Program-made: the position numbers and the translations under genes | The notes under the pieces: model-generated | Told to the model about the DNA's origin: nothing | Databases searched by the model: none | Seen by the model: the letters and a program-made list of their open reading frames with translations, nothing else | Virus record (IMG/VR): IMGVR_UViG_3300026848_000013 | Location: 1 to 37,563 of that record | Length of the DNA stretch: 37,563 bases | Reading direction: 5' to 3' (one strand) | Origin: a virus | Taxonomy: Duplodnaviria; Caudoviricetes | Part shown: positions 1 through 37,563 of the stretch, piece by piece | Layout of the letters: each line of letters starts with the position of its first letter | Numbering within the stretch: position 1 is the stretch's first letter

Positions 1-693
1 CTAAAGGTTTCGGAATGAACCTACCACACGGGCAAGAATCTTCATTTGCGCCTTATCATGGTCACTAATTTCCCACGGTTCATAAACAGGGTTATCACTA
101 TGCACCATTATTCGACTACCCTGTCGTTGTAGCCGTTTGATGTACAGTTCTTCGCCAATGCGAAAGGTATATATACCATCACCTTTGTTGGATCGTGCGC
201 CCTCGGACCGATCAAGCAAGGCAATCCCACCGTCCTCTAATGACGGCTCCATACTGTCGCCATTAATATAAATACCGCAAATATCCTTGGGGTTTTTGCC
301 AAGCTGGTCTCGCAAATAGCTTGTTGGCAAGCTGATATATCCAGAAACAACTTCCCCAAAATTCATAGCTCCATTCCCGGCAGAACCACGAACATCGAGA
401 ACTGGGACCCGCGTTAACCCTCCCGGCTCAACAGGGATCAACGTCACATTTCCATGACCTTGCGCAGCCTTCGACCTTTCAGCGAACATTTGCCCCTTTC
501 CTGTAAGGAGCCAGTTAATGTCGATACCTTTTTCGGTCAAGAAAAGAAGGTTGCTGATTTTTGGGTACTTTTCTTCCCGTTCGTAAACCTCCCACGATTT
601 ACGGCTGAGACCAGCCAGTTCTGCGGCTTCCTCTGATGTAAGTCCCAGTTCTTTTCTTGCCTGTCGAAGGCGAGTGCTAAAGCCATTATTCAT
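1..693 (-). CDS. CI/LexA-like prophage repressor (XRE HTH + S24 peptidase)
   Basis: N-terminal RLRQARKELGLTSEEAAELAG HTH; SAG cleavage-type motif, GDSMEP and IKRL catalytic motifs; divergent from ner. Confidence 0.93.
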   Translation of the reverse strand: MNNGFSTRLRQARKELGLTSEEAAELAGLSRKSWEVYEREEKYPKISNLLFLTEKGIDINWLLTGKGQMFAERSKAAQGHGNVTLIPVEPGGLTRVPVLDVRGSAGNGAMNFGEVVSGYISLPTSYLRDQLGKNPKDICGIYINGDSMEPSLEDGGIALLDRSEGARSNKGDGIYTFRIGEELYIKRLQRQGSRIMVHSDNPVYEPWEISDHDKAQMKILARVVGSFRNL

Positions 694-770
694 GCGACAA
701 TTCCATGCAACAAGTGTCGCTGGCTGCTAGCCACAACGGGAAGATGGCGACAATTAATTTTATCAATTGA

Positions 771-783
771 AATCAACATCTTA
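771..783 (+). promoter_or_regulatory. Putative IHF binding site
   Basis: AATCAA-CATC-TTA matches WATCAA-N4-TTR with an AT-rich flank; Mu has an IHF site between repressor and ner. Confidence 0.6.
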
Positions 784-837
784 TGAAGATTGTTGTTAAA
801 ATTACTCAATATTGATCTGTCGCCACTTTTTTTACCC

Positions 838-866
838 TTGATAATGGGTAGTTTTCGTATCATAGT
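838..866 (+). promoter_or_regulatory. Putative early promoter (Pe-like)
   Basis: TTGATA-17 nt-CATAGT upstream of ner. Confidence 0.5.
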
Positions 867-943
867 CTCACCATTCGATGACGCTAACGACCAAAACAAA
901 CCGGCCATCAGGGTAGGGGCCGGTTGTGATCGAGGAGAGACTT

Positions 944-1243
944 ATGGCGCACGGTGCCGACAAACGACCGGAAGAAATCCGCTTCATGCTCAACAGCAAA
1001 GGTATGACCTTTGCCGATGTCGCGCGTGAATGCGATCTACCCGAAAGCACTGTGCGGTCAGCGACCCGCAAACCGAGCATCGAGGGTGAATGGGCAATCG
1101 CCTACTTCCTCGATCTGCCTGCCAGCACGATCTGGCCGTCCCGTTATGACAGCAAAACCGGTGAACGCCTCAAGCCTCAACCTGCTGCGAACTATACGGA
1201 CTTTCCGCGCCTCGGTCACTGTCAAAAAGACATCGCGGCATGA
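944..1243 (+). CDS. ner: Ner-like transcriptional regulator
   Basis: EEIRFMLNSKGMTFADVAR...IWPSRY signature; GAGGAG RBS before ATG944. Confidence 0.9.
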   Translation: MAHGADKRPEEIRFMLNSKGMTFADVARECDLPESTVRSATRKPSIEGEWAIAYFLDLPASTIWPSRYDSKTGERLKPQPAANYTDFPRLGHCQKDIAA

Positions 1244-1303
1244 ACAACGGGCTATCTCCTGACATTCGATTTTCCCTAATACACGCATACGGACACGTCG
1301 CTC

Positions 1304-1771
1304 ATGGCTAAAGCACGCGGTGATAACAACACAATCGACTTGCTGACGGAATGGAACCCGCCGGAGGTCGCTGTTCGCTTCACTCAACCCGAACGGGTTC
1401 GGGGTTCGAGCTTTGCCCAGCGAATCAGTCGGGCAGTATCGGAAGTCCTCAAGGATTGTGAAAAATCACGCGAAGAAATCGCCGCAGGCATGTCTGAATA
1501 TGCAGGCGAAGAAATAACGAAAAACATGCTGGACGCCTATGCCAGCATGGCACGCGAAAGCCATACGATCAGCCTTGAGCGTGCCTTTGCCCTACTCCAC
1601 GCAACCGGTGACGCTAGAATTTTTGGCATGGAGCTGGAACGGTTCGACTTTGCCGTCATCCAAGAGCGTTACCTTGGTGCCGTCGAGGACGCCATGATTG
1701 AAGATCAGCGCGAACAGTTGCGCAAATCGCAACTTGCTGCCCGCCGTCGTTGGAAGGGAGCAACGCGATGA
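1304..1771 (+). CDS. Conserved Mu-like early protein (putative CII-like regulator)
   Basis: SREEIAAGMSEYAGEEITKNMLDAYAS motif; between ner and transposase; ATGA overlap with transposase. Confidence 0.65.
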   Translation: MAKARGDNNTIDLLTEWNPPEVAVRFTQPERVRGSSFAQRISRAVSEVLKDCEKSREEIAAGMSEYAGEEITKNMLDAYASMARESHTISLERAFALLHATGDARIFGMELERFDFAVIQERYLGAVEDAMIEDQREQLRKSQLAARRRWKGATR

Positions 1772-3933
1772 AAGAATGGTGGTCTACTGGGGAAATGGCT
1801 GACGCCAAGATTAAGGGCCTTCCTCACAACAGGACGGCGTTGATTCGCCACATAAAAGAAAACAACTGGGATACCAAAGCAAACTTGGTACGAGATCGCA
1901 AAGGACATGGTGGAGGAAAAGAGTACCATATCCAGCAATGGCCAAAGTCATCGCAGAGAGATTATGCCCGTCGGCATCTCTCGGCGCAACCAGACCTGTT
2001 TGACCAGGCATCCGTACCAGCACCGCTTGCAGCAAAAGATACAGCAGCTAATACCGACGATCTGAACGCATTTCAGCGTGAGGTCATGAATGCCCGTGCA
2101 ACATTGGTTGCCACGGTCAATCAACATGCCGAAGTAACAGGCCGGAACGCAGCCCTTGATATTGTTGTCGAGGAAGCCCGCAAAGGCACCCTGCCCGCCG
2201 ATCTGCAAGAGCTTGTCGGTATAGCCAATGCCAAAAGCGGTCGTCGCGTAAAGACCGCTAAAGGCAAGCACAAGATATCGCGCAGAACGCTGTATCAATG
2301 GGTGCTTGACCACGAAAAGGGCGGCATTTTTGCCCTCGCTCCGACACCGGCGAACAAATCGGATTATGAAATCCCGGCATGGGCACCTGCCCTCATGCAG
2401 CTTTGGGCCGATCCGCACAAACCATCGCTTACAGCGGTTCTGGAAGAGTTGCCCGGCACCCTGCCCGATGGCGTTGACATGCCATCCTATGATCAGGCGC
2501 GTCGCTTCCTTGCCAACAAGGTTTCGGTTGTTGACAAGAACCGGGGTCGGATGGGGCCACAGGCCCTTAAAAGCCTGCAAGCCTTCACCCGGCGCGATGT
2601 GTCCGAGCTTTGGCCGGGCGCGGTTTACACCGCCGATGGTCACACCTTCCGCGCAAAGATTGAACACCCGTTCCACGGTTCCCCGTTCCAGCCGGAAATC
2701 ACATTCACGATGGATGTTTTCACCCGTTATATCGTCGGGTGGTCTGTTGGCTTGGCCGAGAACTCCATCGGTGTTCTCGAAGCCCTGTCACACGCAATTA
2801 TCGAACGCGATGATGGCCGTCACAGCGCCCTGCCTCTGATCTTTTACACGGATAATGGCAAGGGCTTTAAGAACGAGATGTTCAGTTCGACCGCCATCGG
2901 TTTCTTTGACCGGTGGGGCATCACACAGAAGACCTCTCTGCCTTACAACTCACAGGCACGCGGTGTTATCGAACGCTTCAACCGGAATGTTCGTCAATGG
3001 GCCAAAAAGCTCGTTTCCTATAGCGGTTCGGAACTGGACAAAGAAGCCAAACGCTATATAGACCGCGCCCGCATTCAGGCCGCGAAAAAGAAGATCAAAA
3101 GCCGGTTCGATGTTACGTGGGATGACTTCCGGACGTTTATCCAGGATCAGATTGATACCTACAACAACAACCCGCAATCCGGCCTGAAACGTGTTCGTGA
3201 CCCTCAAACCCGAAAATACCGTCATCTAAGCCCGGCAGAAGTCTGGTCGGAATGGCTTGCTGATGGCGGAAAAGCCCGCACCATCGCGGTTTCAGAGGCG
3301 TCTGACCTGTTGCGTCCGTATGACCGGCGCAAGGTTGCACGGTGTGAAATCCGTATCCTCAACAATGTCTATTTCAGTCACGAACTTGAAGCCTATCACG
3401 GCCAAGAGGTTCTGGTTGGCTATGACATCCATGATGCAAACCGTGTCTGGGTTCGTGATTTTGAAATGCGCCTTCTGGCTGTTGCCGAGCTGGATGCCAA
3501 CGCCCGGCCCTATTTCGATGGCGACACCCTGCGCACCGCACAAAGCAAACAGGATCAGGTTCTGGCCGCACGTACCAAAGGACGCTTGGGACGCATTGAG
3601 GAAAAACGGCAGGAAATTATTGCCGAAGCCAAAGGACCGGCACTTGAAGTCGAATATCAGCCAGCCGTGCCGATGGAAGATTTCCAGATCAAGGCCGCTG
3701 ACGAAATGTTGGCCCGGTTTGAGCAGCCCAAGCCGGTTCTAAAACAGGCTAACGGTCGGCCCGTTTTCAAAGACGATATCGAATGGGTGATGTGGCTTTC
3801 ACTCAACCCCGAACAAATCACCGAACAGGATCGGGCAGTTCTATCCGAGCGGCTCGAAAAGGCTTCCTTCCGCCAGCTTCTGGCGATGGAGGAAATCGAC
3901 CCCACGCGGATTGTTGGTCGCAAGGCCGCGTGA
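1768..3933 (+). CDS. MuA-like DDE transposase
   Basis: N-terminal Mu-type HTH; catalytic motifs YTADGH, YTDNG, IERFN; C-terminal YDIHDANRVWV. Confidence 0.95.
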   Translation: MKEWWSTGEMADAKIKGLPHNRTALIRHIKENNWDTKANLVRDRKGHGGGKEYHIQQWPKSSQRDYARRHLSAQPDLFDQASVPAPLAAKDTAANTDDLNAFQREVMNARATLVATVNQHAEVTGRNAALDIVVEEARKGTLPADLQELVGIANAKSGRRVKTAKGKHKISRRTLYQWVLDHEKGGIFALAPTPANKSDYEIPAWAPALMQLWADPHKPSLTAVLEELPGTLPDGVDMPSYDQARRFLANKVSVVDKNRGRMGPQALKSLQAFTRRDVSELWPGAVYTADGHTFRAKIEHPFHGSPFQPEITFTMDVFTRYIVGWSVGLAENSIGVLEALSHAIIERDDGRHSALPLIFYTDNGKGFKNEMFSSTAIGFFDRWGITQKTSLPYNSQARGVIERFNRNVRQWAKKLVSYSGSELDKEAKRYIDRARIQAAKKKIKSRFDVTWDDFRTFIQDQIDTYNNNPQSGLKRVRDPQTRKYRHLSPAEVWSEWLADGGKARTIAVSEASDLLRPYDRRKVARCEIRILNNVYFSHELEAYHGQEVLVGYDIHDANRVWVRDFEMRLLAVAELDANARPYFDGDTLRTAQSKQDQVLAARTKGRLGRIEEKRQEIIAEAKGPALEVEYQPAVPMEDFQIKAADEMLARFEQPKPVLKQANGRPVFKDDIEWVMWLSLNPEQITEQDRAVLSERLEKASFRQLLAMEEIDPTRIVGRKAA

Positions 3934-3982
3934 GGTCAATGACTGCCGCAAAGCGGCACAACGAAGAGAAGAAAGGTTAATT

Positions 3983-4747
3983 ATGCGTCTCAAGTTTGTA
4001 AATACGCAAAACGTCAAGAAGCTGATGGCAGGTATGGCCGCGATTGAGCAACGCGGTGCCGGGGAAGCCTGTCTAGTTGTGGTTGACGGTTCGCCGGGCC
4101 TCGGCAAAACCGAAAATATCAGCTACATGGCCGCACAAAATGCCAGCGTATTCGTTCGCGCAAAGCGTGAATGGACGCCGAACTGGATGCTCGGCGAATT
4201 GCTGGAGGCATGTGGCGTCCAGGCAAAGCCGCAATCCTTTGAGCGCAAATATCGTCTTCTGGTCGAAACCCTTTCCATGCAGGCCAAAACCGCCGCCGAT
4301 AACGGCGAGATGTTTTTCGTTGGCATCGACGAGTGCGATTATATCTGCCGGTCAGACAAGATGCTTTCGACCATCCGCGATCTGAGCGACTTCGTGGAAA
4401 TCCCCTTTGTTTTAGTCGGAATGGGCAAAGTCCGCGATAGCCTGACACGCTTCCCGCAGGTCACGTCCCGCGTTGGTCAGTATGTCCGGTTTGAAAAACT
4501 CACACCCGAAGACACCGAGAAGGTCGTTCGCGAACTTTGCGAAGTCAAAGTCAAAGACGATCTGATCGCGCTTCTGCATGAAAAAGCGAACGGCTATATC
4601 CGCGAGGTCAAGGAAGGCATCGCGCATATCGAACGGTTCGGCAAGATGCAGGACAGTGCCGAAATCGGTGTGGCCGAAATGAACGGCCAGGTTCTTTTGA
4701 ACGACCGTGCAACGTCCCGCCCGATCATCGTGCGGGGTGGCAAATGA
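3983..4747 (+). CDS. MuB-like AAA+ transposition ATPase
   Basis: Walker A GSPGLGKT, Walker B VGIDECD, arginine-finger region TSRV; follows transposase. Confidence 0.92.
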   Translation: MRLKFVNTQNVKKLMAGMAAIEQRGAGEACLVVVDGSPGLGKTENISYMAAQNASVFVRAKREWTPNWMLGELLEACGVQAKPQSFERKYRLLVETLSMQAKTAADNGEMFFVGIDECDYICRSDKMLSTIRDLSDFVEIPFVLVGMGKVRDSLTRFPQVTSRVGQYVRFEKLTPEDTEKVVRELCEVKVKDDLIALLHEKANGYIREVKEGIAHIERFGKMQDSAEIGVAEMNGQVLLNDRATSRPIIVRGGK

Positions 4748-5328
4748 ACAAGGGTCGATCCTTCATCCAAGAGGCCGTGCGCGACCTTTTGCCGCCACAT
4801 GCCTGCCTGACGATTGATGAACTGGATGCAGCCTTGCCGGATCATCCACGGCGCAAAATCGTCAATGCCACCCTTAAACTCATGAGCCGGGGGCTTATTG
4901 AGCGGGTCGAGCGCGGTTGCTATCAGTTGACACAGGAAGGCGTGATCAGCCGGGCTGACTGTGAAGCCCTGACCAGCGGCCCGAATGCACCGCATACCGC
5001 CAAGGCGCAAAAACAACGCGGGAACCACCTTCGCCAGCGGGTTTGGCGGGTGATGCCGGTAAAACAGAAATTCACAATCGATGATCTGCTTTCGATTGCT
5101 GCAAAGGGTGCCGAGAAAAACGCCCGGAACAACGTCCAGAAATATCTGAGGCATCTTTGCCAGGCGGGATATCTGCGTGAATTGCGCCGGTCCCCCGGCG
5201 ATGCGATGACCTCCAACGGATTCAAGCGGTATCAGATTATCCGCCATACCGGCCCGCTGGCCCCCATTCCCCGCAACAACGGCGTGTATGACCGCAACAC
5301 GGGGGAGTTCCATGAACGCAATCAATGA
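4744..5328 (+). CDS. Winged-HTH DNA-binding early protein
   Basis: Two wHTH-like repeats (GLIERVERGCYQLT; YLRHLCQAGYL); ATGA-coupled to the ATPase. Confidence 0.7.
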   Translation: MNKGRSFIQEAVRDLLPPHACLTIDELDAALPDHPRRKIVNATLKLMSRGLIERVERGCYQLTQEGVISRADCEALTSGPNAPHTAKAQKQRGNHLRQRVWRVMPVKQKFTIDDLLSIAAKGAEKNARNNVQKYLRHLCQAGYLRELRRSPGDAMTSNGFKRYQIIRHTGPLAPIPRNNGVYDRNTGEFHERNQ

Positions 5329-5662
5329 ACTCCCGCGCTGGCGCGTTCTGCTGGCCGCAGAAATTGACCGCACATCGGTCACGGAGACAGCCAAGCGCAT
5401 TGGCTATGCCCGGTCGTCTGTATCGCTGGCCAATGGCGGGAAATACACCGCTAACACCGACCAGTTAGAGGCGCGTGTTCTTGAAGTCCTGGGCGGGCCG
5501 GAACCGACGTTCTATTGCCCGGCCCAGACAACCAGCATCACGAAATCGGAATGCACCGACTTTGCTGCACGGCCCATGCCAACGGCCAGCCCACGCGCCC
5601 TGCGTCAGTGGCAAATCTGTCAATCCTGCACCCATCGGGAGGACTGCAACAATGCTGAGTGA
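5312..5662 (+). CDS. HTH protein with C-terminal Cys cluster
   Basis: TETAKRIGYARSSVSL HTH; CP..C...CQSC; GGGGAG RBS. Confidence 0.7.
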   Translation: MNAINELPRWRVLLAAEIDRTSVTETAKRIGYARSSVSLANGGKYTANTDQLEARVLEVLGGPEPTFYCPAQTTSITKSECTDFAARPMPTASPRALRQWQICQSCTHREDCNNAE

Positions 5663-5948
5663 AGACCTTACCAACGTCACGGCAACCTTGCGCGATCATG
5701 CCGGTGCCAATGGCGGCAAGCTGTACCTGTCCCAACGCATGACAAGCATTTTGCTCGACAATCTCGGTTTGCTGGCCCTCGACCTTGGCCAGTACGAAAA
5801 GTCGAATGGTCCGATTGCTACCGGTGCGCCCAACATCGCAGCCATTCAGCGTGGCCTTGCCGCTGGCACGGTTGTCAGTCTTGCAGATCGCCGCATGAGC
5901 AAAATGTGCAGCGCCTTCACCCCGGACGACGGGGGAAATGCAGCATGA
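5652..5948 (+). CDS. Hypothetical early protein
   Basis: GGAGGA RBS; overlaps both neighbours. Confidence 0.6.
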   Translation: MLSEDLTNVTATLRDHAGANGGKLYLSQRMTSILLDNLGLLALDLGQYEKSNGPIATGAPNIAAIQRGLAAGTVVSLADRRMSKMCSAFTPDDGGNAA

Positions 5949-6196
5949 AGCAGTCAACCGCAACCGGATCGGTCAAAGCGAATGACAGCAGGTTAGCCGC
6001 CGTTCAAAGCCGGATCGGGTCGTTCCTTTACGCCACATGGATCATGCCCCTGAAAGTCCGGTTTGAGGACGACAAGCTGATCATTGCCGCGCCGAGCGCC
6101 ATGCACGCCGATGCGGCCCGAAACCGGTTTGGCAACCAGCTCAAAGACGCCTTCAAGGCCGCTGAATTGCGCGTCTATGTGGATCGGAGCGAATGA
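5945..6196 (+). CDS. Stand-alone DnaA N-terminal (domain I)-like protein
   Basis: LYATWIMPLKVRFEDDKLIIAAPSAMHADAARNRF resembles the DnaA domain I pattern; ATGA coupling. Confidence 0.65.
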   Translation: MKQSTATGSVKANDSRLAAVQSRIGSFLYATWIMPLKVRFEDDKLIIAAPSAMHADAARNRFGNQLKDAFKAAELRVYVDRSE

Positions 6197-6303
6197 CCAT
6201 GAAACGAGGAAACCCGATCACCCAATGGTGGCGTTACATCCGCCACATCTGGCTATCGCCCCGGAGGGATCGATGGTCCGCCATTACATCCCCGAAAAAG
6301 TAA
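6193..6303 (+). CDS. 36-aa basic Trp-rich small protein (not in ORF track)
   Basis: MTMKRGNPITQWWRYIRHIWLSPRRDRWSAITSPKK; GGAG RBS, ATGA overlap, fills an operon gap. Confidence 0.5.
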   Translation: MTMKRGNPITQWWRYIRHIWLSPRRDRWSAITSPKK

Positions 6304-6335
6304 TCGAAATACCAATCAACCCAAGGACCGAACTC

Positions 6336-6995
6336 ATGGAACCGATCACTGAAACCGCCGACCTGAACAGCGTTTTGCCAATCGTAACCGTTCATGACCA
6401 GCAATATCTCGAAGACGCCAAAGGCAAGCTCATTCCACTGGCCCAGGTACCGGATGATCACCGAATGCGTGATGGCTTGGTGCGCGAAAAAATCGCCAAG
6501 GTCATCACTCTGCAAAAACAACTGCGTGACTTCAAAATCGAAGTCATGGCCGACATCGCCGCCTTTGTTCAACTTTCGGCTGATCAGTATCAAGTGCACA
6601 TCGGCGGCACCAAGGGCAACGTCCAGCTAACCACCATCAAGGGCGATATGCGGATGATCCGGCAGGTGTCGGAGAACCTTGCATTTGATGAAAAGCTGAT
6701 CGCCGCCAAGGCCCTGATCGATGAATGCATCATCGAATGGTCCGAAGGGTCGCGCCCGGAAATCCAGACTCTTGTTCAGGACGCTTTCCAGACCGATCAG
6801 CAAGGCAAGATCAGTACGGGTCGTGTCCTTGGCTTGCGCCGCCTCAAGATCGATGACGAAAAGTGGCTGCGTGCGATGGAGGCGATCTCGGACAGCATCC
6901 ATGTCCAGGACACCAAAGCCTATGTCCGCTTCCAGAAACGCAATGACACCACCGGCAAGTGGGAAACCCTGCCGCTGGACATGGCCGCAGTGTGA
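6336..6995 (+). CDS. DUF3164 family protein
   Basis: GGTKGNVQL, FDEKLIAAKALIDECI, LGLRRLKIDDEKWLRAMEAI motifs typical of Mu-like prophages. Confidence 0.85.
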   Translation: MEPITETADLNSVLPIVTVHDQQYLEDAKGKLIPLAQVPDDHRMRDGLVREKIAKVITLQKQLRDFKIEVMADIAAFVQLSADQYQVHIGGTKGNVQLTTIKGDMRMIRQVSENLAFDEKLIAAKALIDECIIEWSEGSRPEIQTLVQDAFQTDQQGKISTGRVLGLRRLKIDDEKWLRAMEAISDSIHVQDTKAYVRFQKRNDTTGKWETLPLDMAAV

Positions 6996-7006
6996 TGGAG
7001 GGCGCA

Positions 7007-7222
7007 ATGTCAAAGAAAAAGCCAAGCACAGTCTATCGCGTCGAACTGGTTGGCCATGACCTGATTTACGTCATCGCCCGCCACGAAAAAGGGGCTTTGA
7101 GCGTTGCGCTCCAGCACGGATATGAGCCGGATCGCAGCCCGTCGGCCAAGCCCCGGCGCGTTGATGACCTGTTCGCAGAACGGGCCATCAACCGCAAGAA
7201 CCCGGGTCAGGAAGCGGCATGA
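7007..7222 (+). CDS. Hypothetical protein
   Basis: GGAGG RBS; coupled to next ORF. Confidence 0.6.
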   Translation: MSKKKPSTVYRVELVGHDLIYVIARHEKGALSVALQHGYEPDRSPSAKPRRVDDLFAERAINRKNPGQEAA

Positions 7223-7443
7223 CCCCTCAAGCAAAGCTGGAAATCGTGATGGATCGCCTGCGTACCAGCACCAGCGCCTTGGAAGCTGACCGCGCACAGT
7301 TCTTTGATGCCGCAACCAACAAGGACGGCAAAATCGAACATGAAAGTGATGCCCGTCACCTCGCATATCTCGACGGCATGATCGCGGAAAACAAGGCCGC
7401 ATTAAACATTCAGGTCCAGCGCCGAAAAGTCGTTGGTGCCTGA
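7219..7443 (+). CDS. Hypothetical protein
   Basis: ATGA overlap; helical 74 aa. Confidence 0.6.
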   Translation: MTPQAKLEIVMDRLRTSTSALEADRAQFFDAATNKDGKIEHESDARHLAYLDGMIAENKAALNIQVQRRKVVGA

Positions 7444-7448
7444 TGTGA

Positions 7449-7669
7449 AACCGGGGCCGACCAAACCTGTTGCAAGTGCTTTTGGTTCGGCCCTGGTTAC
7501 CTCCAAACACCCCGTTACCCCGCTTGAAGGCAGGGTCGGGGCTTTGGGCTGAAACGTCTGGCCCGGACACGCAAGGGCAATTTGGCAACAGGTTGGGCAC
7601 CGGACCACGCAAAGGGCGAAACAGCAGGTGCTTACGACAATGGAGGCGACAATGAAAAAGGTCATTTAA
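7449..7669 (+). ncRNA. Candidate structured RNA with possible pseudoknot
   Basis: Stems 7449-7465/7481-7498, 7503-7547 and 7596-7601/7627-7632; loop 7466-7473 complementary to 7585-7592. Confidence 0.5.
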
Positions 7670-7686
7670 CCCAGAGAAACAAGCAA

Positions 7687-7719
7687 GTCGGGATGCATCC
7701 CCTCCCTGTGCATCCCGAC
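7687..7719. repeat. Perfect 11-bp inverted repeat with C-rich loop
   Basis: GTCGGGATGCA / TGCATCCCGAC. Confidence 0.8.
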
Positions 7720-7755
7720 CTTCGCCATAGCAACGAGCAGATCACGGTCTGCTGA

Positions 7756-7945
7756 TTGGTGCGGCGGCGTGGAAGCGAACACGTAGTGCTGACGAGTACG
7801 GGGTCTGTGCCCGGTGGTAGCCGGGAGGCGTCACGACAGGAACAGGCATTAAGCCAACAGCCTTTGCTGTCTGTTCTGTGAATTCAGATGATCCGGGTTC
7901 GAATCCAGGTGACCCAGAGCCGGAGTAGAGACCGGCCCGCACCAA
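7756..7945 (+). ncRNA. tRNA-like structured RNA with very large variable domain
   Basis: Acceptor-like TTGGTGCGG/CCGCACCAA; D-like GCGTG/CACGT; GTGCT/AGTAC hairpin; GGGTC/GACCC-closed domain with internal GGGTTCGAATCC; terminal GCCGG/CCGGC arm. Confidence 0.7.
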
Positions 7946-7990
7946 CGCTGAGTTTGAAGATCGAGCAAACAGATAAAACGAGGAACGAAA

Positions 7991-8506
7991 ATGTCAGCTT
8001 CAAGTATTGCGAAAGAGATAGTGCAAGAGCGTCGGCGTCAAATTGAGGATGAAGGATACAACGCGGCGCACGATAGCCTTCACGAACCTGATGTCATTGC
8101 AACCGGAGCAGCGTTTTATGCTCTTCCAGAAGAAACCACCGAGTGGGTGAAAATAAAAGGCGTGGACCTTTGGCCGTTTGATGGTCAACCAAAGCGGAAA
8201 GATCGTCGTCGCGATCTGATCCGCGCAGCCAGCATGATCGTGGCAGAAATCGAACAGATAGACCAAGCCAACAACAGAACAGCACTGAAAGCACATGTTG
8301 AGCGCATCGCATATGCGCTTGAACAGGGGCAAACTGCCACGGCAGTTATCGATAACTTGGTGGTTCAATACGACGCCAGCATTGCGTTCGGAAGCGGTAC
8401 TTATTTCTTTCGGCTTGCAGGCGTAAGTGTCACGCGCACGGCTGGAAAGAAAGCCGTACTCACAGGTTGGTGTGAAGCCGCCGAACGGTTGATTGAGGCT
8501 GCTTGA
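7991..8506 (+). CDS. Conserved phage hypothetical protein
   Basis: ERRRQIEDEGY..HD and RRRDLIRAASMIVAEIE motifs; GAGGA RBS. Confidence 0.75.
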   Translation: MSASSIAKEIVQERRRQIEDEGYNAAHDSLHEPDVIATGAAFYALPEETTEWVKIKGVDLWPFDGQPKRKDRRRDLIRAASMIVAEIEQIDQANNRTALKAHVERIAYALEQGQTATAVIDNLVVQYDASIAFGSGTYFFRLAGVSVTRTAGKKAVLTGWCEAAERLIEAA

Positions 8507-8507
8507 A

Positions 8508-8807
8508 ATGCCGCATCATCCGCCACAAACCCCGGATACCCGTCAAGCACTGACCGACCTGTCGGTGCTTGCAGCCGGGTTTGTGCGTGGGTGCCGCAAT
8601 CCCAAGAAACGTCAAGCCGCTTTAGCAATCATCCAGCAGGCGAACCAAGCGTTGAGGACCGGGGATGCTATGCAAAATAGCCCGCAAATTCCCACCGATC
8701 CTGAACAGTTGATTCGCGCCTACCTCGATGCCAACGGAGATTGGCGGTCCCTTGTTGCCGCGATTAACCGCATGGCGCTTGAGGGCGCAACCCGGAGGCA
8801 GCAATGA
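8508..8807 (+). CDS. Hypothetical protein
   Basis: GAGG RBS; tightly packed in operon. Confidence 0.55.
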   Translation: MPHHPPQTPDTRQALTDLSVLAAGFVRGCRNPKKRQAALAIIQQANQALRTGDAMQNSPQIPTDPEQLIRAYLDANGDWRSLVAAINRMALEGATRRQQ

Positions 8808-8923
8808 CCGACAGAACCGAATGCCCGGCCTGTGATGGTGAGGGAATGTGGTGGAGTTTTCCTTGCGATGTGTGCGGCGGCACCGGACACACAAATGAGG
8901 ATAATGAAGACAATGAAGATTGA
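8804..8923 (+). CDS. 39-aa DnaJ-type zinc-finger microprotein (not in ORF track)
   Basis: MTDRTECPACDGEGMWWSFPCDVCGGTGHTNEDNEDNED: two CxxCxGxG repeats; GGAGG RBS; ATGA overlap. Confidence 0.7.
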   Translation: MTDRTECPACDGEGMWWSFPCDVCGGTGHTNEDNEDNED

Positions 8924-9299
8924 TCGCTTTCCCACCGTAGCGCTGAGCATCCGCCAACCGTGGGGACATCACATCCTTTTTGACGGCAAGTCGGTTGAAA
9001 ACCGTTCATGGCCGACCCGTTTCCGTGGATCGTTTCTGATCCATGCAAGTGCGACATTCGATGGTAAAGCCGCTGAACGCCGGGAGTTTATTGCCCATCA
9101 TCCAAACAGCCACTTGGGCGGCATTGTCGGGATGGCAACCATCACAGATTGCGTCACATCGATGGACAGCGAGTGGTTCTTTGGCCCTTACGGCTTTGCC
9201 CTGGTCAACCCGACACCGCTTGAGTTCGTACCCTGCAAGGGGAAGCTAGGCTTCTTCACGCCCGATATCGATTTCAGCCTTCTGAAAGTGAGGGCGTGA
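8913..9299 (+). CDS. ASCH domain protein
   Basis: ALSIRQPW, GKSVENRSW, LIHAS, GGIVG, PCKGKLGFF motifs. Confidence 0.9.
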   Translation: MKIDRFPTVALSIRQPWGHHILFDGKSVENRSWPTRFRGSFLIHASATFDGKAAERREFIAHHPNSHLGGIVGMATITDCVTSMDSEWFFGPYGFALVNPTPLEFVPCKGKLGFFTPDIDFSLLKVRA

Positions 9300-9583
9300 T
9301 GACTTGGGAACAGAAAGCAATATCGATCATTTCGAAGGTGCATAGCAACATTCGGGCGAACGCTTCGTTCGATGAACGCAAAAAAGCTGTCCAAGAGGCC
9401 TATCCGTGGGGGTGTCGAAGTGGCTGGCCGTACAAGGCGTGGCTCAAGGCTCAAAGGCGTTATCTCGCCCGCTATGCGCCGAAAGGTGAGGTTACCAAGA
9501 AACTGCCCCTTACGCCGCTGGAACGCATGATCAAGAAGACAATCCAAGCCGAAAAGTTAGGAAAAACCAATGGCCGAGCATGA
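9299..9583 (+). CDS. Conserved basic phage hypothetical protein
   Basis: AYPWGCRSGWPYKAWL motif; overlapping neighbours. Confidence 0.65.
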   Translation: MTWEQKAISIISKVHSNIRANASFDERKKAVQEAYPWGCRSGWPYKAWLKAQRRYLARYAPKGEVTKKLPLTPLERMIKKTIQAEKLGKTNGRA

Positions 9584-10283
9584 CGATATCCTGCGCAAGA
9601 TCAAATCGTGTCTGGCGATGGCGCAATCAGACAATCCGAACGAGGCCGCAACCGCCTTACGACGCGCCCAGGAACTGATGGAGAAATACGGCGTCACAAG
9701 TGATGACGTTGCGATCAGTGACGTCAATAGCAGTATGGCAGATGCACGGTCGGGCCGGGTGCCACCGGCCCATATCGCCATGCTTGCAAACATGGTCGGT
9801 CGCGCCTTCGGGGTAGAACTGGTCTACAACGCATCTTTTGATGGCAACAAATGGCGGGCCGCTGTCGAGTTTTACGGCTTGAATGCCGCCCCGGAAGTCG
9901 CTGCCTACACCTACGAGGTGCTTGTGAGACAACTCACGAAGGACCGCACAAACTATATCTCGACACTGAACAAGCGCATCAAAAGGACAACCAAGGTGCG
10001 CCGAGGCGATATGTATGCAAAGGGATGGGTTCGTGCTGTCGCCGATAAGGTACCCTCCCATTTCCCGACAGAAGCCGAGACCAAAGCCATCGAAGCCTAC
10101 AAGGCCAAACGGTGGTCAGAAGAATTGGAGACAACCACCGGCAGAGACCTGACCACAAAGGCCCGCAATCATGACTACGGTGCCTTGTCCAAAGGTTTTG
10201 CAGACGGTCGCAAGGTTGATTTCCGGCAGGGAGTTGCAGGCGAACGCCAAGAGGCTTTGGGCTATGGCGGGGGGCAGCAATGA
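9570..10283 (+). CDS. DUF2786 domain protein
   Basis: ILRKIKSCLAMAQSDNPNEAATALRRAQELMEKY. Confidence 0.85.
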   Translation: MAEHDDILRKIKSCLAMAQSDNPNEAATALRRAQELMEKYGVTSDDVAISDVNSSMADARSGRVPPAHIAMLANMVGRAFGVELVYNASFDGNKWRAAVEFYGLNAAPEVAAYTYEVLVRQLTKDRTNYISTLNKRIKRTTKVRRGDMYAKGWVRAVADKVPSHFPTEAETKAIEAYKAKRWSEELETTTGRDLTTKARNHDYGALSKGFADGRKVDFRQGVAGERQEALGYGGGQQ

Positions 10284-10717
10284 AAGCGACGAAATCCCCC
10301 ACATGGCAATCGCTCAACCGTCAAATCCGGGCTGCTGAAAAGCAGCGTGGCATAGACCGCGATGCACATGAGGCCTTGGTGCTTCAAATCACCGGCAAAG
10401 CAAGCCTAGGCGATTGCACAGACGGTGAAATGCGCAAGATCGTCGCGCATCTGAATGGCACTCGTGTTGGGTTCAAGCCATCTGCCAAAGGCTATGTCCG
10501 CAAGATTTGGGCGCTGTGGAGCAGCATCAAGAAAGCCGGGGCACTGACGGCACCCGATACGGACGCGGCCCTTGTCACCTTCGTCAACAAGCATCTGACA
10601 GGTCGCCAGTTTGCCAATGTCCGCCAACTGGACTGGCTGACCTATGACGAGGCCCAACCGATCATTGAAGCCCTGAAAGACTGGTCAAACCGCGTAAAAG
10701 CGAAGGGAGCGCAGTAG
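10280..10717 (+). CDS. gemA: GemA (Mu gp16, DUF1018) family
   Basis: TGKASL, KIWALW, IIEALKDW motifs; directly before Mor-like gene. Confidence 0.85.
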   Translation: MKATKSPTWQSLNRQIRAAEKQRGIDRDAHEALVLQITGKASLGDCTDGEMRKIVAHLNGTRVGFKPSAKGYVRKIWALWSSIKKAGALTAPDTDAALVTFVNKHLTGRQFANVRQLDWLTYDEAQPIIEALKDWSNRVKAKGAQ

Positions 10718-10718
10718 T

Positions 10719-11093
10719 ATGTCCCGTCTGGGATCGACATACGGGATTGACGATGTTGTCGAACTGGTTTCGCAACGCGCTGCAATGCGCCTTGTCGAAG
10801 CCTTCCCTGGCATCGTTGTTTATATCCCCAAACGGGTTCCTGACGGGCATGAGCTGCTGGTGATCGGTGATGACGAAGCGGCTTGTATGTCGCAGCAATT
10901 TGGCGGCTGTCACATCACGGTCCCGATGTCCTATATCAGCCCGCGCAAACGTCGCCTCTTGATTTGTAAGCTGGCTTCCGAGAATATGAGCCGCCGTGAC
11001 ATCGCCCTCCGCGTCGGCTGTTCAGAGCGCCGCGTTTATCAGATACTTGGCGAAAACCGCCAGAAAGATGAACGGCAACCCTCGCTTTTCTAA
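10719..11093 (+). CDS. Mor/C family transcriptional activator
   Basis: FPGIVVYIP, FGGCHITVP, C-terminal HTH IALRVGCSERRVYQIL. Confidence 0.85.
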   Translation: MSRLGSTYGIDDVVELVSQRAAMRLVEAFPGIVVYIPKRVPDGHELLVIGDDEAACMSQQFGGCHITVPMSYISPRKRRLLICKLASENMSRRDIALRVGCSERRVYQILGENRQKDERQPSLF

Positions 11094-11112
11094 TGATAAA
11101 TCTCGCCTTTAA

Positions 11113-11130
11113 CTGAAATTTTCAGACTAA
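11113..11130 (+). promoter_or_regulatory. Putative late-activator site, copy 1 (CTGAA-N3-TTCAG)
   Basis: Dyad upstream of the lysis operon, repeated at 17807. Confidence 0.55.
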
Positions 11131-11198
11131 GTTTATTGGCGTAAAACCCGCACCCTCAATGCAATCAACCCGACACCTGTATCTGCATTGAGGCCGTC

Positions 11199-11675
11199 AT
11201 GCCATCCCTTGACCTGAACCAACGTCTTTCAACACATTTCACGCTTCGCGAAGCGGTGAAATCGCAAGTTGCCACCCGTTGGAAAATCGACAACACCCCG
11301 CCGATTGACCTCATTCCGGCAATGGTTCGGGTTGCGGAGCATATCCTCGAACCCACACGCGCACATGTCAAAACCGCGATCATTCCGTCGAGCTTTTACC
11401 GCTGCCCGGCGCTCAATACCGCCGTGGGCAGTGACAACCCGCATAGTCAACACACCAAAGGCAAAGCGGTTGATTTCGAGGTTCCCGGTTTCACCAACTA
11501 TGAAATCGCCAAATGGATCTCCGAGAATCTCGATTTCGATCAGTTGATCCTTGAATGCTATGTGCCGGGCGATCCTTCGTCGGGCTGGGTGCATTGTTCC
11601 TATGCCAGCGTGTCCGAAAACCGCCGTGAAATCCTGCATTACAACGGCAAATTCTATGCACCGGGGCTGTCATGA
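11199..11675 (+). CDS. Endolysin, peptidase M15A family
   Basis: LSTHFTLRE, SFYRCPALNTAVG, SQHTKGKAVDF, FDQLILE, WVHCSY. Confidence 0.9.
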   Translation: MPSLDLNQRLSTHFTLREAVKSQVATRWKIDNTPPIDLIPAMVRVAEHILEPTRAHVKTAIIPSSFYRCPALNTAVGSDNPHSQHTKGKAVDFEVPGFTNYEIAKWISENLDFDQLILECYVPGDPSSGWVHCSYASVSENRREILHYNGKFYAPGLS

Positions 11676-12250
11676 ATTGGTCTGATGTTGGAAATCTACT
11701 GGCCGATGCTGCCCCGCTTGTCGGAACGGCGTTGTTCGGCCCCGCAGGCACAGCAGTCGGTGTTGGTCTTGCTTCCTTGTTCGGCACAGAAGCCAATCCG
11801 GGAAAAGTCGCCCAGGCTATAAAAGCCGATCCTGAGGCGATGCTGAAAATTCAGCAGTTCGAGATCGAGAACCGGACCGAATTGTCAAAGCTCGTCATTC
11901 AAGCCGCTACCGCCGAAATCAAAGCCGTCAATGAAACGATGCGCGTCGAGGCCCAGTCAGATCATTGGTGGGTTTCTGGTTGGCGACCCTACTGGGGATT
12001 TTCAAGCGCGACTGCCTGGACATTTCTTGCTGGTTGCCTTGGTGTCGCAATTCTATCGGGTGACGGTGTGGGGGTTGCCCTTTCTGTTTTCAATGCAGTT
12101 CCGGAAACCTTTTGGTTGATCCCGCTTGCTGTTCTGGGCATCGCGTCCTGGCATCGTGGACAGGAAAAACGCACACGGGCAGAAGGCGGTGCCTGGAACA
12201 ACGCAAACAAACTGGTCACTGGCGTAATCGCCAAAGTCAAAGGGAAATAG
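11672..12250 (+). CDS. Holin (3TM/GTA-type family)
   Basis: VNETMRVEAQS..WWVSGWRPYWG motif, hydrophobic helices; follows endolysin. Confidence 0.8.
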   Translation: MNWSDVGNLLADAAPLVGTALFGPAGTAVGVGLASLFGTEANPGKVAQAIKADPEAMLKIQQFEIENRTELSKLVIQAATAEIKAVNETMRVEAQSDHWWVSGWRPYWGFSSATAWTFLAGCLGVAILSGDGVGVALSVFNAVPETFWLIPLAVLGIASWHRGQEKRTRAEGGAWNNANKLVTGVIAKVKGK

Positions 12251-12251
12251 A

Positions 12252-12473
12252 ATGGTCGATGATGTGAGCTACCAGCTTGGCGAGATTAAGGGTCTGCTGC
12301 ATGGCATCAGCAAGAATGTCAGCGACCTTTCAGACAAGGTTGATGGCATGGACGGACGCCTGCGGAATGTCGAAAAGAAAGCCGCGATCAACGGTGCAAT
12401 TTCGGGCGGGATCATCAGCGCGAGCTTCGCCGGTGTCATTGCCGCCGTGAAGGCCAGCACCGGGAGTGTTTAA
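12252..12473 (+). CDS. Small coiled-coil membrane-anchored protein
   Basis: Heptad segment then C-terminal hydrophobic helix; end of lysis cassette. Confidence 0.65.
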   Translation: MVDDVSYQLGEIKGLLHGISKNVSDLSDKVDGMDGRLRNVEKKAAINGAISGGIISASFAGVIAAVKASTGSV

Positions 12474-12974
12474 ATGGCGCACAGCGCGGAAACCAAATCA
12501 CGGGCGCGTGCGCTTTATGTTTTTGACCGGCTTGACCTGACCAAAGTTTCAGAACGGGTTGGCGTTTCTATCGGCACGGTTCGCCGCTGGAAAACACTGG
12601 CCGAAACCCAGGGCGATGATTGGGATAAATCCAGAACGGCGGCAAGCATGGCATCGACCGGCACCGACGATATGGTCGCCCTCCTGATCGAGGACTATGT
12701 GCAACTGCATTTGTCCGTCATCGAGGACCTGAAAAAGGACGGTGCAATTCGTCCTCTTCAAAAGGCCGAAGCATTGGCCGGGTTGGCCGATGCCTTCAAC
12801 AAAACGATCAATGCCGCAGGTCGGGCTTCACCGAAAATCTCTGAACTTGCCGTCGCCCAGGATGTGATCAAGCGCCTTGGAGATCACGTTGCGGCCAAGT
12901 TCCCGCAACATGGAGAGGCCTTTATCGAGATCCTCGAACCGTTCGGCAAAGAGGTGCTTGCAGCTTATGGCTAG
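12474..12974 (+). CDS. Small terminase-like protein (DUF1804, Mu gp27 position)
   Basis: GVSIGTVRRWK..GDDWDK; ILEPFG; precedes large terminase. Confidence 0.85.
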   Translation: MAHSAETKSRARALYVFDRLDLTKVSERVGVSIGTVRRWKTLAETQGDDWDKSRTAASMASTGTDDMVALLIEDYVQLHLSVIEDLKKDGAIRPLQKAEALAGLADAFNKTINAAGRASPKISELAVAQDVIKRLGDHVAAKFPQHGEAFIEILEPFGKEVLAAYG

Positions 12975-14682
12975 ACTTGAACGCCTGACCCCGAAGCAGT
13001 TTGAAAAATCCCTTGCGGAATACCGCGAGGGGTTTGTGCGTAACCTTGAGGCGCGTTGTTCGGGCTTTGATCCGGATGAAAAGGCGTCAAAGAAGCGTCG
13101 TGACAAAGGCCGCAAGGACTTCGAGTTTTTCGCCCGCACCTATTTCCCGCATTACATTCGCGGCAAGAAGGACCCGAAGACCGGCAAAGAAAAGCCGATC
13201 AATCTGTCAAACCTGCATCGGTATTTCTGCGAGCATTTCCCGGCCCTGATCGAAAACCCGGAAAGTGTGAACGAGGTGATCGCCGCCCCGCGTGGCGAGG
13301 CCAAATCGACCTATGCCCTGATTTTTCTGGTCTATTGCACCGTCTACGAGCTCAAGCATTACATGATCTACATCATGGATGTGTTTGACCAGGCATCGGT
13401 TGTGATCGAGGCTTTCAAAGTCGAACTGGAAAGCAATCCACGTCTTGGGAACGATTTTCCCGAAGCCACCGGCAAGGGCCCGGTCTGGCAGGATGGCGTT
13501 TGCGTTACCAGGAACAATATCAAGCTCCATGCACGCGGTGCGGGTCAGCGTATTCGAGGCCTTAAGCACGGGGCGCGTCGCCCTGATCTTGTTGTCCTGG
13601 ACGATATCGAGAACGACGAAAACGTAAGAACCCCGAAGCAGCGCGACAAGTTGGAAAGCTGGATCGATACAGGCGTTGCCAACCTTGGCGAAGCCGGGGA
13701 AAAATTTGACGTTCTCGATATCGGGACCGTCCTTCACTATGATTCGGTTCTGGTGCGCAAGCTCAACAATCCGATGTGGCAAAGCATCAAGTTCCAGTCG
13801 ATCCTGAAATGGCCGGATCGTATGGACCTGTGGGACGAATGGGAAGAAATCCTGCGCAACCAGTCCTTTGATGATGCCCGCGCATTCTATGCAAAAAACC
13901 TTGCCGAAATGGAACAGGGCGCGGTTGTAAGCTGGCCGGAAAAACGTCCGCTTCTGTATCTGATGGAATTGCGTGCGCGGATCGGACACAAGGCATTCAG
14001 TTCGGAACAGCAAAACGAGGCGATTGACGAAAACGCTTCGTTCCAGGCGTTTACCTATTGGGTCCAGTTCGCCCCGGATTGGGTTTATTTTGGGGCGTGC
14101 GACCCGTCTCTTGGCAAAAAAGGCAATGGCCGCGATCCGTCTGCCATCCTTGTTGGCGGTTTTGACCGCCGTGCAGGCGAGCTGTCCGTTGTCGAGGCAT
14201 CAATCCGCAAGCGGGTTCCCAAGGTTATCATCAGCAATGTGATAGAGCTGCAAATGCAATATCGTTGTGTCGCTTGGGGCGTTGAGACTGTCCAGTTTCA
14301 GGAATTCTTGCGCACCCAGTTGATTGACGAAGCGATCCGGCAGCATGTGCCGCTTAATGGTGTTCCGATTTCGCAAAACACCGATAAAGACCTGCGTATT
14401 GAAAGCCTTCAGGTGCCGATTGCGGATGGCCGGATCAAACTGCATCCGAGCCAGCGTACCCTGATTTCGCAGCTGGAACAGTGGCCAAACGCTGATCATG
14501 ACGATGGTCCTGATTGTCTGGAAATGCTCTGGAATTTGGCAATCACCTATGGCGCACCGCTTGACATCCGAACAGGTGGCCAGCGGGCCGCGATGAGTGC
14601 CTACGGGCAACATCGCAGCACGATTTCAGTAGATGGAAACTATGGCGCGGCAAGCGGCGCTTTGAACTGGCGAGGCTATTAG
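12967..14682 (+). CDS. Terminase large subunit
   Basis: APRGEAKST Walker A, RPDLVVLDDIE Walker B, CDPS and HDDGPD nuclease motifs. Confidence 0.95.
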   Translation: MARLERLTPKQFEKSLAEYREGFVRNLEARCSGFDPDEKASKKRRDKGRKDFEFFARTYFPHYIRGKKDPKTGKEKPINLSNLHRYFCEHFPALIENPESVNEVIAAPRGEAKSTYALIFLVYCTVYELKHYMIYIMDVFDQASVVIEAFKVELESNPRLGNDFPEATGKGPVWQDGVCVTRNNIKLHARGAGQRIRGLKHGARRPDLVVLDDIENDENVRTPKQRDKLESWIDTGVANLGEAGEKFDVLDIGTVLHYDSVLVRKLNNPMWQSIKFQSILKWPDRMDLWDEWEEILRNQSFDDARAFYAKNLAEMEQGAVVSWPEKRPLLYLMELRARIGHKAFSSEQQNEAIDENASFQAFTYWVQFAPDWVYFGACDPSLGKKGNGRDPSAILVGGFDRRAGELSVVEASIRKRVPKVIISNVIELQMQYRCVAWGVETVQFQEFLRTQLIDEAIRQHVPLNGVPISQNTDKDLRIESLQVPIADGRIKLHPSQRTLISQLEQWPNADHDDGPDCLEMLWNLAITYGAPLDIRTGGQRAAMSAYGQHRSTISVDGNYGAASGALNWRGY

Positions 14683-14685
14683 GTC

Positions 14686-16161
14686 ATGGCACGGAAAAAC
14701 AGAAAGACGAACAAACAGGCCAAGATCGAAAAGCCGGTGGTCACAGAGGTTGCCGGTGTCAAAAGTGATCTGGAACTTGCGAAACTGGTCAACGAGATCA
14801 CCACACCGAATGACACGGTGCTTAAAAGCATCGGCAACCGCTATGACGAATACAAGGCACTTTTGCGCGATGATCAGGTCAAGGCAGCATTCGGTCAGCG
14901 TTTGGACGCGATGGTGGCCAAGGAAATCATTGTTGATCCGGGCGGACCTTCCGCCCAGGACAAGAAAGCCGCCAAGTTCATCAAAGAGCAACTCGAAGGC
15001 ATCAATTTCGACGCGGCCTGTCGCAAGATGGCTTATGCGCAGTTCTATGGCTACACGGTTGCCGAGATGCTTTGGGCGTTTGACGGTGCCCAGGTTGTCG
15101 TCGATGCCATCCGGGTTCGCAAGTTTGACCGTTTTCGCTTTGACGGGGCCGGACGCCTGCGCCTGATCACAAAGACCGTGCCCAAAGGCACGATCATGCC
15201 GGATCGCAAGTTCTGGGTCTCGACGGTGGAAACCGACAATGACGATGATCCTTACGGGCTTGGCCTTGCGCACTATCTCTACTGGCCGGTGTATCTTAAG
15301 CGAAACGGAATGCGTTTCTGGGCCGTGGCGCTTGAGAAATTCGGGATGCCTACAGCGGTTGGCAAGCATCATGCAGGGGCTTCTGAGGACGATGTTGCAA
15401 AACTGCTGACCTTGCTGATGTCCATTCATGGCCAGTCGGCCATTACGGTACCGGATGGACAGGAAGTGGAATTGCTTGAGGCGGTGCGCACATCCGGCGG
15501 CGATCACAAGGAATTCGTCAAGTATCTTGATTCGATGATTGCCAAGGTCATCGTTGGCCAGACATCGACCACCGATAGCGGATCATGGCGCGGGACAGCC
15601 AACGTGCATAAGGATGTTCGCGACGAAATTATCAAGGCAGATACCGACCTGCTTTGCGGGACGTTCAATGCTGGGCCGGTTAAATGGCTGACGGAATGGA
15701 ACTTCCCCGGTGCAAAGCCGCCAAAGGTCTGGCGCGTGCTTGATGACGATGAAGACCTTGATAACCGCGTCAATCGCGACAAGGCCATTTATGAAATGGG
15801 CTTTGAACCTGATCTTGACTACATCAACACGACCTATGGCGGCAAATGGAGCAAGCGCAACCAGTCTCCGACCACTTCCAGCTCCACCGAAGACAATCCG
15901 TCCTTTGCCGAAGCAGACAGCGATGCCATTGATCGCGCCGTAGAGAACGGATTGGAAGACTGGCAACCGATGATGGACCCGCTTTTGCAACCCGTCATCG
16001 ATATGATGGAAGAAGCCGCTTCATTCGAGGAAATCCAGAAAAAGTTGCCCGAACTCTACGCCGATATGGACGTTTCGAAAGTCACGGACAAATTACAGAA
16101 ACTCAGCTTCGCCATCGAAGTAGCCACCCGGGCCGGGGCCGAGATCGATGACGGTAATTGA
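14686..16161 (+). CDS. Portal protein (DUF935, Mu gp29)
   Basis: PYGLGL, LEKFGMPTAVGK, IAKVIVGQT motifs. Confidence 0.93.
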   Translation: MARKNRKTNKQAKIEKPVVTEVAGVKSDLELAKLVNEITTPNDTVLKSIGNRYDEYKALLRDDQVKAAFGQRLDAMVAKEIIVDPGGPSAQDKKAAKFIKEQLEGINFDAACRKMAYAQFYGYTVAEMLWAFDGAQVVVDAIRVRKFDRFRFDGAGRLRLITKTVPKGTIMPDRKFWVSTVETDNDDDPYGLGLAHYLYWPVYLKRNGMRFWAVALEKFGMPTAVGKHHAGASEDDVAKLLTLLMSIHGQSAITVPDGQEVELLEAVRTSGGDHKEFVKYLDSMIAKVIVGQTSTTDSGSWRGTANVHKDVRDEIIKADTDLLCGTFNAGPVKWLTEWNFPGAKPPKVWRVLDDDEDLDNRVNRDKAIYEMGFEPDLDYINTTYGGKWSKRNQSPTTSSSTEDNPSFAEADSDAIDRAVENGLEDWQPMMDPLLQPVIDMMEEAASFEEIQKKLPELYADMDVSKVTDKLQKLSFAIEVATRAGAEIDDGN

Positions 16162-17461
16162 GTTCGAAGCGGTTGCCCCCGAAGCCGCGATCAAGTCGTT
16201 CGAACGCAAGGGCCTTGAAATCTCGTTCGACTGGCGGGATGTGGATGCTGATGAACATGCCCGCACCTTCACCGTGGCCAAGGCCATGCGCCTTGATGTT
16301 CTGACCGATATTCGCGGTGCTGTCGATGACGCCTTGCGGAATGGCACAACGCTTGATCAGTTCCGTAAAGACCTGACACCCAAGCTGCAAGCCAAGGGAT
16401 GGTGGGGCAAACAGATCATGTCCGATCCACTGACCGGCGAGGATCGCCTGGTACAGCTTGGATCACCCCACCGCCTGCGCACGATCTTTGATGTCAATCT
16501 GCGGGCATCCTATGCAGCGGGAAAGTGGAAACGCGCCAAGGACACAGCCCGACGTGTTCAGGATCAAAGCGGGCAGAAGGTCTATCTGCGTTATGTGGCC
16601 GTCAAGGATGACCGCACACGCCCCAGTCACCTCAATTGGCACGGCACGATCCTGCCCATAGATCATCCATTCTGGGATACACATTACCCGCCCAATGGTT
16701 GGGGGTGCCGTTGCTCCATCCAGATTTTGACCGAACGGCAACTCAAGCGTCTGGGATATGAGGTTTCACCCGATCCCGATATTGAAACCCGCGAGTGGTA
16801 CAACGCCCGCACCGGCGAAATTGAAACCGTGCCCACCGGGGTTGATCCGGGTTGGGGGCACAATGTCGGCAAATCGGCAACCCGCGCAGAGGCGGGCCGG
16901 ATATTTGCTGACAAACTGCGGACAGCTCCGCCCGATATTGCTGCCCTGGCATTGAAGTCCGACCCCGACGTGGTGGCCGAAATCCAGAACAGCTACGGCC
17001 TGTTCTTTGACGATGTAATTGCAACGGGCAAGGCACGCGGTGAACGGCGCGTGATCGGGGCCTTCACCCCGCGCACGGTCGAAAAACTATCCGACTTTGA
17101 CAGTTACCCGCAAAATGCCGCGATTACGATTGGCGACCGGGAAATTCTGCATTTGCTGCGCGATGCCAAGAAAGCCCGTAATCAGGCGTTACCGGAATCC
17201 TTTGTTCGCGATCTGCCGACCGAACTGTCCACTGCCAGGGCGGTGTTGTTTGACACGCAGGAACCGACCTTGCTGTATGTCTTTGATGTTGCCGATGACA
17301 AACTGGCCAAGCTGGTCGTGCGGATCGATTTCAAAACCAAGATGCGTGACAGCACCGGCAAGCGCATCGATGTCCAGACCAACACAGCCCGAACGGCAAG
17401 CCTCGTTCAGCCGGGCAATATCAAAGCCAAACGTTACAAGCTGCTCGATGGGGAACTATAA
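16148..17461 (+). CDS. MuF-family minor head protein with ~190-aa C-terminal extension
   Basis: RLRTIFDVN, DDRTRPSH, HPFWDTHYPPNGWGCRC, GVDPGWGHNVG, then an extra domain. Confidence 0.9.
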   Translation: MTVIEFEAVAPEAAIKSFERKGLEISFDWRDVDADEHARTFTVAKAMRLDVLTDIRGAVDDALRNGTTLDQFRKDLTPKLQAKGWWGKQIMSDPLTGEDRLVQLGSPHRLRTIFDVNLRASYAAGKWKRAKDTARRVQDQSGQKVYLRYVAVKDDRTRPSHLNWHGTILPIDHPFWDTHYPPNGWGCRCSIQILTERQLKRLGYEVSPDPDIETREWYNARTGEIETVPTGVDPGWGHNVGKSATRAEAGRIFADKLRTAPPDIAALALKSDPDVVAEIQNSYGLFFDDVIATGKARGERRVIGAFTPRTVEKLSDFDSYPQNAAITIGDREILHLLRDAKKARNQALPESFVRDLPTELSTARAVLFDTQEPTLLYVFDVADDKLAKLVVRIDFKTKMRDSTGKRIDVQTNTARTASLVQPGNIKAKRYKLLDGEL

Positions 17462-17470
17462 AAGGAAAAA

Positions 17471-17565
17471 CGGTTGCCGCCCCTTACGCTACATGGGCAT
17501 TGCTGTACTGGCCGGATCGGCAAGCACTCTGGGCCAGCGAATTTCACCAGAATTTGCAGCAACCG
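17471..17565 (+). ncRNA. Candidate multi-stem RNA immediately downstream of MuF
   Basis: Closing stem CGGTTGC/GCAACCG enclosing GCCC/GGGC, CTGGCC/GGCCAG and a weak GAATTT/GAATTT hairpin. Confidence 0.4.
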
Positions 17566-17806
17566 CTGGATTGATCCTAGCACTTCCGATCTCAAAAATG
17601 AAGAGGATCGATTTAAAGCCGCCTGAAAAGCCCGCAAGGCAATCATGGGCGGTTGTCGCAATATCTCCCGCCAATTGCCGTTAGACCCCCGTTAGAACCG
17701 CGACAATCGGTATTTGATATTGCTGCATTACCCGTATCTGGCTTGACGCACCCCCTGAAATAATTCACGCTGCCACCACTTCACATCGCGAAAAACCGCT
17801 GTTTCC

Positions 17807-17823
17807 CTGAAGTTTTCAGCTAA
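17807..17823 (+). promoter_or_regulatory. Putative late-activator site, copy 2 (CTGAA-N3-TTCAG)
   Basis: CTGAAGTTTTCAGCTAA upstream of the protease gene, at the Mu PI position. Confidence 0.55.
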
Positions 17824-17876
17824 TCTCCCCGCTTTCAAGTCTTCATGATGCCCTTCGTCAATGTACGGAGAGCGAC

Positions 17877-18977
17877 GTGAAGCGTATTCATATTTTCAAG
17901 ACCGGCACCCATACCGACATGCGCGGTAAAGAAGTGACGTTCGGCGAAGCAGACGGCACCGATTGCGCATCGGTTTACGACCCGAAGCTGCACGAAAGCC
18001 CGCTGGTCATCGGTCATCCGCACCATAACCTTCCTGCCTATGGTTGGGTTAGGGGGCTTGAATTTGCGGACGGCGAACTGTTCGCCATTCCCGATCAGGT
18101 CAATCCCGAATTCGCCGAAATGGTTGCAAGCGGTGCATTCAAGAAAATCTCCCCGTCCTTCTATTTGCCCGATGCCCCCAACAACCCGACGCCAGGACAT
18201 TACTACTTGCGTCATGTCGGGTTCCTTGGCGCGCAACCGCCTGCCGTCAAAGGTCTGAAACCAATCGAATTCGCCGATGGTGAAGAAGAAGGCGTTGTTA
18301 CCCTTGAATTTGGTGACGTTGAACCACGTTCCATCGTCCGCCTGTTTCGCAGTCTTCGCGACCTTCTGATTGCACAGTTCGGCCAGGAAGAGGCCGACAA
18401 GGCATTGCCTGGTTACGAACTGGACTGGATGGCCGAACAGGCCGCTCAACCAGACCCGGAACCCGAAACACCCACCGCACCGGCCTTTTCCGAGGTGCCG
18501 GAGCCTTCCCCTGCGTCCACACCTCAAAAGGAGAACAAGGTGACAGACGAAGAACTCAAACAGCGCGAAGCGGAAATCGCCAAGCGCGAAGCTGCTTTTG
18601 CCGAAAAGCAGGCAGAAGGCGAAGCTGTTGATTTCGCTGACGGCCTGATCAAGGACGGCAAGCTGGCACCGGCAAACAAGGACAAGGTTGTGTCCCTGTA
18701 TGCCCACCTGACCGTCCAGGGCAGCAAGGATGAAATCAGCTTTGGCGAAGCCCCGGCTGCATCCCCGGTCGAAATGCTCAAGGGCATTCTTCAGGCCGCG
18801 CCCAAGGTCGTCGATTTTTCAGAACATTCTGCCGGGAACTCCGGCGATGAACCGGCAGATTTCGCCGACCCGTCAGAACTGGCCACTGCCGCCCGTGCAA
18901 TGGTCGCCGAGCAGTCTGCGAAGGGCGTCACCATGAGCTATGCCCAGGCCGTCCGCAAACTCCAGAAAGGAGCCTGA
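17877..18977 (+). CDS. Head maturation protease/scaffold (Mu gpI-like)
   Basis: PLVIGHP, PAYGWV, KKISPSFY, YLRHVGFLGAQPPAVKGL; GTG start with GGAG RBS. Confidence 0.9.
   Translation: MKRIHIFKTGTHTDMRGKEVTFGEADGTDCASVYDPKLHESPLVIGHPHHNLPAYGWVRGLEFADGELFAIPDQVNPEFAEMVASGAFKKISPSFYLPDAPNNPTPGHYYLRHVGFLGAQPPAVKGLKPIEFADGEEEGVVTLEFGDVEPRSIVRLFRSLRDLLIAQFGQEEADKALPGYELDWMAEQAAQPDPEPETPTAPAFSEVPEPSPASTPQKENKVTDEELKQREAEIAKREAAFAEKQAEGEAVDFADGLIKDGKLAPANKDKVVSLYAHLTVQGSKDEISFGEAPAASPVEMLKGILQAAPKVVDFSEHSAGNSGDEPADFADPSELATAARAMVAEQSAKGVTMSYAQAVRKLQKGA
18540..18977 (+). CDS. Probable internal in-frame scaffold protein (Mu gpZ-like)
   Basis: AAGGAG at 18528-18533 before in-frame GTG18540, after a Pro-rich linker. 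Confidence 0.55.
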   Translation: MTDEELKQREAEIAKREAAFAEKQAEGEAVDFADGLIKDGKLAPANKDKVVSLYAHLTVQGSKDEISFGEAPAASPVEMLKGILQAAPKVVDFSEHSAGNSGDEPADFADPSELATAARAMVAEQSAKGVTMSYAQAVRKLQKGA

Positions 18978-18980
18978 CCA

Positions 18981-19355
18981 ATGGACCTCGGTCTTATCAA
19001 GAATTTCACCAGTGCGGCGGCGATTGCCAAATACCGCCTTGTGGCTGCTGATGCGACCAGCGGCATTGTCAAACAGGCATCAAGCGCGACCGACGCGATT
19101 ATCGGCTGCACCGGTCCTGCCGGTGTTGATGCAGCCGACAAACGCATTGATGTCTGCATGGATGACATCCGCGATGTCGAATTTGGCGGAACCATTGCCT
19201 TTGGCGATCCGCTGACCAGCGATGCAGAGGGCCGCGCCATCAAGGCCGAACCCGCCGCCGGATCAAATGTCCGCATTGCCGGTTACGCGATGGAAGATGG
19301 CGCTGTCGATGTCATCGGTAAAGTTCACATCAACCCGTCAACCCTCCAGGGCTGA
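18981..19355 (+). CDS. Capsid decoration/cement protein (DUF2190-like)
   Basis: GGTIAFGDPLTSDAEGRAI motif; between protease and capsid. Confidence 0.75.
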   Translation: MDLGLIKNFTSAAAIAKYRLVAADATSGIVKQASSATDAIIGCTGPAGVDAADKRIDVCMDDIRDVEFGGTIAFGDPLTSDAEGRAIKAEPAAGSNVRIAGYAMEDGAVDVIGKVHINPSTLQG

Positions 19356-19386
19356 TTGGCCCCCACCTTAACAGGAGTTTCGTTTT

Positions 19387-20313
19387 ATGCCTGGACAGTT
19401 TGAGGTCGATGCGACCCTGACCGCCATTGCGATTGCATACAGCAATCCGACTTACGCCCTGATCGCTGATCAGGTATTGCCCCGCGCCAAAGTTCCGGCC
19501 CGCAAGTTTGGCTGGCAGGAATACGATATCGGCAAAGGTTATGCAGTTCCCGACACCCGTGTCGGACGTCGTTCAGCCCCGAACCGCGTCGAGATCGAAG
19601 GCAAGAAAAAAGATTCGGAAGTCGAAGAATTCGGCATCGACATCCCGCTTGACCTCGCAACCATCGAAGAAGCGGAAAAGGCCGGTTACAACCCGCGTGA
19701 CCGTGCAACCGAGCGTGCAACCAACATTGTGATGCTTGGTCGTGAAGTCCGCGTTGCGGGCCTGATTTCCGATCCGGCCAACTATCCGGTTGAACTGGTC
19801 AAAGCCCTTTCGGGTGCTTCGATGTTCACCGACCCGACCTCTGACCCGATCAAGGAAGTGTCCGATTTCCTTGACGCCTGCCTGGTACGCCCGAACCAGC
19901 TTACCATTGGCCAGGTGGCATGGTCAGCGCTTCGCCAGCACCCGAAAATCGTCAAGGCCACCAACCGCAATTCTGGCGATGCCGGTGCAGCGGCCAAGGA
20001 AGCAGTCGCCGAGCTGTTCGAGGTGCAGAAAATCCTTGTCGGTGCATCCCGCGTCAACACCACCAAACCGGGTACGACCCCGGTCCTTGAACGCGCTTGG
20101 GGCAGCATCATTGCCGGTCAGTTCATCGACGAAAGTGCCGATACCACAGGTGGGATCACTTTTGGTCTCACCGCCGAATACGGCACCAAAGTTGCGGGAA
20201 CCATTCAGGCGGAAATGGGTATTCGTGGCGGTGAACTGGTCCGTTCCGGCGAGGAAGTCAAGGAACTGATCGTGGCCAACCACGCCGGTTTCCTTCTTTC
20301 CAACGTGGCTTAA
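19387..20313 (+). CDS. Major capsid protein
   Basis: LTAIAIAYSN..LIADQVLP, REVRVA, LRQHPKI; size and position; AGGAG RBS. Confidence 0.88.
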   Translation: MPGQFEVDATLTAIAIAYSNPTYALIADQVLPRAKVPARKFGWQEYDIGKGYAVPDTRVGRRSAPNRVEIEGKKKDSEVEEFGIDIPLDLATIEEAEKAGYNPRDRATERATNIVMLGREVRVAGLISDPANYPVELVKALSGASMFTDPTSDPIKEVSDFLDACLVRPNQLTIGQVAWSALRQHPKIVKATNRNSGDAGAAAKEAVAELFEVQKILVGASRVNTTKPGTTPVLERAWGSIIAGQFIDESADTTGGITFGLTAEYGTKVAGTIQAEMGIRGGELVRSGEEVKELIVANHAGFLLSNVA

Positions 20314-20340
20314 CCCTATCGGCGAAAAGGACACAGGACC

Positions 20341-20715
20341 ATGAAAACCTATCCCGTACTGATTGCCGTTGACCATGACGGCAAGAAATACAAGCCCGGC
20401 GGCTCGGTCGATTTGACCGACGAACAGGCAGCACCGCTGCTCCGTACCGGGTTTCTCGGCGAACCGGCTGGCGATGCCGCTGTCCAGGATAACGGATCGA
20501 CGGAACAGGACAACAGCGGAGCCATGACCAGTGCCGAAAGCGAACTTGATCGCCTGGTTGCCGCGATTGGCTCCATCGACAAGGACAACAAAGAACTCTG
20601 GACGGGCTCCGGCAAGCCGAAAACCGAGGCATTCGACGCAATCGAAACCATCGATTTCCCGGTATCCGCCGCCCTTCGTGACAAGGCCTGGGATCAGTTC
20701 AACGCCCAAGCATAA
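20341..20715 (+). CDS. Small head-associated protein
   Basis: HDGKKYKPGGSVDL and WTGSGKP..VSAALRDKAW motifs; follows capsid. Confidence 0.65.
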   Translation: MKTYPVLIAVDHDGKKYKPGGSVDLTDEQAAPLLRTGFLGEPAGDAAVQDNGSTEQDNSGAMTSAESELDRLVAAIGSIDKDNKELWTGSGKPKTEAFDAIETIDFPVSAALRDKAWDQFNAQA

Positions 20716-20733
20716 ACTCGGAACTGATCCCGT

Positions 20734-20778
20734 CTGCCGACCGGTACTCTCCGCACCCTCAACGCTGCCGGTCGGCAG
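20734..20778. repeat. 13-bp hairpin after the head operon
   Basis: CTGCCGACCGGTA / TGCCGGTCGGCAG (one G-T). Confidence 0.75.
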
Positions 20779-20808
20779 CACCCTTCTTGTAATCCAAGGT
20801 GATTTGAC

Positions 20809-21210
20809 ATGGCATATGCAACCGCAACCGACATGCAGACGCGCTTTCCTTTGAACGAACTGCTTGATCTGACCAATCAGAACGATCAGAGCGCAGAAAC
20901 GATCAATGAAGACGCAATGTCGGTTGCGCTTGACGATGCCAGTGCGGCCATTGACACGGTTCTTTCGTCCCGCATGAAAACACCTCTTTCTCCCGCGCCG
21001 TCCGTTCTGGTTTCGGTGTGCTGCGATATTGCGCGTTACCGCCTCTATTCCGGTCGTGCGAGCGAGGAAGTCGAGAAGCGTTACGACAACGCCATCAAGC
21101 TGCTCAAATCCATTGCAGCAGGCGATATTGATCTGGGCAGCAACCAGTCATCCCGACCTGCGGTCTATTACAAACCGGAATCGGTTTTTGACGGAAAGGA
21201 CATGCTCTGA
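20809..21210 (+). CDS. Head-tail adaptor (DUF1320, Mu gp36)
   Basis: MAYAT, CDIARYRLY, RYDNAIKLLKSIAAG. Confidence 0.9.
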   Translation: MAYATATDMQTRFPLNELLDLTNQNDQSAETINEDAMSVALDDASAAIDTVLSSRMKTPLSPAPSVLVSVCCDIARYRLYSGRASEEVEKRYDNAIKLLKSIAAGDIDLGSNQSSRPAVYYKPESVFDGKDML

Positions 21211-21701
21211 TGTCTGTTTCGATCAAGGCCGATTATCGGGACTTCGGGCGCATGGGCGGCAAGGTGATGAACTTCCTTGCAACCCTGTCTGATACCCGCC
21301 CGCTGCTTGAAGATATCGGCGATGTGTTGTTGCTCAACATTGATCGCCGGTTTGATGACGGCAAGGGACCAGATGGCACGCCCTGGCAAAAGGCAAATCG
21401 TGGCGGTCAAACACTGGTTGATACCGCCCGGTTGAGGAACTCGTTCGACAAACGGGTTTCGGATCGTACCGTCTCTGCCGGCACAAATGTCATCTATGCC
21501 CGCATTCACCAGTTCGGTGGAACCATCAAGCCGAAACGCGCCAAGGTTCTGGCCTTCAATATCGGTGGCGAAGCAATCTTTGCCAAGCAGGTAACAATCC
21601 CTGCCCGTCCTTTCCTTGGCATCGGAGACGAAGATACCAAGGGCATTCGCGGCGCAATCGCCGATTTCGTGCGCACTGCCCATCGGGAGGCGCACCCATG
21701 A
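21210..21701 (+). CDS. Virion morphogenesis protein (Mu gpG-like)
   Basis: LVDTARLRNS, GTNVIYARIHQFGG, IPARPFLG. Confidence 0.9.
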   Translation: MSVSIKADYRDFGRMGGKVMNFLATLSDTRPLLEDIGDVLLLNIDRRFDDGKGPDGTPWQKANRGGQTLVDTARLRNSFDKRVSDRTVSAGTNVIYARIHQFGGTIKPKRAKVLAFNIGGEAIFAKQVTIPARPFLGIGDEDTKGIRGAIADFVRTAHREAHP

Positions 21702-22276
21702 TTGGTGAACTTGAAAAGTTCCTGAAGGAAACCCTGATTGCACAGCGCGATCAGCGTGACCTCAAGGTCACGATTGATACCTATGGCGGGCAGCTTGACG
21801 AAGACCTGTTGCGCGAGATCGCCCAGAAGGCACCGGCAATCTATGTAACCTTTTCCGGCATGACCAAAGCTGCCCGTCAAACCACACGCGGTCGAATATT
21901 CGATGGCACCTTTGTTCTGATTGCGGCCAGCAAGGCCGTCAATGACGAACATGCACGCGGTGGCGGGCGTGGAGGCCGGATTACAGGTGCGTTTGACCTG
22001 CTGGATTTCGCGCTTTTTGTGACTTCCGGGCTGGATCATGAAACCCTTGAGCGAAAGTTCGAGCCGGAACGCATCACCAACCTGTTTAACGCAAAGGTCG
22101 GGCGCGAATACCTCGCGGTTTATGCCCTGTCGCTTTCCTGCCGGTTCACGGTCTCCCCGGATTGGGGGATTACTGACCTCGATGACCTTGAAACCATCCA
22201 TCACACATCGGCACTCGGCGGCGAAGGCACGCCCGTCATGGAAACCGATCTGCCGCAGACAGAGGAAGAAGCATGA
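21698..22276 (+). CDS. Tail completion protein (DUF1834, Mu gp37-like)
   Basis: YGGQLD..PAIYVTF; position. Confidence 0.75.
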   Translation: MIGELEKFLKETLIAQRDQRDLKVTIDTYGGQLDEDLLREIAQKAPAIYVTFSGMTKAARQTTRGRIFDGTFVLIAASKAVNDEHARGGGRGGRITGAFDLLDFALFVTSGLDHETLERKFEPERITNLFNAKVGREYLAVYALSLSCRFTVSPDWGITDLDDLETIHHTSALGGEGTPVMETDLPQTEEEA

Positions 22277-22470
22277 ACCAGACGATTTACATCAAGCCCG
22301 GCAAAGGCATGACAGTGCCCGATCCGGAAACCGGCAAGCCCATCGGGCCGGAGGGCGCATTCGTGCCCAATAACAGCCTGTATCGTCGCTTTGTCAAACG
22401 GGGCGAAGCCGAAAAAGCCAGCCCGCCGCGTGCCAAAAGCACCCCGGCCCCGGCCAAGTCAAAGGAGTAA
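22273..22470 (+). CDS. DUF2635 (Mu gp38-like)
   Basis: IKPGKGMTVPDPETG..EGAFVP; precedes sheath. Confidence 0.85.
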   Translation: MNQTIYIKPGKGMTVPDPETGKPIGPEGAFVPNNSLYRRFVKRGEAEKASPPRAKSTPAPAKSKE

Positions 22471-22476
22471 ACCGCA

Positions 22477-23958
22477 ATGGATCAGATCAGCTTTAATCAG
22501 ATCCCGCTCGATATCTTTCGTCCGGGCTATTACATGGAAATCGATCCGACCCTTGCCTTTAACGGTCTGCCTGTTTTCAAGCAGCGCACTGTGATGTTCG
22601 GGCAGCTTGGCACTCTGCCATGCGCGGTGCCGGGCGAGATTTACAACGTCATCACTGAGGCCGAAGCCAAGGTCTTGTTTGGCCAGGATTCCATGCTCGT
22701 CGGCATGGTCAAGGCGTTCCGCCTGATCAACCCGTACCAGGAACTTATTGTTATCCCGGTTGCTGAAAACGTGGCGGGCACGGTGGCAAGCTGTGCGCGC
22801 ACCTTTACCGGTAGCGCCACCCGTGGCTCAACCCAGCAATTCTACATCAACGACAAACGCTATCAGCTCGGCATTACGGCCTCGGAAACGGCGGAAAGCG
22901 TTGTTGGTCGTCTGGTCACGCTGATCAATAACGACCCATCGTCGCCGGTCATTGCGACCAACGACGGTGCGGCGCTGACCCTCACATGTAAATGGAAAGG
23001 GGAAACTGGTAACGATATCATTTTCCTGACCCGCTATTACAACACCGATCAGAATACGCCTGGTCTGGGCTTTGGGACTGGCGCTTTCACGGGTGGTGCA
23101 GGCAACCCTGACCTGACGGATGCCATCGACGCCCTTGATGACATGACGCAGTATCAGGGCTTTGTCACCCCGTTCATTGATGAACCGAACATGCTGGCCT
23201 TGCGCTCCGAACTTGATACGCGCTGGGGGCCACTCTCGGCCCTTGATGGTCGTGTCTTTGCCGCCAAGCGCGGCGGTGTTGCTGCTATGGGCACCTATGC
23301 CGGTCTGCTGAACAGTCATCACATCCCGGTGATGGACACCACAAGCGACGCCCCGACCGCCCCGTGGGATTGGGCTGCGTCCACGGCTGCAATCGTTTCT
23401 TATTACGGCTCCATTGACCCGGCCCGCCCGTTCCAGACCCTCGAAATGAAAGGCGTCATGGGCGCACCGGAAGGCAAACGCCGCACATCTGCGGAAAACG
23501 AACTGCTTCTGTCAAACGGGATTTCGACCCACGCGGTTGGCAATGACGGCAAGGTCTATGTTGAGCGCCTGGTCACGACCTATACCCAGAACGCCAACGG
23601 GGCCGAGGACACGGCTTACAAGTCACTCAATACCGTAATGATCATGTCCTATTACCGGCGCTCGGTGACGAACCGGTACAAGCTGAAATATCCCCGCCAC
23701 AAGCTGGCTCTATCCGGTCATCCGGCTGCTGGCCGGGCCTCAAACATCATCACACCGGAAACCGCAATTGCGGAGTTTTTGGCCCATTACAAGCTGATGA
23801 TGGACGCCGGGATTATGGATGATTTCGAAGGCTACAAGGCCGACATCCTGTCCGACAAAAACAGCCAGAAGCGCGGGCGTCTTGATGTCTTCGATCAGCC
23901 ACGCCCGATTGACCAGTTCCATCAGCTTGCGGTGCGCTCTGCGTTCCGCCTGATCTAA
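22477..23958 (+). CDS. Tail sheath protein (Mu gpL)
   Basis: ISFNQIP..PGYYMEID, DPARPFQTL, KYPRHKLA. Confidence 0.95.
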   Translation: MDQISFNQIPLDIFRPGYYMEIDPTLAFNGLPVFKQRTVMFGQLGTLPCAVPGEIYNVITEAEAKVLFGQDSMLVGMVKAFRLINPYQELIVIPVAENVAGTVASCARTFTGSATRGSTQQFYINDKRYQLGITASETAESVVGRLVTLINNDPSSPVIATNDGAALTLTCKWKGETGNDIIFLTRYYNTDQNTPGLGFGTGAFTGGAGNPDLTDAIDALDDMTQYQGFVTPFIDEPNMLALRSELDTRWGPLSALDGRVFAAKRGGVAAMGTYAGLLNSHHIPVMDTTSDAPTAPWDWAASTAAIVSYYGSIDPARPFQTLEMKGVMGAPEGKRRTSAENELLLSNGISTHAVGNDGKVYVERLVTTYTQNANGAEDTAYKSLNTVMIMSYYRRSVTNRYKLKYPRHKLALSGHPAAGRASNIITPETAIAEFLAHYKLMMDAGIMDDFEGYKADILSDKNSQKRGRLDVFDQPRPIDQFHQLAVRSAFRLI

Positions 23959-23971
23959 GGAGGCCCAAAGA

Positions 23972-24340
23972 ATGTCCGATATTTTCGGCACTGCCATCAT
24001 CACAGTTGATGGGTACGAGCTGCAATCAATTGAAGGCAGCGCAACTTTGCGCAAAGGCCTATCAGTCGGGAAAGTTCGCAAAGGTCCGCGTGGGTATGCG
24101 GGAACAAGCGTCGTACCAAACACATCTGAACTGACGTGTGACGTTTTGCCGCGTAGTGATTTTGACGTGGAAGAGCGCCTTGCAAATGGCAAGGAAACCA
24201 CCGTGCGGTTCGAAGATGAAAACTCCGGTCAGGGCTGGATTATCCCAATCATGGTAATGACCGAGGACCCCGAGCTTACTGACGGTCCTGACGCAAAATA
24301 CTCGCTCACTCTTGCGGGTTCCAAAGCGGAGAAAGTCTGA
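23972..24340 (+). CDS. Tail tube protein (Mu gpM)
   Basis: GTAIITVDG; size and position after sheath. Confidence 0.8.
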   Translation: MSDIFGTAIITVDGYELQSIEGSATLRKGLSVGKVRKGPRGYAGTSVVPNTSELTCDVLPRSDFDVEERLANGKETTVRFEDENSGQGWIIPIMVMTEDPELTDGPDAKYSLTLAGSKAEKV

Positions 24341-24741
24341 TGGACGCACTTCCTCTTAACGACGGTCTCAAGATCGGTGAAACCACCTATAGCCGTCTGA
24401 CGGTCAGCCCGCTGGATGCTGGCGGGGCAATTGATGCGGCTATTGCCGGGGAAAAAGTCCGGTTTGGCCCGAATGGCGAACCTGTAATCGTCACAAGCCC
24501 GACCGTAGTCTCGACCGAGCGATTGCGCCGCCAGGTCACACGGCTTGAAAGCAAGGACGGACAAACCATGCAAGGTCCAATTTCGGTTGGCGATCTTCGA
24601 CGTATGTCTGAACGCGATTATCGCGCCTTGGTGGGGTACGCAGATCAAGTCGATAGCGCCTATCTTGCCCGCGAAGGTGACAACACGGCAAAGCGAGAAG
24701 AAACCGGTGCCGGAGACAATCCTGACGGCACTGGTGCTTGA
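24340..24741 (+). CDS. Tail assembly chaperone (Mu gp41-like)
   Basis: LNDGLKIG, LRRQV, LRRMSERDY; between tube and tape measure. Confidence 0.8.
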   Translation: MDALPLNDGLKIGETTYSRLTVSPLDAGGAIDAAIAGEKVRFGPNGEPVIVTSPTVVSTERLRRQVTRLESKDGQTMQGPISVGDLRRMSERDYRALVGYADQVDSAYLAREGDNTAKREETGAGDNPDGTGA

Positions 24742-24805
24742 CCGGACCTGTCCGGGCTTTTTGTCCGGACAGGAAATCATCGGTTCCAGGGCAAGTGTCG
24801 AAGAC

Positions 24806-24922
24806 ATGGTGCTTGCCCTGGCACGAACCACCGGAACCTCACTTGAGGACGTCCGTAAAATGCCACTCTGGCAAGTTCTCCGTTACCTGAAGAAGCTGGC
24901 GAAGCAAACCAAGAATGAATGA
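24806..24922 (+). CDS. Tail chaperone second segment (possibly a frameshift extension)
   Basis: LALARTTGTSLEDVRKMPLWQVLRYL; frame open from at least 24545; no clear RBS. Confidence 0.5.
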   Translation: MVLALARTTGTSLEDVRKMPLWQVLRYLKKLAKQTKNE

Positions 24923-26873
24923 CTTCAACTCACAGGTCAAAGTTGATATGCGCGGCAATCTGGTCGCGGAAGCCAAACGCAACTCGCGTGCGGTTTCCGG
25001 GCTGGTGAGTTCGGCTGCGCGTGACTTTGGTAAACTGGGACAAGCGGCTGGAAGTCTTTCAAACGGGATTGATCGCCTGGGCAACCGCTATACCGGGCTT
25101 GCCACCGGCTTTGCAACCGGTGCGCTGGCTCGTGGTGTGATCAATGTTGATGCGCAGCTCAATCACATTGCCACCCGGATGAAAATGACCGGGGAACAGG
25201 CCGACGATCTTAAACAGAAACTTTACGATGCATCGAACAACGAGGCGATCCGTATGGACGTTTCGCAACTCGTTGACGGCATGACACAGGTTCTGGCCCT
25301 GACAGGTGATCTCGATTTCGCTGTGGCCAACATCGAAAATATTGGCATAGCCGCCCGTTCGTCCGGGTCGGCGGCATCAGACATCGCCAATGTGGTCGCA
25401 AACCTCAAGAAACTGGACATCAACACACCCGAACAAGTTGCCCTTGCCCTTGAAACCCTCATTGCCCAGGGCGATGCGGGCGCGGTTGAATTCAAGGATT
25501 TGGCAGCGGAATTCGGGCCATTGGCCAGCGCAATGGCCGCACTTGGCCAACGCGGCATGGGGGCGGTCAAGTTCCTTGGCGGCTTCATGCAAACGACGCA
25601 GGATACAACCGGCAGCGTTGCCGAAACTGGTACGGCAATCAGTGCCTTTTTGCGCGATATCAGTGCAAAGGGTGCGTTCCTTGAAAAGAACGGCATTACC
25701 GTCTTTGATGGCGACCAGATGCGCGAAGCAGACGCAATTCTGAAAGACATCTTCACCAAAGTATCTGCGGTTCAAAGCAAAACCAAACAGGTTGGTATGC
25801 TGCGTGACATTTTTGGCGATGAAAGCTATCGCGCCATCAGCCAGCTTTGGACCGACTATCAGGCCACCGGCAACTTCACGATGCTTGATCAGATGAAGAA
25901 TGTCGATGTTGGCAACGGTCAGATGAACCAGGACGCGATCAAACAGACACAGACGATGGCTGTTGCGATTGAAACCCTCAATACCGCACTTGCCCGTATG
26001 GCCGATGAAAACCTGTCAGAACCCATTCAAAGCCTTGCCGATGCGATTACCGGGTTGAGCAGCGAAGAGCTGGAAAACATCTTTGATATTGCCGCAAGCG
26101 GCGCAACGGCGGCGGCTGGTATCTGGGCTGTAAACAAAGCGATCCGGGGTACTGCTGCCGGTGTCCGTCTTGTCCAGGGATTGCGCGGGGGTGCCCGTGC
26201 AGGCGGAAAGGCCGCTGGCGCATTGGTCAGCGCCGCTGCGACCCCTGTGATCGTGACCAATTGGCCAACCGGTGGCGGTTATGGATATGGCGCAGATGCA
26301 GGCGGCGGAGGCAATAAAGGAACCAAAGGAAAAGGCCCACGTGTTCGTTCGGGTCGTTTTGGTGGCTTGGTATCGCTTGGCGCAAAGGCATCATCGGCAA
26401 CTGGCCTGACCAGTCTTGGAGCCAAGGCAGGAAAGCTCGTTCGTGGTGTCGGCCCGCTGGCAACCGGTCTGGCTGTTCTGAATATCGGATCGTCCGTCAT
26501 CGATGGCGATGCGCGTGGTGCAGCCGGTGCAACCGGAAGCCTTGGCGGCGCACTGGTCGGGGGTAAACTCGGTGCATTGGGCGGTGCGCTGGTTGGGCCG
26601 ATTGGCTCTGCAATCGGTGGTGTCATCGGCGCAGGCCTTGGGGCCTATTTTGGCGAGGAAGCTATCACCGGCCTTTATGACAAGTTCTTCTCAGGCGACA
26701 ACAACAATCCTGCATCCGGACAAAATAGCGAAGCCCTTGAACGCAATACGTCATCGCAGGAAAGACTTGCAAAAGCCATCGAGGACAATACCCGCGCCCA
26801 GGGCGTGATGGGCCGCCGCCAGCGCCGCGCACAACGCCTTGATATTGGCGCATTAGAGGGAGGTCAGCCGTGA
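24915..26873 (+). CDS. Tape measure protein
   Basis: Ala/Gly-rich helical 652 aa; GAVEFKDLA, TPVIVTNWP, Gly-rich hydrophobic C-terminal part. Confidence 0.92.
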   Translation: MNDFNSQVKVDMRGNLVAEAKRNSRAVSGLVSSAARDFGKLGQAAGSLSNGIDRLGNRYTGLATGFATGALARGVINVDAQLNHIATRMKMTGEQADDLKQKLYDASNNEAIRMDVSQLVDGMTQVLALTGDLDFAVANIENIGIAARSSGSAASDIANVVANLKKLDINTPEQVALALETLIAQGDAGAVEFKDLAAEFGPLASAMAALGQRGMGAVKFLGGFMQTTQDTTGSVAETGTAISAFLRDISAKGAFLEKNGITVFDGDQMREADAILKDIFTKVSAVQSKTKQVGMLRDIFGDESYRAISQLWTDYQATGNFTMLDQMKNVDVGNGQMNQDAIKQTQTMAVAIETLNTALARMADENLSEPIQSLADAITGLSSEELENIFDIAASGATAAAGIWAVNKAIRGTAAGVRLVQGLRGGARAGGKAAGALVSAAATPVIVTNWPTGGGYGYGADAGGGGNKGTKGKGPRVRSGRFGGLVSLGAKASSATGLTSLGAKAGKLVRGVGPLATGLAVLNIGSSVIDGDARGAAGATGSLGGALVGGKLGALGGALVGPIGSAIGGVIGAGLGAYFGEEAITGLYDKFFSGDNNNPASGQNSEALERNTSSQERLAKAIEDNTRAQGVMGRRQRRAQRLDIGALEGGQP

Positions 26874-28147
26874 TCGATCTTTCTCAATACCGCCAGGCAT
26901 CCTTCCGGGGTATTCCGTTCCACGTTGCCACCAGCGAGTTGCGAATAACCCATCGCATCGACAAGAAATCATATCCATTCGGGAAACGTGGTCTTGTTAC
27001 CGATATGGGTACCGATGATGACGTTTTTCAGGAAGCAATTTTCCTGCTGGGCGATGATGTCTTGCAGCGCCGCCGCGATCTTGAAAACGCCTTTCGCTCC
27101 ATCGGTCGGGGACAATATGTTCATCCGACACGCGGCACCCTTGAGGTTGTCGTTGAAGCGGCCAATTGCCAAGAAAGTATGACCGAACTCGGCGTTGCCG
27201 ATTTCACGGTCACCTTTGTTCTTGCAGGCAAGGTCATCGGACCAACCGCCCGTCTTGATACGCAGGCCAATGTCCTGACTGCGGCCAGTCTTGCCGAGGA
27301 AAGCGTTACCAACGGGTATGATTTCGACGTTCTGGACACCAGCGATACCACTCAGATCGATTATCAGAAACTGACCAAAGCCGCCTTTGACCTTTATCGA
27401 ATGAGCCAGACACTTACGCCTGGTGCAATTCAGGGTGCGGCTATCGATTTGGCCAGCAACTTTGCAATCGAAACCATCGCACAAACTGGCCCCGGTATCG
27501 TTTCAGAAGCCTTCTCGATGGCTTCCCAAGTCGGGGACTATTTCGGCGCGACCCCGGAAGGTGTCAAAGCCTTTACCGGCGTGCTGAGCGAAAGCGCCGG
27601 ACAGGCATGGAACCTTGTCAATGAAAGCGGTGTATTGCAGGGAACGGCGATGTCGCCGGTTCTTTCAACCCTTTCAAACCGGTTCATGGCAACCAACGTT
27701 GTCGCAACCAGTTCCGAAGCGACCAATGCCAAACAAGTTGGTCAGGCCATCTTTGATGCCATGACGATTACCGCGTCAAAGGCCGTTGCAAATACACCAT
27801 TTGAAAGCGTCCAAGAGGCGCTTGGTGTCCGCGATACACTGGTTTCAGCACTTTCATTCGCAGCAACCGCGACAACAACCAGCGACCCGGAACGCTCAAC
27901 CGCCCGCAATCAGTCATTGCGCAATCTGCGCACGGCCGTTTCCCGCGATGTATCGGAAAACATTACCGACCTTCCGTGGCTTGAAACCGAAACCCCGGCA
28001 ACATCGACACCGGCGCGGGTAATGTCCTATCGCCTGACTGGCAACATCAATGACGGCCTTGCGACCCGCAATACCGTCTTGCATCCATCCTTTGTCGAGG
28101 CCGGGAAAGAGCTTCTGTATCTCGCAAAGGAGAACAGAAATGGTTGA
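26870..28147 (+). CDS. DNA circularization protein (Mu gpN/gp43)
   Basis: ASFRGIPFHV, VHPTRG, RNTVLHPSFV. Confidence 0.92.
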   Translation: MIDLSQYRQASFRGIPFHVATSELRITHRIDKKSYPFGKRGLVTDMGTDDDVFQEAIFLLGDDVLQRRRDLENAFRSIGRGQYVHPTRGTLEVVVEAANCQESMTELGVADFTVTFVLAGKVIGPTARLDTQANVLTAASLAEESVTNGYDFDVLDTSDTTQIDYQKLTKAAFDLYRMSQTLTPGAIQGAAIDLASNFAIETIAQTGPGIVSEAFSMASQVGDYFGATPEGVKAFTGVLSESAGQAWNLVNESGVLQGTAMSPVLSTLSNRFMATNVVATSSEATNAKQVGQAIFDAMTITASKAVANTPFESVQEALGVRDTLVSALSFAATATTTSDPERSTARNQSLRNLRTAVSRDVSENITDLPWLETETPATSTPARVMSYRLTGNINDGLATRNTVLHPSFVEAGKELLYLAKENRNG

Positions 28148-29195
28148 TGTGCAGCTCTATGTGCGCGGTCAAATCTATAGCGGCTGGACCGAAGCCACCG
28201 TTACCAAAAGCCTTGATGCCATTTACGGAGAGGCAAAGCTGTCTCTGACCCGGTTGAATGAACAGGAAGCGGGAACCGTTCCGGCAATTCGCATCGATGA
28301 CGATGCCCGTTTGACCATCGATGGGCAAACCCGTATTGCCGGATATATCAAATCACGTGATCTCGATATCAACGAGGACGGGTTTGATCTGAACATCGTT
28401 GTTCATGACAAGACATCACGTCTGTTTCGCGGGTCTGTCGTCAACTTCCCTGGAGAATGGAAAAACCAGACCGCCCTTCAAATCATCGAAGCTGTGTGCA
28501 AGCCTTTTGGTGTGGTCGTCATGGCACAGGTACCAGTCGGCAAGCCATTTGAAAAATTTGCCGCCCAACCCGGTGATACAGCGGCAAAGGTGATTGAACG
28601 GGTTTGTCGCCACCGCGCCCTGATGGTCTATGCCGATAATAACGGACAACTCATTCTGACCACCGCCAAGGCAGCAACCATGCTTGCATCGGAAATCCGG
28701 TTTCACCCGGAAACCGGTAATGCACTGTCACTTTCGCTTAGTGAAGATATCCAGCACCGCCATAACGAATATATCTGTCATACCCAAAGCCCCGGCAGCA
28801 ATTGGGGAACTTCGGAACATTCCAAGGTTGTCGGACGGGCAAAAGATCGCGGCATCAGCAGCTATTGCCCCCTTGTGGTTATCGGTGATGAACCAGGCGA
28901 CGAAACCGCAATGACCAAACTGGCAACCACGACCGCTGCGATCAACGCCGCCCGTTCGGAAAGTCGCGATTACCTGATGGCCGGTTGCAAGTCCGATGAC
29001 GGAAAATTGTGGGATATCAACCAGAAAATTCGGATCGTTGACAGCATCGAAGGCCTGAACGCCATCCGGCTTATCAGCAAGATCGTATTCTCGATCTCTG
29101 ACGGCAAGGCCGATGAAACCATACTGACCGTCATGCATCCGGACGCCTATGAACTTGTGGCCGAACCGGAAAGCAAACCGGGGGAGGCATGGTAA
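28140..29195 (+). CDS. Baseplate hub (Mu gpP/gp44)
   Basis: YSGWTEATVTKSLDA, CKPFGV, QPGDTA motifs. Confidence 0.88.
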   Translation: MVDVQLYVRGQIYSGWTEATVTKSLDAIYGEAKLSLTRLNEQEAGTVPAIRIDDDARLTIDGQTRIAGYIKSRDLDINEDGFDLNIVVHDKTSRLFRGSVVNFPGEWKNQTALQIIEAVCKPFGVVVMAQVPVGKPFEKFAAQPGDTAAKVIERVCRHRALMVYADNNGQLILTTAKAATMLASEIRFHPETGNALSLSLSEDIQHRHNEYICHTQSPGSNWGTSEHSKVVGRAKDRGISSYCPLVVIGDEPGDETAMTKLATTTAAINAARSESRDYLMAGCKSDDGKLWDINQKIRIVDSIEGLNAIRLISKIVFSISDGKADETILTVMHPDAYELVAEPESKPGEAW

Positions 29196-29827
29196 TGAAC
29201 TACGAAAAACTCCTGGACACGCTCGACAACATCAAACTGCGGATCAAGCTGCTCTTAAGCCGCGCCACGGTCACATATGTTTATGTGATTGAAGACGGTA
29301 AAATGCGCAAGATACAGGTGCAAGGACTTGGCCTGAATGACGCGGTTGAACACGCAGAACCCTATGGGTTGGCAATGCATCCTCTGATCGGATCAGAAGC
29401 CTTTCTATCGTCCATTCTCGGCCAGCGCGGGCACCTTGTCGGCACACTGATCAGCGACCCGCGCTATCGCCCGACCGGAGACAAGCCGGGCGAGGTAATT
29501 CTCTGGTCGAAACATGGCCAGACGATCTGGCTGCATGATGACGGAACCTTGCGAATTTCCGCACCGAACAAAGTCGAAGTGACCGCCCCGGAAGTCACAA
29601 CCAACGCCCCGCTGATCAATGTCAACGGGACGAATGTGAACATTAATGCCCAGACGGTCGCGATCTCCGCCCAGAGCGCATCCCTTGATTGCAATGATAT
29701 CACCTTTGGCGGTGATGAAGACGCCCAGCCGGTCGCCCGGATTGGCGATCTGGTGAACGTCACTTCAGGCAGTTCGGCAGGGCTTTGGGAAATCGTATCA
29801 GGCTCCAGCAAAATGAGGGTCGGCTGA
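29195..29827 (+). CDS. Baseplate spike (Mu gp45)
   Basis: EHAEPYGLAMHP..G, DPRYRP..PGEV, VARIGD; ATG29189 is an alternative start. Confidence 0.88.
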   Translation: MNYEKLLDTLDNIKLRIKLLLSRATVTYVYVIEDGKMRKIQVQGLGLNDAVEHAEPYGLAMHPLIGSEAFLSSILGQRGHLVGTLISDPRYRPTGDKPGEVILWSKHGQTIWLHDDGTLRISAPNKVEVTAPEVTTNAPLINVNGTNVNINAQTVAISAQSASLDCNDITFGGDEDAQPVARIGDLVNVTSGSSAGLWEIVSGSSKMRVG

Positions 29828-30306
29828 TGGATATTGCATTCGTAAACCGCAATGGCACCGGCTTTGATCTTGCAACTGACGGCTATGACCTTGTGGTTGC
29901 CGATGGCCTGATCACAATGCTGATCCATGCGCTGTTTCGCGATGCCCGCGCCCCGGAAGGCACGATTGAACCCGGCACAGACCCGCGTGGTCATTGGGCA
30001 TCAAGTCTGACCGCAAATGCGCCGGAAGGAAGCCTGTTGTGGTTGATGAAGCGCGAAAAAATCACCCCGGATATGCCGCACCGGGTCTCGGAAACACTCG
30101 AACAGGCTTGCCAGTTCCTGATCGATGACACCGAAGGCGATGCAAGAAATGTCACAGACGTTCGGGCAATCGCGGAAAAATCATCCATTCGCGGGCGGAT
30201 CGAAGCGCAACTGAACGTCTATCTGTCAGGCATTTCCACACCGCGCCGTTTCACCTTTGTTTATGACCCGAATGCCGGGCGCTACAAGTTGGAGGAAATC
30301 GAGTAA
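29827..30306 (+). CDS. Baseplate protein (Mu gp46)
   Basis: LFRDARA, RGHW, GSLLWLMKREK. Confidence 0.88.
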   Translation: MDIAFVNRNGTGFDLATDGYDLVVADGLITMLIHALFRDARAPEGTIEPGTDPRGHWASSLTANAPEGSLLWLMKREKITPDMPHRVSETLEQACQFLIDDTEGDARNVTDVRAIAEKSSIRGRIEAQLNVYLSGISTPRRFTFVYDPNAGRYKLEEIE

Positions 30307-31418
30307 TGGCTTGGCCAGTTACCACCATTGCAGAACGGGAATTGCGCCTGCGCGAAGGGATTTCCACCGGTTTGAAACTTCCTGCTGTGCCGGGCCGCGC
30401 ATCCAATATCGGTGTTATCTCTGCCGAGGTATCCGGCGAGATCGATGATATTCATCAGCACATTCGGTACCAGGCGAAACAACGCTTTGCCAAGACTGCC
30501 GATATTGAGGGTCTAAGAACAATATCTGCGGAATACGGGATGGCGCAAAAAGCCGCCACAGCATCGGTTGGCGCAATTACCTTTGCCGGGGCAGATGGTG
30601 TAACACTTCAAGCAGGCGAACGCTGGAAACACGCAAACGGCCAGTTCTATGTCACGACCGAGAATGTGACGATTGCCGGTGGGTCCGCGACCGTTTCCGC
30701 CCAGGCAGAGGCAACCGGACCGGCGGGAAATCTTGCCGCAGGACAATCGCTTTCCCTTGTATCCCCGGTCGCCGGTGTTGCTTCAACTGCAACGGTGTCA
30801 ACCGCCTTTGCCGATGGACGCGCCATTGAGGGCGTCGAATCATTTCGCGCACGTATTCTGTATCGCCAGGCAAAACCGCCGATGGGTGGGTCCGACGCGG
30901 ATTACGTTGTTTGGGCGACCGAGATCAATGGTGTGGACGGGGTGTGGATTTCCCCCCAGGCGATGGGGTTAAACACCGTTACGGTACGGATAGCATCCTA
31001 TGACCAGAACGGCTGGCCGGTCCCGACCGAAAATATCCGTCAGGCCGTAGCAACCCATATCGACGGGCATATCAACGAATTCACCGGGCAGTGGGAAGGT
31101 CGTCCGTCCGGCGCACAGGTCTTTGTCGTCGTGATCGATGTCAAACTCATCGATCTCGATTTTTCAACCCTGATCCCGTCCGATACCAAGACACTCAACG
31201 CCATCGCAAGCAATGTGCAATCCCTGTTTCGCCGTTCGGGTGAACCAAATCAGCAAATCCGGGAAAGCTGGCTGCGGGCGGCGATTTCAGCCGCTGTTGG
31301 CGAGGACTATCACACGCTGGCCAGCCCTGTCGGCCCGATCACTTTGGGCGTCAATGAATTGCCGGTTCTCAATACCATCAAACTGAACGGGACGGTCCTG
31401 TGGGAGCGCCCGCTATGA
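30306..31418 (+). CDS. Baseplate J/gp47
   Basis: GPAGNL, FRARIL..PPMGGSDADYVVWA. Confidence 0.92.
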   Translation: MAWPVTTIAERELRLREGISTGLKLPAVPGRASNIGVISAEVSGEIDDIHQHIRYQAKQRFAKTADIEGLRTISAEYGMAQKAATASVGAITFAGADGVTLQAGERWKHANGQFYVTTENVTIAGGSATVSAQAEATGPAGNLAAGQSLSLVSPVAGVASTATVSTAFADGRAIEGVESFRARILYRQAKPPMGGSDADYVVWATEINGVDGVWISPQAMGLNTVTVRIASYDQNGWPVPTENIRQAVATHIDGHINEFTGQWEGRPSGAQVFVVVIDVKLIDLDFSTLIPSDTKTLNAIASNVQSLFRRSGEPNQQIRESWLRAAISAAVGEDYHTLASPVGPITLGVNELPVLNTIKLNGTVLWERPL

Positions 31419-32020
31419 TGACCACCGAGCAGAAAACAGACGCCTATGCCAATGCAATGATTGCGGGCCTGCCGCAAGGTCCGGCCTTCCCGCGTGAAGG
31501 GGCAGAAAACCGCGATGCGCTTATCCGCGCCATCGCCCGCGAGTTCGCGCTTGAAGACGATATGGTTGATCTGATGATGAGTGAGGCAAGCCCGCTCACT
31601 GCATCGATCACGATTGAGGAATGGGAATCCGATTTCGGCTTGCCCGATTGCGATCATCAACACGCCACCACCCTGCAAGAACGCCGTGCAGCCGTTCATG
31701 AAAAACGCACCCGCGTCGGGAGCCTCAACCCGAATGCCATCGTCGCGCTGGCCAAGAAGCTCGGATATGACGCCGAGGTCATCGAACGCCGCCCGTTCGT
31801 TGCGGGTTTGTCGCGCTGTGGGGACCGCCTTGGACGGGCGGATTGTCGTCTTTGGTGGACCGTGCGCGTCTATCAAGCTCGCATAACCCGGTTCAGAACC
31901 GGCGCGTCCAGGGCGGGCGAAAAACTCATGAGCATTGCACGGGCCGAGGATCTCGTTTGCGTCCTGGAACGCATCAACCACAGCCACTTGAAACTGACAT
32001 TCTCTTACGAGGGCAACTGA
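31415..32020 (+). CDS. Baseplate protein gp48 (YmfQ/DUF2313)
   Basis: LPQGPAF, EEWESDFGLPD, FRTGASRAGEKL. Confidence 0.9.
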   Translation: MMTTEQKTDAYANAMIAGLPQGPAFPREGAENRDALIRAIAREFALEDDMVDLMMSEASPLTASITIEEWESDFGLPDCDHQHATTLQERRAAVHEKRTRVGSLNPNAIVALAKKLGYDAEVIERRPFVAGLSRCGDRLGRADCRLWWTVRVYQARITRFRTGASRAGEKLMSIARAEDLVCVLERINHSHLKLTFSYEGN

Positions 32021-32022
32021 TC

Positions 32023-32619
32023 ATGGAATACGTAAAGCCACTTAATGAAACCGATCCGGACGCCCCGTACATCGACGGGGACGCCTCCCAGGATATCGAA
32101 GGGTCAGAAGTCCCGGCGGCGGCTATTGAAGACCCGATGCGCGAGATCGTAAACGCGATCACGTTTTTCCTCGGAACTGTCGAAAATCCGCTTCCGGCTT
32201 CCGGCGAAGACTTGCAGCAATTGCGCAAGGCAATCCAGAAGGCCGTTGCGGATGGTACTGCCAATGGCCTGTTTCGGGATATCCCTGCGACCTTGGTCGC
32301 CGGTTTCAACACCGAGTTCCTTGACCTGACGGTCGCCGCCGGTGTGGCGACCTTCGATCCAACCGCCCGCAGCCGGTTCAAGCATGTTCTGGATGACGCG
32401 GTCCTGATCGATAACCCGGCTGTGATCCCGAATGCTGGGCCTGCGATGATCAAGATCACGCAGGATGGTACCGGCAACCACGCGGTTGACTGGGGCACGA
32501 AATATCGTGTGACCGGCGATGTCAATTATACCGCCAACTCGGTCAGCCTATGCCAGCTTCAGTATGACGCTGCTGACGATGTTATCGACGTTGTGATTAC
32601 CCAGCGTCCGGAGGCCTGA
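32023..32619 (+). CDS. Proximal tail fibre/adaptor
   Basis: YIDGD..GSEVPAAAIEDPMREIVNAI..DLQQLRKAI baseplate-attachment motif; C-terminal ITQDGTG domain. Confidence 0.75.
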   Translation: MEYVKPLNETDPDAPYIDGDASQDIEGSEVPAAAIEDPMREIVNAITFFLGTVENPLPASGEDLQQLRKAIQKAVADGTANGLFRDIPATLVAGFNTEFLDLTVAAGVATFDPTARSRFKHVLDDAVLIDNPAVIPNAGPAMIKITQDGTGNHAVDWGTKYRVTGDVNYTANSVSLCQLQYDAADDVIDVVITQRPEA

Positions 32620-32621
32620 TC

Positions 32622-34874
32622 ATGTCGCTTTTGATGGAAAATAGCGTGGCCAAGATCGGCTGCGGTGATCCGGGTGATCCGATTGATTTTGCTGCCCTGT
32701 TCGACGGCGACGGCAACGGTGAAGCTCAACTAACACCGCCAGCCACAGCGACAAACAAGTTCGTGATTTCCGTCTATGTCAAGCGCGTGAAACTTGATGG
32801 GCAGACGTTCATTTGCTCGGCGGCAACATCTACCACCAATCGTTTCTGGTTCTATATCACGATAGGCGGGCAGTTGCGGGCCTTTGATCAGACAGCAACC
32901 GGTGTTTTGCCTTTCGACTTCACAACGGCGGAGGTTTTCAGGGATGGAGCCAAGCCGTATCACATCATCATGGATTACAATGAGGGCGATGTAACCTTTA
33001 TCGTCGGCGGGATAGTTGTTACGGAATTCAGTGTCGCGGTCGCGGCTTCTGCCGGGCATGTTCCGCGCTGGAACATGGCAATTCCACACCGGATCAGTTC
33101 CACGTCCTCGACTTCGGGCGGTGTGAACTTTTCGCATGGCTATCTTTCCGACTTCAAATGTATTGCCGGAAAATCCATAGCAGCGGGCGATTTGTCCCTA
33201 AGCGATTTTGGCAGGTTCAATGCCTATGGGCATTGGGTTCACAACACATTCCCCGGAATTGGCGGCGGAGCAGCGGCCTATGGAGCGGCGGGCTTCCATC
33301 AAAACTACGCGGACCCGATTGACTTGGGCAAAGATGTATCCGGTAACGGTAACCATTTCACGGTGGCTGGGGATGTTGAACAGGTAGTAGATACGCCCTT
33401 CAACAATGCCACGACCTTTAGCCCGATAGATACAGGTGGTGCAGTTTTGTCTGATGGAAACCGTACCATGAATAGTACGGGATCAACCCCACGTAACCCT
33501 GTTCGGGTCGGCAAGCCGATCAGGGGTAAAAAATATGCTGAATTCATTTCTCTGGATGGTGGTGGTATCGGCAATGCAACGATCGGAATTGCAGACGTTA
33601 CCCGATCATTTGATAGCAACTCGCGGCCTGATTACAGCTATGACCAGAATGGTGGTGAATTGCTTGAGGATGGTGTTGAAATCCTTACCACTGGCGATGC
33701 TTACAATTTTGGAGAAACTATTTCTGTCTCGGTTGATACTGAAAACAGCATTGCGGTATGGAAGCGCGAAAACGTCGTTCAGTACACCGTTGCGATTGAT
33801 CCGTCCAAGACCTATGCATTTGCTGTCGGTGATAACTCGACGACTTATGCAGCAACTATCCGTGCTGTTCTTACGGATGACGGGTTTAAGTACCAGCCAG
33901 ATGCGGGTTTTACGTCTCAGGAAAGCGCCTTTGACAACTGCCCGGACATTCTTGATCCACAGGATTATGTTGTCGAAAACCTTGCCATCGGTGGTGACGG
34001 GTTCGCTTCTTGCCCGTTCAGCCTACTGTCCAACAAATGTGCAGTGCTTTCGCGTCGGTATGATCAGGCAAGTCATTGGCGGTTGACGACCACTTTGCGC
34101 GGTCCCGGCAAGTTCCTCTCAACCAGTGAGCCGGGCGTCGGTGAAATCACCGGCGAAGAAGGACTTGATGCCTTCACCCACAACGGCTTCACGATCAGCG
34201 CAACAGCTGCAGATGAATGGCTTGGCAGTCGTTATGACCTTGTGATCCGGGCGAGCGCGCTGGCCGGAATTGATATCTTTGAATTTACCCATGTGAACGG
34301 TACGCCCTCGGTTGTTGACCAGAACACCGGTGGCGTCATCGAGGAGCTTTGGTTGTTCCCCATTTCAGGCGGCAATGTTCGCATTTTCAATGCCGCGATG
34401 GGCGATGACAAATACCTTGTCATGAGCAATACCAATACGGCTGCGACGGACACGGGCTGGATTTCAAGAACGGCCAATCAGGTCACTTTTGACGGTTCAT
34501 TGGCGAATGGTGATTACGTTGCCATAGCGTTTCGTTCCGTTGCGCAGTTCTCAGGTTTTGATAGCGGCACGGGAACGGGTAGTGCAACGGCTGGGCTTTT
34601 CTGTCCACGCGATCATTCGCCGCTGGTTTGCATCACAACCCGCCAAAACGGTTCTACGAAATGGCTGCATTCCAAGGCCCTGAATGTTGGCAATCCGAGC
34701 GTCAATCACCTTTCGCTGGGTAGCAACGCAGTGCTTGGTACATCGGGAACCGAGAAAGACATCCTGTCCAACGGTGTGCGCATGATGTCAGCAAACAATG
34801 ACAATGCGTCTGGCAATAAAATTCTTGTCAGCACCCTTGCTTATCAACCCGGAAAATTTGCAACTGCGCGATAG
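32622..34874 (+). CDS. Putative receptor-binding/tail fibre protein (LamG/SPRY-like beta domains)
   Basis: Gly/Thr/Ser-rich; ISVYVKR, GYLSDF, LGKDVSGNGNHFT..DTPFNN; position. Confidence 0.7.
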   Translation: MSLLMENSVAKIGCGDPGDPIDFAALFDGDGNGEAQLTPPATATNKFVISVYVKRVKLDGQTFICSAATSTTNRFWFYITIGGQLRAFDQTATGVLPFDFTTAEVFRDGAKPYHIIMDYNEGDVTFIVGGIVVTEFSVAVAASAGHVPRWNMAIPHRISSTSSTSGGVNFSHGYLSDFKCIAGKSIAAGDLSLSDFGRFNAYGHWVHNTFPGIGGGAAAYGAAGFHQNYADPIDLGKDVSGNGNHFTVAGDVEQVVDTPFNNATTFSPIDTGGAVLSDGNRTMNSTGSTPRNPVRVGKPIRGKKYAEFISLDGGGIGNATIGIADVTRSFDSNSRPDYSYDQNGGELLEDGVEILTTGDAYNFGETISVSVDTENSIAVWKRENVVQYTVAIDPSKTYAFAVGDNSTTYAATIRAVLTDDGFKYQPDAGFTSQESAFDNCPDILDPQDYVVENLAIGGDGFASCPFSLLSNKCAVLSRRYDQASHWRLTTTLRGPGKFLSTSEPGVGEITGEEGLDAFTHNGFTISATAADEWLGSRYDLVIRASALAGIDIFEFTHVNGTPSVVDQNTGGVIEELWLFPISGGNVRIFNAAMGDDKYLVMSNTNTAATDTGWISRTANQVTFDGSLANGDYVAIAFRSVAQFSGFDSGTGTGSATAGLFCPRDHSPLVCITTRQNGSTKWLHSKALNVGNPSVNHLSLGSNAVLGTSGTEKDILSNGVRMMSANNDNASGNKILVSTLAYQPGKFATAR

Positions 34875-34886
34875 GAGCAATCAGTT

Positions 34887-35552
34887 ATGCGTACCCCACT
34901 TTATGTGATCTTCAACGACGACTGGTCGTTCAACCGTTATGAATATGGCGTGAGCTTTGTCGCGGAAACGGGTCGTCCGTTCTCGAACGCGACTAAGCAT
35001 TCGGTTGCGACCCTGCTTGATCACTACGTCAAGCCGATTACCCAGACCCCGAAGCCGTCAAGCGAATGGCAGGACGTGGCCAGCCAGCCGGATGTACTGA
35101 TCGAGGGCGAAGGTGCGGCGCAGACTGCGAAGCTGGCTTGGCCAACTGCGCCGATCAATCTTGAACAGGCCAAGGCGAAGCTGCGGAAGAAGGTCAAGGA
35201 ATGCAAGTTTGCGCGGATGGACGCAGGGATCGAGTTTGCGGTTGGTGAAACGACCTACCTTGTCCAGACCGATGCGGACAGTCGTAGCCTTATCGACAGT
35301 ACCTTTGCCTTGGCGGTGAATGGGTATCTGCCCGACGGGCGTGGCTGGCGCATGGGGGATAATTCCTATCCGATCCTGACCCAGCAACAGTTGATTGATA
35401 TGGCATTGGCGGTCGGGGCGATGGTTGGCGCTTGCTATGACGTGCAATCATCGCAAGAGGCCGCGATTGAGGCCTTGGTCGATATTGAGGCCTGCATGGC
35501 CTTTGATTGTTCTACCGGGTTCCCGGCAGTGCCAGAAGTGGTTGAGGAATAG
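34887..35552 (+). CDS. Tail fibre-associated protein (DUF4376-like)
   Basis: VQTDADSRSLI, WRMGDNSY..LT..QL; AGGAG RBS. Confidence 0.75.
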   Translation: MRTPLYVIFNDDWSFNRYEYGVSFVAETGRPFSNATKHSVATLLDHYVKPITQTPKPSSEWQDVASQPDVLIEGEGAAQTAKLAWPTAPINLEQAKAKLRKKVKECKFARMDAGIEFAVGETTYLVQTDADSRSLIDSTFALAVNGYLPDGRGWRMGDNSYPILTQQQLIDMALAVGAMVGACYDVQSSQEAAIEALVDIEACMAFDCSTGFPAVPEVVEE

Positions 35553-36093
35553 TACCCACCTCGCCAAACAGGATGCTCAAACCGTACAGAATGGCCAATG
35601 CCAAAACGATCAGTGATAGGAAGTCCAGTAACAGGGGATAGGTTCGCCAACCGTGACCAGGCAAGTAGCCAGGCAACTGATGTTGTATTCGCCTTGCTTG
35701 TCCCATGAAACCCTGGAAAGCCCCGAAGCCTTCCAAGATCATTCTTAATCCTTGTAGGGCCAGACCTGAGAGGAACATCGCCGTCAAGTAAGCGACGTTT
35801 TCTCTTAGCGGTCCCGTGAAAATCTGAGAACCAACCAGAGTGAGAGATGCGACCAAGCCCCCACACAATCCTCGCAAGATGAAACTTTGTAATGCTAGCC
35901 ACTTTGGCCGAACGTCTTGATCATGAGACTGATCAAGACGTTCTCTAAACTGTGAAATCTGTTTTGGATCGGAGATTGGAGGCAAACCTGCAACTGTTCT
36001 TGGAGCCAAGCTCCAGATGTCACGCCAACGGACATTAGACCGCCCATTACTGGGGGGTAGGTTCTGTTTTGGAGAAGATTGTTTATCAGACAT
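35512..36093 (-). CDS. Moron-like membrane protein (about 3 TM helices)
   Basis: 193 aa from ATG36093 with GGGGA upstream; hydrophobic segments; antisense to late genes. Confidence 0.6.
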   Translation of the reverse strand: MSDKQSSPKQNLPPSNGRSNVRWRDIWSLAPRTVAGLPPISDPKQISQFRERLDQSHDQDVRPKWLALQSFILRGLCGGLVASLTLVGSQIFTGPLRENVAYLTAMFLSGLALQGLRMILEGFGAFQGFMGQARRIQHQLPGYLPGHGWRTYPLLLDFLSLIVLALAILYGLSILFGEVGTIPQPLLALPGTR

Positions 36094-36112
36094 CGCATTC
36101 CCCTGTTTAGTA

Positions 36113-36195
36113 TGACGGGGGTTCGGGCGCTCCACCGCCCAAACCGAGTGAGAACGACCACTCACGGATAACCGCCCCGCCACCGTAGCTACGGT
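36113..36195 (+). promoter_or_regulatory. Structured leader upstream of com
   Basis: Stems GGTTCGGGCG/CGCCCAAACC, GAGTG/CACTC, ACCGT/ACGGT, closing CGGGG/CCCCG. Confidence 0.5.
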
Positions 36196-36218
36196 CGGGA
36201 ATTTGCTAAAGGTCGAAA

Positions 36219-36389
36219 ATGACAGAGTCAATAAACTCTGGAACAAAAAAAGAACAGTACCGGGATATCCGGTGCAAATCCTGCGGTCGCAAGCTTCTTG
36301 AAGCGGTTGGCCGTATCCTGATCCGGGTTAAATGCACGCGATGCAAGACCCTTAATGCAATCGAGTCCCAACATGCGGACCACCTCTGA
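36219..36389 (+). CDS. com: Com-family zinc-finger translational regulator (not in ORF track)
   Basis: 56 aa containing DIRCKSCGRKLL...VKCTRCKTLN; directly upstream of the MTase. Confidence 0.88.
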   Translation: MTESINSGTKKEQYRDIRCKSCGRKLLEAVGRILIRVKCTRCKTLNAIESQHADHL

Positions 36390-36415
36390 AAGCCTGTGAG
36401 CTTCGGAGAAAACAA

Positions 36416-37219
36416 GTGAAGAACGACAAACCTGTTACCCCAGTCAAGCCGGTTGCCCCCTATCTCGGTGGGAAGAGCCGGTTAGCAAAGCACATTGTCC
36501 AGAAGATCAACACCATCCCACACGCCACATATGCCGAGGTTTTTGTGGGAATGGGTGGTGTATTTTTACGGCGCGATCATCTGGCCAAATGCGAAGTCAT
36601 TAACGATCTGAACCGGGACGTATTCAATCTGTTCCGCGTGCTTCAGGAACATTACCCATACTTCATCGATATGTTGAAATGGCGTCTGACGACCCGTGCA
36701 GAATTCGAACGCCTGATTGATACCGATCCCGAGACCTTGACCGATCTTCAACGAGCTGCTCGCTTCCTCTATCTCCAGCGGACGGCTTTTGGTGGTAAAG
36801 TCTCAGGGCAGAACTTTGGGATTTCGCCAGGACGCTCTGGTCGCTTCGATGTCTCTAAACTGGCTCCGATGCTCGAAGACCTTCATTCAAGACTGTCGGG
36901 GGTAACAATCGAATGTCTGGACTACGCCGCGTTCATTGATCGCTATGACCGCCCAGAAACTCTTTTCTATCTGGACCCGCCTTACTACGGGAATGAAGGG
37001 GACTACGGCAAAGACCTGTTTTCTCGCGATCAGTTCGACAAAATGGCCAAGCAACTTCGTTCCATCAAAGGAAAATTCATCCTGTCACTCAATGATCGCC
37101 CCGAAGTGCGCGAAATCTTCGCAGGTTTCAAGGTCAAGTCCGTTGATGTCCCGTACTCAATTAGCCGGAAGGCAGAAGCGAGAAAAGCCTATGGTGAGGT
37201 GATAATCTCTAACGCCTAG
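36416..37219 (+). CDS. DNA adenine methyltransferase (Dam/D12 class) at the mom position
   Basis: PYLGGKS, EVFVGMGGVF, INDLN, FYLDPPY; GGAG RBS with GTG start. Confidence 0.93.
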   Translation: MKNDKPVTPVKPVAPYLGGKSRLAKHIVQKINTIPHATYAEVFVGMGGVFLRRDHLAKCEVINDLNRDVFNLFRVLQEHYPYFIDMLKWRLTTRAEFERLIDTDPETLTDLQRAARFLYLQRTAFGGKVSGQNFGISPGRSGRFDVSKLAPMLEDLHSRLSGVTIECLDYAAFIDRYDRPETLFYLDPPYYGNEGDYGKDLFSRDQFDKMAKQLRSIKGKFILSLNDRPEVREIFAGFKVKSVDVPYSISRKAEARKAYGEVIISNA

Positions 37220-37226
37220 TCTAGAG

Positions 37227-37253
37227 GGGCGGCTTGCAAGGGTCGCCCTTTTT
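37227..37253 (+). terminator. Intrinsic terminator
   Basis: GGGCGGCTT-GCAA-GGGTCGCCC followed by TTTTT. Confidence 0.8.
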
Positions 37254-37299
37254 GCTTACATGGAATGCGGACAGGGTAGGATTGAAGCAGAGGTCAATC

Positions 37300-37563
37300 A
37301 TGCCCGATATTAGGAATGACGGTATACCGATCAGCGACACTGTGCGCCATGACCTTGAAGGCGTGTATTTTCATTGCCTGTCATGCCACCGAGAAGTGTG
37401 CAAAACCCCCGAGGAACTAATAGATTTGGCTGGACCTGACACCGGTCTCTGGACACTTGCCAGACGCCTGCGGTGCATCGAGTGCAACGAAAAGGATTTC
37501 ACAGTCCGACTTGGCTATCCAAGAAACTGCAACGGCATCGGAAAACCACATTCAGAACGCTAG
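37300..37563 (+). CDS. Small CxxC...CxxC protein (phage or host)
   Basis: CLSC and RLRCIEC; GAGG RBS; lies beyond the terminator. Confidence 0.55.
   Translation: MPDIRNDGIPISDTVRHDLEGVYFHCLSCHREVCKTPEELIDLAGPDTGLWTLARRLRCIECNEKDFTVRLGYPRNCNGIGKPHSER

Follow-up and report, generated by a model that had tools for sequence, protein, structure and literature searches.

tRNA-like frames without an anticodon arm enclose exchangeable inserts in phage genomes and share their core with T5 RNA2

Introduction

Some stable RNAs encoded in the tRNA regions of phages resemble tRNAs. The T5 genome carries RNA2 (NC_005859.1, positions 32959 to 33083, T5s06), which is annotated as a "tRNA-like stable RNA with unknown functions" and is known here from that label; its annotated ends give an 8-bp helix followed by ACA. 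RNA2 was kept over at least 80% of its length in 417 phage records, and a search of the T5 region assigned it to no Rfam family. According to the available part of a preprint (bioRxiv 10.1101/2024.01.02.573894), T5_Mos lacks positions 30661 to 38625 and grows; the deletion would include RNA2, subject to a possible offset of the coordinates. T5 RNA1 and the T4 species 1 and 2 RNAs (rnaC and rnaD) are also stable phage RNAs of tRNA regions with no assigned function.

tRNA-like architectures are found in several other systems. In the engineered tRNA scaffold, the acceptor, D, and T arms are kept and the anticodon arm is swapped for a chosen RNA, and host enzymes process and protect the product, as described in the available part of PMC3753655. 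The YrlA Y RNAs, which adjoin the Ro60 gene, are tRNA mimics with D and T arms that occur in phages and are in some cases cut by RNase P (PMC4201824, available part). The allo-tRNAs of bacteria and phages are irregular, with longer acceptor stems, an 8/4 or 9/3 branch, an anticodon arm, and a V arm, and some of them act outside translation (PMC5389517, available part). In tmRNA, tRNA-like ends surround a large domain.

Here, we analyzed an RNA element in a window of 37,563 nucleotides (the whole stretch of DNA under analysis) from a Mu-like phage. The original prediction, made from the sequence, described the element as a phage tRNA mimic that cannot decode mRNA. The element resembles tmRNA in its tRNA-like ends around a large domain, but it has a D stem and lacks the G3-U70 pair, the CCA end, and the tag reading frame. 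Unlike allo-tRNAs, it has an 8-9/5 branch and no anticodon arm; the 5-bp anticodon arm with a 7-nt loop and U33 of canonical tRNA (RF00005) is replaced by an arm with a 4-nt loop. It had no YrlA match in Rfam, and no Ro60 match was found among the 39 ORFs of the window or 72 neighboring ORFs of related loci. The engineered scaffold is artificial and has a canonical core, and its likeness to the element is only a functional analogy.

Results

Genomic setting of the element

The window contains genes for a repressor, a Mu transposase, an AAA protein, DUF3164, GemA, Mor, a Mu portal protein, and tail proteins. The host genus is probably Thalassospira, judging from the sequences of the nearest named relatives (prophages L341 and L342). 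Within the early accessory region, the element occupies part of a 550-nt noncoding gap (7444-7990). It is on the operon strand and stands alone between genes of one operon. It was also found at 99% identity or more in contigs of two other runs (X3 and X4), and locus L391 has the same sequence. An assembly error was excluded for the element because the X3 and X4 contigs cover it. No promoter of its own was found upstream on the + strand, and the only terminator-like site falls inside the insert, referred to below as the cargo. A minus-strand ORF of 67 codons (7742-7945) was ruled out as a gene, as relatives delete or replace its middle. An integration-site remnant was also ruled out, since the phage is transposable and the family model R1 (described below) had no match at two host tRNA loci.

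The same gap holds further structures upstream of the element. A long hairpin (7449-7498, loop CCTGTTRCA) directly follows the stop codon of ORF 7219-7443, had no match in Rfam, and is kept with stem changes in L008 to L011, L013 to L015, L390, L394, and L401, even where the tRNA-like element is absent. In the window, the region around 7466 may pair over 10 nt with 7585-7595, forming a possible switch. At 7510-7669 lies a module in which a hairpin with a TTGAAG loop is combined with a strong ribosome-binding site and a mini-ORF of five codons (7652-7669). Homologous modules, each with a 5-codon ORF, follow the element in L008 and precede it in L399, and the start codon is gone in L009 and in run X5. 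A third hairpin (7688-7719) has a perfect 11-bp stem and a pyrimidine-rich loop resembling an anti-Shine-Dalgarno sequence, and a similar arm sequence was seen within the insert of L005.

Parts of the element

The features of the element and of the hairpin next to it were as follows.

7736..7753, + strand: hairpin immediately upstream of the element; retained, with changes in the stem, in L009, L015, L390, L394, L399, and L401 (by eye)
7756..7945, + strand: whole tRNA-shell element, 190 bases; 44.8 bits, E value 7.6e-7 with family model R1
7756..7764, + strand: closing (acceptor-like) helix, 5' strand, 9 bp; core 7758-7764/7937-7943, extending to 7756/7945
7765..7784, + strand: CG linker (C8, G9), then a 5-bp D stem whose loop is GAAGCGAA; D-stem covariation; D-like arm itself at 7767-7784
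7786..7799, + strand: short arm in place of the anticodon arm (5 bp, GACG loop), unable to decode; present in 7 homologues, with two-sided change in 2 pairs
7801..7915, + strand: cargo, a nested degenerate tRNA-like unit closed by GGGTC/GACCC (7801-7805/7911-7915)
7810..7825, + strand: inner D-like hairpin, TGGTAG loop; 2 of 5 pairs with two-sided change
7836..7879, + strand: 12-bp helix (7836-7848/7868-7879) with a 19-nt loop (7849-7867); of 12 pairs, 3 changed on both sides and 5 on one side
7893..7909, + strand: inner canonical T arm (TTCGAAT), one G-A mismatch in the window copy; 3 of 5 pairs changed on both sides
7918..7936, + strand: conserved A and outer T hairpin with the noncanonical loop AGTAGAGA; arm itself at 7919-7936
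7937..7945, + strand: closing helix, 3' strand, with no encoded CCA (read from the sequence)

The acceptor with its 9-bp extension, the D-like arm, the arm with the GACG loop, the GGGTC/GACCC helix, the hairpin at 7810-7825, the helix from 7836 to 7879, the inner T arm, and the terminal arm had all been placed correctly in the original prediction. The two small hairpins that it had drawn within the long helix did not hold, as they are broken in L008, L010, and L390 and have ensemble probabilities of 0.0 and 0.3; the homologues favor a 12-bp helix with a 19-nt loop in their place. If its ends correspond to those annotated for T5 RNA2, the mature RNA is likely to extend from about 7757 to 7947. 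Once the transcript is cut, the hairpin at 7736-7753 would be left at the 3' end of the upstream fragment and protect it.

Comparative and thermodynamic support

The structure was evaluated against homologues, a covariance model, and shuffled sequences. Among 6 to 7 close homologues, 90.5% of the cells in the alignment were paired, compared with 38 to 45% for slid controls, and 13 of 51 pairs were changed on both sides. Model R1, a covariance model from 32 short members of the family that was built without the window and with its close relative L009, gave the window 44.8 bits. The folding z-score was -2.33, and 5 of 200 shuffles folded equally well. ARAGORN called no gene at the element, and Rfam gave no match for the window at the gathering level and two chance miRNA matches at an E value of 10 or less around the element. 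The element is a real, selected RNA structure and not a chance fold.

In the thermodynamic ensemble of the window copy, the acceptor, D arm, and mini-arm were near certain, whereas the probabilities were 0.14 for the outer T hairpin and 0.01 for the inner one, and the cloverleaf had an energy of -68.5 kcal/mol compared with -79.6 kcal/mol for the minimum-energy fold. The low T-hairpin probabilities are attributed to several CCGG blocks that are able to mispair. The family median for the outer T hairpin was 0.91, and 18% of the members fell below 0.2. The closing-pair probability of the inner T arm was 0.96 in L008, 0.9 in L010, 0.8 in L014, and 0.07 in L390. Judged from the sequences, both T arms of the window copy are supported by comparison and not by energy.

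Relation to T5 RNA2

The closest described RNA is T5 RNA2. Using model R1 on the T5 and T4 tRNA regions, RNA2 was the top match (17.4 bits, E value 0.009), while the true tRNAs scored at most 9.3 bits. Four of five RNA2-like loci scored 20.4 to 28.9 bits, and the fifth, from Acinetobacter, had no match. That locus (L439; OQ627712.1, Acinetobacter phage AB1I1M-1) has the inner module of RNA2 within another kind of tRNA-like frame. T5 RNA1 and T4 rnaC have a T arm, as in the window, but neither T5 RNA1 nor T4 rnaC and rnaD gave a full-length match, and the D loop of RNA1 is an ordinary GG/GGTA loop.

The RNA2-type core, which was defined here from RNA2 and its homologues, was found in the window. 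Both RNAs have a closing helix of 8 bp or longer ending in G-C, a CG linker, a 5-bp D stem, and a D loop running from G to A (GAGAGGGGA in RNA2 homologues versus GAAAGCAGA). Both also have an A before a T stem that starts with G, no anticodon arm, no CCA, and a second T hairpin in the insert. The two differ in the elbow, which is of the canonical GG/TTCRA type in RNA2 and in other family members and is remodeled to GAAGCGAA and AGTAGAGA in the window. In its outer body, the window has C8 and G14 where canonical tRNA has U8 and A14, and its T loop is not of the TTC type. They also differ in cargo and setting: RNA2 has a 65-nt insert and lies in the tRNA array of a lytic phage, while the element of the window, with an unrelated 134-nt insert that has D and T arms of its own, lies in the early operon of a temperate Mu-like phage. 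The insert sequence of RNA2 was not found in the window. BLAST of the element gave five matches in phages, which were chance or T-arm matches with no T5-like record among them, and none in plasmids. The element of the window is thus a temperate-phage relative, with a recoded elbow and a nested cargo, of a kind known only as the T5 RNA2 label. The earlier description of an undescribed system was too strong, since the core is common to RNA2, although RNA2 is known only as a GenBank label without a function.

A family of shells in phages and prophages

The frame was searched from each of its two arms. An exact search with the D arm returned eight viral loci, five of which had the same frame around unrelated middles. 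A 20-nt T-arm pattern found at least 120 loci (about 270 estimated), and 93 of 116 nonredundant loci had both a D hairpin upstream and an acceptor that matched, compared with 54 of 566 swapped-acceptor controls. A D-arm pattern with the loop left free also found at least 120 loci (about 1,000 stretches estimated in IMG/VR), and a T hairpin and acceptor were present in 85 of the 120 sampled loci, compared with 12 of 579 controls. About 130 stretches were found in GTDB genomes; among the 80 titles listed, many were Alphaproteobacteria, and Pseudomonas, Comamonadaceae, and others were also present, although such assignments are uncertain for small MAG contigs. A detector run over the gathered loci found 239 nonredundant elements and none in 286,498 shuffled bases. 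One element at a locus edge was dropped, leaving a family set of 238 phage or prophage loci.

The family frame consists of an 8- to 9-bp closing helix, a CG linker, a 5-bp D stem with a loop running from G to A, an A, and a T hairpin, without CCA. The closing helix ranged from 7 to 14 bp with a mode of 9, and pairs 8 and 9 were formed in 83% and 64% of members, compared with 40% and 38% in the swapped control. Because the detector demands seven pairs and the searches fix parts of the stems, figures on stem conservation are biased, and the fair tests of the frame are the swap controls and the loops left free. The linker was CG in 82 of 90 T-anchored members, the A preceding the outer T stem was present in 115 of 136 D-anchored members, and CCA was encoded at positions 74 to 76 in 10 of 239. 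The distal acceptor pairs vary freely, and sequence conservation was highest at the junction core and the loops. None of the 238 members had an anticodon arm of 5 bp and 7 nt, and the D/T elbow is kept in the family, in agreement with a tRNA mimic that does not decode.

The surroundings of the members were also compared. A tRNA called by ARAGORN lay within 450 nt of 26 of the 238 members, on the same strand in 24 of those 26, and tandem copies occurred in L202, L224, and L229. Only 3 nt separate the element from a second tRNA-like unit in L010 (6140-6277) and L014 (6127-6265); this unit has a canonical T loop and is closed by an 11-bp helix, and the gene after it is one that we take to resemble DUF2312/GapR. 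Strong hairpins were present within 45 nt upstream in 22% of 157 members, compared with 7 to 13% in five control windows, and a ribosome-binding site was present within 60 nt downstream in 44 of 157, compared with 12 of 157. Promoters and terminators were not enriched around the 157 members. The 72 neighboring ORFs, hand-picked from 32 genome loci, had no common gene, and their PHROG matches were scattered (terminase, endolysin, HNH, CsrA-like, and unknown). In L042, a family member is preceded by a Rfam Proteo-phage-1 RNA (234-314), at a distance of about 210 nt and on the same strand. In L267 (PP179326.1, 3001-3474), a hypothetical CDS (Orimi01_00061) overlaps an element over its full length and may have been called in error.

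No Rfam family covered the frame in 20 short-insert loci, 20 long-insert loci, and the T5 region; the matches near the shells were only neighbors (tRNA, Proteo-phage-1, and abiF) and a tRNA nested within L002. BLAST of one short member against E. coli genomes gave no match. Model R1 matched in at least 2 of 37 genomes of the relatives' genus, with 101 candidates scored per genome and a known copy in G002 missed. The family was undescribed in the literature searched, and the available parts of PMC5389517, PMC2864571, PMC3753655, PMC4201824, PMC12483538, and the PARIS preprint (bioRxiv 10.1101/2024.01.02.573894) gave no account of it. Halves of the frame may be among the 10,006 candidates of PMC10690425; four motifs had no match in three of its six supplements. 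Members are present in the cultured Caulobacter phage DMCA (PQ480021.1, near 25554-25686), Pseudomonas phages Orimi01 and PotUPM1, Ochrobactrum phage POI1126, and T5.

Variants of the shell were also seen. The D loop appears as a second insertion slot in L028, L043, L053, L082, L120, and L400, with hairpins of up to about 45 nt between GAAAG and AGA. In L399 (1514-1670) and L401 (1513-1600), the closing helix and flanks are kept while the D and T arms are different; model R1 gave only 16.9 bits for L401 and nothing for L399, so that further shell types share this slot.

Coupling of the D and T loops

Among the 72 members in which both loops were left free by the searches, the D and T loops covaried. 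A D-loop GG occurred with a T-loop TC in 35 members and with GCG or GCA in 1, while a D-loop GC occurred with GCG or GCA in 14 and with TC in 2; 20 members had other combinations (Fisher's test, P of about 1e-9, for members that are not independent). A third class of eight members showed GG/TC, AG/GC, and AA/GT combinations at the 18-55 and 19-56 positions, so at least three different elbow codes coexist in the family. The same cargo was found in both elbow classes (L261 versus L271, L323, and L328).

The window belongs to the GC/AGTAG class of loops. In the tertiary numbering of tRNA, U8 contacts A14. The CG linker, together with a D loop running from G to A, suggests by analogy that C8-G14 takes the place of this contact in the frame. 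Position 6 of the outer T loop is A in the window and C in 76 of 77 members of its class. The D-loop GC is lost in L390 and L394, and the T loop has 7 nt in L008 and L009. On account of the A in the window and these other departures in its relatives, the outer elbow seems relaxed in this lineage, and the window copy may be partly so.

Cargo of the shells

The inserts of the 238 members ranged from 22 to 270 nt (median, 92) and formed 209 clusters, of which 194 were singletons. Their folding was slightly better than that of shuffles (mean z-score, -0.47), and many inserts may be passive because the average is barely above shuffles. An inner T-loop hairpin was present in 11 of 238 inserts, compared with 0.17 expected. 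The nested unit of L002 matches the tRNA family in Rfam (41.2 bits), and L428 shows a nested unit by eye. A pattern of ribosome-binding site, ATG, and stop codon occurred in 4 of 238 inserts, anti-Shine-Dalgarno words in 24, and Shine-Dalgarno words in 44.

In the window lineage, the insert consists of a weak closing helix (GGGTC/GACCC, 70% of cells paired in the homologue alignment), a TGGTAG D-like hairpin, the loop-bearing long helix, and a canonical T arm in which compensatory changes were seen. TGGYA of the D-like hairpin is kept in the window, L008, L010, L390, and L394. The 12-bp helix was paired in 91% of cells, and the 19-nt loop was conserved in five homologues. From these sequence comparisons, the cargo is under selection in this lineage, and the 19-nt loop at 7849-7867 is a candidate recognition surface. 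The nested tRNA-like nature of the 115-nt domain and its exchangeability had not been part of the original prediction. The cargo is deleted in L009 and in run X5 and replaced in L014, L015, and L400. The closing helix of L399 and L401 is retained and bears other arms, and the element is absent from the relatives L011 and L013, thereby indicating that it is dispensable.

Targets were sought for the inserts and for the 19-nt loop. The complementarity of inserts to their own flanks showed no excess (9.24 versus 9.08 nt in 38 loci; 7.62 versus 7.63 nt in 151 loci). In the window, the best other site for the 19-nt loop had one mismatch in 11 nt, on the minus strand, and 33 sites at two mismatches, compared with a shuffle mean of 17, were scattered in coding DNA. 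In the 37 genomes of the relatives' genus, the loop matched only prophage-like copies and the T arms of host tRNA-Gln.

Discussion

We propose that the element is a tRNA-derived frame without an anticodon arm that holds an exchangeable insert, and that it is excised as a stable RNA whose insert serves as an accessory effector; we assign this reading a probability of about 0.5. The element would be transcribed within the Mu-like early operon, given the shared strand and the lack of an own promoter, and host tRNA-maturation enzymes would cut it from the early transcript as a stable RNA. RNase P would cut 7 to 8 bp from the junction, and 3' trimming would follow. The RNA would fold into an L-shaped elbow, with C8-G14 replacing U8-A14, and would offer this elbow and a 12- to 14-bp stack to processing enzymes, with no identity for synthetases or the ribosome. 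Like the engineered tRNA scaffold, the frame would shield what it carries. In the window this is the second tRNA-like unit with the conserved 19-nt loop, which would act as the accessory effector, the loop presumably being directed at a target in trans. Release as a stable RNA is favored by the same-strand tRNA neighbors (24 of 26), the tandem copies, and the annotation of RNA2. As modeled, the geometry (7 to 9 bp plus 5 bp, with coupled D and T loops) would fit an RNase P substrate by the generally known determinants of this enzyme. Pairing at positions 8 and 9 could hinder RNase P, which counts against the mechanism. Of the roles offered in the original prediction, a processing signal or a scaffold appears to fit the sequence evidence best.

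The frame could instead act in cis as a portable RNase P/Z cutting and stabilizing signal that splits the early mRNA, leaving the RNA and its insert as by-products. The enrichment of hairpins just upstream and of ribosome-binding sites just downstream would fit such punctuation, as would inserts that tolerate almost anything and fold weakly on average, and a location between genes of one operon in the window or first in a divergent operon in Orimi01. However, no message lies downstream in Persinger, where the element follows the integrase and precedes a terminator-like hairpin, or in DMCA, where the next gene is convergent; tandem and tRNA-array copies and the covariation inside the window cargo also argue against this explanation, which we consider unlikely. 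Conservation that peaks at the junction core and loops would also be expected of a decoy, in which the top half, here together with the second elbow, titrates a host processing, modifying, surveillance, or defense protein that binds tRNA elbows or acceptor helices, and the insert is a spacer. The excess of inner T hairpins, the second T hairpin of T5 RNA2, and the patchy presence among close phages point in the same direction. This idea is quite unlikely, since three or more elbow codes coexist, unlike a fixed protein epitope, the 72 neighboring ORFs share no common gene, and the outer loops seem relaxed in the window lineage.

The window copy alone could be decaying within a real family, starting to lose its fold. 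Three C-to-A departures from the relatives lie within 25 nt (7907, 7929, and 7931), one of them breaking the inner T stem and another hitting a nearly invariant loop base, and both T arms have low ensemble probabilities; yet the remaining helices are intact, the family model still gives 44.8 bits, and the identical sequence recurs in runs X3 and X4 and in L391, which makes decay improbable. C4-type RNAs are processed by RNase P, and a loop of the processed RNA could pair with its own operon in a C4/CI-like manner, for example with the CCTGTTRCA loop at 7449-7498, and control early transcription. The CAACAG of the cargo loop complements CTGTTG of that upstream loop over 6 nt, a match seen after the fact. 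Such antisense control is very improbable, as inserts show no excess complementarity to their flanks, L011 and L013 have the upstream hairpin without the element, and Rfam C4 (RF01695) gave no match. The decoy for anticodon nucleases named in the original prediction draws on phage origin and tRNA shape only and is scarcely credible. There is no anticodon loop to recognize in the element or its 238-member family, and AriB of PARIS recognizes the anticodon loop, according to the available part of bioRxiv 10.1101/2024.01.02.573894. In the same source, T5_123 is PARIS sensitive, although its deletion (29191-32442) seems to spare RNA2 (32959-33083), with coordinates that may differ.

Returning to the frame with an effector insert, a broader form of this proposal is speculative and more doubtful than the proposal itself. 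The shell would be an orthogonal tRNA chassis, with a C8-G14 core and its own elbow codes, that serves as a natural cassette for interchangeable RNA effectors, or "RNA morons," in temperate and lytic phages of many hosts. It would be seen by tRNA-processing enzymes, whereas synthetases, ribosomes, and anticodon nucleases would not recognize it. One case would be T5 RNA2, and the two-elbow cargo of the window, with its 19-nt loop, would be aimed at a host RNA or protein.

The analysis links the orphan GenBank label T5 RNA2 to a widespread family of phage elements that escapes tRNA finders and Rfam. Because members are present in cultured phages, their processing and function are directly testable, and the natural covariation of the loops provides ready-made tests of tRNA elbow recoding. 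If the cargo is functional, phages would have their own natural version of the tRNA scaffold, together with a pool of unexplored RNA effectors.
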